The position numbers and the translations under genes were made by a program. The notes below the pieces were generated by a model. It was given only the letters and a program-made list of their open reading frames with translations, ran no database searches and was not told where the DNA came from. Shown here piece by piece: positions 1-64,000 of a stretch of DNA of 64,000 nucleotides (positions within the stretch are counted from its first letter, which is position 1; the number at the start of each line of letters is the position of its first letter). Source of the stretch: Mobula hypostoma (lineage: Eukaryota); contig NC_086108.1 in the NCBI RefSeq assembly GCF_963921235.1, positions 73,782,001 to 73,846,000 on the forward strand, in the 5' to 3' direction.

Positions 1-836
1 GGGTAAAGAAATGGTAGATGGAAAACACTGTTGGGAAGTGTATGGTCATGCTCTTTGGCAGAAGAAATGAAAGGGTTTACCATTTTCTGAATGGAGAGAA
101 AATACATAAAAACAGAGACGCAAGGGATTTGGGAGTCCTTGTGCACGATTCCCTAAAGGATAATTTGCAGGTTGAGTCTGTGGTGAAGAAGGCAAATGCA
201 ATGTTAGCATTCATTTCAAAGGACTAGAGTATAAAAGCAAGGATGTACTGTTAAGATTTTATAAAGCACTAGTGAGGTCTCACTTGGAGTTTTGAGAGCA
301 GGTTTGGACCCCTTAGCTTATAAAGTATGTGCTGAAACTGGAGAGGGTTCAATTGAGGTTCATGAAAAAGATTCCAGGATTGACTGGCTTGCCATATGAA
401 GATTGTTTGATTGCTCTGGGACTGTGTTCACTAGAATTCAGAAGAATGAAGATTGACTTCATTGAAACCTATCAAATGGGGAAAGGCCTAGATAGAGTGG
501 ATATGAAGATGTTTCCTGTGGTGGGAGGGTCTAAGATCAGAGGACACAGCCTCAGAGTAGAGGGGCATTCTTTCAGAACTGAAATTAGGAGAATTTCTTT
601 AGCCAGAGAGTGGCAAATCTGTGAAATTGTTTGCCACAGGCAGCTGTGGAGGCCAAGTCTTTATGTATATTTAAGGTACAGTTTGATAGATTTTTGATTG
701 GCCAAACGTGAAGGGATACGGGGAGAAGGCAGGAGTTTGGGGCTGAGAGGAAAACTTGGATCAGCCATGGTGAAATGACGGAGCACACTCGATGGGCCAA
801 TTGGCCTAACTCTGCTCCTATATCCTATGGTCTTAT
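1..836 (+). mobile_element. CR1-clade LINE, degenerate ORF2 C-terminus and 3' UTR
   Basis: ORFs with RDLGVLVHDSLK, KKANAMLAFI, LERVQ..F.K.IPGL, RGHSLRV. Ends in a tatcctatggtcttat-type tail. Confidence 0.9.
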
Positions 837-1124
837 AAACGTCTAAGATTCTATGTTTCTATATCCACTAAGGATACACTATATCTCCTACTTTATGGCC
901 TGGAATGAATTTTAAACATAAATATGAACTCTGTTATGGCATTCATCCGTATGTGAGGTTCCAGAAGTACTAGATAATATGATTGTTATAATATTACTAT
1001 TAGGTGACAAAAGACTAGACAACATGACTTTCTGTTTCTACCTTCAGTAGATTTATTATATTATTTTCAACAATGGCACGTTATGTACTAATTGATTGCA
1101 AATGTTAAAAGATGCATTTGGTAA

Positions 1125-1225
1125 GTGTGTGTGTAAATATGTATGTATGTATGTGTGTGTATATATTCTTACAAAACATCCGCATGACACACATACATAT
1201 ACATACACATATACCCCCCCCCCAC
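1125..1225. repeat. (TG)/(TATG)/(CATA) microsatellite-like simple repeats and a poly-C run
   Basis: Direct inspection. Confidence 0.7.
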
Positions 1226-1345
1226 CGTATATGTACCATATGTATCATTCATCTGGTTAATTCCACATGCATCTGTTAAAATTTCATGCAACACCCAGAA
1301 AACTGTTCATGCAATTCCAGTTTAAAATGAAGCAACAAACCTTAC

Positions 1346-1421
1346 CTTCGTGCTGGTATGAATGAAAAATGAGCTGCTGCATTGGGAGAAAAATTCCTTG
1401 GACTGTCGAGGGGACTGCCAC
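1346..1421 (-). CDS. MAST2: MAST-family kinase internal exon, 76 nt: (G)[24 protein letters not shown](R)
   Basis: Acceptor tacccgcag| and donor |gtaagg. The translation matches MAST2 [26 protein letters not shown]. The phase-1 start completes the Gly codon from the previous exon. The gene continues beyond position 1. Confidence 0.95.
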
Positions 1422-1679
1422 CTGCGGGTAAATTGAGAATGCAAAGAGTGAAATTTCACCCAGTTTGAAATACTACATGAATATGTGTTCCCAAGTGATT
1501 TGATCCATAGGATCAATGAACCAGATCAAAACCATTTATGGTTCAATTTCCTAACCGTATGAGGATAACTGGTTTCACCTCAGTTAGCAGAGTTGGATAT
1601 AAGCATGCCTCAGTGCCCTTTTGTCTCTTTGTTAGGATAGGAAAATCCACTGTTCATAGAACACTAAAAATTATAAAAA

Positions 1680-2620
1680 TCAGAAATTCTGCAGATGCTG
1701 GAAACCCAAAGCAATACACACAAAATGCTGGAGGAATTCAGAAAATTAGGCAGCATCTATGGAAATGAATAAGCAGTTGACATTTTGAGATGAGACCCTT
1801 CTTCAGGACTGGAAAGGAAGGGGGAAGACACCAGAATAAAATGCCGGGGGTGGGGTGGGGGAGGAGGATAGCTAGAAGGTGACAGGTGAAGCCATGTGGA
1901 CAGGAGAGGTAAAGGGCTAGAGAGGAAGGCATTTGATAAGAGAAAAGACAGAAGACCATAGGAGAAAGGGAAGGAGGAGGCGACCCAGGGGAGGTGATAG
2001 GAAGGTGAGAAGAGATAGGAGGCCAGAGTGGGAAATCGAAGAGGAGAGGGGGAGTTTTTCTTTACCAGAAGGAGAGATCAATATACATGCCATCAGGTTG
2101 GAGGCTACCCAGACAGAATACAAGGTGTTGCTCCTCCACTCTGAGGGTGACCTCACTGTAGCACAAGAAGCAGTCATGGACCGACATGTCGGAAAAGGAA
2201 AGAGAATCAAAATTAAAATGTTTGACCACCAGGAAGTTCCACTTTTGGCATATGGAGCAGAGGTGTTTAACAAAGCGGTCCCCCAGTTTACATTGGGAGC
2301 AATGGATACAACAGACAGCCCCAGAAGATTCACATGTGAAGTGATGCCTCACCTGAAAGGACTGTTTGAGGCCTTGAACTGAGTTGAGTGAGATGGTGAA
2401 TGAGCAGGTGTAACACTTGGGCTGCTTGCAGGGATTAAGTGCCAGGAGGGAGATTAGTGAGGAAGGGCAAAGGGACAAGGAAATCACAGACAGAGCAATA
2501 TCCCTGCAGAAAGAGGAGAGTGCGAGGGTGGGGGGGGGGTGTGGGAAGTAATGATATGCTTGGTGGTAAGATCCCTTTGGAGGTGGTGGAAGTTGTGGAG
2601 AATGATCTGTTGTATACAAA
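1680..2620 (-). mobile_element. Penelope-like element (Neptune-type), degenerate GIY-YIG end plus terminal repeat with hammerhead remnant
   Basis: ORF 2062-2619 has PCKQPKCYTC, HFTCES.GAVCCIHCSQC, LGDRFVKH and RVEEQHLVFCLGSLQPDGM. Homologous to the copy at 48285-49460. Confidence 0.88.
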
Positions 2621-3439
2621 ATAGTTATCCTGTATTTTCCACAGGAATTGCTTGCATGAAAATATTAGTTTAAGATTAACATTTATGATTATCAATCAAA
2701 GATATAATTTGTTAAGAATGATGCTCCACACCAATCACAATCTTCAGGGAGAACATTAGCCAGTAAACTAAAAGAAATTTGAAAACAATAATTATTATTA
2801 AGAGACCTATGTAGAATCAGCAAAACATCTAGCATAAATTTGACATGACAATGCCCACATGAAGGCAAAATAAATTTACTCTGGAAGGTAATTTGGCAAG
2901 ATAATCATAATCATAAATCAATATTCTGCAATTTTTAAAAATGTGGTCAATTCTTGTAGCAATAATAAAGGAAAGAAAGGGCACCCAAAAGTCTTATACT
3001 TCATGAGTGACCTGACCCTGTTCATTCCTTAGCAAATCAACTGTTTGTAAATGTTATCGAACAGCACTCATGAAGATACAAATTAAATCATACACACTAA
3101 ATCAAGCTTTTTTTTAAAATCAGCAATATATTATTGAAAAATATAAAGATATAAATGTTGATTTTAATGGGAATACAATTGTTTATGAAAACAGTCCCCA
3201 TCTTTTTCATTGAAGCATTAGAAATTCTAATTCTATGCAGTACCTACAGCCCATGACAAAATGGAAAGTGCAGTTTGTATGGATTCAATTATGCAACTCA
3301 AAATTTCTCAAAATAGATGTTTTGCTATCAATTAAATTAACCTTATGGATAAATTTGATCAACTTAATCGATTTGGATGCCAATTCAGAAATGTGCAGGT
3401 TTTATTTGCTTTTATTTAAAAGCTTACATCAATGTAGAC

Positions 3440-4604
3440 CAGCGGTCCCCAACCACCGGGCCGCGAGGAAACGATATGATTTGGCGATAGGAGTCAGCTG
3501 CACGTTTCCTCATTCCCTGTCACGCCCACTGTTGAGCCATTACGCAGGCGAGGTCATTACCCGCGCATCATCCATTTCAGCGCGGGAAGGAGACCAACTC
3601 CTCGAGCTTGCAGATGACGGTGGGCTGGAAAGTATGTTTGACATAACATCTCTGCCGGCATTCTGGATCAAAGTCAAGGCTAAAAATCCTGAGAAAGCCA
3701 CGAAAGCACTGAAAACATTACTTTCATTTCCAATGTATCTCTGCAATGAATGCAACGAAAACTAAATTGCAGAATAGACTGGACACAAGGAACCCCCTTT
3801 GAGTATCGCTGTCTCCCATCACTCCTCGATGGGACAGTCTCGTTGCAGGAAAACAAGCCCAGGGCTCCCACTGATTCAGCGATATTGGTGTGTTGCAATG
3901 ATTTTATATGTTCATACGGGGAGAATATGTGCTGCGTGTTTAATATCCAAACGTTACTTAAAATGTTATGATGCTATTGACTTATATAACCATATAACAA
4001 TTACAGCACGGAAACAGGCCATCTCTCCCCTTCTAGTCCGTGCCGAACGCTACTCTCACCTAGTCCCTGACCTGCACTCAGCCCATAACCCTCCATTTCT
4101 TTCCTGTCCATATATAGCTATCCAATTTTTCTTTAAATGATAATATCGAACCTGCCTCTACCACTTCTACTGGAAGTTCGTTTAACACTTACTTCAAGCT
4201 CCCCTGATAATTGACTTATCACTATATTCAGGCGAGGAAAATATGCGCTGTGTGTTTAATATTAAATTCGTTAGATAATCCCTTTTAGAAAGGAAATTGA
4301 GTGTATTAGTCACTTATCACCGATATTCCAGTCGTGATTAACACACCCCTCCACCCCCGGGAACAGAATCGCCAAAAACGATTTGTAGAAAAAAATCGTA
4401 CATGCATGCGCAAGTTACGCATGTGCGCTGGTGCCCGCGCAAGGCTTCATGGTCATTGTAGTCTTTCTCGGGGTAAACCCAGCATATTTGACCGCTACTC
4501 TTGTCCATTGGCAACCCTACCACCACCCCCGGTCGGCCGGTCCGCAAGAATATTGTCAGTAATAAACCGCCGGTCCGCAGTGCGAGAAAGGTTGGGGACC
4601 CCTG
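3440..4604 (+). mobile_element. Non-autonomous hAT (Charlie/Buster-type) DNA transposon with transposase C-terminal remnant
   Basis: TIRs CAGCGGTCCCCAACC / GGTTGGGGACCCCTG. Perfect 8-bp TSD ATGTAGAC at 3432-3439 and 4605-4612. Internal hAT dimerisation-domain remnant FWIKVKAKNPEKATKALKTLLSFP..YLC and ...RLD...SLSPITPRWDSLVAGKQAQGSH* ending at 3874. Confidence 0.93.
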
Positions 4605-4709
4605 ATGTAGACATTCACTGAAGTGCCAAGACTGTATACATAAGTATCAGTAGTTTCAAAAAAGCCACTACGTGGTAGTGCAACAGTATTAACATGTTCA
4701 GATTACATC

Positions 4710-5125
4710 ATTAATTTATATTCATTCAGATACAGCAAGGAATAGGCCCTTCCAGCCCTTCCAGCTGCACTGTCTAGTAACCCCTGATTTAATCTTAGCC
4801 TAACCACAGGACAATTTACAATGACCAATTGACTTACTAACCAGTAAGTCATTGGACTGTGGAAGGAAACAAAAGCACCCAGAGAAAACCCAAGCATTCC
4901 AGAGGGAGGATGTACAGACTCCTTACAGAGAGAACATAGAACAGTATAGCACAGTGCAGGTCCTTCGGCCCACAATGTTGTGCCGACCCTCAAACCCTGC
5001 CTCCCATATAACCCCCCACCTTAAATTACTCCATATACCGGTCTAGATGATGTTGGAATAGAACTCCAAACTCCGATACCCTGAGCTGTAACACAGTCAC
5101 GCTAACCACTACGCCACCGTGGTGC
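4710..5125 (-). mobile_element. tRNA-derived V-domain SINE (HE1-like), interrupted by a CR1-type 3' tail at about 4930-5045
   Basis: Minus strand has an A-box-like GGTGGCGTAGTGGTTAGC and a V-domain-like GGGTTTTCTCTGGGTGCTTTTGTTTCCTTCCACAGTCCAATGAC followed by TTGGTCATTGTAAATTGTCC. Confidence 0.75.
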
Positions 5126-5464
5126 TCAACACTTTCAACCCATATCCTTAGCTCCAAAATGCTCAAATACGTAACACCTCATCACACAAGGAATGCCAAG
5201 TATAAGCATCAACAGAGCTCACAGATTCCCCTTGGGGTCTGCATCATGAAGTACCTTAAAAGCCGACCTAGATTGCAGGGAGGACACATCATATGGAGCA
5301 GTGATGATGTGTTTTCAAATAAACACACTAGATAATTGATCAATGTGACTCAAGGACAGAGTTATCAGCAGTCACATTTGTTATTTTCAGCAAAAAAAAA
5401 TTCAGCCAAACCTTTCCATCAAATTACACAACTTGCATGATAAAACCTATCTCTACAGTTCCCA

Positions 5465-5594
5465 GAACAACAGGAATTCTGCAGATGCTGGAAATTCAAG
5501 CAACACACATCAAAGTTGCTGGTGAACGCAGCAGGCCAAGCAGCATCTATAGGAAGAGGCGCAGTCGACGTTTCAGGCCGAGACCCTTCGTCAG
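5465..5594 (-). mobile_element. Young Penelope-like terminal fragment ending at a hammerhead core
   Basis: Nearly identical to 48290-48415, with CpGs retained. Confidence 0.85.
5562..5594 (-). ncRNA. Minimal type I hammerhead ribozyme motif (intact catalytic core, 5' arm of helix I missing)
   Basis: Minus strand reads CUGACGA-AGG-gucucgg-CCU-GAAAC-GUC-GACUG: CUGANGA and GAAA boxes, 3-bp helix II, palindromic ACGU helix III and a GUC cleavage triplet. Confidence 0.8.
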
Positions 5595-5726
5595 TTCCCA
5601 GATTTCATATAAAATGTAAAGAGGTTTGCAAGTTTCAATGTTTTTGAAGAACAGAAATACCACTATCTTGTTTGATTTCAGATGAGATTTCAGAAGTAAA
5701 ACTAGTAAAGGTAATAGCTGAGTAAC

Positions 5727-5922
5727 CAGAAACATAAGAGATTCTGCAGTTGCTGGAAAACCAGAGCAACACAAGCAGAATGCTGGAGGAACTCAGTAGG
5801 TCAGGCAGCATCCGTGGAGAGGAACAAAAATGAATAAATGTTTAGGAACAACGACTGTTTACTCATTTCCACATAAGCTGCCTGACCTGCTGAGTTCATC
5901 CAGCAATTTGTGTGTGCAGCTT
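5727..5922. mobile_element. Short fold-back element made of two inverted Penelope terminal segments
   Basis: Left arm tgctggaggaactcagtaggtcaggcagc is the approximate reverse complement of right arm gctgcctgacctgctgagttcatccagca. Confidence 0.75.
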
Positions 5923-6297
5923 TGTAGCCACCTGTTCTTCAAATTGCCATCTTCACTATCCTTAAAGAAAGCTAGAAAATGAAAATAGCAAATGATGGAC
6001 TTATTAATTTAACATTTGTCATGGGAAACTTTTCAAGACAAAATCAACTGATTGGAAAGAGCCAGCAGTTGCCTAGCATAAACAGTGGAAGAGCAACCAA
6101 CTTTCAAAATGCCAACTTGCCACTTCGCTAGTTCCTACTACTTGATCTTTGACAAAGTCAGCAATTCTCACATTGGCATCATAAGTCATTTCACTCCACA
6201 GAATTGCAGAGGGTCTGCTCAAAAACAAGTTAGGGTATATCATGTTTCACTCACTTGTATGACTTTTTTTAAAAATCAATGGCATTGAGATGAAACA

Positions 6298-6978
6298 GCT
6301 GATTGTGGACTTCAGGAAGAGTAAGACAAGGGAACACAATCCTCGGAGGGATCAGAAGTGGAAAGAGTAAGCAATTTCAAGTTCCTGGGTGTCAAAATCT
6401 CTGAGAATTTAACCTGGTCCCAACATATCGATGCAGCTACAAACAAAGCAAGACAGCAGCTATATTTCATTAGAAGCTTGAAGAGATTTGGTTTGTCACC
6501 TAAAACACTCAAAAATTTCTATAGATGTACTGCAGAGAGCATTCTGACAGGCTGCTTCACAGTCTGGTATGGAGGAGGGGGCTCAGCATTGCACAGGATC
6601 GAAAGCAGCTGCAGAAAGTTTTAAAATTAGTCATCTCCATCTTGAGTACTGGCCTTCGTAGTATCCAAGACATCTTCAAGGAGCAGTATCGCGAAAGGCG
6701 GCATCCATAATTAAGGATCCACATCACTCAGGGAATGTCCTCTTCTCATTGTTACTGTCGGGTAATATACATTTTTAACATATATTATTTATGTTTTTGC
6801 ATTATTTTTTATCTATTCAAAATATATATATACATACACACTCTATACTAACTGCAATTAATTTACTTGTGTATTATTTTTTTTCTTACTGTATTACCAT
6901 GTGTTGCATTGAACTGCTGCTGCTAAGTTAGCAAATTTTACGATACATGCCAGTGATAGCAAATCCGAATCTGACTTT
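6298..6978 (+). mobile_element. Rex1/Babar-type LINE, 3' fragment
   Basis: VERVSNFKFLGV.ISENLTWSQHI, KARQQLYFIRSLKRFG, FYRCTAESILTGC; tail ...aatccgaatctga. Confidence 0.85.
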
Positions 6979-8209
6979 GGTGGAGCAGTGTCACTCAATA
7001 TTTTTATATGAATATGAACTTTCAGTAGATGCTGATAAGACTTGACAAAGGGTACAGTTAGCAAAAATGTAAGTGCATGCAAATTGTGTCAATGTCCAGA
7101 TGTGAGCAGCAAATGGGTTGAGAAGAAGGAGACAGATCAGAAATTATAGATCGTTATAGAAATCCTTCAAGGATCGATGTTTAGGCCACAGCTCTTTGCT
7201 ATATTTACTTATCTTGGTAATCTACAGATTTTGAGTCAAAAACTCAGGGGTAATTCTTGTGTTTCAAGCTGAATGCCTGATCAGGGGGGTCTTTCTTTTC
7301 CTTCTTCCTGATTTCTTTAACTCCTTGCCTCTGGAGGGCAGGACTCCTGAGAAACGTCTTCATCGAGCCATGAATTTTGCAGTATTTGCTTTTAAGCAGG
7401 GAGCACACGCACTGAAGAACCAGGATGTAAAGAAAAGAAGACGGCAGATGATATCTCAAATACTACCCAAGCTTTTGGTAAGCACAATGTTTATGTGCCT
7501 GACCTGCTGAGTTCCTCCAGTGTTTTATGTCTTGCTCCAGATTCTAGAATCTCTGGTGACTTTTGTCTCCAATGTGTTTATGTATTTTTTGGTCAATGGA
7601 CCTGCATTTTACTCAAGAAAATTTAAAAATAACAAAAGAAAATTTGAGTGTCAGAATTAGAAAAATTGAACTGGAAAGATTTTTCCCTCCTTTAAAAATT
7701 ATATCCCCAATTGCTATTTTTCAACATTTATATGTTAAAAGAATGACAAGCTCGGACTGTAGCAGCGAAAGAATGATTTTTGAAGGTGCATCATCTCTAT
7801 TTTGAAACTGATCATTATTACAAAAGCCAAAAAGTGAATTTATTGAACTATTTTTCAAATAAATATTATTAGCAACCAATATTATATTTTATTAAAAGAC
7901 ATGCCCTAGACTACAGTATAACTCACATCTATTCTCTTATTAGGAAAGATCCATTGTTATTATACAAAAGAACCCATAATAACAGTGACAAAGCAGCTTA
8001 TTTTCAGCACTGTTCTTCCCACATGGCTCTACCGTATGTTTATTACACCCATACCAAACAACTGACACTGGCAAGACAAGATGAAATGTTCTTTTTAATC
8101 CATGAGGAAATGTATTTGGAAAATGTACCATGAAAACTCCAACTAGTTTTTCTAGTTCAACACTAGCTCTTATCAATGAAATTATTGAGAAAATTGACAG
8201 TCAAGAATT

Positions 8210-9760
8210 AGAATCAGAATTAGGCTTAGTATCACTGGTCTATGTCATAAAGTTCGTCTTGTGGCAGCAGTAGATTGCAATACATAATAATAACTATAAA
8301 TCAAGTAGCATGGTATACAGTAAATAAAAAGATTAAATTAAATAAGTAGTGCAAAAAAAGAGGAAAAAATACTAAGGTAATGCTCACTGATGGTGGAAGG
8401 GAAGCTGTTCTAAAACGTTGAGTGTGTGTCTTCAGGCTCCTGCACCTCCTCATAGAAGGTAGCAATGAGGAAAGTGCATCTGCTGGGTGATGGGGGCCCT
8501 TAATGATGGATGCCTCCTTTTTGAGACATCATCTTTTGAAGGTGTCCAGGATGTTGTGGAGCCTACCGGTAGTTGCATCCCCTCTCCTCTCCTCCACTAT
8601 TCCCCACTCACCCTACCTCCTTACCTGCCCAACACCTCTCTCTGATGCTCCCCTTCCTTCCCTTTGCTTCCATAGGCTTCTATCCTCTCCTCAGATTCCC
8701 CTTTCTCCAGCCCTTTATCTCTTTCACCAAACAACTTCCCAGCTCTTTATTTCACCCCCTCTCCCTCACCTATTACCTTGTACTTCTTCCTCCTCCCCCC
8801 CACCACCTTCTTACTCTGACTTCTCTTTCTGTCCAGTCCTGATGAAAAGTCTCGGCCTGAAACATTGACTGTTTACCCTTTTCTAAAGATGCTGCCTGGC
8901 CTGCTAAATTCATCCACCATTTTTACAACTTTCTGCAGTTTTTCTGATCCTGTCCAGTGGCCCCTTCATATCAGGTGAAACCAGTTAAGAATGTTCTCCA
9001 CAGTACATCTGTAGAAATTTGCGAGTGCCTTTGGTGACATACCAATTCTCCTCACACTCTTAATGAAATACAGTCACTGTCATGCCTTCTCAGTAGTTGC
9101 ATCTGCAGTATATGTTGGACCCAAGATAGATCCTCAGACATGTTGACACCAGGAACTTGGAATTGCTCACCCTTTCAACTTCTGATTCAGCAGTTAGACT
9201 GAGGTGTCTTCCCTCATCTTCTCCTTCCTGAAGTCCACAATCATTTCCTTGGTCTTACGATCTTGAGTGCAAGATTGTTGCTGCAACACCATTCAACCAG
9301 CTGATATATCTGACTCCTGTGTGCCTCCTCGTCACCATTACAAATTCTGCCAACCATAGATGTGTCATTGGCAAATTTATAGATGGTGTCTGAGCTGTGT
9401 CGAGCACACAATCGTCGGTGTGGAGAGAGTACAGCAGTGGATTAAGCACACATTCTTGAAGTGCGCTGGTGTTAGCTGTCAGCGAGTAGGAGATGTTATT
9501 TCCAATCCACACAGAATGTGATCTCCAAATGAGGAAGTCAAGGATCCAGTTGCAGAAAAAGGCATCAAGGCCCAGGTTTTGGAAGGCATAATTGTATTGA
9601 ACCTTGAGCTGTAGTCAATTAACAGAAATCTGACGTAGGTATTGCTACTGTGTAGATGATCCAAGGCTGAATGGAGAGCCAGTGAGACTGCATCCACAGG
9701 AGACCAATTGTGGCGACAGGCAAAGTGCAGGGTGTCGAGGTCCTTGCTAAGGCCCATTCC
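8210..9760 (-). mobile_element. Rex1/Babar-type LINE, degenerate, with a nested plus-strand Penelope terminal fragment at about 8570-8925
   Basis: DAVSLALHSALDHL, YVRFLLIDYSSRFNTI, QECVLNPLLYSLHT.DCV; (TTCTGA)-like tail at about 8210-8225. Confidence 0.82.
8834..8871 (+). ncRNA. Degenerate minimal hammerhead motif in Penelope terminus
   Basis: CAGUC-CUGAUGA-AAA-gucucgg-CCU-GAAAC-AUU-GACUG. Helix I (CAGUC/GACUG) is perfect; helices II and III are disrupted. Confidence 0.7.
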
Positions 9761-11717
9761 CTTTTGTTCTGAACTAAGCAGCATAAATTTATTTCCATTT
9801 TTATGAGTTATGCCCTACTATGAATCATATATACAGTAATTTCCTGTACATTTTCAATTCTGAATAATAAGGATGTCATAAACACAAAGAATGTACTTTA
9901 GCATTAAGAATGAAGCCCAATCATGTAGAAGAAACAATACAGTATATCTTCCAAAATTCGGAAGCAGTGGGGAGGGGAGAAAATTGAACTGGAAAAAGAG
10001 GACAACAAAAAAAAATAGAGAACAGGTTAAATTGAAACAGGCAGCTGTTGGAATGGAAAACCAACACCGGTGACAATTAAAATAGAAGAAAACAATGAGT
10101 AATTAAATAAGGAGAACAACAGCAAAATGTATCCTACTCCATAGGCTGAAACAATTGTATTAGCAGATTAGCCATGAAACCACAAGATGGGAAGCTTGCA
10201 ATTGGAAATGCATTACAAAATAGATCATATTATCCAGGGAGAAGGAGTAAAAGTTGGTAAACAACCTAGACAAATGTATAAATGATTGTGTGAATAAAAC
10301 CTATTCAAGGTCATCTATCCCCATGGCAGTTCAATATTTACGTCATTCACTTCTCTAGAGAAAGCAACAAATAAAAGTAAAGGCCAAATTCTGACAAAAT
10401 GGAAATCAAGCACCTTAATCAAACAAATTCATAGACATTCATAACGGATATCTAAACAAATGTAATTCCCCACACAGCTACAAATCTCCCAAAGTTCTCC
10501 TTTGCCATGTCATTCAAATAAGGATTACAAAAAGCCTATACTTATAAAGATGAAGATGCTCTATTCCCACAAAATGTTCAGGTTTACTTGAAAACATATT
10601 TTGTTTTATAAATCAATGCAAATATTTAATACCCTAAGAAGTCTTGAGAAAGTGTATAGTGAAATTCAGTTTCAATTGAATAATTAATCACTGACAAGTG
10701 ACACAGCCTCAAGATTTTTATCTACATAATCCAACAGGAGAAAGTTAAAGGATTTATTTTCCACCCAATTTGCAAACAGAATACAAGATGCTTTATCACA
10801 AATGGAAACTGAGGTTTATTCAGAATAACAATTCATTCCTTAGTATCAATTGGATAAGAATTTACGTTCAAAAATATGGAAGGATACAAGGGCAACAAAA
10901 GTGCAAAAATACACAGTGCCTGTTTGTAAAATGGCACAAAGCAGATAAAATGGACAAAATTTCACTCCATTTATTGGTTAAATCTTGCTTTAATGTTTAA
11001 AACTGTGCTTTTACTCTGATACTTAATAAATATGGAAATTAAACCCATGATTTTTTAACAGCTAAAAAGCACTCCCAAAAAAATTATTAACACCAGCTCT
11101 CCATGCAATTATCCAACTTTATTAATTGTGATTTTTGACTTTGAGTTATTTCTATTATCAATAATCCTTCAGATTCCCTGAGTTATTGATAATTCATGTG
11201 CTGCAGTTCATGTCAAATGGAAATATAATCTGATGATATGAGACAACATCCATTATTAGGAGTGATAAACAGATGCTGGCTGTATCTGCACCTGTGCTTT
11301 AATGTAACCCGGGAAAATGTGTTTAATCATGTTATTTCAAAGCAATCTGTTGTGAAGAAAAACAAGACTATTTCAATACACTTGAATGCCAATTTTGCTT
11401 TGGTGCAATGGTCATCTAATGAAAGTTGACAGCATTTCAGTGAAATGCAAGCATGTGACTTGGCTATAATTTTCGCATCTTCAGGTACAAAGTTAAGATT
11501 CAAGTACAAAGCCTCTGTAGCTAACTGCACACTCAACTTCATAACCTTGTTCCAATCTGAAAAAACAATGAATTATTATCATTGTTTAGCTTTAGGCTAA
11601 TACAGCTACTATAGAAACAGTTTGATCTTTGGCTTAAATATAGTGGTTCCAGCTTCTACCTATGGAGTTTAAGCATTTTTAATCAGAAATTATAACCTAA
11701 TCCAAACAAATTGGAGT

Positions 11718-12060
11718 GAACATAGAAAACCTATAGCACAATACAGGCCCTTCAGCCCACAATGCTGTACCGAACATGTACTTACTTAGAAATTACTGCA
11801 GATTACCCATAGCCCTCTATTTTTCTAAGCTCCATGTACCTATCCAAGAGTCTCTTAAAAGACCCTATTGTATCTGCAACCACCACTGTCGCCAGCAGCC
11901 CATTCCACAGACTCACCACTCTCTGCATAAAAAAACTTACCCCTGATGTCTCCTCTGTACCTACTTCCAAGTAGCTTAAAACTGTGCCCTCTAATGTTAG
12001 CATTTCAGCCCTGGGAAAAAGCCTCTGACTATCCATCCAATCCATGCCTTTCATCATATA
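11718..12060 (-). mobile_element. CR1 LINE 3' end (young subfamily)
   Basis: DSQRLFPR, FFMQRVVSLWNGL, FKRLLDRYM. Same 3' UTR as 21541-21810 and 61260-61448. Confidence 0.88.
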
Positions 12061-12259
12061 TGAAGTATCCACTAGTATTGAGATGTCCCAGATTTGAAAG
12101 TAATGGCTCAAGAAACTGCATGATTTTCCAAGATATGCCAAGCAAAGTGCTATAACATTTTGAACTGTGCCATATTTATATTGGCTTCAAACACAATATG
12201 CCTATATCGTTCCTTGAAAGTTACTACAAGACAGATGGACAGAGGGATGAAGGTTTGCT

Positions 12260-12482
12260 TCCACCAGTCAGAATATTGAGTACAGGAGTTGGGACATCAT
12301 GTTACAGCTGTACAATATATTGGTAAGGCCACATTTGGAGAACTATCTGCAGTTGTGGTCATCCTGTTACAGGGAGAATGTCATTAAACAGGAGACGGTG
12401 TAAACAGAATATTCCTTGGACTGGAGGGCATGGGTTTATAAAAAGAGGCTGGGTAGGCTCAGGATGTTTCCTCTGAAGTGTG
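12260..12482 (+). mobile_element. Old CR1 ORF2 fragment
   Basis: attgagtacaggagttgggacatcatgttacagctgtac...ggtaaggccacatttggag encodes the IEYRSWDIMLQLY..LVRPHLE motif. Confidence 0.7.
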
Positions 12483-13399
12483 ACTAAAAAGAGGTTAAAA
12501 TTGTAATACTTTTCCATTAACGTCCTTTATATTTTAAGTTCACAATCATAGCATTACACTATCTCTAAGCCTTTCATGTTTATTTCTAGTACCTTCCCAT
12601 TTTCATTAAGACATTTTTGACACACTCACAGAACAATGACAACATGGTAATCAGCAAATATTAGTGCACTACCCTGCTGGTCATTCTGAGCATTTCAGGA
12701 AAAGCATTTTAACTGCCGTATTATTATTTAACAAAATTTGAAAAACAAAATGAAAAATTCTCAAATTTTATTCACTCATTTAGATAGCATATTTACTGTA
12801 TATCAATTCCATTTAAGCACCCTGTTTAATATTCCTTGATATCATTAATAAAAAAGTATTTATTCCATTTGTAAACCTCAAATAACTCCAAGTCCACTTC
12901 TTTAGGAAATATCAAATTTGAGGCACCTCTAAACCTTTTGTGAAAAATGGTTCTTTATTTGACTCATGATGTGTTTGCTCTAATTTTATGATTTTGTTTT
13001 AGAGATCTTGATTCCTCAAATTCTTAGTTAGAAAGCTTGCAGCAAGAGTTTGAAGTGTAAAAAAAAGCCATTTGGTCCCTGGTATCTGTTCATTACAACG
13101 GTAATTTCACTGCTTTATCTCTTAATGCAATGCTGTAATAAACAGTCTGATTTTATCTTTCCTTAAATTCTCAGTAGCTCAATGTTTACCACATGATCTC
13201 TTACACTAACAGTTTTGCCAGGACTTCAAAAGTGTCAAGCTTTTTGCCTGTCCCTCTGATAGTCAGTTGAGGAATCTCTCTTGAGATCAGTATATCCCAT
13301 GGAAATGGGATATGCTGTGGAGACTAAGAGAGTGATTTAAAAATATCTGGTACTGAGAGCAAAGGAACAATTCCGAACGAGGATGGGGGTGGAACTGGA

Positions 13400-14850
13400 T
13401 GCACGTCAATTCTAGCAGGATTTGCAAGCCATTACTTCCTACAAAGTGAAACCTAACATCATGGATGGCTGTGATGCTTCACTGTGAGTTGAGTTCAACA
13501 CCTTTTATGCACACTTTAAGAGGGAGAATAAAACTACAGCTGCGAGGATCCCTGCAGCTCCCGGTGACCCTGTAATCCTCAGTCTTGGAGGCCGACAACA
13601 GTCTATCTTTCAAGAGGGTGAACCCTCGCAATGAAATACCTGGTAGGCTCTTTAATCCTGTGCCAACCAACTGGCAATGCTTTTCAAAGACAGTGAAGTT
13701 CCCAGCTGTTTCAAAAGGGCAACAATTATACCAGTGCTCGAGAATAGCAGGGTGAGCTGCCTTAACAACTATCGTCCAATAGCCCTCACATCTATAGCGA
13801 TAAGAAGTTGGTTATGGCTAAAATTAACTCCTGCCTCAGCAAGGACCTGGATTGACTGCCATTTGCCCTCTCCCACAATAGGCCTCCAGTGCATTGGCTC
13901 TTCAGGAGGCCTTGGATCACTTGGACAATATAAATACCTACTGTTTATTGTAGGTGCTATTTATTGACTACAGATCAGCATTAAACACAATCATTCTTAC
14001 AGTTCTGATTGAAAAGCTCCAAACCCTGGGCCTCTGTACCTCCCCATGCAACTGGATCCTTGATTTCCGAGCTGGGAGACCACAGCCTGTGCGGATTGGA
14101 AACATCTCCACCTTGCTGACAGCAAACACTAGCGCACCTCAGGGATGTGTGCTTAGCCCACTGCTCGACTCTCTCTACATCCATGACTGTGTGGCTCAAA
14201 TTCCATCTGGAAACTTACTAATGCCACAACTATTGTTGGCAGAATTACAGATGGTGATGAGAGGGCATACTGGAGCAAGATATATCACTAATTGAGTGGT
14301 GTTGCAGCAACAACATTGCACCCAACGTCAGTAAGACAAAAGAAAGGATTGTGGACTTCTGAAAGGATAAGACAAGGAACTACAAAACCAGTCCTCAGAG
14401 GGATCAGGACTGGAAAGAGTAAGCAACTTATCGACCAACATATCAATGTAGCTACAAAGAAGCTATATTTCATTATAGCCAACAAGGGCTATATTTCATT
14501 TGGAGCTTGAGGAGATTTGGTATATCACCAAAGACACTTGCAAGTTTCTATAGATGTACCATGGAGAGCATTCTAATAGGTTCCGTCAATGTCTGGTATT
14601 GGGGGGGAGGGAGAAGGAAGTGGCTACTGCACAAGATCAAAATAAGCTGCAGAGTTGTAAACCTAGTCAGCTCCATCACGGGCACTAGCCTCCATAGTAC
14701 CCAGGACATCTTTAAGGAGCGATGCCTCACACACACACTTACTGTAATCCACATTTTTTTCTCTATTATGTATTGCATTGTACTGTTGCTGCAAAGACAA
14801 CATATTTCACAACATGTGCTGGTGACACTAAACCTGATTCTGATTCTGGT
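13400..14850 (+). mobile_element. Rex1/Babar-type LINE, frameshifted RT region through 3' tail
   Basis: [59 protein letters not shown]; tail ctgattctgattctg. Confidence 0.9.
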
Positions 14851-14981
14851 TTATAATGTTAGTTTTCCCAGATAAGTTGAATTAACCCAAGCTGGTATAT
14901 TTGTTAGCCTTAAATTCTGAATTAACCACTGACTGCCATGTGTGCTCATCTGACATCCACCATGTTCCTGATTTCCACGTT

Positions 14982-15602
14982 TCAGATTATGAAGACACGC
15001 AGTCCTCTTTTATTGTCATTTAGTAATACGTGCATTAAGAAATGATACAATACTTCCTCCAGAGTGATATCACAAAACACAGGACAGACCAAGACTGAAA
15101 AAACTAACAAAACCACATAATTATAACATATAGTTACAACAGTACAACAATACCATAACTTGATGAAGAAGTCCATGAGCACAGTAAAAAGTTCTAAGTC
15201 TCTCAAATGTCCCGCATCTCACGCAGACGGGAGAAGGAAGAAAAACTCTCCCTGCCATGCCCAACCACAGTCCGACTCTGAGTCATCCGAAAACTTCGAG
15301 CCTCCGATCAGCTCTCCGACACCAAGTACTGAGCGCCATCTCTTTCCGAGCGATTTGACCTCAATCTCGGTCGCCAACAGCAGGCAAAGCCGGGGATTTT
15401 GAGGCCTTCCCTCCAGAAGATTCCCAACCGCACAGTAACAACAGCAGCGAACTGGCGTTTCAGAAATTTCTCCAGATGTTCCTCCGTGCTTTCACGTCTG
15501 TCTCCATCAAATCAGAATTGTCCACGGCCCCTATTTAATGGATACGGTATCATTTTTCACCGGAGGGCTGCGCACGTGCGGCGCGCTGCTCTCTCTCCTC
15601 CC
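14982..15602 (-). mobile_element. Unclassified CpG-rich interspersed repeat, probably a LINE 3' UTR or non-autonomous retroposon
   Basis: Abrupt CpG-rich block in CpG-poor DNA. Minus strand ends with aaatgacAATAAAagagg...cataatct. No recognisable ORF. Confidence 0.5.
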
Positions 15603-16024
15603 ACCAAGTTTCACTATGTAGGCTGTTGAATTCTTCTGTAGCAAATAATTGGTTCTTCATGGATCTGTCGGTTAACTGTTAGTATGTTCCAGCCATTTAC
15701 GCCAATACAACACAGCTCGACAATACTGGCTTTAATGACTTTCAGAAAGAAAGAATAACATATTGTGCAATAGTAGCATCCAATCCTGTTAATTAAAAGT
15801 ACTTGCACATTACCAAAGGTGTAAAATTTAATCTATCCTGATGGTAAACAAGCAAATTTAACTGAAGGTGTTTGTATTAAACTCAGAGCCTCTGTTTCAC
15901 AAGCCTGACTACAATTTCATATTTACTCTAATAAATAATTTATAACAAAGTAGAAACATAACAGAAAAGGCAGAAATTAGAATCAATCTAAAACCCCATG
16001 AAGTTCATTTTGAGAGATAAATCG

Positions 16025-16905
16025 AAACACAGAAAGTCTGCAGATGCTGGAAATTCAAAGCAGCAGACACAAAATGCCAGAGGAACTCAGCAGGTCAGGC
16101 AGCACCTTGGCACAACAGAAGGCCATGGACAGAATGGTCTCACCAATCTAGAGGAGGCCTGGCACTTATCCCTGCAAGTGGCCAAAGTGCCACACCTGCC
16201 CATTCATCTCTTCCCTCACCTCTATTCCGGGCCCCAAACAGTCCTTCCAAGTGGGGCAACACTTCACTTGCTAATCTGCTGGTGTCATCTATTGTATCTG
16301 GCGCTCCCGACGCAGCCCCCTCCACATTGGTGAGACCTGTCACAAACTGAGGGACCGCTTCGTTGAGCATCTCTGTTCTGTCTGCCAAAAGTAGAACTTC
16401 CCAGTGGCCAAACATTTTAATTCTGATTCCCTTTGCCATTCCAACACATCAGTTCACGGCCCCCTCAAGCCAAGATGAGGCCACCCTCAGGGTGGAGGGG
16501 TAACACCTTTTATTCCATCTGGGTAGCCTCCGACTTGATGGCATGAATATCAATTTCTCCTTCCAGTCGAAAAAATATCGCCCCCTCTCTGCTTCTTCTA
16601 TTCCTCACTCTGTTCTTTTACCTCTTCTCCCTGGGTACCTTCCTCCTTTTCTTTCTTCATTATTCCACTCTTCTCTCCTATCAGATTCCTTCCTCTCCAG
16701 CCCTTTACCTTTCCTATTCACCTGGATTCACCTATCACCTTCTAGCTATCCTCCTTCCTCTTCAACCAAATTTTTTTTACTCTGTGTCCTTCCCCTTCCT
16801 TTCCAGTCATGAAGTAAGGTCTCAGCCTGAAATGTTGACTGTTTATTCATTTCCCTAGATGCTGCCTGACCTGCTGAGTTTCTCTAGCATTTTGTAAGTG
16901 TTGTT
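16025..16905 (+). mobile_element. Penelope-like element fragment bounded by inverted terminal segments
   Basis: 16025-16105 is an inverted copy of the terminus. About 16160-16560 is a degenerate GIY-YIG region (plus strand). Hammerhead remnant at about 16804-16841, then the terminal repeat to about 16905. Confidence 0.82.
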
Positions 16906-19249
16906 AAGAGATCAGTATTCAGTATCAAGATTTGTTCATGTTCTTGATAAATGGTGCCAGCATATTTTTTCAATATGAATGGTCACTACAGTGAAAGAAA
17001 TAGTTAAGTACAGTGATCTTCTCAGCTAGCTTAGACGATTAAATTTAGTCGAAGCTGTGCTCATCCTTGGTAGCTCTAACTGTATGACCTTTATAGTTCG
17101 GCATGAAGAATGTGAAAATGTTTCATCATGCAGCACTGACACCTTCCAGCTGATTAAGCACAAAATTTTAACATCAAATAGCTTTAAATTTTTTTATCAC
17201 CATTGCAATTTCACTTTAGCTACTAGGCTTATTTATTCTTCATTTTCCAATTTAAGTAATGAGCACTGGTAGAAGCTACAGCATATACAATAACTAGACA
17301 TTAAGAATTAAATGCCATAGTTCTAAAAAAAAGTGCTCGTCTTAAAGGGTCCTGCTTCGTATTCAATTTTGAACCTACACTCACGCATTACCATCAAATG
17401 ATAGATCAGTTCTACAAAAGAAAGGGCAAATTACAGCTCTATTCTTCTTGTAATGCACAATGGATAATCAGCTCATTGGCAGAATTCCCAAAACAGGTGT
17501 TCCAAATCAAAGTGGATAATTGCAAAATGACCAAATCAGAATCATCACCACTACTTTTACTTGCAAAAACTTTAAACCAAAAGAAGCAACGCCAACATTT
17601 TTGTACCTGTGGAGTTGATGTTTAATTTCAAGATTTCCCTGCTTTTCTTTTCTTAAAAATTAACCCCTTGAACCAAGATTTTACGTAATAGGTCAAATAA
17701 TTATACAATATACTTAAAATATTTGCCATTTGAAATCATTGTATAAACAGCAGTTACAATTTCTGTTAAAGAAAATTTGAGAGGAAGTGTTTTGTTACAG
17801 CATAAGTAACTAAATTATGCTAAATGTAAGTCCTTTACAATGATTCATGGAATGACATAAATGCAAACAGTTTTAATTACAGTAACACTCTTGCACTTGA
17901 ACTTACACAAAGGGAATGGGGTCAAGTAGCATCTTGCAACACACTACTGCAGATCCTGATTCATTGTTCAAGAAAAGTGACAGGTAACAGGAGGGAAAGA
18001 AAGTCTGCCCTTCTACTGTAGGTTTTAAAGCAGGCAGGTGGAAGGGAATAAAAATGGCAGCAAAACAGATTTAAAATGTGCTTTATTTGTTATATATCAT
18101 TTCTAAGTTGGTTAATTGAGTGTCATGAGAGTAGTTTTATATTCATATGTCCTCCAAACCCAACAGGATAGCACACTGATGGATGAACCATGAATTTCAG
18201 CTCAACTCCCACAATTGACCACAAAAATTCAGGCCAACACTTCACTGCAGTAAGAAGGCAGTGCTCCACTAGCAATCTTGCCATATCTCTGATGGAATAT
18301 TAACTCACAGCTTGGTCTGTTCTCTGGTTGATATAAATAGTCCACAGTACAATTTTGAAGACCAGCAGAGAAACTGTGGTCAATGTTTATCTCTCAAACA
18401 ATATCACCAAGACAAGTTAATTTGTCATTTATTATAATATTCTGCTCTCCTATTTCATATAGTATAACAGCAGATGCCAGCACTCTACAGCAATGCTCGG
18501 TTACACTTCAGCTTCGAAGAGAAATAGTAGAACAGATATTTACTGAGCATGTCAAACTACATCTTTAATTTCAGGTCAAGGCCATCCATGTGTTAAAGCA
18601 AAGGCTCACAGCATAAGAAAGGCAAATGTGGCATCTGCCAATCACTTTGCAGTGAAGAGGCTCATTTTATAGTTAGATTAATACAAATATGAATTTACAT
18701 TAATATTAATTAGAAAGGAAGGCTTGCTTTCTTAACATAATTTAAATTTAATTTCATTTATTTTTTATAGTGGGATTCATTTATCCTGTTGCTTGTATAA
18801 TAGCTAAAATAAGATATTGGTTTTGTTCTTCATCTTTCAAAGAATAAATTCCATATCTATTGTTATACATGGTATCTTGCAGTATAGTATAAAATTAACT
18901 AGGTAAGACCTAAATAATTCGTTACCTCGCTAGCGCTCAAGAAATTATCATCCTGAGAGGACTGATTTTTATATTGGTTTTGCATTTCCTCTCATCAAGT
19001 TTATGGAGATTTCTGAGTGGTACTAAATGCAAAAATAAAAATCTGAAAAAATCTACAGCTGTAACATCTATTTAGGATTATAATTTTCTTTCTCATTCTT
19101 GCTCTAAATGCTTAAAAGAGGATATCTTAAACTTGAATTTTAAGTTTAATCTTAGGACTCATTGCTTCAAAATCTTTGGATGCAGCAATTTTACAATGAG
19201 ATTTACAATAACAGTGAAACACTGATTGGTTACATTCAGGATGAATAAC

Positions 19250-20195
19250 TTAGAACTGTGCGGCACAAGAACAAGCCATTTGGACATGATGTTGTGCTGA
19301 ACTAATTAAACTAATAATTAAATACCTAACTAAACTAATCCTTACTGCTGACACAAAGTACATATCCCTCCAATCTCAGCACAACCATGTGCCTACCTCA
19401 GAGCCTCTTAAATTCATCCTTCATATTTATCTCCACTACAATCCCTGGCAGCAAATCTCAAGCACCTGCCACTCTCTGTGTAAAAAAAACTTGACTTGCA
19501 CATTTCCTTTGAACTCGCCCCCTCTCACCTGCAATGCATGCCCTCTAGTCGTCAACATTTTGATCTGGGGCAAAGGTTACTGGCTCTCTACTCCACCTAT
19601 TCCTATCATGATCTTATAAGCCTCAAAAAGATCTTTGCACGGTGTCTTTCTTTGGATAAAGCAACCCAAGTTTATCCAACCTCCCCTTACAGCACACGAC
19701 TTCTAATCCATGTAAACATCTTCTCCACCCACCCTTTCCAAAGCCATTACGTCCTTGTTATTAAGGGGTGACCAGCATTCAATGGAATACTCCAGATACA
19801 GCCTAATCCAGCCTTCTATAAAGCTGAAACACGACCTCCTGAACTCAGTGCCTTGACTAATTAAGGCAAGCATGGCATATGCCTTCTTCATCTTTCTATT
19901 AACCTGTGCAGCCACTTTCAGGGAGCTATGGATTTGGATCCTAAGATCCTTTTGTACACCAACATTATTGAAGGCCCAGCTATTAACAGTGTACTTTCCC
20001 TTGACACTCCCAAAATGCAACACTTCACACTTGGCTAGATGAACTCCAACTGCCATTGCTTCGTCTATAATCTGCAACTGATCGATATCTTGCTGCATCC
20101 TTTGGCCATCTTCTCCACTGTCCACAATGCAATCAATCATTGTGTCTTTTGCAGACTTACTAACCCATCCATCCACATTTTCATTCAAATCATTT
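19250..20195 (-). mobile_element. CR1 LINE, degenerate RT C-terminus and 3' UTR
   Basis: NDLNENVDGWVSKSAKDT, KCEVLHFG, KKAYAMLALISQG. Confidence 0.88.
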
Positions 20196-20677
20196 AAAGG
20201 AAAGGACTTAACTGTATCCAGCCTCATAGTTAAGCGATACATCGCTGCAGCACACTCATCTATCAACCTGAAAATGATAAAGTACCAACTGCAACATCTG
20301 GATAAAATACTATAGGATACAGATGCACTAAGCTACGATATGTTTAGTAAATTTAGGTCAAAATCTGCTTCATTTGCCTTTCGTACTCAAATGGCCTGAG
20401 AGACTAATGATGGCCCTTCGATATAATTCTTATCCACCATTGGTGAAGGAACAGAAACATACATCCAAGTCAGGAAGATATGCTTACAGATATACTACTT
20501 TTCCTTTGAGGTGTAGGAGATTACAGATTTGGGAAATGCTCCTGATGAAGCCTTAAGCTGTAGATAAGACATACAGCAGTCATCAATTGTTGGTGGTGAT
20601 GAGAAATTATGTTTAGACTTGCTCTGTAAATGCTACAAGTACAAGTACAAATAATTTTTTAAACCATTGCTCCTTAC

Positions 20678-20769
20678 CTGTGTGCCCTGGCAGTGGTGAA
20701 TGTGGACGTGGTAGTGTTGGTGAAGTGCTCGAAGTCACAATTAGGCTCTTCCGGTTATTTGTACGGCAA
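20678..20769 (-). CDS. MAST2: MAST-family kinase internal exon, 92 nt: [30 protein letters not shown]
   Basis: Acceptor gtgtttcag| and donor |gtaagg on the minus strand. The translation is nearly identical to the remembered MAST2 segment [30 protein letters not shown]. Phases 2/1 fit both neighbouring exons. Confidence 0.95.
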
Positions 20770-21539
20770 CTGAAACACAATAAAGCAAATGTTCACAAAC
20801 AAACACGTTTTCCTGTGTTTTTTTCCCCCAGTCCTATCATTTGAATGTAGTACATCCCAACATTTTTCTATATTCATCTACAGTTCAATATAAATACTAT
20901 TTAGTCTACTGTGTCTGCAAGTCATCATATGTCCAAAGTTGGCTTCAAGAACTAAACAGCCATTAATGTTGACAGCCATTAAACAACTGCTAAGCAACTG
21001 TCCAACTTTATACACAACAGACCCTGCTTATACAGTGCCCCTAATGTAGCAAAATCTCCTTACGCGCTTTGCAGGAGTCTTACAAAATTCAAAACAACGC
21101 CACATGAGGAGATATTAAAGCATATGTCAGACAAAAATTGGTTTTAGGAGCTTCTCAAAGGTGGAAACGGTGTTGGTGAAACAGAGGAGAAATTAACGCA
21201 CATGCTTTCAACTATAACATAACAATTTTCTCCCTTCTTCCTTTCCATGTCTAATGATTTCACCTGCAAACAGGACAAAGTGGTTACTGATGCACAGACC
21301 TCTGCCAAACTGCTGTTCATCCAGCTATGCGCCAGACAGAAATAACACGTGTGTCAATTACTCTTTCAATTGCTCAGCTTTGTAAAATAGCAGTGGGTCT
21401 ACTATATACTCACTGACTTACCCTACTGCATGACCAAATTTGGTTATCATATTGGGCTGGATTATTGTTTAAGATTGTTTACTGTCATTTCCCATACAGT
21501 TGTTACTCTGGATCTGATGCAGCACAAAAATACACAAAG

Positions 21540-23855
21540 TATAGAAACATAGAAAACTTGCAGCACAATACAGGCCCTTCAGCCCACAAAGTTGTGCCAA
21601 ACATGGCCCTAACTTAGAAATTACTAGGGTTACCCATAGCCCTCTATTTTTCTAAGCTCCATGTACCTATACAAAGGTCTCTTAAAAGACCTTATCGTAT
21701 CCGCCTCCACCATCGTTGCTGGCAGCCCATTCCACTCTTTGCGTAAAAAACTTACCCCTGACATCTCCTCTGTCACTACTCCCTAGCACCTTAAGCCTTA
21801 AACCTGTGCCATCATATTTGACCAACCAAAATGAACCACTTCACACTTAACTGGGTTGAACTCCATCTGCCACTTCTCAGCCCAGTTTTGCAACGTCCCG
21901 CTGTAACCTCTGACAGCCCTCCACACCATCCACAACACACCCAATCTTTGTGTCATCAGAAAACTTACTAACCCATCCCTCTACTTCCTCATCCAGGTCA
22001 TTTATAAAAATCATGAAGGGTAAGGGTCCCAGAACAGATCCCTGAGACACACCACTGGTCACCGACCTCCATGCAGAATATGACCCGTCTGCAACCACTT
22101 TTTGCCCTCTGTGGGCAAGCCAGCTCTGGATCCACAATGCAATGTCCCATTGGATCGCATGCCTTCTTACTTTATCAATAAGCTTTGCATGGGGTACCTT
22201 ATCAAATGCCTTGCTGAAATCCATATTCGCGACATCTACTGCTCTTCCTTCATCAATGTGTTTAGTCACATCCTCAAAAAATTCAATTAGGCTCATGAGG
22301 CACAGCCTGCCCTTGACAAAGACATGCTGACTATTCCTACTCATATTATACCTCTCCAAATGTTCATAAATCCTGCATCTCAGGATCTTCTCCATCAACT
22401 TACTAACCACTGAAGTAAGATTCACTGGCCTATAATGTCCTGGGTTATCTCTACTCCCTTTCTTAAATAAGGGAACATCCGCAACCCTCCAATCCTCTGG
22501 AACCTCTCCTGACCCCATTGATGATCCAAGAGTCATAGCCTGGAGTACATCTCATCCGGTCCTGGCGACTTATCCAACTTGATGCTTTCCAAAAGCTTCA
22601 GCACATCCTCTTTCTTAATATCTACATGCTCAAGTTTTTCAGTCCACTGCAAGTCATCACTACAATCACTAAGATCCTTTTCCATAGTGAATACTGAAGT
22701 AAAGTATTCATTAAGTACCTTTGCCATTCCTCCAGTTCCATACACACTTTCCCACTGTCACACTTGACAGGTCCTATTCTTTCACGTCTATCTTGCTCTT
22801 CACATACTTGTAGAATGCCTTGGGGTTTTCCTTAATCCTGCCCACCAAGGCCTTCTCATGGCCCCTTCTGGCTCTCCTAATTTCCTTTTTAAGCTCCTTC
22901 TTGTTAGCCTTATAATCTTCTAGATCTCTAACATTACCTAGCTCTCTGAACCTTTCATAAGCTTTTCTTTTCTTCTTGACTAGATTTACTACAGCCTTTG
23001 TACACCACAGTTCCTGTACCCTACCATAACTTCCCTGTCTCATTAGAACGTACCTATGCAGAACTCCACACAAATATACCCTGAATATTTGCCACATTTC
23101 TTCCGTACCTTTCCCTGAGAACATCTGTTCCCAATTTAAGTTTCCAAGTTCCTGCCTGATAGCCTCATCATTCCCCTTACTCCAATTAAGCGCTTTTCTA
23201 ACTTGTCTGTTCCTATCTCTCTCCAATGCTATTGTAATGGAGATAGAATTATGATCACTATCTCCAAAATGCTCTCCCACTGAGAGATCTGACACCTGAC
23301 CACGTTCACTTCCCAATACCAAATCAAGTACAGTCTCTCCTCTTTAGGGTTATCTACATATCATGTCAAGAAACCTTCCTGAACATACCTAACAAACTCC
23401 ACCCCATCTAAACCCCTTGCTCTAGGAAGATGCCAATCGATATTTGGGAAATTAAAATCTCTCACCACAACAACTGTTGTTATTATTACACCTTTCCAGG
23501 ATCTGTTTCCCTATCTGCTCCTCGATATCCCTGTTACTATTGGGTGGCTTATAAAAATCACCCAGTAGAGTTATTGACCCCTTCCTGTTCCTAACCTCCA
23601 CCCACAGAGACTCCATAGACAATCCCTCCATGACATCCACTTTTTCTGCAGCCGTGACACTATCTCTGATGAACAGTGCCACGCCCCATCTCTTTTGCCT
23701 CCCTCCCTGTCCTTTCTGAAACATCTAAAACCCAGCACTCAAAGTAACCATTCCTGTCCCTGAGCTATCCAAGCCTCTGTAATGGCCACCACATCATAGC
23801 TTCAAGTACTGATCCACGCTCTAAGCTCATCCGCTTTGTTCACAATACTCCTTAC
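21540..23855 (-). mobile_element. CR1 LINE ORF2 (endonuclease plus RT), relatively young, frameshifted and internally deleted
   Basis: GVALFIRD...LWVEVRN, EHFGDSDHNSI (APE endonuclease), VPEDWRVA, YRPVNLTSVV, DFSKAFDKVPH, GVSQGSVLGP, SKFSDDTKI. Junction to the 3' UTR at about 21810. Confidence 0.95.
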
Positions 23856-24244
23856 TCAGAATATAAAATAATAATAATTTTAAAAACAAAAATATGAATA
23901 CATAACGTAGCTTAGATTGATGTATGTACATAAAGTGATACTCGGCACAGGAGTGTCTGTGCATAAGGTTGACTGACAGGAAATATGAATGTAGTGTTGG
24001 TTGGGGGCAAGGAGGGGTGGGTTAGTAGGTAGAGGTGTTGATCAGCTTTACTGCTTGGGGAAAGCAACTGTTTTTGAGACTGGTGGTCCTGCCCTGGTTA
24101 CTACATAGCCTCCTCCCTAATGGGAGTAGGACAAACAGTCCATGAGCAGGGTGAGTGGTATTATCATGATGTTGCTTGCCAGCTGCAGTGCAATTTCCAC
24201 ACCAAACAGTGATGCAGCTTGCTAGGATGCTCTCTACTGCGTAT

Positions 24245-24950
24245 CCAGATGGCACCTGCGTACAACGCTCTCACGGTTGGCATCTTCTGGATAGACCATG
24301 AAACCACATATTTCACTTTTATATCTTTTACATTTGCTCTTTGTCTTGAATGTGATTCTGGAACTGTTGGAACCTGTGATTTGCAGCTTGGAGATTGTTA
24401 GGGTGTTTCAGTGCTATGAACTCTCTGAGGATTCCAGGAGACAAGCATTATGCGTGAATCTCATGGCGAGAAGGCTGCAGAATGGGGAGCAAGCCAATGT
24501 TCAACTCCATTTCGCCAATTAAAGCTTCCATTGTTCGCCAATTAAAGCAATGAGGGAGATCGAAACATTGAGGCGAAAGCGAAAGGTGAGCGCCAGCTAC
24601 CCGCCTTTTCATCGCTGGTGGGATCGATCTGCTGCTGTGCCCGGAGAATGTTACTCGGGTTCTCTGCGTTTCAGATATGGACTTGGGCTATGGCCTTTTT
24701 TTAATCCCCCAGTCATATAAATTTTTTTTATATTCTGTATTTTTCACCTGATCTTTCTCCAGGTTTTTGTGTGCGGGGAAGGAGAATTTGGGAATCGATG
24801 TTCCTGTTCCGTTTTTGTTCGTTTTTTTGTGTGGGGACGGGTGATCTGGGGGTTGATGATCATGCGGCCATTCTTTTCTTTCTTGGTTTCATGGCTATCT
24901 GGAGAAGAATTTCAGAACTGTATACTTTAATAATAACAGAACCTTTGATC
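24245..24950 (+). mobile_element. Unclassified, probably non-autonomous retroposon
   Basis: Interrupts the Rex1 copy, starts ccAGATGGCAcc and ends with an AATAA...cctttga LINE-like tail. No ORF. Confidence 0.4.
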
Positions 24951-24953
24951 TGT

Positions 24954-25385
24954 CTAGAGCCCATTCTCACGTACAGATGCGAGACGTGGACACTCACCAA
25001 GACGATGCGAAAGTCTCTAGATCGTTGCTATACATGACTGCTCCGAATGGCTCTTGATGTGAGTTGGCAACAGCACATGACGAACGTTGAGCTCTATAAC
25101 AACCTACCGATGCTCTCCACTAAAATCAAGGCGAGAAGACTGCAACTAGCGGGGCACTGTCTACGCCACCCTGAGCTACCTGCCAGCCTAGTCATCATAT
25201 GGGAGCCCAAGCACGGGAGGATGAACCCTGGGCGCCCTCCCAAGACTATGGTCAACACACTCCTTGAAGACAGCAGTGCAGCTAATGTAGACGAACTGAA
25301 CACACTGATGAGGGAGAGGGAGAAGTGGAGAGTCCATCATCGTGCCCGACGCCGGCCCCCTAGGCCTGAGTCGACGTAGTAGTAG
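24954..25385 (+). mobile_element. 5'-truncated young RTE-clade LINE with (TAG)n tail
   Basis: 10-bp TSD TTTGATCTGT at 24944-24953 and 25386-25395. Encodes EPILTYRCETWTLTK...RRLQLAGHCLRH...WEPKHGRMNPGRP with one premature stop. Stop codon runs directly into the TAG repeats. Confidence 0.9.
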
Positions 25386-25789
25386 TTTGATCTGTAGAAT
25401 AACACGAGTATAGATGCGCATAGACCAGCTGCCTCCTCAGAAAGTACAGACATTGGTGAGCTTTCCTGACTGTGTAAGATATGTTTTGGGACAATGAGAG
25501 GTTGTGTGAGATGTGCACTCCCAGGAGTTTGAAACTGCTTGCAGTTTCCATTGCTATGCCACAGTGTAAAGGGGGAGGGGGGCGTGAGTGGTATGAGTTC
25601 TCCTGAAGTCATTAACCATCTCCTTTGTTGAAATTCAGGAAGAGGTTATTTGCCTGCCACCAGGCCTCAGCTCTTCCACCTCCTCTTTTTAGGCTGTCTC
25701 ATCGTTGTTGGTGCTGAGCCCCACCACTGTCATGTCATCGGCAAATCTGACAATGTAATTACTCGGGTGCTTGGCCGTGCAGTTATGTG

Positions 25790-27935
25790 TGAAAATAAAT
25801 GATTGGTTCAAAGCAAAATCCAGTGAGATGACACTCGTCACTGAAGCCACGTGTGCTGCCCTAGCCGAGTATAAGCATACATCAACTGAGAGGAACCGAC
25901 AGATTCTCAGGGCTGCTAGAAGTACAGCAGACTACCAGGCACAGCACTGAAAGAATAATGGATGCAAGTCAGTGAAGACATCCAGAGCGCAAAATTTATG
26001 GGCAATATCAGGGATGTGTTGATGGCATCAAGAAAGCCCTCAGCGCCTCTCAAAGCAAGATGGCTTCCCTCAAAATCACCAATGTGGAAGTAATCATAGA
26101 CAGGCAAGCAGATGGAGCGATGAGAAGAACATTAATCTGACCTCTATTCCAGAGTGAACACTGTCACCCATCCCAATCCTAAGTGCCACTGAATGCCTGC
26201 CAATAATGGAAGAACTAGATACAGACACAATCATAGAGAAACTCAGCAAGGTGACTGCCAGCTTGGCCTCAGGGAAGGGATCAGGCAACAATGGGATTCC
26301 CCGAGACCTGATCAAGCACTGCATGATTACTCACCACATGAAGTCCTCTGTCAATGCTGGCAGGAAACTGTACCACAGGATATGAAGGATACCAAGATCA
26401 AAAAAAGTGACTGTAACTCTCCCTCATGAATGTTGTTGGCAAAGTCTTTACCCGAGTCTTCTTGGTCCACCTATAGAATTTGGCTGAAAGTGTCTAACTG
26501 GACTCACAGAGTGGCTTCCGCACTGGAAAGTCAACTGTGGGCATGATTTTCTCTCTCCACCAACTCCAGAAGTGCCCAGAACAGAAGAAGTCCCTCTATG
26601 TTAAGTTTATTGATATTACCAATGCATTTGACTCGATCAGCAGAGAAAGGCTCTTTCAGATTCCCTCTAAGGCAAGTTTCCCGCCAAGTCGACAGAGCAG
26701 GATCAAATCCTTCCACAACAACATGAAGAGGACGGTGAAGTACAACAGCAGTTCTCGACATAAGCAGCAGCATTAAGCAAGATTGTGTTCTTGCCCCAAA
26801 GCTATTTGGTATCTTCTTTGTCTTTCTCCTGAGGCATGCATTTGGCACTGCAACAGAGGGGATCTACTTCCACACTAGATCAGCTGGCAGGCTTTTGAAT
26901 CTCGCCTGCCTAAGTACCAAAACTAAATTGTGTGAGGCTATGATCAGAGACATGCTGTTTGCTGATGATGCAGCAGTCACAATTCACACTCCACAGCACC
27001 TCCAGAGATTGATGGATCGCTTCTCCCAGGCCTGCATGGAATATGGTCTGACTACCAGCCTGAAAAAGACGAACTTCTTGGGACAAGATGTGGAGCCCCA
27101 CCAGTAACTACCGTTGGTAATTACTAACTGGATGTTGTTCATCAGTTCACATACCTGGAGTTCATTATCAGTGAAAACCTCTGCTTGGATGCAGAAATCA
27201 AAAAGCACATCAGGAAGGCTGCAACAATTCTTGTCTGCCTCATCACACGAGTCTAGGAGAACTCCAAACTCTCAGTTAAAACAAAGAAGGCAGCGTACAA
27301 CATTTGAGCCACCATCACACAACTATACAACAATGAGACCTGGACAACATAGGCTAAGTACAAAGCTCAACACCTTCCATTTCAGGTACTTTTTTGCATC
27401 TTGGGCATCTCCTGGGAAGTCAGACGTCCAATGCCATGATTCTCTCTCGTACGGGCCTCCCTGGCGTGCACTCTCTGCTCAGGGGACATAGGCTACATGC
27501 ACTGGCTGGGCCATTTCTGCTGCATGCAGGATGGCCGCATCCCTAAATAAACCCTCTACAGTGAGCTGGCTTCAGGCAAGAGAACGACTGGCCGCCCACA
27601 ACTGTGCTACAATGATGTCTGCAAGTGGGATATGAAGGCACTGGACAACGCTAAATCCTGAGAGGAACTTGCAGCCAACCACACCAGATAGTGAGGCCCT
27701 CTGAAACAATACCTTAAGTCAGGTGAGGAAAAACTACCAAAAGCAGCAGAAGACAAACTGGCCCATAGAAAGGAATGCTGCATCTCCAGCAGAGCTGAGA
27801 CCACTTACAGATGCAATCCTGGCAACAGAGACTGCCGCTCTCACACTGGTCTCATCAGCCACAGACGGCTCTGCACGAGCAACGCAAATAGCTTGGACGC
27901 AACATCCATGATTGACCTCAACCAACGGAGGGCCA
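25790..27935 (+). mobile_element. Degenerate RTE/BovB-like LINE
   Basis: MIFSLHQLQ.C.EQKKSLY..FIDITNAFDSISRE.L, QDCVLAP.LFGIFF, IRDMLFADDAA, plus a C-terminal GR.P..LY.EL..GKR..GRP-type segment. Confidence 0.85.
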
Positions 27936-28629
27936 CTCACACGTGCGCAGAGCGTACAGCAATGGGCTCAGCACACAGCCGATGAATGGAAAGAAATGGA
28001 TGAACATCTATGATTCGTCAACAGTGCATAGCATAGCCAGCTGAACCTTAGCAGGTTAGCTGTGTGACACACTCAACATGTCCTCATTTGGGCTTGGACA
28101 TGATTTCATGCCCCCCCCCCCACAATCACGGTAATGAATTATACAACTGAGAAATTTCACCAGGTTCTCCATGGCAAAAATTTGAGAGAAGATCAGAGTT
28201 AAAACATATTTGTTAAGGCTAATAATTTGGGCAAGCAATATAGAGTGCACTGATACTCACCCATTTCATTTCCCCACTAAGCCCATCTCCATTTTAATCC
28301 CAGGAAGCAAATGCTGAGTCAGAGATCCTGGGAAAGACTACTAGACCTCTCACCACCGTATGAGCTGCCAGTAGTTCTAAAATATCGTAACACTATAGCA
28401 GAATCACTGAACAGCAGGGCCTGTCCATCAAATTAAAAACTGGGAGATTTCACCTTCCAACTGCATGACAAGAGGCCAAGTTTATTAGAAAGCATGCAGT
28501 CAAAAGGTGGCTAGGTTAGTGATCAGAAAGATGATCTACTGAGCTAGCCGTTTTCCCACTGGAAATGACAAGGAATGTTACCAGACACCCTTGCAAATAT
28601 CAGTGAAATAGATTTCAGAAATAAGCCAT

Positions 28630-29080
28630 GACCCTTCTTCCCATTCCAACCCCACCTCCATCTGGTTCCGGTTCCTGGCGATCGCTTAGTAGCGACTGCC
28701 TTTCTCTCTTCATACTCCCCTCCTTTCACCTTGCCCCACAAGTGTTTTTTTCCCTTTTGCCTCTGCCTCCATCTATCATGTCTCTATCTTTCTGCTTCCC
28801 TCTATCATTCACCTAACACTCTCTTCCAAATTAACCCCCACTCATCTGTCTACCTGTCTGAGATCCTACACATCCCTTCTCAGTCCACCAATTACCTTGG
28901 AATCCCTTATCAACATTTCCTTTCTCCTGTTTTTGATAGCTATCTCCCCTCTCCATTCTCAGTTCTGATGCAGGGTTTTGACTCGAAACATCAACAATTC
29001 CTTTCCTCTCATTGCTTGACCCTCTGAGTTCTTCCAGGAGATTGTATGTTGCCCCAGATTCTGCAGTTTTGTGTCTTGCC
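28630..29080 (+). mobile_element. Old Penelope-like 3' UTR/terminal fragment with hammerhead remnant at about 28960-28997
   Basis: Pyrimidine-rich tract followed by cagttCTGATGcagggttttgactcGAAAcatc and the ctgagttcttccag terminus. Confidence 0.65.
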
Positions 29081-29669
29081 ATTTGGTGCTATGTAACTGT
29101 TCTGCCAGCCAATAAGATCATGGCTGATCTTTTGACTCAGTCCTAAACCAAGATTTCAGTGTCCTTATATCTCTCTATTCCCTTAACATCTAAAATCCAT
29201 CAATATATCTGTCTTTAAACTACTCAATGATTGAGGTATCACAGGACCTTTGGGTACAAAATGCTATGCTTTACACTCGCCTTTGGGTAGAAATGCTTTT
29301 CAAATTTCAATATAAGTGGTTGATTTGTTAAATTGGGATGATCCAGTCTACTGTGTTGGAAATCTCAATCTCAGACGCCTCTGTCCCGTCACTCCTTCAG
29401 TGTACACTAGTAGATTGAACACATTTTAATTCTAATTTACAAATTAGAAAACAACTTCAACAATTCCACCCTTATGCCTGGATAAAGCATAGTAACAAAC
29501 GTCAATGACAAAAAAGGAGACTGCAAGAACATTTTCAGCATGCAACCTTTGTTCTGCCAACAAAACCACATCAAAAATAAAAACCAAAGCAGGTTTCCCC
29601 TGTGCTTTCTGAAAATTAGAACCATGTAAACTGCATACGCATCTTCATCAATATTCAGTTTCATAGGTA

Positions 29670-29902
29670 TAAAGGAAAGGTATGTCACATCCGGAGTTTC
29701 TCCGGTTAGCGGATGATTTCCCTCCACACCTCTCTGATGTAGTTGCAGCAGTGGTTTGCCATTGCCTTCTGCAGGGTGAATTTCCAAAGAGAAGACCAGC
29801 TCGTAACCCAGCATAGATGGAAAGCGTGCAGGGGAGCCAGCTGGATTCGAACTCGGGACCTTTTGTCCCAAAGTCCGACACTGATGCCACTACGCCACCA
29901 AA
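29670..29902 (-). mobile_element. tRNA-derived SINE with RTE-type 3' part
   Basis: Minus strand has A box TGGCGTAGTGG, B box GAGTTCGAATCC, a GAAGGCAATGGCAAACCAC motif and an ACCTTTCCTTT tail. Confidence 0.8.
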
Positions 29903-30264
29903 GGATATAAACAAGGTACTTCCCAAAAATAGGGTGATTAATACATTAATACATTATTGAATTAGCACATACCTATGCAAGTTTAACCCAAAAAAAATCC
30001 TCCCTATAGCTTCAAGATAGAATGCCAATAAAAAGAAACATTTGAAATACCACATCAAGCAGAAACTGTAGCGAAAGCAAATTAAACATTTCAGTCTCTT
30101 CTAAACCTCAATACAGAGGCACCTCTGCCCTTATTATAACCTAGATTCACTGTAAAGACATGTGATGTATGCCATTATCCCCTGACCTGACCTTAGAAAA
30201 GAAATAATGACAGAGCCCAAGAAAACTAATACAACACATACATCCAGAACAAGCTCTTAGCAGA

Positions 30265-30590
30265 TTTCAAAGTTCAATGTTATCATATACTTCCTTGAGA
30301 TTCATCTTCTTGCACCAATTTGAAAAAGTAAATGCAATATAATTTTATGAAAATCCATACATAAATAAACAGACAATGTGCAAAAGACAAACTGTGCAAA
30401 TAAAAATAATAATGAATGCATGAGTTATAAAGAGTGCTTGAAAGTGAGTCTATAGGTCATAGAATTATTTCAGAGTAGTAGTGATTTTAGTTACCCTCAC
30501 CAGTTCAGGAACCTAAAGGGTGCAAGCAAATAATTGTTCCTGAATATGGTGGTATGGGACCCAAAAGCTTCTGTGCCTCCTCTCCAATGG
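30265..30590 (-). mobile_element. Rex1-type 3' UTR fragment
   Basis: Reverse complement of the tail family also seen at 31250-31697 and 43200-43500. Confidence 0.6.
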
Positions 30591-31224
30591 TTTTCAGGTC
30601 TCAAGACCGCAGATTTTTAGCTTTATAATAAATTTAATTACAAAAGCGAGGAGGCAATACTGAGACTAAATATGTTGTTAGTTGAGCCAGATTTCAAATA
30701 GCACATTCAACTGAAAAGAATGACAACCAAGAATAGATTTCTGAAAATACTTCATTAAGAGATTAGAAAAGCTGAAGGTCTTTTCATTAGAAAATGGTAG
30801 CTCAGAGAAGGGAGGACAGAAGGAAATCATTTAGATAAACTGATTTACAGAAAGATAATTTGTTTTCTGAGTAGATCATTAACTCAAACGTAGCAGCCAT
30901 GTTTTTAACTTTGCCAGCAATTGGATATACATGTTCAAATGGCAGCACACCACTCCGAGTGAACTAATGGCATTTGAGCAACTGTGCAGAAATTTCAAGT
31001 CACTAATTTTAAACGGCTACTGAAGTAACTGAAAGAAAATTAATCAGAATCATTTGATGTAAAGACATGAAAAGTGATGAAAAATTAAACAGTAATATCT
31101 TTTAACACCATGAATAAATATTTCAGAGATAAACCATTGAAGTGTTTTGGGAAAGAAATAAGTAACTGAATCATGTAGAATGTTCTTTGGGAGAGTATGT
31201 TAGGGTGCAGTGGTGAATACAGCC

Positions 31225-31697
31225 CACTCTATCACTAGCAAAGCCCTTCCCAGCACTGAGTACAGTTGCATTGTGCACTATGACAAGAAAGCAGTATCCA
31301 TCATTAAAGCCTCCAAACCATCCAGGCTATGCTCTCTTCTTGCTACAACCATCAGGTAGAAGGTACAGAAGCTTTAGGTTCCACATATTAAGCTCAGGAT
31401 CAGTTATAACCCTATAACCATCATGGATCAGCATGGATAACTTCACTGACTGCAGCTCCAAACTGATTCTACCAGACCTACATACTCACTTTCAAGGACT
31501 CTTTTACATCTCATGTTCTTAGTTTCTATTTGCACAGTTTGTCTTGTTTTGCACCTTGGTTCATTGTCAGTCTTTGTTTATATATGGTTTTTCAAAGATT
31601 CTATTGCATGCCTTTATTTTTCCAGTAAATGCCTGTAAAAATGATTCTCAAGACCGCAGATATACAGCTTTATAATAAACTTAATCTGAACTTTGAT
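31225..31697 (+). mobile_element. Rex1-type LINE 3' fragment
   Basis: aaagcagtatccatcattaaag...ctcttcttgctac...aggtacagaag (KAASIIK..HP..LF.LL.SGRRYR motif) and an aataaa...tgaactttga tail. Confidence 0.72.
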
Positions 31698-32352
31698 GTT
31701 CTTCAGTGGTACAGAATTTAACAACTTTATAACAAGTACTTTCAAGCCATGATACCCAAGACGAAAAGATGAGTTTCGAGTGGGGAATGTGGGGAACGCC
31801 CACATCTACAGGAGCACATTAAGCCACGATTTTAATTCTTCTGTCATTTCTATACTGCTTCAAAGAGGAAAACATATAATAAAACACATAAATGACAGTA
31901 GAATTCCATGTTAATGACACCAATCATGAAATGGAAAGAGATGTAACAGATGCAAAACAGAAACAGCAGGTGTTTTTTTCCAAAAAGTCTGCATCAAGAG
32001 AATTGTCAGGAAGGAAGATCAGCAGTTAAGGCAACATGATGATGAAAAGAAGATGAAAACATAGAAGGTGGCTCTTCTCTGAGGATTATTCTAATTAAGA
32101 TGGGCCAACATCACTGAAATTCAGAAGTTGAAGAGAAAACAAACTTTTAAGATATACAGAACAAGGCACACAGTATCTCTGTAAGGTTTCTGAATACAAT
32201 GGCAGTAAATGGCATTACATGACTTCCAATATGAACACCTTCACTAGATACAATCCTTCACATGATTATTTAGGTCCTAAATAAATAAATGCTGCAATAC
32301 ATGAATGCTAATATTGCCATTCTAGAATAGGGAATCAAGTTACTGAAAATCC

Positions 32353-33265
32353 ATAGAGTCATAGAAAACTACAGCACAGAAGCAGGTCCTTCGGTCCGTC
32401 TAGCCCATGGCAAACCATTTAAGCTACCAAATCTCATCAACCTGCACCTGAACTACATCCCTTCATACCCCTTCCATACGTGTCCCTATCCAAACTTCTC
32501 TTAAACATTGAAAACAAAATTCAAGCTGTCAGCTCATTCCACACGCTCACCATTCTGAGTGAAAAAGTTTCCCCTCATTTTTCCCTGAAACATTTCACCT
32601 TTCACAGTTAACCCCCAATCTCTAGTTGTAGTCCTACCCGACCTCAGTTGAAAAAGCCTGCCTGCATTTACTTTATCTATATCCCTCATAATTTTGTACA
32701 CTTCTGTCAAATCTCTCCTCAATCTACATTATTCTAGCAAACAAAGTTCTAAACTATTTAATCTTTCCTTGTAATTCAAAACCCCCAGTCCCGGCAACAT
32801 CTTTGTAAATTTTCTCTGTACTCTTTCATTCTTATTTACGTTTTTCCTGTAGCTAGGTGACAAAAACTGCAGACAATACTCCAAATTAGGTCACACCAAA
32901 TCTTATACAACTTCAACATTTCAATTCCTGTACTCAATACTTTGATCTACGAAGGCCACTGTCCCAAAAGCTTTCTTTATAACCGTATCTACCTGTGACA
33001 CCACTTTCAATGAATTATGGACCTGTATTCCCAGATACCTTAGCTCTACCGACTCCTCAGTGCCTTACACTTAACTGTGTAAGATCTACCCTGGTCGGTC
33101 CTCCTAAAATGCAACACGTCACACTAGACTGCATTAAATTCCATCTGCCATTTTTCAGTCCATTTTTCCACCTGGACCAGATCCTACTGCAAGCTCAGAT
33201 TGCTTTCCTCACCATCCACTACACCCCTAATCTTGGTGTCATCCACAGATTTGCCGATCCAAATT
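32353..33265 (-). mobile_element. CR1 LINE 3' fragment
   Basis: RDLTEVYKIMRDIDKV, GNFFTQ, and a KFAD/DTKI-like sequence near 33250. Confidence 0.85.
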
Positions 33266-33397
33266 TTGTCACATTTCTTGTAAGTTGCATTTTGTAATTA
33301 AATCTTATCAAAACCTGTCCATAATTAGCTTGAATCTTAAAATTTTAAATGGAATATTATAACCATCACCTTTATGTTCTATTACCTATGTATATGG

Positions 33398-33694
33398 TTA
33401 AAGTTAAAGTTAAAATCTGTGCCGAGCCTTGTGGCCCATCAGGCCAGTGCTTAGCTTATACTGGTTTCTGTGGCGTGAAGCGACTGAGAGTATGAGACTC
33501 CCCCCACTCCCAGATAGTACGCTAGCATTTAACCCCCAGTTAACCCCCAGCATTTACGGGTACCCATTTTCAGCTGGATGGACTGGTTAAGTGCCTTGCT
33601 CAAAGACACAACAAGCTGCCTTGGCTGAGACTCGAACCCACGACCTTCACATCGTGAGCCCAATGCCCTAACCACTTGGCCACACGCCACACGC
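33398..33694 (-). mobile_element. tRNA-derived SINE with conserved central domain and (ACTTTA)n tail
   Basis: A box TGGCCAAGTGG, B box GGTTCGAGTC, central GTGTCTTTGAGCAAGGCACTTAAC...AAATGGGTACC, 3' GGCCTGATGGGCCAC and tail ttttaactttaactttaac. Confidence 0.85.
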
Positions 33695-36600
33695 ATGGTA
33701 ACAGCTTGTAAAATGATAATTTGTTTATCCTCTGAAAGCAATTTAATAAATACAACAGAAAATTCATTCACACAATGTCCATTACATTTGCCTTTTAGAG
33801 TAGATGTGCTGCTTATGCAAAAATAAGCTATTAAAATACACAATCTACTAAACATGTCAAACTACCAAAATGCCATGCCAGCTGTCATATTCAAATATTG
33901 TGTTCCTGAATGCAACTTTTTATTTTCAGTTTAGGATCTCAATAACCTAGTGAGCTCAACTAATCTCTTCCAGGGAAATAAATTTGCAGACAGGCTTTAA
34001 CCTGAGGAAACAAACAATAAGTTTCTTTTAATTGTATTAGATCAGGCAGCATTTAAATGAATATTGATTTGGTTGCTCCTATTACTTTTTTGTCTCCATA
34101 GACTATTGGGATGAGAAAATGCATCAGTGTTAATCCTTTGCAGGATTATTTATGACCTAAAATAAATATCAAACATTGAGAATAAAAATTAAGCCAATAA
34201 AAATCATTTGGAACACCTGGATACTTAAAAATAGGGTTGGTGACCATCTTCCTAAATTGTCTACAAGCCTGCAAATTCTACTTCCGGTTAACCTCTGAAA
34301 AAACTAGAATGGAAACAAAAAAAAAAATCAGATGACATTCCTATAACATTATGTGTAGATATTACTCGAGGGTGGGGCACAAAGCTAGCCATGAGAGACT
34401 CAAGCAAATATTTCTGAAGCTAATAGCTACATCCTTACATAAACAATGTTCGATAGCTTTCCTTCATTACTTCCATTGAACAATAACAGCTGTACAGTAA
34501 TAAAAACTGCTACCTTGTAGGTAATTTCATTTATCAGAAAATTGCGTGTATGAACACTCTTATCATTAATGGTCTGTTTTTAGAATGAAGAGAAAGTTTT
34601 TTCAATGTTAAATTCATGCCCTGCAAATGAGAAGACCAAGTAGCGTTCATGATAATTCCATCCTTTGCATCGAAATTTTGCTTAATTCTTCCTTGTGCTG
34701 CTGAATCAAAGAAATGTGTTTGGGCAAAAGAGGAAAATGAAAAAAAATCCTGTTTCATGTTTTTTAATAATAGTGTTGGATTTTCGCAAGTTTGTGTCAT
34801 TCTCACAGATAGGCATGTGGATTTATGAAAAGTGGAGGGTTTTGGGCTGTGTAGAAGGACTGATTGTGAAGTATCTTTATATAGGTCAGCACAACATTGT
34901 ACAATAAAGGCCCCATACTGTGCTGTACTGTTCTACGTTTTACTTACATCACCACACTTTCTTAAGCTGTACACACGATAAACGAATCTGAATCTGAATC
35001 CCAAAAGTCCCTAACATAGATATTTCTGGTAAGGAAATTGGCAATGATAATAAATTTGATTGTTAAAGTCAAGTGGTTAAATTATCTCAATGGTGGAAGT
35101 ATTGCATGGCACTTGTGTAGAGTGAATGTTATGTCACTTACAGCCCATGCTTTAATACTGATGGATCCTGTGCTTGCAGAGAAAAGCTGCTTCATTTTGC
35201 TGGAATTATGAATGGAATAGAACCGGTAAATTGTCCCTGAACGTCCCCACTTCTGACCTCATGAGGAAAGAACTTGATTGGTTATTTGTCACAAAGAATA
35301 CAAGGGAAAATTTCCACATTGCCAGGTATATGCCAGTACTGTACCGCTTGTACATAACAGATTGGTTAGAGTTGTCTTTAATTCTGGATTTACAGCAATT
35401 CAGCCAAAAGGTCCCACTGTCTTTTCTATAGCCAGAGCTCTCAGCTACTATTTTGATATCACCCGCAGTGAAGCCAAGTGGCTGAATACTGATTTTTTCT
35501 TTTAATGATAGCAGAGAAGGCAGCAGTGATCATTCATTCATACTTCTGCCCAGAGACACCTGCATTTTACAGTACAGCATGCTGTGCAGATAAAAAGGTT
35601 TGTGGTTATTAATGACAGAATCTTTAGCAAAAGGGCTAAAAAAGCAAAATGCACAAAAATTACTACAGACAAAAAATTTGCAATTTAGATCAAAGGACTT
35701 CCAGATAATCCCATAATCCATCAAAGGGTAACCAAGGACTCAGTTTTAGTAGAGCTAGAAACTGGAGAGCATGATAATCAGGCATTAAAAATTGAAGGAA
35801 TACAATTAGGAGGCATTTTTATCACTTCACACTTACATCCAATGAGATCTGATTTCAATTCAAGAATTCTAGTACCTTGATGTGTGAATTCACATTTTAA
35901 CGTGAGCATATAAGAATACAAAGTCACTGAGACCCCCTGTCTGTTCCACATTCAATAAGATCATGGTTGATCATTCATTCATTTCAGCTTTTTACACAAT
36001 TACACAAGCTTTAAAACCTAGACCTCTGTACTTCCCTCTGCAAGTGGATACTTCCTCATCAGCAGATCTCAATCAGTGAGGATTAGTAACAAGATCTCTT
36101 TCTCGCTGATCTTCAACTCAGGTTCACCTTAAGGCTACATGCCCTGCACCAACTTTACACTTTATATGTGCCTATGATGCGGCTGTAACTAAGATTTTCA
36201 TTGCACCTGTGCAGACACTTACTAGTGCATATAACAATAAACCTGATTTCAACTTTGACCTTATCAGCACTGTACTGCACTAACTATATAACTTTGATTA
36301 TCCTGGTATACAAGAAATTTCATTGTTGTTTTCAAAACACTCAAGACATTTAGCCTCCATAGCACTCTTGGCTATATATAAAAAAAAATCTAAAGAATGA
36401 CTACTCTCTGGATAAAGATGTTTCTTCTCATATTAACTCCTGAATGGTGACTTCTTATTTTGAGACCATGACTTTTGCTTCTAGACACAACAATCAACAA
36501 TCATTACTATGTCAAGCCTGTCAAGCCCCAGAAGAATTCCTTTCAATGAGATCCCCTCTCATCCTTCTGAACTTGAGAGATGAAAGGTGCAATCTACTCA

Positions 36601-36713
36601 CTTTCTTCTCATAGAACAAACTCACCAACCTAAGAACTTATCGATGTTTCCTATGGTGGGGGAGTCTAAGATCAGAGGACACAACCTCAGAATGGAGGAG
36701 CATCCTTTTAGAA

Positions 36714-38166
36714 TCCTCAGCTATGTGGAGTACTTCACCAAGTCTTCAACCTGAGCCTGAGTCTCCAGAGGGTTCCTGTGCTGTGGAAGACGTGCTGCTT
36801 CGTCCCTGTGTCAAAGACGCCGCGCCCCAGTGGCCTCAATGACTACAGACCGGTGGCATTGACCTCCCACATCATGAAGACCCTGGAGAGACTTGTTCTG
36901 GAGCTGCTCTGGCCTATGGTTAGGCCACACTTAGATCCCCTTCAGTTCGCCTACCAGCCCCGACTAGGAGTTGAGGATGCCATCATCTACCTGCTGAACC
37001 GTGTCTACGCCCACCTGGACAAGCCAGCGAGCACTGTGAGGGTCATGTTTTTTGACTTCTCCAGTGTGTTCGACACTATCCACCCTGCTCTGCTGGGGGA
37101 GAAGCTGACAGCAATGCAGGTGGATGCTTTCCTGGTGTCATGGATTATTGATTACCTGACTGGCAGACCACAGTACGTATGCTTGCAACACTGTGTGTCC
37201 AACAGAGTGATCAGCAGCACTGGGGCTCCACAGGGGACTGTCTTGTCTCCCTTTCTCTTCACCATTTACACCTCGGACTTCAACTACTGCACAGAGTCTT
37301 ATCATCTTCAGAAGTTTTCTGATGACTCTGCCATAGTTGGATGCATCAGCAAGGGAGATGAGGCTGAGAACAGGGCTATGGTAGGAAACTTTGTCACATG
37401 GTGTGAGCAGAATTATCTGCAGCTTAATGTGAAAAAGACTGAGGAGCTGGTGGTAGACCTGAGGAGAGCTAAGGCACCGGTGACCCCTGTTTCCATCCAG
37501 GGGGTTGGTGTGGACATGGTGGAGGATTACAAATACCTGGGGATACGAATTGACAATAAAGTGGACTGGTCAAAGAACACTGAGGCTGTCTACAAGAAGG
37601 GTCAGAGCCGTCTCTATTTCCTGAGAAGACTGAGGTCCTTTAACATCTGCCAGACGATGTTGAGGATGTTCTACGAGTCTGTGGTGGTCAGTGCTATCAT
37701 GTTTGCTGTTGTGTGCTGGGGCAGCAGGCTTAGGGTAGCAGACACCAACAGAATCAACAAACTCATTCATAAGGCCAGTGATGTTGTGGGGATGGAACTG
37801 GACTCTCTCACGGTGGTGTCTGAAAAGAGGGTGCTGTCCAAGTTGCATGCCATTTTGGACAACGTCTCCCATCCACTACATAATGGACTGGTTGGGCACA
37901 GGAGTACATTCAGCCAGAGACTCATTCCACCGAGATGCAGCACAGAGCGTAATTGGAAGTCATTCCTGCCTGTGGCCATCAAATTTTACAACTCCTCCCT
38001 TGGAGGGTCAGACACCCTGAGCCAATAGGCTGGTCCTGGACTTATTTCCTGGCACAATTTACATATTACTATTTAATTATTTATGGTTTTATTTCTATTT
38101 AATTATTTATGGTGCAACTGTAAAAAAAAACAATTTCTCTTGGGATCAATAAAGTATGACTATGAC
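36714..38166 (+). mobile_element. Very young 5'-truncated Rex1/Babar LINE with uninterrupted RT ORF (36715-38028), inserted in a CR1 3' fragment (about 36640-38425)
   Basis: Stop-free frame with YRPVALTS, LDPLQFAYQ, FFDFSS, GAPQGTVLSP and QKFSDDSAI. AATAAA plus (TATGAC)2 tail. TSD TAGAA at 36709-36713 and 38167-38171, which restores the CR1 sequence ccttttagaa-cagagatgagg. Confidence 0.95.
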
Positions 38167-38927
38167 TAGAACAGAGATGAGGATTTTTTTTTAAGCTAGA
38201 GAGTGGTGAATTGGTGGAATTCATTGCCACAGGTGGCTGTAAGGTCCAAATCATTGGGTATATTAAGACAGAGGTGCTTGATTCTTGGTTATTCAGGGCA
38301 CGAAGGGATATGGGGAGAATGCAGGAGATTGCAGCTGAGAGGGAAAATAGATCAGCCATGATGAAATGGAGGAGCAGGCTCAATAGACCAATTGGCTGAA
38401 TTCTGCTTCTATAATCTTATGGTCAAATGTCTGCCCTACTTTCTCTAGCACACATATATCTCACCATGGGAATGAGAACCAGACCTGAAAATGATATTCC
38501 AGGTTCTAATATTCCAGATCACCAGGGCCTCTGGAAGTGCATTAAGATGTCTTTATTCTTGTACTCAAATCCCCTTGTTATAGAGGCCTTCAGACTATCT
38601 GCTGGTTTTACATCTATGCTCGCTTCACACCTACTTCTGCACAGGTGCATCAAAACATCATCTTGAAATCTTTCACGATTTAAAAAAATTGTTTTTCTTT
38701 TGTTTTCACCAAGGCGGATGATCTCACATTTTCCACATTATAATCTAGCTGCTACATCCCTGCCCATTCGTAGCCTTGCTATATCCCCAGAAGCTTCTCT
38801 CTCTCTCATCCAAATCACTGATATTAAATGTGAACAGTAGTGAACCACAGAACAGATAGTCAGACATCAGTAGAAGCTGCCTTTTCACAGCCTCCAAAAA
38901 CAAAACAAAAATCAGCTAAATGCTGTA

Positions 38928-39105
38928 TAACACACAAAATGCTGGAAGAGCTCTGCAGGGTCAGGTAACATATGTGGAATGAAATGAACAGATGACATTT
39001 CGGGCCAAGACCTTTCATCAGATGCCTGACCTGCTGAGTTCCTCCAGCACTTTGTGTGTTTGTTTCTTAAGGTTTCCAGCATCTACAGAAATCCTTGTGT
39101 CTCTG
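38928..39105. mobile_element. Short fold-back Penelope-derived element with a minus-strand hammerhead remnant in its loop
   Basis: Arms acacacaaaatgctggaagagctc / gagttcctccagcactttgtgtgt. Between them the minus strand reads CUGAUGA-AAG-gucuugg-CCC-GAAAU-GUC. Confidence 0.75.
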
Positions 39106-40339
39106 CTAACTCCTAGCCCCTCATTTCTATTGACGAGTTCTCAATCAATGCCAGTTTATTTCCCCAATCCTCAATCTCATTTTATGCATAATTGCATTGT
39201 ACTTATCAAATGCCTTCTGAGATGCCAAGTACACCAGACATATTGGTTCCCCGCTTATCCATCCTGTCAGTTTATCTTCAAATAAGCTATAATAAATGTG
39301 TCAAACATGATTTTCCTTTCATAAACCCACACTGACTCTGCCCATTCCTGTTATTATTTACCATTTTCTACTACTTCTTCCTTAGTAACAGATTCCTGCG
39401 TTTTCCCCACTACTGATGTCTGATTAAATGCTCTGTCATTCTTTTTTTCCTCTTTCTCTCATTGCTTAAGCAGTGCTACCTTCGAATCTGCCCCAGAATC
39501 TATCAGATTTTAGAATTTGATAACTTGTATCTACACAATCAACCAGCTCCTTCAACACCTTAGGCTGCAAGTCATAGATGCTCTGGAGTAATGGCTGTTG
39601 AAGTCTCATTAATTTCTTACTGATGCTAATATCTTTCCTCTTCACATTCACTCTGGACCTGTTGTTCTTTATTATTTACATTTTGAAGATTTACATACAA
39701 TTTCCACTTCATGCCCCATCTATTTCTTAACTCCAGCCGAACTGATGTGACTACGGATTTGCTTATTCTTCCAGTGAATTTAGCACACCAATTGCAAAGT
39801 TCCCAAGATACATGAGCCTGGACAATTGCAGTTTATGCCCTGTCCAAATCATGAAACTGTTCAATATGGGGAATAAATCTGCAACATTTGTGTCCACAGT
39901 ATTCTGAGACAAGAAATGGTAGTTTTGAGCTTTAACAGTGGGTAGCCTCTAAACCTTGGTCGTATAGCTTTGGGATTGATTATGACTCAAAGTTCAACTT
40001 CTGGTTGGAGTAATTTTTATTTTACGACATTGTACTCCAAATAAGTATAAGAGGTCCCAGCTATGATGCCCTGAAAGCCAACTCAGATGCAAAATGGCAA
40101 TACTGAACCATACTTGAATCACAGAAGGATACTCGAGAACTGTGGTGAGGTTTGAATGCTATCACCTCCTACAAAGTAAAACCAAGCAACATGTGCCACA
40201 GCATGTTCTTGCTCCCAGAGGAGCTCATTGAGTTTCATGGCTACTTTGACCGGCAGAACATGCAGGAACTTCACGTAACTCCCACAGCCACTAACAACTT
40301 GTGATTTCAGTCTCTGAGGCTGGCATGAGAGCATTCTTC

Positions 40340-43300
40340 GAAGGGGTGAACCCATAAAAAGCAGCTGTTCCAGACAGTGTACCTGGCTGTGTACTAAAGA
40401 CCTGTGCTAATCAACCAGCTGGAATGTTTACTGGTATCTTTAACCTCTCGTTTCAGCTATCTGAGATACCAAACTGCTTCAAGCTGGCTTCAATCATGCC
40501 AGTGTTCAAGAAGAACCTAGTAACTTGCCTTGGTGCCTATTGTCCAGGAACACTTGCATCCACTGTGATGAAGCGCTTTCAGAGGTTGATCATGAGACAT
40601 ATCAACTGCTGCCAAGAAGAGCGTTAGATCCGCTTAATTTGCCGACCATCACAAAAGGTCAACAAGATGCCATTTCATTGGCTCTTCAGCTTTGGAACAT
40701 CTGAACAGTGAAGATGCATATATCAGGATGCTCTTCATTGATTATAGCTCAGTATTCAACAATATCATCCCCTCAAAACTAATCAATAAGCTCCAAGATC
40801 TAGGTCTTGATACTTCCTTGTGCAAGTAGATCCTCTATTTCCTTATTTGCAGATGCCAGTCAGTAAGGACATGAAGGGACATGGAGAGAAAGCAGGAGAT
40901 TGGAGCTGAGACAAAAATTGGATCTGCCATGATGAAATGGCAGAGCTGACTCAATGGAACAAATAGCTTAATTCTGCTCCTATATCCTATAGTCTTATAG
41001 TACAGATCGGCAACAACATCTCCACAATTACCATCAGCACAGGTGCACCACACAGCTGTATGCTTCACCCATGTCTAATTGCTTTATACTTTCAAAATTC
41101 AAAGTAAATTTATCATCAAAGTACATATATATAACCATATATTACCCTGAGATTCATTTTATTGTGGGCTTTCAAAGTAATTAAAAAGAAACAATAGAAT
41201 CAATGAAGAAATGCACATGACAGAAATGGACAAATAATGAGCAAAAAACAACAAACTGCAAACACAGAAGAGAAAATAATAATAAATATATAAGCAACAA
41301 AATATTGAAAACACGAGTTATAGTGAGTCCCATAGGGTGTGGAATTAGTTCAGTGTTGGGGGTGAATGAAGACATCCCCTCTCTGGTTGAGGGGCAATAA
41401 CTGTTCCTGAGCTGGTGGTGTGGGACCTGAGGCTCCTGTCCCACCTTCCTGATGGAAGCAGTGAGAAGAGATTGGATGGTGGCGATCCTTGATGATGGAT
41501 GCTACTATCCTGTGGCAGCACTCGGCGTAAATGTGCTCAACGGTGGGGTATGGTGGGGGGGGGCATGTATAATTAAGATTCAAATTTCGGTTGTGAAGAA
41601 GACGAATGCAACATTGGCATTCATTTCAAGAGGTATAGAATATAAGAGCCGGGATGTATGTTGAGGCTCTATAAGGCACTTATGAGACCACACATGGAGT
41701 ATTGTGTGCAGTTTTGGTCTCCTTATTTTAGAAAGGATATACTGACATTGGAGACGGTTCAGAGAAGATTCATGAGAATGATTCCAGGAATGAAATGGTT
41801 ACCCTATGAGGAACGTCTGGCAGCTCTTGGGCTGTATGCCCTAGAGTTCAGGAGAATGAGGGGGGATCTCATCTAGGGCAAGAGGGCACAACTTCAGGAT
41901 TGAAGGATGTTCTTTTAGAACTGAGATCCGGAGAAATTACTTTAGTCAGAGGGTGGTAAATCCGTGGAATTTGTTGCCACGAGCAGCTATGGAGGCCAAG
42001 TCACTGGGTGTATTTAAGGTAGAGATAGATAGGTTCTTGATTAGCCAGGGCATTTAAGGGTATGGGGTGAAAGCAGGGGAGTGGGGATGACTGGATGAAG
42101 TGGATCAGCCCCGTGAGTGAATGGCAGAGCAGACTCGATGGGCCGAATGGCCTACTTTTGCTCCTAAATCTTATGGTCTTATGGTCTAAAATTCAAGGTT
42201 CAAAGTTATGATGCTGAGGACAAGTAGAGCTCCAAACCATCTTTAAGTTTGCTGACTTTGACTGTTCTTGAACAAATCAAAGGTGACAAATCAGCATATA
42301 CAAGGGAGATTGAAAACCTGACTGAATGGTGTTACAACATTACTCAACATCAAAGCCAGAGAGCTGATTATTGACTACAGGAGGAAGAAACAGGGGGTCA
42401 ATGAGCTAATCCTTAATAGGAAATTGGAAATGGTGAGGATCAATAACTTTAAATCCTTTGGCATTATTGTTCTGGGACTAACACTCAAGTGCCATTTCGA
42501 AGCTTGGAATGGGACATATAAAATGTTGAGAGGAATTGGCAGGAAGATTGTTTTCTCATGCTGTAAAATCTGGAAGTAGTCTCAAGTTAAAGGGTTGACT
42601 GCTTCAAGATGAGGTATTTGCGTTCACAGATAATTATGAATTGTCAAAATTCTGACTATTATTGGGCTTAGGATGGTCAGCCACTTAAGAATTTGGGAGG
42701 AAGAAAACAAGGGTCCATGAGCCATTTCTCAATAGGGATTGGAGGTGGAAACGGTAAGTAACTGAATTCTTCAGTGCTATCAAATTAGTGGATGTGTATA
42801 TGCCATTTCAAAGAAGGCACAGCAACATCTCTACTTTCTAAGAAGTTTTGCACAGACTTGATACGTCATCTGAAACTTGACTAACTTCTATAGATGCGTA
42901 GTAGAGAGTATCCTAACTGGTTGCATCATGGCCTGGTATGGAAACACCAAAGCCCAAGAATGGAAAAACTTACAAAAGGGGTGGACACAGCCCAGTACAT
43001 CACAGGTAAAACCCTCACCACCATTGAACACATCTACAAGGAGTGCTGCTATGAGGAAGCAGCATCCATCATCAAGGACCTCCACTATCCACACCACGCT
43101 CTCTTCTCATTGCTGCCACAGTTAAGTAGGTACAAGAGCCTTAGGTCCCACATCACCAGGTTCAAAAACAGTCACTATCCTTCAAACATCAGGTTCCTGA
43201 ACCAGTGTGGATAACTTCACTCACCTCAATGATAAACTGATTCCACAACCTAGGGACGTCACTTTCAAACACTCTGCAGCTCATGCTCTCAGCATTATTT

Positions 43301-43500
43301 AATTGTAATTATTATTAGGTTTTTTTGTATCTGCACAGTTTGTCTTCTTTTGCACATTAGTTGTCAATCTCTGTGTGTAATTTTTCATTGATTATATTAC
43401 ATCTTTTGTCTTACTCTGAATGCCTGCAAGAAAATGAATCTCTCGGTAATATATGGTGACATATACATGCTTTGATAATAAATTTACTTGAACTTTGAAC
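40340..43500 (+). mobile_element. Rex1/Babar-type LINE with nested CR1 tail (about 40865-41000), inverted Rex1 3' piece (about 41095-41570), CR1 3' end (about 41588-42187) and an old CR1 piece
   Basis: Collinear motifs IFNLS...[37 protein letters not shown] and AASIIKDLHYPHHALFSLLP across interruptions. The nested CR1 has [19 protein letters not shown]. Confidence 0.82.
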
Positions 43501-44811
43501 ATTGATTGCAGGAATGAAACTGCCTTTCTAGAAAAGCCAGAGCAATCAGGTATACGCTGTTGACATGAGAAGATTGAGAAAATCATTGATACTCACAGGA
43601 TTCTGACAAGGCTGACCACGGTAAGCGTGATAAGCCTTGGGAGGATACTGTGAGGATGCTTCTTCTGGTGGCAGAATCTAAAACCTGGAGTACATATTTT
43701 CAGGAAAAGAAAAAAATTAAGGAGTAATTTCCTGTTTGTAATCTATTTTCTATCCAGATAACTGTGGATGTTATCAAGGTTGTTTCAAGCTAAAATGGAT
43801 TTTTTTGGACAACAGGAGAAATCTAGAAATAAAAGGATCCGGCAGGAAAGTGGAATAGAGGCCATTGATCGATCTACCATTTAAAATTGGAAAAGTGTCA
43901 TTCTCCCAGCATCATTATTTACCACAAAGTGAATCATTATTTAAAGCAAAAAAGGGAAAAATTAATTAGAACAGAGCTAACGTAACTCACTCCTTGTATA
44001 TAAACAAAAAAAAAACACAGATCAGGTGCTTTCATTGAAAAAGCAAATACAACATTTGGTAAAATAATACCTAGCCTGGAAACTATTCAGGTTAAATTAA
44101 AAGTGAAGTGAAAAAAAATCAAAATTCCCAGCCACAGAACATGATTCAATGTACTAAAATAATGGAAGCTTAGAAAGCAGTAACTGTGTATTCTGTTTTG
44201 CTGCAAAGAAATCTGGATGTTACATAGAACCAAAAGGGAAGATAAAATGGAGATACAAGCCAGTCGTTGAAGAGTGTTAAAAGTCTTTCTTATTTTGTGA
44301 AATGGGATCAATAGGCAGAAACCACAGCACAGGGATACTGACAAGTGGGACCACTTCACAATGTACAAATACAAACAATGCTGCGCTGTGTATCCTTCTG
44401 CTCAGTTTTGAAAAGGTCAGCCTTTCGTTTTCTTTCAATATTCACCAACACCAGCCTGGCATGGTGCCCAGCATTCTCCAAAAACACAAGCTACTGAACA
44501 CTGCATTGCCCTTCAATTGGTAAAATAAAGCCTAAATATTTCATGCATACAATATCCCATTAATTGAAGATAATTTGCTGTAAAAATCATTAAATGGCAT
44601 TTGCTTTATTCATAACTGATTTGCTTCAAAACAATACCACAGCATTATTTTTAAAATATGCTCCCGTATCTTATGCAGCTCAAATCTTTTCAGTAATACT
44701 TGCACAATTTTCTGGGTCACAGACGTACGACAATCATAGTAACATGATTTCTGTAACACAACACTACAGCTTTCACAGAATTACAGCAGAATGGAGAATA
44801 AAAGACTGTAC

Positions 44812-44885
44812 CTTTTAGAACGTCGAAGCATGCTTGTGTCTGGCATAGAGAAATTGGAGAGCAGAGTCCAAAAAGAGTCAGACAT
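44812..44885 (-). CDS. MAST2: MAST-family kinase, ATG-containing (alternative) first coding exon, 74 nt: MSDSFWTLLSNFSMPDTSMLRRSK(S)
   Basis: Minus strand reads ATG TCT GAC TCT TTT TGG ACT CTG CTC TCC AAT TTC TCT ATG CCA...TCT AAA AG|gtacag. The peptide resembles the MAST1 N-terminus (MSDSLWTALSNFSMP...RRTKS). The phase-2 end joins the phase-2 start of the exon at 20769 to form AGT (Ser). Confidence 0.88.
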
Positions 44886-44904
44886 GATCCTTTATACTTG
44901 TCAT
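44878..44904 (-). promoter_or_regulatory. Out-of-frame upstream ORF (MTSIKDHV*) overlapping the kinase start codon
   Basis: gcagccATGACAAGTATAAAGGATCATGTCTGA on the minus strand. The uATG is 19 nt upstream of the main ATG and the stop lies just inside the main CDS. Confidence 0.55.
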
Positions 44905-45689
44905 GGCTGCAGAATACGGTACTCTCTAACCACTTAGAGCTCAGCTTTTCCCTCTAGACTACTAGGTTATTCCATTAAGGTTACTCAGAAAGGCACAGTG
45001 TTTGTGCTGTCTGCTCTGCTGTCTATTGATTATGCCTGGCTTCCTCTGTGAATGCAGGTAATAGAAATTCAAGCTGGACTGACTGTACTTTCATCAGCTT
45101 ACTGCACTGCAACAAAGTCATTCATGATCAAAGGATCAACTGCTGCCACATTAACCATTCAATGTTATTTTTTAGTCAAAGCTCTTTTATAAAATCAGGT
45201 GAAATTAATATACTCCCTCTGATCTGAGGAATACGAACTGCATCTAATGCTTAATATCATTTTTCCACAATTTTATGAAAGTGTGCAAACACAAAGTACA
45301 ACAGCATACAACAGCATGAGATTACTCTAAAACATTCTTCTTTCTGATTTCAAGCTTAAAGAAAAATGAATACAGAAGATTAAACAAACACATTTTTGAA
45401 ACAACTGTGATGAATGGTATTGAGAATTTTATTTTTAACCTTATGAGATATTATTTTAGAGCTGGTTACAAAGACAACATTCAGAGCATTTGACGCACAG
45501 TGGCCAGAGACAAATACTGGAAATGAAGATAAATGTACACATTTGGAGTTCGAACAAGGAGATTCTCTCAAGGGTACAGAGTTTCCATTGCAGTTTGAAG
45601 CCACACAGTTTGTTTGTCTTCATATTACCCAACATTTTTATTGTTAATATGTACTCTATCCTGAAGTAAACCTGGATAAACATAAAACC

Positions 45690-46990
45690 ATACACAACAG
45701 GGAAGCAGATGAGCTCAGCATATGGATAGGCACAAGGGATTGTGATATTATAGCTATAAGAGAAACATGGATAGGACTGGCAGCTCATTCTTCCAAGATA
45801 CAGATGCTACAGATGAGAGTAAGAGAGGAGGGGAAGGGGATTTTACGATTAGGGAGAACATCACGACAGTACTTTGAGAGGATATTCCTGGAGAACGTCC
45901 ATTGAGGCAATGTAAATCTTAGAAATAGGAAATGGATGATCATTTTGAAGTGGTTGTATTATATCCTCCCCACTACCCCCAGTAGTCAGCAGGAGTAAAG
46001 GGAGTACATAGCTGTAGGAATAATAGAATAGTAATAGTAGTTGATTTGAACTTCCCTGATATTCAATGGGTCAGACAAAGTTCTAAGGGATTAGTTAGGG
46101 TACAACTTGTTAAATGTGGACAGGAACATTTCCTCAAGCAATATGTAGATGGCCCTATCGCATTCAGCTTTAAAACAGTTATTTTAAAAAGTAAAGGCTT
46201 GTTCTCAAGTTAAAGTCCAAAATTAGGGCAAAGTTAATTTTGATGGTATTAGAAAGGAACTTGCAAAGACTGAGAGATGATGTTACCAGATACAGGAATG
46301 TCTAGAAAGTGGCATGTTTGTAAAAGTGAGATAAGGAGAACTCAGGGCAAACATGTACATGTTAGAGTGAATGCAAGGCTATCAGGATTAAGAAACTCTG
46401 GCTGAGGGGCGATTGTAAAGCTCAGGGAAAAGGAAGCATATGTCAAGAATAGGGATATATCATCAAGGATCAAGAGAATTCATTGTGTTTAAGGCATGGA
46501 GGAGTACACCTGAGAGAGAAATCGGTAGAGCAAAAAGAGGCAGATAAGGTAAAGCTGAATCCTAATGAAGCTATAAGTATATTAACAGCAAAAGGGTAAC
46601 TAGGGAGAGAATTGACCCAATTAAGGATATATGTTTGGAGCCAAGGAAGATGGATATGGTGTTAAATGAAGACTTCTTATTTATATCTACAATGGAGAAG
46701 GGCAAAGTAGATGAAGAATTCAGGAAAGACAATGGTGATATCTTGAAACATTTCCATGTTGCAAAAGAGAAGGTGATAGCAGTCTTAAAGTACACAAATA
46801 TGGATGACTCTCCAAAGCATGACTAAGTGTATTCTAGGACATTGTGGCAAACTAGTGAATAAATTGCTGGGGTCCTGGCAGAGATACTTGCATCATTATA
46901 AGTCATAGGTGATGTATTAGATAATCAACATGGCTTTATATGTGGGAAATAGAGTCTCACAAATTTCTTAAAGTTTATTTTTGAAGAGCT
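45690..46990 (+). mobile_element. Old, highly degenerate CR1 ORF2 5' region (endonuclease and linker)
   Basis: K.DEL.AWI...CDIIAIRETW and D.NFPDI.W-type motifs; YKYINSKRVTRERI. Confidence 0.7.
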
Positions 46991-46999
46991 GTCCACAAG

Positions 47000-48250
47000 G
47001 ATTAGAGTTATAGAGTGATACAGTGTGGAAACAAACTCTTTGGCCCAAAGGTAGTCCCAGTTGCCCACATCTGGCCCATTGCTTCTAAACCACTCCTATC
47101 CATGTACTTATTCAAATGTCCTTTGAATGTTGTTATTGTACCTGCTTCAATCATTTTCTCTAGCAGCTCATTCTATTTATGCACCTATCTCAACTCACAC
47201 CTTAAACCTATGCCTTCTAGTCTTTAAGTGCTCATACCCGGGGGAAAGGGGTATGTACATTAATCCTATCTGAACCCATCATGACTGTATACACACCTAC
47301 AAGGTCACTCTCAATCTCTTACATTATAAAGTCTTGTTCCTCAGAATCCCCTCCAGTAACTTACCCACCACTGATGTCAAACTTATTAACTTGTATTTCC
47401 CTGCCTTGTCTTTGCTGCTGCTCTTAAATAATAGTACATCTATAGCCACCCTTCATTCTTCCAGAACGAGGGGTCACAGTTTGAGGATAAAAGGGAAGCC
47501 TTTTAGGTCCGAGATTAGGAAAAACTTCTTCACACAGAGAGTGCTGAATCTGTGGAATTCTCTGCCACAGGAAACAGTTGAGGCCAGTTCATTGGCTATA
47601 TTTAAGAGGGAGTTAGATATGGCCCTTGTGGCTAAAGGGATCAGGGGGTATGGGGGTAGGCTGGTACAGGGTTCTGAGTTGGATGATCAGCCATGATCAT
47701 ACTGAATGGCAGTGCAGGCTCGAAGGGCCAAATGGCCTACTCCTGCACCTATTTTCTATGTTTTCTATGTTTCTCTGGAACTTCACTTGTGGTTAAAAAC
47801 AAAATAGATAGCTCTGCAATAACCTCTGCAATTTCTTCTCTAGTTTCCCATAAGCTATGAGATTGCACTTTAAGGCCACCAATATTTTCTCCCTGGCAAT
47901 TGGTATGTGTTCCAAGAAATCATCACTCATTTCTTCAGCATCCATTAATTTCTTCACAGTAAAAAATGAGAATTGTTCATACAAATCTCATCCCCTAGCC
48001 ATTATTTATTAAAAACCTCACCCATTGCTAGATGACCATGCTGATCTTTCACCAGGATCTGTTCTCTCCCTTGTCACCCTTTCAATATATCTATAGAACC
48101 TCTTGGGAGTTTCCTTAAATTTACTTGCCAGATCCATTCATACCTCTTTTAGCCCTCCAGATTAACCACTTAAGTGTACTCTCATCCTTTTAAGGTTTTG
48201 AGGCATTCACTGGTTCCTGATTCCCTGAACCCAATGTTTGCCTCCTTCTT
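47000..48250 (-). mobile_element. Old minus-strand CR1 fragments containing a young plus-strand CR1 3' end (about 47463-47772)
   Basis: The young piece encodes RTRGHSLRIKGKPFRSEIRKNFFTQRVLNLWNSLP and ends (ttttctatg)2. Confidence 0.8.
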
Positions 48251-48284
48251 TTTCCCTATAGAGCAGGAAAAAGATTTGAGAGAC

Positions 48285-49460
48285 ACAAATAACAGGAATA
48301 CTGCAGATGCTGGAAATTCAAGCAACACACATCAAAGTTGCTGGTGAACGCAGCAGGCCGGGCAGCACCTCTAGGAAGAGGTACAGTTGACATTTCAGGC
48401 CGAGACCCTTCGTCAGGACTAACTGAAGGAAGAGTTAGTAAGAGATTTGCAAGTGGGAGGGGGAGGGGGAGATCCAAAATGATAGGAGAAGACAGGAGGG
48501 GGAGGGATGGAGCCAAGAGCTGGACAGGTGATTGGCAAAAGAGATATGAGAGGATCATGGGACAGGAGGTCCGGGGAGAAAGACAAGGGGGGGGGGACCC
48601 AGAGGATGGGCAAGGGGTATAGTCAGAGGGACAGAGGGAGAAAAAGGAGAGTGAGAGAAAGAATGTGTGTATAAAAATAAATAACGGATGGGGTACGAGG
48701 GGGAGGTGGGGCATTAGCGGAAGTTTGAGAAGTCAATGTTCATGCCATCAGGTTGGAGGCTACCCAGACGGAATATAAGGTGTTGTTCCTCCAACCTGAG
48801 TGTGGCTTCATCTTTACAGCAGAGGAGGCCGTGGATTGACATGTCAGAATGGGAATGGGATATGGAATTAAAATGTGTGGCCACTGGGAGATCCTGCTTT
48901 CTCTGGCGGACAGAGCGTAGGTGTTCAGCAAAGCGGTCTCCCAGTCTGCGTCGGGTCTCGCCAATATATAGAAGGCCATATCGGGAGCACCGGACGCAGT
49001 ATATCACCCCAGCCGTCTCACAGGTGAAGTGTCGCCTCACCTGGAAGGACTGTCTGGGGCCCTGAATGGTGGTAAGGGAGGAAGTGTAAGGGCATGTGTA
49101 GCACTTGTTCCGCTTACAAGGATAAGTGCCAGGATGGAGATCAGTGGGGAGGGATGGGGGGGATGAATGGACAGGGGAGTCGCATAGGGAGAGATCCCTG
49201 CGGAAAGCAGAGAGGGGGGGGAGGGAAAGATGCGCTTAGTGGTGGGATCCCGTTGGAGGTGGCGGAAGTTATGGAGAATAATATGTTGGACCCGGAGGCT
49301 GGTGGGGTGGTAGGTGAGGACCAGGGGAACCCTATTCCTAGTGGGGTGGCAGGAGGATGGAGTGAGAGCAGATGTGCGTGAAATGGGGGAGATGCTTTTG
49401 AGAGCAGAGTTGATAGTGGAGGAAAGGAAGCCCCTTTCTTTAAAAAAGGAGGACATCTCC
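48285..49460 (-). mobile_element. Young 5'-truncated Neptune-type Penelope-like retroelement: RT C-terminal tail, Cys linker, GIY-YIG endonuclease, 3' UTR and hammerhead-bearing terminus
   Basis: FFKERGF, RVPLVLTYHP, linker GTYPCKRNKCYTCP, and GIY-YIG domain HFTCETAGVIYCVRCSRYGLLYIGETRRRLGDRFAEH...VATHFN...RLEEQHLIFRLGSLQPDGMN (48714-49040). Confidence 0.95.
48385..48420 (-). ncRNA. Minimal type I hammerhead ribozyme motif, near-complete
   Basis: AGUC-CUGACGA-AGG-gucucgg-CCU-GAAAU-GUC-AACU. It differs from the inferred consensus by two CpG-type transitions. Confidence 0.8.
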
Positions 49461-49579
49461 GAGTTGGGTGACAGGCATTATCTACACAGACTTTAGCAAG
49501 GTCTCTGAAAAGGGGCCCAAAGGTAAACTGAAAAGTTAGATTATATGGAATTCAGAAAGTTATCACCTAGTGGTAGTTT

Positions 49580-50045
49580 TAAAAGGATGTGATTAAGCTA
49601 GAAAGGGCACAGAAAAGTTTCATAATGATTCTTCTGTGAAGGAATGGTCTGAATTAGTGGGAGAGACTGGACAGGCTGTTTCCCTGGATTAAAGGAGGCT
49701 AAGGGGTGACTTTAAAGTGGATCATAAAATCATGAAGGGGCATAGGTAAAGTGGATGGGTGCAGTCTTTTCCCAGGGTTAATGAGTGTTAGACTAAAGAG
49801 CATAGTTTTAAGGTGAGAAGGAAAAGATTTAAAAAGCACCAGAGAGGCATTTATTTCACACAGAGGGTGTTAGGTATATGGAACAAGCTGCCAAAGGAAA
49901 TAGTAGAGGTAGGTACAATTACGGCAGTTGAAAGATATCAATAGTAAAGTTTTAGAGATGTAGAGTTTTATAGAGATATAGTAAATGGGACTAGTTCAGG
50001 AGGACATCCTGGTCAGCAAGGACAAATTAGGCCAAAGGTCCTATA
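49580..50045 (+). mobile_element. Old CR1 3' fragment
   Basis: aggaggctaaggggtgac, tttttcccaggg, tttcacacagagggtg motifs. Confidence 0.7.
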
Positions 50046-51319
50046 TGGAGTGATTGATTTCTGCACCACAGATTTCCCTACCTTTTGTGTTTTCAGAGGG
50101 GAAAGGGAATCAATTTCATGCTGCAAAAGAAATATTTTAAGCAAAATGAAATGCTTGAATTGGAGGACGTAAAGCTCCAAAATCAGTAAAGGTCAGTACA
50201 GCTTCTGTAGTATCACATGGTACATTGCACTGTAACAACATATGCTTCAATACTTTATTTCGTGCAGCTGACTGCACTCGAGAACGTCAATTTTAGCACC
50301 AAAATGTGTGTAATATTCTTCTATCCAGATGCACTAAGGTGAATTCAAACAAACATCTAACACAAAACAAAAAATCATTTGTGAAATCAGCAGGAAGATT
50401 ACAAATTCAAGGGCATTCAATGAACGCTTGCCAAATTATAAGGAAAATACATATTTTTAATATGAATTTATTTAAACACCAGATTTTTTTGCCAAATAAG
50501 ATTGCCAGCTGGGGAAAACAAGTACTTTTATATCTGCTCAGTGTTGGTTGGAAAAATATGTATTTAAAACCATTAAAGCCTTGTTAGTAGATGTTCTCTG
50601 AGTAAAACACAAAAGAATTGAGCTAAAGATCATATTTCCAATTTAAAGTCAGAAAAAAATCCACTCCCATCATGGAAAATACAACAGCAGCAAAAAAAAT
50701 AGCAAGGATCAAGAAACAGAAATTCATGATAACGGTAAACTTGCTTGTTACAAACGAGACTGGCTAAGGCAAGATTGCATGATTAAGCTGAAAGCTAGGG
50801 TTTACAGCTTTGCTTAAAGTGGCTGCCCCTCAGTTTTTAGCTCAATTTTCAATGCACCTGATTTGATACAGAGAGGCGTGGATAACATTTTAAATAAAGA
50901 TTTTTGAGAGTATTTTTCTGGAATCATTTAGAGCAAATTGTTTGTTTATCTCTTGAATCATTTCTTTCACAACCACATTGTCCATAGAGGTAATTTCTAC
51001 CAGTAATCTTGAATCTTTCCTCAACAATTTGGAAACAAAGGACAAGACCCTTTTATGACCACCTAAAATATTATTCAATTTATTTGTTTTCCTTTATTTT
51101 ATTCACTGATGATCAAGGAAAAATATTCTGCAGATTTCAAAATTTAGGCCAGATCATACTGATCCACTCCTCATACCCATAATTTCTAATGGCCTAACCA
51201 TACCTGCACTTAACTGGGCTGGGCATGGAGAGGCTCTCTCCCATCACAACTTCAGAGTGCCACAGTGTGGCCTGCAAGGATCAGAGCATCATGTACGACA
51301 GTGAGCAAAGATCCCTGAC

Positions 51320-52400
51320 AGGTTTTGATAGTTTCCTGATTGGTTGGCGCATCAAGGGATATGGTGAGAGGACCGGTGTATCGGTTGAATGGAATCCGGG
51401 ATCAGCCATGATGAAATGACAGAGTGAACTCGATGGCCTGAATGGCCTAATTCTGCTCCCGTGTCATATGGTCTTATGATGTGGGTATTACTGAGCTGTA
51501 GTTGAGAAAAAAATCATAGCTGGGAGCTTAACGTCCAAGGATACACTTTATATAAAAAGGACAGGCAGGTAGATAGAGAGGGTGGGGTGGCCCTGCTGGT
51601 AATATTGAAATCAAATTCTTATATAAAGAGATGACATACGTTACAAAGATGTAGAATTCTTGTAGGTAGAGTTAAGAAACAGCAAGGGTAAAAACTCCCT
51701 GATGGGAGTTATACACAGGCCTCTGTATAGTGTGTTCGTCCATCGTCGACGTCGATGAGGACCTCGACACCATTACGATGGTGTCAAGACTAGCGCGTGA
51801 TTTGGATTTAAGTGAGGGAGAGTTGCACAGCGTCAGCCTCACTCTCTCTTCCCAATTCCCATCTGGATCCAGTGGCAAAACAGAGTTGAGACGGCTGGAG
51901 ATGGGACTAGGCACAGTGGATGACCAGGACGTCTTCTGTGTCTTGTCCTGCTCTACACATTCCACGACGCTTGCAGAGACTGCCTTCTTGACCATTGGAC
52001 TTTCCATTGGTCTGTATAGTAGCCAGGATGGGGGATACAAATTACAAAGAAACATAGAGAAAACATGTAAAAAGGGCAATGTTACTAGTGATGGGGAGTT
52101 TCCATCTGCAGAAAGAATGGGAAAATCAGGTTAATGCTGGATCTCAAGAGAGGGAACTTGTAGAAAGCCGATAAGATGGGTTTTTAGAGCAGCTTGTGGT
52201 TGAGCCCCTCGGGGCAAAGGCAATTTTGAATTGGGTGTTGTGTAATGAACCAGATTTGATGAGGGAACTGAAAGTAAAGGAACCCTTAGGAGATAGAGAT
52301 CATTATATGATAGAATTCACCCTATAATTTGAGAGAGAGAAGATAAAGTCAGATGTATCAACATTACAGTAGAGTAAATGTAATTACAGAGGCATCAGAC
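51320..52400 (+). mobile_element. CR1 3' tail (about 51320-51478) followed by a CR1 endonuclease-region fragment
   Basis: Tail ...ctccgtgtcatatggtcttatg, then GITE, RKDRQ..GGVALL, LMGVI.RP and ILNWVLCNEP-type motifs. Confidence 0.75.
51732..52010 (-). mobile_element. Young 279-bp retroposon insertion, probably an RTE-type 3' end
   Basis: Perfect 10-bp TSD TCTGTATAGT at 51722-51731 and 52011-52020. CpG-rich. Contains GGATTTAAGTGAGGGAGAGTTGCAC...CAGCCTCACTCTCTC, which I recall from RTE-related 3' ends. Confidence 0.75.
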
Positions 52401-52494
52401 CCCCACAATCCAGGCCATGCACTCTTCTTGCCATTACCATCAGCAGGGGCTACAGGAGCCCACACCATCAGATTCAGGAACAGTTATTACCCTA

Positions 52495-53354
52495 TGTTAC
52501 GTGAATACACATAAAATTAAGATGTTTGCTGGCCTGGGCTAGCATCAGTGGCATCAACAGTTGGTCTGCCACCAGCCCTCAGGGGAAGGAGAGATAAGGA
52601 ACAATGGAGCAGCATCTGGAGATGTGTAATGAAGGGATGTGGGAGAGAGAGCTGTCTGGAGCGGCTCCCCCCCTTTGAACCTTGAACTGTTTGAAGTGAT
52701 GGACAGGCGATACCCCAGCAGGGGGATAAAAAGGGACAGGTTCGCTAAGACACACACACACGCCACCCGAGGTAACGAGACCCTGGAAGCGGTACGCTTC
52801 TCACGAGTGGGTGAGAAGTACCAGACAACGACAAGGGTGGAAAGGTACGATCAGCGGGAACCCGGTGTGTGTCCGCCCTTGCCTGGGTGCCGGGTTCACT
52901 GCAGAGGATCGACCGCATCTGGAGGAGGGGTCACAGTCGGTGACCTCAGGTGACATCACCAAGGACCCGCCCAAAAGTTGCTTGTGAGCCATCCCGCCGG
53001 TCTGTGAGTGAAGCTGTGCTGAATGATGAGTTGTTCCTGTTCTCTCTGTCTCTCTTCCCCCACCTTGTCCATCGCCATGGCAACGATTACTGCGAACTGA
53101 ACTACTAACTGGACTGAACTTTGAGTCATTTTGAAATTGGTCATTTACCCCTAGACAACGATAGAGCTTGATTGATGCTGTTATCTTAATTCTGTGCACG
53201 TGTGTTTATCATTGTTGAATTGTTGCATTTATTATCCTTTCGATTACTGTGTTGCTTGTTTCTTTAATAAAACTTTCTTAGTTCTAGTACTCCAGACTCC
53301 AACTGAGTGATCCATTTCTGCTGGTTTGGCAACCCAGTTACGGGGTACGTAACA
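52495..53354 (+). mobile_element. Solo LTR (860 bp), Gypsy- or ERV-like, inserted in a Rex1 3' fragment (about 52400-53465)
   Basis: Termini TGTTACGT...ACGTAACA (TG..CA, 8-bp inverted repeat). 4-bp TSD CCTA at 52491-52494 and 53355-53358. TATA-like GGATAAAAAGG at about 52724 and AATAAA at about 53266. Confidence 0.92.
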
Positions 53355-53464
53355 CCTACAAACCATCAAGCTCCAGAACCAGATGAATAACTTCACTCAC
53401 CTCAACTCTAAAATGATTAAACAACCTACAGACTCTCACTTTAAAGGACTCTACAACTCATGTA

Positions 53465-54200
53465 CCATGACTTCTGGCTCCCCTTTGAGAATGCTATAAA
53501 CCCGATTTGAGACATCTCTGACACCAGCCCCTGGCAGGCAAAATGCCATCTGGGTTTCTTTTTCACGTTCACATAATCTCTAGTCTGCTCCTCTAACAAT
53601 GGAATCCTCTATCAGTACTGCACTCCTCTTCTCCCACCTTCCCTTACGAGTCACAAAGCCAGATCGGTGCCAGAGACCCTGTTGCTCTGTCTTCCCCCAG
53701 CAGGTTGTTCCCACAGCAGTATCCAGAATGGCATACTTATTATTGAGGGGAATGCTCACAGGGGTACTCTGCCTATTAGCACTGGCTGCCCAATCCCTTT
53801 CCCTCCCCTGACAGTCACCCAAGTTCCTCCCTCCTGCAACTCAGGGGTAACTACCTCCCTGTAGCTCCTATTTATCACCTCTTCATTCTCCCATATGAGC
53901 CTAGCTGCATCCCCAGTTCCTTAACATGGTCTCTAAGGAGCTGTGGCTTGATGTACTTTGTGCAGATGTAGTTATCAAGGAGACTAGAGGTCCCCCAGAG
54001 TTTCCACATCTCACACAAAGAACATACCATAACCCTGGTCCCATCCAAGCACACTAGCTATGTACTAATAGACAGAGAGAAATAAATACTAAGTAGAGAC
54101 TTACTTAGAACCTCCGCCTGTTCTTGCCGAAGCTTGTCCTTGCTGAAGCCTGTTGAGCCAAAGACTGCCACTCTAACACTGGCCAATCCCAACAATGACT
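53465..54200 (-). mobile_element. CR1 5' region/ORF1 remnant (SGNH esterase-like)
   Basis: STPVSIPLNNKYAILDT and AVLIEDSIVRGAD (GDSIVRG esterase motif) typical of CR1 ORF1. Confidence 0.78.
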
Positions 54201-56454
54201 CTCCACTTAGACATCCCTTCTTTTCATTGACTCAAATAAAACTCACTCCCAAAGTGACTTGTTCTTTTCACATAGCTCCACCTTGCAACAACGTCTCTCT
54301 CTCAATCGCTACTTCAAATTAGGATACCCATTCTAGTCTACCTTTCTGTTTTAATGCATTTTAATGGCAAAGTATATCACATTAAAAACAGTAGAACTTC
54401 TACTATAGGTTAATATCCCAGATCTGCATTAATAAAAAAAATAAGTGCCTGAAAACATTAAGATTAACAAGGACAAAAACTTGAAAGCAGATCACCTGCC
54501 TCTGATCTGTAGATAACAATGATCCATTCAATAACAGAAGTAGGATCAAATTTTGAATTTAAAAAATAATTTGGAAATATTTTAAATATATGCCAAACTT
54601 GTTACCAAAATGGATTTTTTGCATTCATTTGTTGAATTGTATGCCAGAATCCATACCCACCGATGTAGACATATTTGTGTAAACCATATGCTCAAGTCCA
54701 AGTGCACTGCAGTGCATAAAAACTAACTCAGCTTAAATGGCATTCCATAATACTTCTCATCAGACCTGCTTCTTTTCCAGATCTATTATATTAGTGTGAC
54801 CATTAACCCCTTTATAATGTTTCCATGTCTGAGATCCAAGTCTCACAACATTGTTAGGAGAATTCAATGGTGGAATTAGATCCCAGATTAACAAAAGGAA
54901 GGATTACGAGTGTTCTGATAATAAAGGAAAGTTGGCTGGCAGTGGCAAATATGAGTGAGGAGAAAATCTGAAAGACATTTTTTTCAATTTTTATCAAATG
55001 TACCTGCTTTGCCTTCAAATAACTTGATAGCTGCAGCTGTTCATGTGGACCAAGGTCTAGAAAAGACTATGGGAATTAATATACGATACCTACAGACTAT
55101 CATAGTAGTCTATAACATGGAATAAAATTTCTCATAATACTTGTTTCAACTGGTCATGAATTAAAAATATTTCAAGAAAATCTTTAGTGATATGCATAGA
55201 TTTAAAAAAACAATCAATGAATTTTCCTGACGCTAAAACTGCTACTTAGGCTAATCCCCAATTTCATTTCAAGAGGTTGGAAAACAAATTTCAATCACAA
55301 TTTTTCGCACAAATTAATTGTAGTAGATAATGTGTAACCTGCACTCTTAAAAGAGAAAGCTGGAATACTTAGAAGACTGAGAAACATGAAACCTTGCAAT
55401 AAATGGTATAATTGGTGATAAATATAGCCTTTTTAACATAAAGATAGGCTTCATTTACCAGTCTGCATAAAATACAGTCATACTGCCAGTATATTTACAA
55501 CAATTAAAAGTTGAATTGAGAAGAACAGAAGTGATTCATATGTCAAATGCCACAGGATTCCTGTAGAGGGTGTAGAGGGCATCACACACTGAATTTCAAT
55601 AATCATCCACAGTGTACACTGAGAAATGCAAATTGCTAGGAGTAAGGTGAATGCCAGTGTTATTCATTTCCAGCTGACTTCAAGATCCAATCTGCTTTGT
55701 TATTTATTTAGAATTAAGAAGAAAATAGGAAATCCTGAGGAAAGGAGATTATAAAAATTGAAAAAACAATGAGATTAAAACTGTACTTTCCTTTTCGTAT
55801 ACAGTAGGCATCATACCAAACAATCGGTAATTCTTCATTAAATGATGGAAGAAATTGAAGTGTTCAAAACATTTAACAAAACATTTTGTGAAAGATAAGA
55901 AAACTAAATTCCTGAAGGAACTAAAAGCCTCTTACACCTTCTTGGCATTTTCCTATAAATAGCAAACAACCAAATAAGCAGTGTTTGGAAAAGGAAGAAA
56001 GTAACTACATGGACTAAAAGTATTACATGATAGAGGAAGTACAAGTCATGAGCAGGGCTTCGCCATCATTTAAAAAGGGAACATTCTATGAATCTTATCT
56101 CCTTACTCTACTTAGTTCTCCATCACCATTCATGGCTGTAAGTGGCAAAACAACAGAACTCTGATTTGACCACATTTAGGGAATGATCTAGCTTTATCTT
56201 TTGCAACCCACATCCACTGACTAGCAAGCTAGACAGTGAGAATACAGATTGAAGCTGTATATATTTCTGCTGCTCATGTATAGATCCATCTGCAGCAAAT
56301 GGCTTAATAAGAAAGAGGTCAACTAGGTTTTGACACATCAGATAATCTCATCACAAACTCAGCCGGAAAGCAATGTCCTTCATAGCTTAGTCACTTCACT
56401 CAATGGTAGTTCATTTGTCATTCATTGTGCGTCTTTCAAAAGGTATTCAACATC

Positions 56455-56580
56455 AACAAGACAAAATCTGCAGATGCTAGAAATCAATGTAAGACACAAA
56501 ATGCTGGAGGAACTCAGCAGGGCAGACAGCATCTACAGAAAAAGTAGACAAACGGCATTTCAGGCTGAGACCCTTTCAGC
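56455..56580 (-). mobile_element. Penelope terminal fragment with hammerhead remnant
   Basis: tctgcagatgctagaaat...aaaatgctggaggaactcagcagg...catttcaggctgagaccctt. Confidence 0.75.
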
Positions 56581-57069
56581 TCACCGTGTCTGTGCCATTT
56601 TAAAAAAAGCACTCCAACCTAATTACACCTCTAGCACTAGGAACATGCAAGTTGTAACTCTTCAAGTATGGACACCAGTAAATAAGTCCTTCCAATGCAT
56701 ACAGGCCCTTTGGGTTGATCAAGTCTGCTCTCAGTTGCTCCAAAGAAAACAACCACAGCTTTTCCCATTTTACTTCATCGCTACAGCTTTCCACTCCAGG
56801 CAATGTCAGCCAAAATCTCTTTTGCACCCTCTTCAGACCTGTACTAATGCTCAAGATATGATCGAACCAGTGTTGACTACAGTTCTAATGTGACTCCGCA
56901 GTCTTTAATTCTTTTTCTTGGCTAATAAAACAGAACAATCCACATGACTTTCTAATCCTTTATTGTCTACATCCTCAAGAATCTATTGATCGCCAAACTC
57001 ATTTTTTCTCTGCACACTCAATAACCTATTTATTGTATGCTCCAAATGCTTTAATTAGATTAGTTCTAG

Positions 57070-57450
57070 TTCAAGTTTATCATTCATTCGCACACATGTA
57101 TACAGCTAAATGAAACAGCATTCCCCTAGGGCCAAGGTGCAAAACACAGTACATACAGTCACACACAGCACATACGTTATAGCTATGACAGCAAATACAG
57201 TCACAAAAAATTAATACTAACACACCTGAAAGGCATGGCCTGAAGATTGATAGTGCATGGATGTTGTCCTGCAGCCAAGTTTCTGCTGCAACAAGTATGT
57301 AGCAATTCCTCATCTTATGCTGCGTCAGCCGCAAGTGAAGGCAATCCAGTTTGCTTTCCAGAGAGCTAGCACTGAGAAGAAGGGCCAGCCGCCAAACCAG
57401 CACAGATTCCAGCACGCCCACTATGCTCCAGGGCATCAGCTGTAACAGGC
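57070..57450 (-). mobile_element. Internally deleted LINE: endonuclease N-terminus joined to a 3' tail
   Basis: SLESKLDCLHLRL...NCYILVAAETWLQDNI directly followed by a Rex1-like 3' UTR ending gataaacttgaact. Confidence 0.6.
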
Positions 57451-58178
57451 AACGCTACGGCATAAGGATGTGGTTCACACAACAACTGAGGTCACACAGC
57501 TCTCCTGCTAATGTATTCTATATTACTAATGTTTAACAGGGTCTTGCAATCAAAAAGAAAATGTTTAAGACAAAATTTGGCACATTTGAATTGCACACTG
57601 CTTCCAACGCCTTCTTCCCTGCATAGCTGTGGCAGGCGATGACACAGTATGCAGTTAGCCTCTGCTGTTCAGCTTATCCAGCAACTCACAAGTGAGGTGA
57701 ACTTAAGTACTTGTGCTCTTATTATCCAGCAGTGTCTTGTGACCATAAAAAAGACGTAAAGGACGAACAATTACACCAATGGTTGAACCTGGAGAGGCCG
57801 CTGTGACCAAGTGTGCCACCATATTACCGGATTAGATTCCAGATACTTTTCTGCCCAACTAGCTTAAATCTTTGAAGTCTGAAGCTTTCTCCCTTAGCAT
57901 CAACCACAAAATTATTTTCAGTACCATCTTCAATCTTTTGTATCCTGCTCAATATTGAATCTAAAGCATTACTATATCCATCAACTATTAGCCTCCACTA
58001 TTGTAGTGAGCCAAAGTTTAGATTCAAGCTCATGGGTTGCTGTTTTTTTTTTAATTTCAGGTTTATTGCCATGGGCATAGAAACCCAGTGTATAAATGAC
58101 ATGAAAATTTGTTTCTTGCAGCAACACAGTACATTTACCAGCTTGTCATGGTGAGTCTTAAAGCTTCATCTAAACTCA

Positions 58179-58290
58179 GGCTACGTCCACACAGGACCGG
58201 ATAAATCCGTAACCAAAGCTTTTTCTCTTTGTTTTGACCCTCCGTCCACAGTGAAACAGCATTTTCCTCCCCCAAAAACGGAGCTTTTCA
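58179..58290. mobile_element. Possible PIF/Harbinger-type terminal sequence (one end only)
   Basis: GGCTACGTCCACAC followed by a repeated CGTCCACA and GAAAC/AAAACG sub-terminal motifs. No matching second TIR was found. Confidence 0.45.
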
Positions 58291-58844
58291 ATATTTCATA
58301 CTTGAGGTCCTTAGCAGCAGAATCACTTTCATTCTCTGCCTTTGTGAAGTTAGCTGCAAAGTATTCAATTTGCATATCTTTGCAACTCACCAGTTGACTT
58401 TTGGGCCTTTATGGATCGTACTGTTTCCCAAGTATTTCGTTGATTTTGCACTTGAAAAACATTGCTGGATTTACTTTGATTTTACAAACGTATTTGTCAG
58501 TATTGTTTCATATTCTCAGTATTTCTATTTTTAATGTAACTTTCTACACTTACTATAACTTCTCAGGCTTTCTGACATACAAGGCTCTTGGTTTCATATA
58601 CATGTTGGTTATCGACCATCGTACTATATAAGCACCTGATCATCTAAAGCAGCTCAAATTCTGAGTCCAACATTTTTTGTGGAATCAAGTTTCCAAAAAT
58701 CCCTGGAATCTCCTTCTCAAGAAATCTCCTATTAATTAAATACTAAATTTCCCTCAAGCAACCGGTTCCAATCCATAAAATCTACTTCTGTTAAATCGCT
58801 CCAGTTTAACAGAAATGGCCTCATGCTCTACTTGCTTTATATCT

Positions 58845-59745
58845 TTGAATGTGTAGCTAAGTACAAATCTAATGCCATATTTAAGTTTGCTGATGACATC
58901 CTTGTTGTTGGCTGAATCATAGGTGATATCCAATTGGTATACAGGAGGGAGATTGAAAGTCTAGTTGAATGGTGCCACAGCAACAATCTCTCACTCGTCA
59001 CCAGCAAAAGCAAAAAGCTGATTATCAGTGACAAAGAGAAAGACGCTAGATGTCTATGAGCCAGTCCTCATTAGGGGATTGGAAGTGCAGAGGATCAGTA
59101 ACTTCAAATTCACTGGCATTACTGTATCAGTTGGCAGGACCAGCACATAACGTGCCATTACCAAAAAGGCATGAAGCACCTCTACTTTCTTAGAAGTTTA
59201 AGTAGATTCAACATGTCACCTAAAACTTTGCCAAACTTCAATAAATGAACAGAGGAGAGTATTCTGACTGATTGTATTACTGCCTGATATGGAAACACCA
59301 ATACCCAAGAATGCAAAAAAAATCTGTAGAAGATGTTAGATACAATCAGGTCCATCACAGGCAAAGCCCTCACCACTATGGAGCATATTTACAAAGAATG
59401 CTGCCACAAGAAAGCAGCACCCATCAAGTACCCCCACCATCCAGGACATGCACTCTTCTCGTTATTACCATCGGCAGGGACTATAGGAGCCCACACCACC
59501 AGATTCAGGAACAGTTATTACCCAACAACTATCAGGCGCCTGAACCAGATGGATAACTCACCTCAATAAACCAATTAAACAACCTACAGTCTCACTTTGA
59601 AGTATTCTACAACAACTCATGCTCTCACTATTTTTCATAATTTCTATTGTATTTATTTATTCTCCTGTAAATGCCTGCAAGAAAATTAATTGCAAGGTGA
59701 CAAAGACATGCCTACTTTGATAATATATTTACTTTGAATTTAACT
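58845..59745 (+). mobile_element. Rex1/Babar-type LINE 3' fragment
   Basis: KFADD at about 58885, LYFLRSL, KAAPIKYPHHPGHALFSLLPS, RFRNSYYP. Confidence 0.85.
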
Positions 59746-60919
59746 TTTTAACTTTCTCTTCTATTTTATCTGAACTTTTTCAACATTATTCTAAATTTAA
59801 ATTTAACTGAACTATGATGATCACCAGCAAAAAGGCTGCATTTTCTAAAAGAAAGAAATGAATTGCAGTCCTTCCAGTCCTGAAACACACTAGCAGAAAA
59901 TGTTCTCCAGAAAAAGATGTGAAGAACTCTGTGCCCTCAATCTTTTATGCTGACTGTCCAACAGCCGGAAAGAGTCCTCAGAGATCTGAGTAAATGAGCT
60001 AGGCCAAAACTGGTTTACAAAAACAACTGCATCCTGACTGGTTCCATTTGGCAAAGCAATTCAAACGCACAGGAATGTAAGAAGCTGCTACTTCCCTTCA
60101 ACTATTCAGTTCTTGAACCAACTGGCACAATGCTAACAACTACAGTTTAGCAACACTATGACTGCTTTGATCATTTTGCACTAAAATGGGCATTTTTTGT
60201 TCTATGTTCTTTCTTGTAAAAATTGTGTATTATTTTTGTTTAATTTTATGTTTGTCATATGAGTGGTGCTTATTTAATCCTATGCACCTTTAATGCTGCA
60301 GTTGGTACGTTTTACATTGCAACCATGCATACTTGAGTCTATGACAATAACCTCAGCTTTGACTAAAGGTATCATGAACACTTTTATTTTAGGAAAACAC
60401 CAGGTTCTTGTCATGTAACTCAGTAACAGAATTTTTAAATAATTAATCATGCGTGTTAACAATAATTAATTGGTGGTTTCAATTTTCATTGATGTATTGA
60501 ATTATTATACTTGAAAATGTCTCAAATCCAGAAAGGAGTTCTGTGGACTTCAGTATTTGGCATACACACAATCCATCCTACATGTTAGTAAAAAACATGT
60601 TAGTACACTTACGAATATAAAATCAGCACTAATATATTCCTCAGTTGCTGATGAAGTATTCCTCCATATAGCACCTTAAAGAAGCACTGTCAGTAGCAAG
60701 GGCACAGAGATCCTGCCATGAATACACATGATAAACCTTCTTGACCTCGTCCTCACCAATTCACCCAGAGCAGCTGCACCTTTCCATGGCAATGCTGGTT
60801 GTGAGAGAATAAGGAACAATACTCACAGGGACAAAGTTGCACATTCAAACCAAGGATGGACTCTCACTTCATTGTACTAAAAGGGATAGGGCAGGGCACC
60901 ATGATAGCATAGATGTGGG

Positions 60920-61448
60920 ATTGAGTTTAAGAGCCGAGAGACAATGTTACAGCTATAAAGGATCCTGGTCACCTCACTACAGGAAGGATGTGGAAACTAT
61001 AGAAAGGGTGCAGAGGAGATTTATAAGGATGTTGCCTGGATTGGGGAGCATGCCTTATTAGAATAGGTTGAATGAACTCAGCCTTTTCTCCTTGGAAGAG
61101 CGGAGGATTAGAGGTGACCTGATAGAGATGTATAAGATGATGAGAGGCATTGATCGTGTGGATAGTCAGAGGCTTTTTCCCAGGGCTGATATGTGGCTTC
61201 TCGTGTTAGCCAGTGTTAAAGGTGTTTGGAAGGAAGCACAGAGGAGATGTCAGGGGTAGGTTTTTTCACGCAGAGAATGGCGAGTGCGTGGAATGGGCTG
61301 CTGGCAACAGTAGTGGATAGGTACATGGAGCTTAGAAAAATAGAGGGCTATGGGTGACCCTAGGTAATTTCTAAAGTAAGGACATGTTCGGCAGAGCATT
61401 GTGGGCCAAAGGGCCTGTATTGTGCTGTAGGTTTTCTATGTTTCTATA
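60920..61448 (+). mobile_element. CR1 LINE 3' end (young subfamily)
   Basis: WSPHYRKDVETIERVQRRFIRMLPGL, LFSLEERRIRGDLIEMYK; tail ttttctatgtttctat. Confidence 0.9.
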
Positions 61449-62539
61449 CTGCTGCAGTATACAAGACTCACTTTCCAGAACAAGGTGCAATATTAGTCAA
61501 TCTGCTGTAATACACCTACAATGACCTGACAATGTTTTACTGTTCACTGAAAGGAGAACAAATTCAATTCAACAAATTACCACCCAATCAATCCACTCAC
61601 AATCAGCAGCAAAGGGAAGGAGAGAGTAATTGATATTCTATTAAACATCTTAGTCCCCTTTCACCAGCTCATTAGAGCCCAGTTATGAATCACTAGCATC
61701 ACTTGATTGAAAATCAGACCAAAGAGCTACATGCAAAGATTGAAGTGAATACGACGGCTCTAGACATCAGACAGAATTTGGTCAACTGTTGCACCAAGTA
61801 CCTCAAGTAAAACAATTCAACAAAAATGAAATGAGAAAACAGTGATGGTTATTTTCATACGTCATACAAAGGAAGATGGGTGTAGATACTGAATGTGAGT
61901 TCTCCCAGCACCAGAATACAAATGCAAGAATCTCTCACGGTAGTGTCCTAGATCCAACCATCTGCAACTACTTCATCAAAAACCTTCTTTCCATCACAGG
62001 ATCAGGATGTTAACTGATGACTGCACAATATTCAATTCTATTTACAACTTATCTGTCTATGCCTGTCTGCAGAAAACCAATATAACTCTACAGCAAAGAT
62101 AGGCAAGTAACAAGTAAGCATTGAATCATAAATGAGCCAGGCAATGACTATCGCCACAAGAGAGAGTCTAAGTGCTCATCTCTGACATGGGTTTGGGATC
62201 CATCCTATGTTTTATTTTAATTTATAGGATAAGGAAGCTGCTGGCATTTCTATTTCAGTCTGAACGTTTATGATCCTGGTCAATCTTCAGAATGCAATCT
62301 TAAGAAATTTATAATTTTTATCACATAGCAAACACAAAATTGATTCTAAGATACATAGTCATTAGGTAACTGAATTTATAATCCAAAAGACTAGATAAAT
62401 AATCTGACATTATCCCTCCACAACAGCTTGCAAATTTGAGTATCACTAACTATTAAAATCTAGAAAATGGATAGTCATGGCTGTAAAGCTCACTGTAAAA
62501 TTATGAGTATGGTTAATAAATTTGGAGACAACTTGCAAA

Positions 62540-63510
62540 TTTGTGGTCATCGATAGTGAAGGTGGTTATCCAAGGACACAGTGGGACATAATTCAACTAG
62601 AAAGTTGGGCAGATGTGGGCAGATGAAATATAAAATGCATGATATAATGCAGTTCGGGCAGTCAAATTCTAGTAAGGCAATTAGAGTAAATGGGGGAGGG
62701 GGTTTAGAGGTATTTATGTACAGAGACACCTTAGGATGCAAATCCACTGCACTTTTAAAGTGTTTTCACAAGTGTTTAAGAGAGTGAAAAGCATTTGGCA
62801 TGCTTGTCTTCATAACCCAAGGCATTTAGTGGAAACACTGGTACAATATTGTGCAAAAGTCTCAAGCACATACACACAAAATACATAAAATTACTACAGT
62901 ACTATGTGAAAGTCTTAAGCACCCTGGCTATATATACGTGCCTAAGACTTCTGCACAGAACTGCACGTCACGTTGCAGTTGCACAAAGCGTTAGTTAGTC
63001 CACACTTAGGTATTATGTACAGTTCCAGTTACCACACTACACTAATGGAGAAATTATAAAAGAGATTCAGCAGAATGTTACCAGGAATGGAGAACTGAAA
63101 TTCCAGGAAGAGATCAGATAGGTTGGGTTTATTCATTTGGAATATAGGAGGCTGAGTGGTAATCTTATGGAGGCTAATAAAATTATGAGGGTGTTAGATA
63201 TGATAGATAATCAGAATCTTTTTCCTCAGGAAAGGGAAGTTTAGAACTGGAGTGCACAGGTTAGAGGTGAGAGTAGAGAAATTTTAAGGAGATCTGCTGG
63301 GTAAGATTTTCACATAAGCAATAGCAAATAAATAGAACAAGTTGCCAGAAGAAGCACTAAATGTAGATACAATCACAACATTTAAAAGACATTTGGGTAA
63401 TTACTTGATTAGGAAAAAGCTAGATGGTTACAGACCTAATGCGGGTAAACTGATCTAGTATAGATGGGCATTAGGGTCAGCAGGACGAGGTGAGCCCATT
63501 TTTGTACTGC
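62540..63510 (+). mobile_element. Old CR1 3' fragment
   Basis: WADKWQM-like, KAFGMLVFI and R.L.G.L.E.KIMRV motifs, all degenerate. Confidence 0.7.
62844..62963. mobile_element. Tiny Tc1/mariner-type MITE (62897-62963) plus an extra copy of the left TIR (62844-62869)
   Basis: ta|CAGTACTATGTGAAAGTCTTAAGCAC - about 15 bp - GTGCCTAAGACTTCTGCACAGAACTG. The upstream ta|CAATATTGTGCAAAAGTCTCAAGCAC is the same TIR. Confidence 0.65.
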
Positions 63511-64000
63511 AGCAAAAAAAAAAATCAGGTTTGATTGGATCTACTTTAAATCAGCAATAATTTGGTTACTGGTTGAACTGACCTCTGAAAAGGCCTAGCT
63601 TGTCACTCGGTTAAAATTTCTTGAGGGCAACCAGCAATGAATTTCCAGAAATATCCCATGAAGAAGGCCAGATGTTGGTCAATCTTCCACCCATATTCAC
63701 TCACCATAATATTCCCTAGTTTTGTGCCAGAGAAGGCCTGAAGGTGAGATAATATGGATGATGGCTATACTTCAAGCCTATAAAGTTAAAAGAATCTTGG
63801 AAACAAAATTATAATTTGTTACAACCGAGTTTGTAAGATTTGGCTTGTAAAGTCTCTCCATGAAATCAAATTTTCTTCCAAGTCTTATCTTGATCAGACA
63901 TAATGAAAGATTTCCAAATCAGTTTGTGTATCGATATATGTCTGGTAATTTTAAGTAGGAACAAACTGCTATATTTTCTTTCCCAAGCCTAGCTACGCCA

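Follow-up and report, generated by a model that had tools for sequence, protein, structure and literature searches.

A broken Neptune-type Penelope-like element copy in a ray carries a minimal hammerhead motif of a family predicted to cut only as a dimer

Does the short hammerhead-like motif behind a GIY-YIG endonuclease frame at this locus belong to a ribozyme-bearing Penelope-like element (PLE), and could this particular copy still cut RNA? The original prediction had read the locus as a recently active Neptune-type PLE of a chondrichthyan with a minimal hammerhead at its terminus. We analyzed the whole 64-kb stretch of DNA (the window) together with protein relatives, distant loci, and contigs of public sequencing runs. 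The reading we favor, with a probability of roughly 0.88, is that of a 5'-truncated, frameshifted Neptune-type copy from a family whose hammerhead would, by prediction, cleave behind GUC only when two motifs dimerize, likely with the help of protein, and that this copy likely cannot do so itself.

The features of the locus are collected in Table 1. Protein similarity of relatives extends to 49459-49471 (tblastn), whereas the 3' border is marked by contig depth that sets in at 48284-48290 and by loose ends at 48294 in public-run contigs; no target-site duplication was seen by eye around the 48281-49460 copy. The GIY-YIG open frame (48714-49235, minus strand) scored 22.9 bits with PF01541 (cut-off 22.6; E 1.1e-4), and the C3 residue of the motif (48416) lies 298 nt after its stop codon. 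Both the predicted frame with a CX4CX2C linker and its spacing of about 300 nt from the motif were thus borne out. The reverse transcriptase (RT)-side part (frame -1), which alone gave no Pfam match, is out of frame with the endonuclease (frame -3) across a C-run at ~49214-49235. Given that similarity ends at ~49460 and that 49214-49459 lies in a second frame, the copy is 5'-truncated and frameshifted. In the endonuclease, the second cysteine of the CCHH motif is a tyrosine (48978-48980), a position occupied by cysteine in 7/7 aligned relatives. The flanks (45660-48260 and 49461-50050) are presumably nested, decayed CR1-type LINE fragments, judged by eye, one of which adjoins the element's 5' end (~49460). 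A crude scan also returned a candidate host exon on the minus strand (44810-44923) that is bounded by AG and GT and contains an open frame rich in Cys; it had no Pfam match, and its PDB matches were only at E 2.8 or worse. If this exon is real, the ribozyme sits sense-oriented within an intron.

Table 1. Coordinates of the element copy, its hammerhead motif, and related copies in the window
Feature	Position	Strand	Basis or remark
5'-truncated Penelope-like element copy	48281..49460	-	both ends approximate
RT region, C-terminal part	49214..49459	-	93% identity to Mobula protein P0001 residues 123-204, frame -1
CX4CX2C zinc-finger-like linker (C-KRNK-C-YT-C)	49092..49118	-	translation and protein alignment
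GIY-YIG endonuclease to stop codon	48714..49010	-	PF01541
Pseudo-LTR 3' untranslated part, pyrimidine-rich	48422..48713	-	34-43% identity to three older-subfamily copies
Minimal type I hammerhead motif	48384..48421	-	descriptor, covariation, covariance model
Hammerhead helix I	48421-48417 with 48388-48384	-	
Hammerhead core CUGACGA	48416-48410	-	
Hammerhead unpaired A	48409	-	
Hammerhead helix II	48408-48405 with 48400-48397	-	
Hammerhead GAAA	48396-48393	-	
Hammerhead loop-less helix III	48393-48390	-	
Ribozyme-to-3'-end stretch, ~100 nt	48281..48383	-	common to nearly all 13 window fragments
Copy of an older subfamily that has endonuclease and a decayed motif (1773-1812)	1666..2615	-	protein and 3'-end similarity
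Same-subfamily 129-nt copy, 92% identical	5466..5594	-	starts exactly at C3, without the 5' arm of helix I
Plus-strand copy of an older subfamily (endonuclease, motif 16803-16842) that follows an inverted 3'-end fragment	16009..16946	mixed	
Head-to-head inverted pair of short copies	38930..39102	mixed	minus copy starts at ~C3
Decayed copy	8657..8958	+	
Further decayed copies	5726-5921 (inverted pair), 7496-7552, 28874-29069, 56461-56587		

A set of 538 longer candidates contained 14 proteins that matched the element. The closest come from rays and sharks at 61-88% identity, those with a named source being from Mobula hypostoma (88%), Hypanus sabinus (75-80% where the match is long), Rhincodon typus (65%), and Stegostoma tigrinum (61%). 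The 88% Mobula and 80% Hypanus identities point to a ray as host, in agreement with the chondrichthyan origin proposed from the sequence. The CX2-5CxxC linker was kept in 57/75 aligned relative segments, and a weak RVT_1 domain (below cut-off) preceded GIY-YIG in 2/4 relatives scanned (P0006, P0009). This combination of C-terminal endonuclease (EN), CX2-5CxxC linker, and CCHH is described as the Neptune (and Nematis) pattern by Craig et al. 2021 (PMC8557442), who also describe inverted 5' arrangements as typical of PLEs. Features of EN+ elements were recognizable here: GIY-YIG lies C-terminal to RT, copies are 5'-truncated and have inverted 5' partners, and the CCHH residues are present in relatives (7/7), with one Cys lost in this copy. 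Linker and endonuclease together share 39-48% identity with Acropora-Neptune-type loci. The Neptune-type architecture called originally is therefore upheld; putative membership of the Neptune clade rests on these motifs and on one published link, the Acropora ribozyme described below. The C-terminal residues of a Stegostoma read-through protein (P0008) are such as translation across this ribozyme core could give, a hint that sharks may share the motif.

The bare CUGANGA..GAAA pattern is not enriched in the window (8 seen versus 6.27 expected). A full descriptor comprising core, NUH, helix I, and helix II returned a single match in the 64 kb, the 48384-48421 motif, in which CUGANGA, GAAA, and NUH are all present. 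Shuffled sequences gave any match in 4/200 cases (mean 0.02), and ~8e-5 matches would be expected within 500 nt on the right strand. Searching with hammerhead models, as had been proposed, succeeded only in part. Rfam hammerhead families had 0 matches in the window at the gathering threshold and none in 48150-48750 up to E 10; we infer that this silence reflects models that require a real helix III. A covariance model trained on seven distant loci, none taken from the window, ranked the motif first (22.6 bits, rough E 1.6e-4), followed by four sister copies, with 9 matches in all up to E 5.

Distant relatives place the motif consistently. We retrieved 95 distant loci, of which the metagenome part was the best 80 of 291 matches; 66 loci in this sample had at least 300 nt after the endonuclease. 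Within these 66, which include loci from the best 80 of 291, the motif occurred 91-163 nt after the endonuclease on the same strand in 12, on the opposite strand in none, and inside the coding region in none; the other 54 showed no motif, and some of them may be decayed. Shuffled distant loci gave 0 matches in 20 shuffles. The motif of one locus (L011) equals the published Acropora digitifera Neptune motif (PMC4209133, Fig. S3). No viral, metagenome, or genome contig matched a motif-independent 3' anchor pattern; in a separate scan, viral contigs gave 51 pattern matches, 0 of them relatives. Several side observations concern these loci. Two relatives of the Acropora-type motif carry a U4-to-C core variant (L003 1322, L081 ~2614), and L081 also holds, at 4739, another minimal hammerhead that is unrelated, has a 6-bp helix II, and lies 2.2 kb away from the endonuclease. 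Animal-type Penelope-like elements were present on 13 contigs of one bacterial-MAG assembly (L081-L084, L086-L093, L095), and two further MAGs carry one each (L085, L094); host contamination is the likely source.

Pairing was assessed in an alignment of 7/8 window copies (56548-56587 was omitted as the weakest) and 9/12 distant motifs (two duplicates and L047 were omitted). Helix II, in a register with an unpaired A followed by GGGU/GCC(U/C), was paired in 95% of cells with double-sided change at 4/4 pairs, and helix I in 81% of cells with double-sided change at 5/5 pairs, compared with 24-40% for slid-register controls; the percentages are inflated, partly by construction, because the distant motifs were chosen with a descriptor that demands pairing. 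The covariation sought in the original prediction is consequently found at all nine pairs of helices I and II, and the double-sided changes arise mostly between ray and invertebrate families rather than among ray copies alone. The AGG/CCU form of helix II proposed there was rejected: it paired in 56% of cells, had no double-sided change, and was weaker energetically (-1.1 versus -2.3 kcal/mol for the extra-A register). Although the descriptor permitted both registers, 11/12 distant matches pair solely in the extra-A one. With its position and covariation shared by distant relatives, the assignment as a minimal type I hammerhead holds.

Read from the sequence, a helix III without a loop can form only between two motifs. 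The family majority for this helix is the ACGU palindrome, as predicted, and the 48384-48421 copy reads AUGU. Alone or as a homodimer, this copy reaches its lowest energy in hairpins and duplexes other than the hammerhead, and a 40-mer of the motif folds as a plain hairpin. Cleavage after GUC would fall at what we take, by hammerhead numbering, to be 48388..48389 on the minus strand. Adjoining that site, position 1.1 is A opposite C in this copy, where the family majority is G. A C-A mismatch beside the scissile bond would be expected to impair hammerhead cleavage; together with the U-G pairs in helix III, it makes this copy likely unable to cut RNA. The lesions of the copy therefore comprise 5' truncation, a frameshift, the lost CCHH cysteine, and the mismatch beside the cut site.

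The column majority of the window copies (n = 8) is itself CpG-decayed and is thus no stand-in for the family form. A 201-nt stretch was compared with contigs of four public runs (76,892 from a DNA run, plus 13,290, 2,261, and 83), using contig depth, which does not equal copy number and leaves some differences in run X1 uncounted. By depth, position 15.2 was mostly C (78, 80, 96, and 64% in the four runs) and position 1.1 mostly G (75, 81, 84, and 71%). The U and A found there in the 48384-48421 copy are both CpG-type changes, and with the majority letters the ACGU palindrome and helix I are restored. The consensus proposed earlier was correct family-wide at these two positions but not at the outer end of helix I (48421), which is U rather than C in this subfamily with no variant at or above 5% in the public-run contigs. 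Likewise, no variant reached 5% of depth at C3, U4, G5, A6, A9, the extra A, G10.1, the three As, or U16.1. All catalytic core letters were kept at majority level in the four runs, and they are kept across ray and invertebrate families. Variation of 4.5-9.8% at G8, G12, G16.2, C17, and the loop CpG in run X1, the best-matching DNA run, fits CpG decay.

The remaining variation is concentrated at two kinds of site. CpG decay aside, common variants fall on the free N7 position (13-67% U by depth) or keep a pair, as when 10.1-11.1 goes from G-C to G-U. Position 11.1 is C in 29, 76, 26, and 42% of depth in the four runs and otherwise U, which pairs with G10.1; U at this position (window 48397) makes up ~71% of depth in X1 versus 24% in X12. 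The shift from G10.1-C11.1 to G-U is a subfamily-level change, far above CpG decay at neighboring sites. Loose ends show a second subfamily diverging at 48420 and at 48383-48385, where helix I has its two edges. The motif also occurs in contigs of two runs guessed to be RNA, contigs that show neither strand, ends, nor level. Contig joints leading from 48419-48431 to 48370-48395 in X1 and X12 could stem from duplication, in tandem or inverted, of the ribozyme unit; units duplicated in this way might form a dimer in cis.

Within the window, 13 fragments of the element's 3' end were found (14 with a looser profile), three joined to endonuclease sequence and eight covering the motif. They share a 3' end, vary at the 5' end, include three inverted head-to-head arrangements, and in many cases span only 60-300 nt; no full-length element copy was present in the 64 kb, nor did these 13 fragments contain a tandem array of the motif. 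The stretch from ribozyme to 3' end (48281..48383) would hold the start region of reverse transcription and the tail. Against three older-subfamily copies, no block is better conserved between subfamilies than the hammerhead motif (79-82% identity), compared with 71-73% for the endonuclease end (two copies) and 51-69% for the tail. The nearest sister copy differs at 10/129 positions, and CpGs in the bulk of alignable family copies are mostly intact. This retention of CpGs points to a fairly young subfamily and suggests that it expanded fairly recently. Recent activity, as first proposed, is therefore only partly supported: single CpG positions inside the motif are decayed in only 4.5-9.8% of X1 depth, which speaks for a fairly recent expansion of the subfamily and not for present activity, but the copy at this locus is broken, and 0/8 motif-bearing copies in the window are intact.

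Where the short copies begin bears on how the motif is used. Three of the eight motif-bearing copies start at or near C3 (5594, 39021, ~56575-56580), and none starts exactly at the cut site. Among the contig joints listed, most start at 48411-48420, an interval in which loose ends gather too, and contig depth upstream of the motif drops 19-fold and 8-fold in the guessed-RNA runs versus 2-fold in the other two. These patterns are weak hints of an uncut template that starts at the edge of the motif, hints confounded by the divergence of the second subfamily at 48420. A working model, modeled on published elements, is that tandem copies would be transcribed from the pseudo-LTR and that the RT-endonuclease would nick DNA and begin reverse transcription, for the most part from an uncut template, at a point ~100 nt 3' of the ribozyme. 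Early stops would leave truncated copies such as 48281-49460, while two motifs pairing through the palindromic ACGU would form helix III and cleave slowly.

The alternative that survives best, though we consider it unlikely, is that the motif is retained as a structure (a protein-binding, translation, or transcription-start signal) and that cutting is no longer needed in this lineage. Starts at or near C3 but not at the cut site would suit such a role, as would the young subfamily, in which the conserved G10.1-C11.1 has become G-U in ~71% of X1 depth. In Anolis, moreover, catalytic mutants still insert in vitro and the RNA-seq reads reported in PMC11167929 do not end at the cut site. What speaks for a cutting ribozyme is that the catalytic core letters are all kept, at majority level in the four runs as well as in ray and invertebrate families, as selection for catalysis would predict.

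Considerably less probable is that the short units form a retrozyme or SINE family of their own, non-autonomous and propagated by way of circular RNA. Many copies are indeed only 60-300 nt long, a few contig joints step back 92-160 nt as tandem units would, and a 2026 preprint reports retrozymes in one chondrichthyan (bioRxiv 10.64898/2026.07.22.740005). Yet endonuclease sequence is attached to this copy and to two others, the shared 3' end and varied 5' ends of the short copies fit truncation, and the fragments form no tandem array. Non-LTR retrozymes are defined by non-coding head-to-tail hammerhead repeats, whereas the 48281-49460 copy is single and coding-linked. Finally, a chance match in a quasi-palindromic repeat end, for which the unenriched bare core, the silence of Rfam, and the plain hairpin fold of the 40-mer could be cited, is refuted by the ~8e-5 expectation, by the same position and covariation in distant relatives (a sample including the best 80 of 291), by the window-independent covariance model, and by the identity of the L011 motif with a published Neptune ribozyme.

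Beyond the favored reading of a truncated Neptune-type copy, a bolder and rather doubtful proposal is that rays hold one of the largest vertebrate families of ribozyme repeats, that its short copies derive from uncut transcripts starting at the hammerhead's 5' edge, and that its most successful young subfamily spread after its ribozyme was weakened (G10.1-U11.1). If the density of one motif-bearing copy per 8 kb in the window holds, the genome would contain hundreds of thousands of them. Were the proposal true, the genome would be a natural experiment on whether cleavage restrains, or is unneeded for, Penelope mobility. Abundance also gives the statistical power to compare 5' ends with the cut site and to follow the spread of subfamilies with a weaker helix II, as tests of the in vivo role of cleavage.

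The closest known systems are the minimal hammerheads of Penelope-like elements, whose monomers are inactive and whose dimers or trimers are weakly active (Cervera and De la Pena 2014, PMC4209133). That study covers Neptune elements of fishes and lists an unpaired base and G10.1-C11.1 as minimal-hammerhead features. The ray motif shares with its set CUGANGA followed by one unpaired base, G10.1 opening helix II, GAAA, a loop-less palindromic 15.2-16.2, a short helix I, and a place 3' of the endonuclease in 5'-truncated copies; it differs in the G10.1-U11.1 pair of the young subfamily. No cartilaginous fish is among the 56 motifs from 40 species of that set. The study counts ~4,000 hammerhead motifs in the coelacanth genome and ~9,000 in Xenopus; these are intact motifs, whereas the eight motif-bearing copies per 64 kb here include relics. 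Compared with the Neptune clade elements described in PMC8557442, the 48281-49460 copy lacks one CCHH cysteine and the greater part of its RT.

In Anolis carolinensis, the Poseidon_Ac hammerhead cuts only with the element protein and is dispensable for insertion in vitro, uncut RNA serving as template (Frangieh et al. 2024, PMC11167929). As in the ray family, it lies ~90-100 nt upstream of the element's 3' end, but Poseidon_Ac as described there is without the linker zinc finger that the ray copy has, and its ORF starts inside the ribozyme. Non-LTR retrozymes, which have type I hammerheads, reach high copy numbers (axolotl has 126,247 motifs), and are proposed to have arisen from PLEs (PMC7229834; bioRxiv 10.64898/2026.07.22.740005), are non-coding tandem repeats; the ray copy is dispersed and attached to coding sequence. 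Our literature search found no report of Penelope-like hammerheads in sharks or rays, although Repbase, Dfam, or supplements may hold the family. Given that elements and ribozymes of this kind have been described in the literature since 2014, the finding mainly extends a known kind to elasmobranchs, with added interest in the abundance of the family and in short copies that start at the 5' edge of the motif rather than at the cut site.
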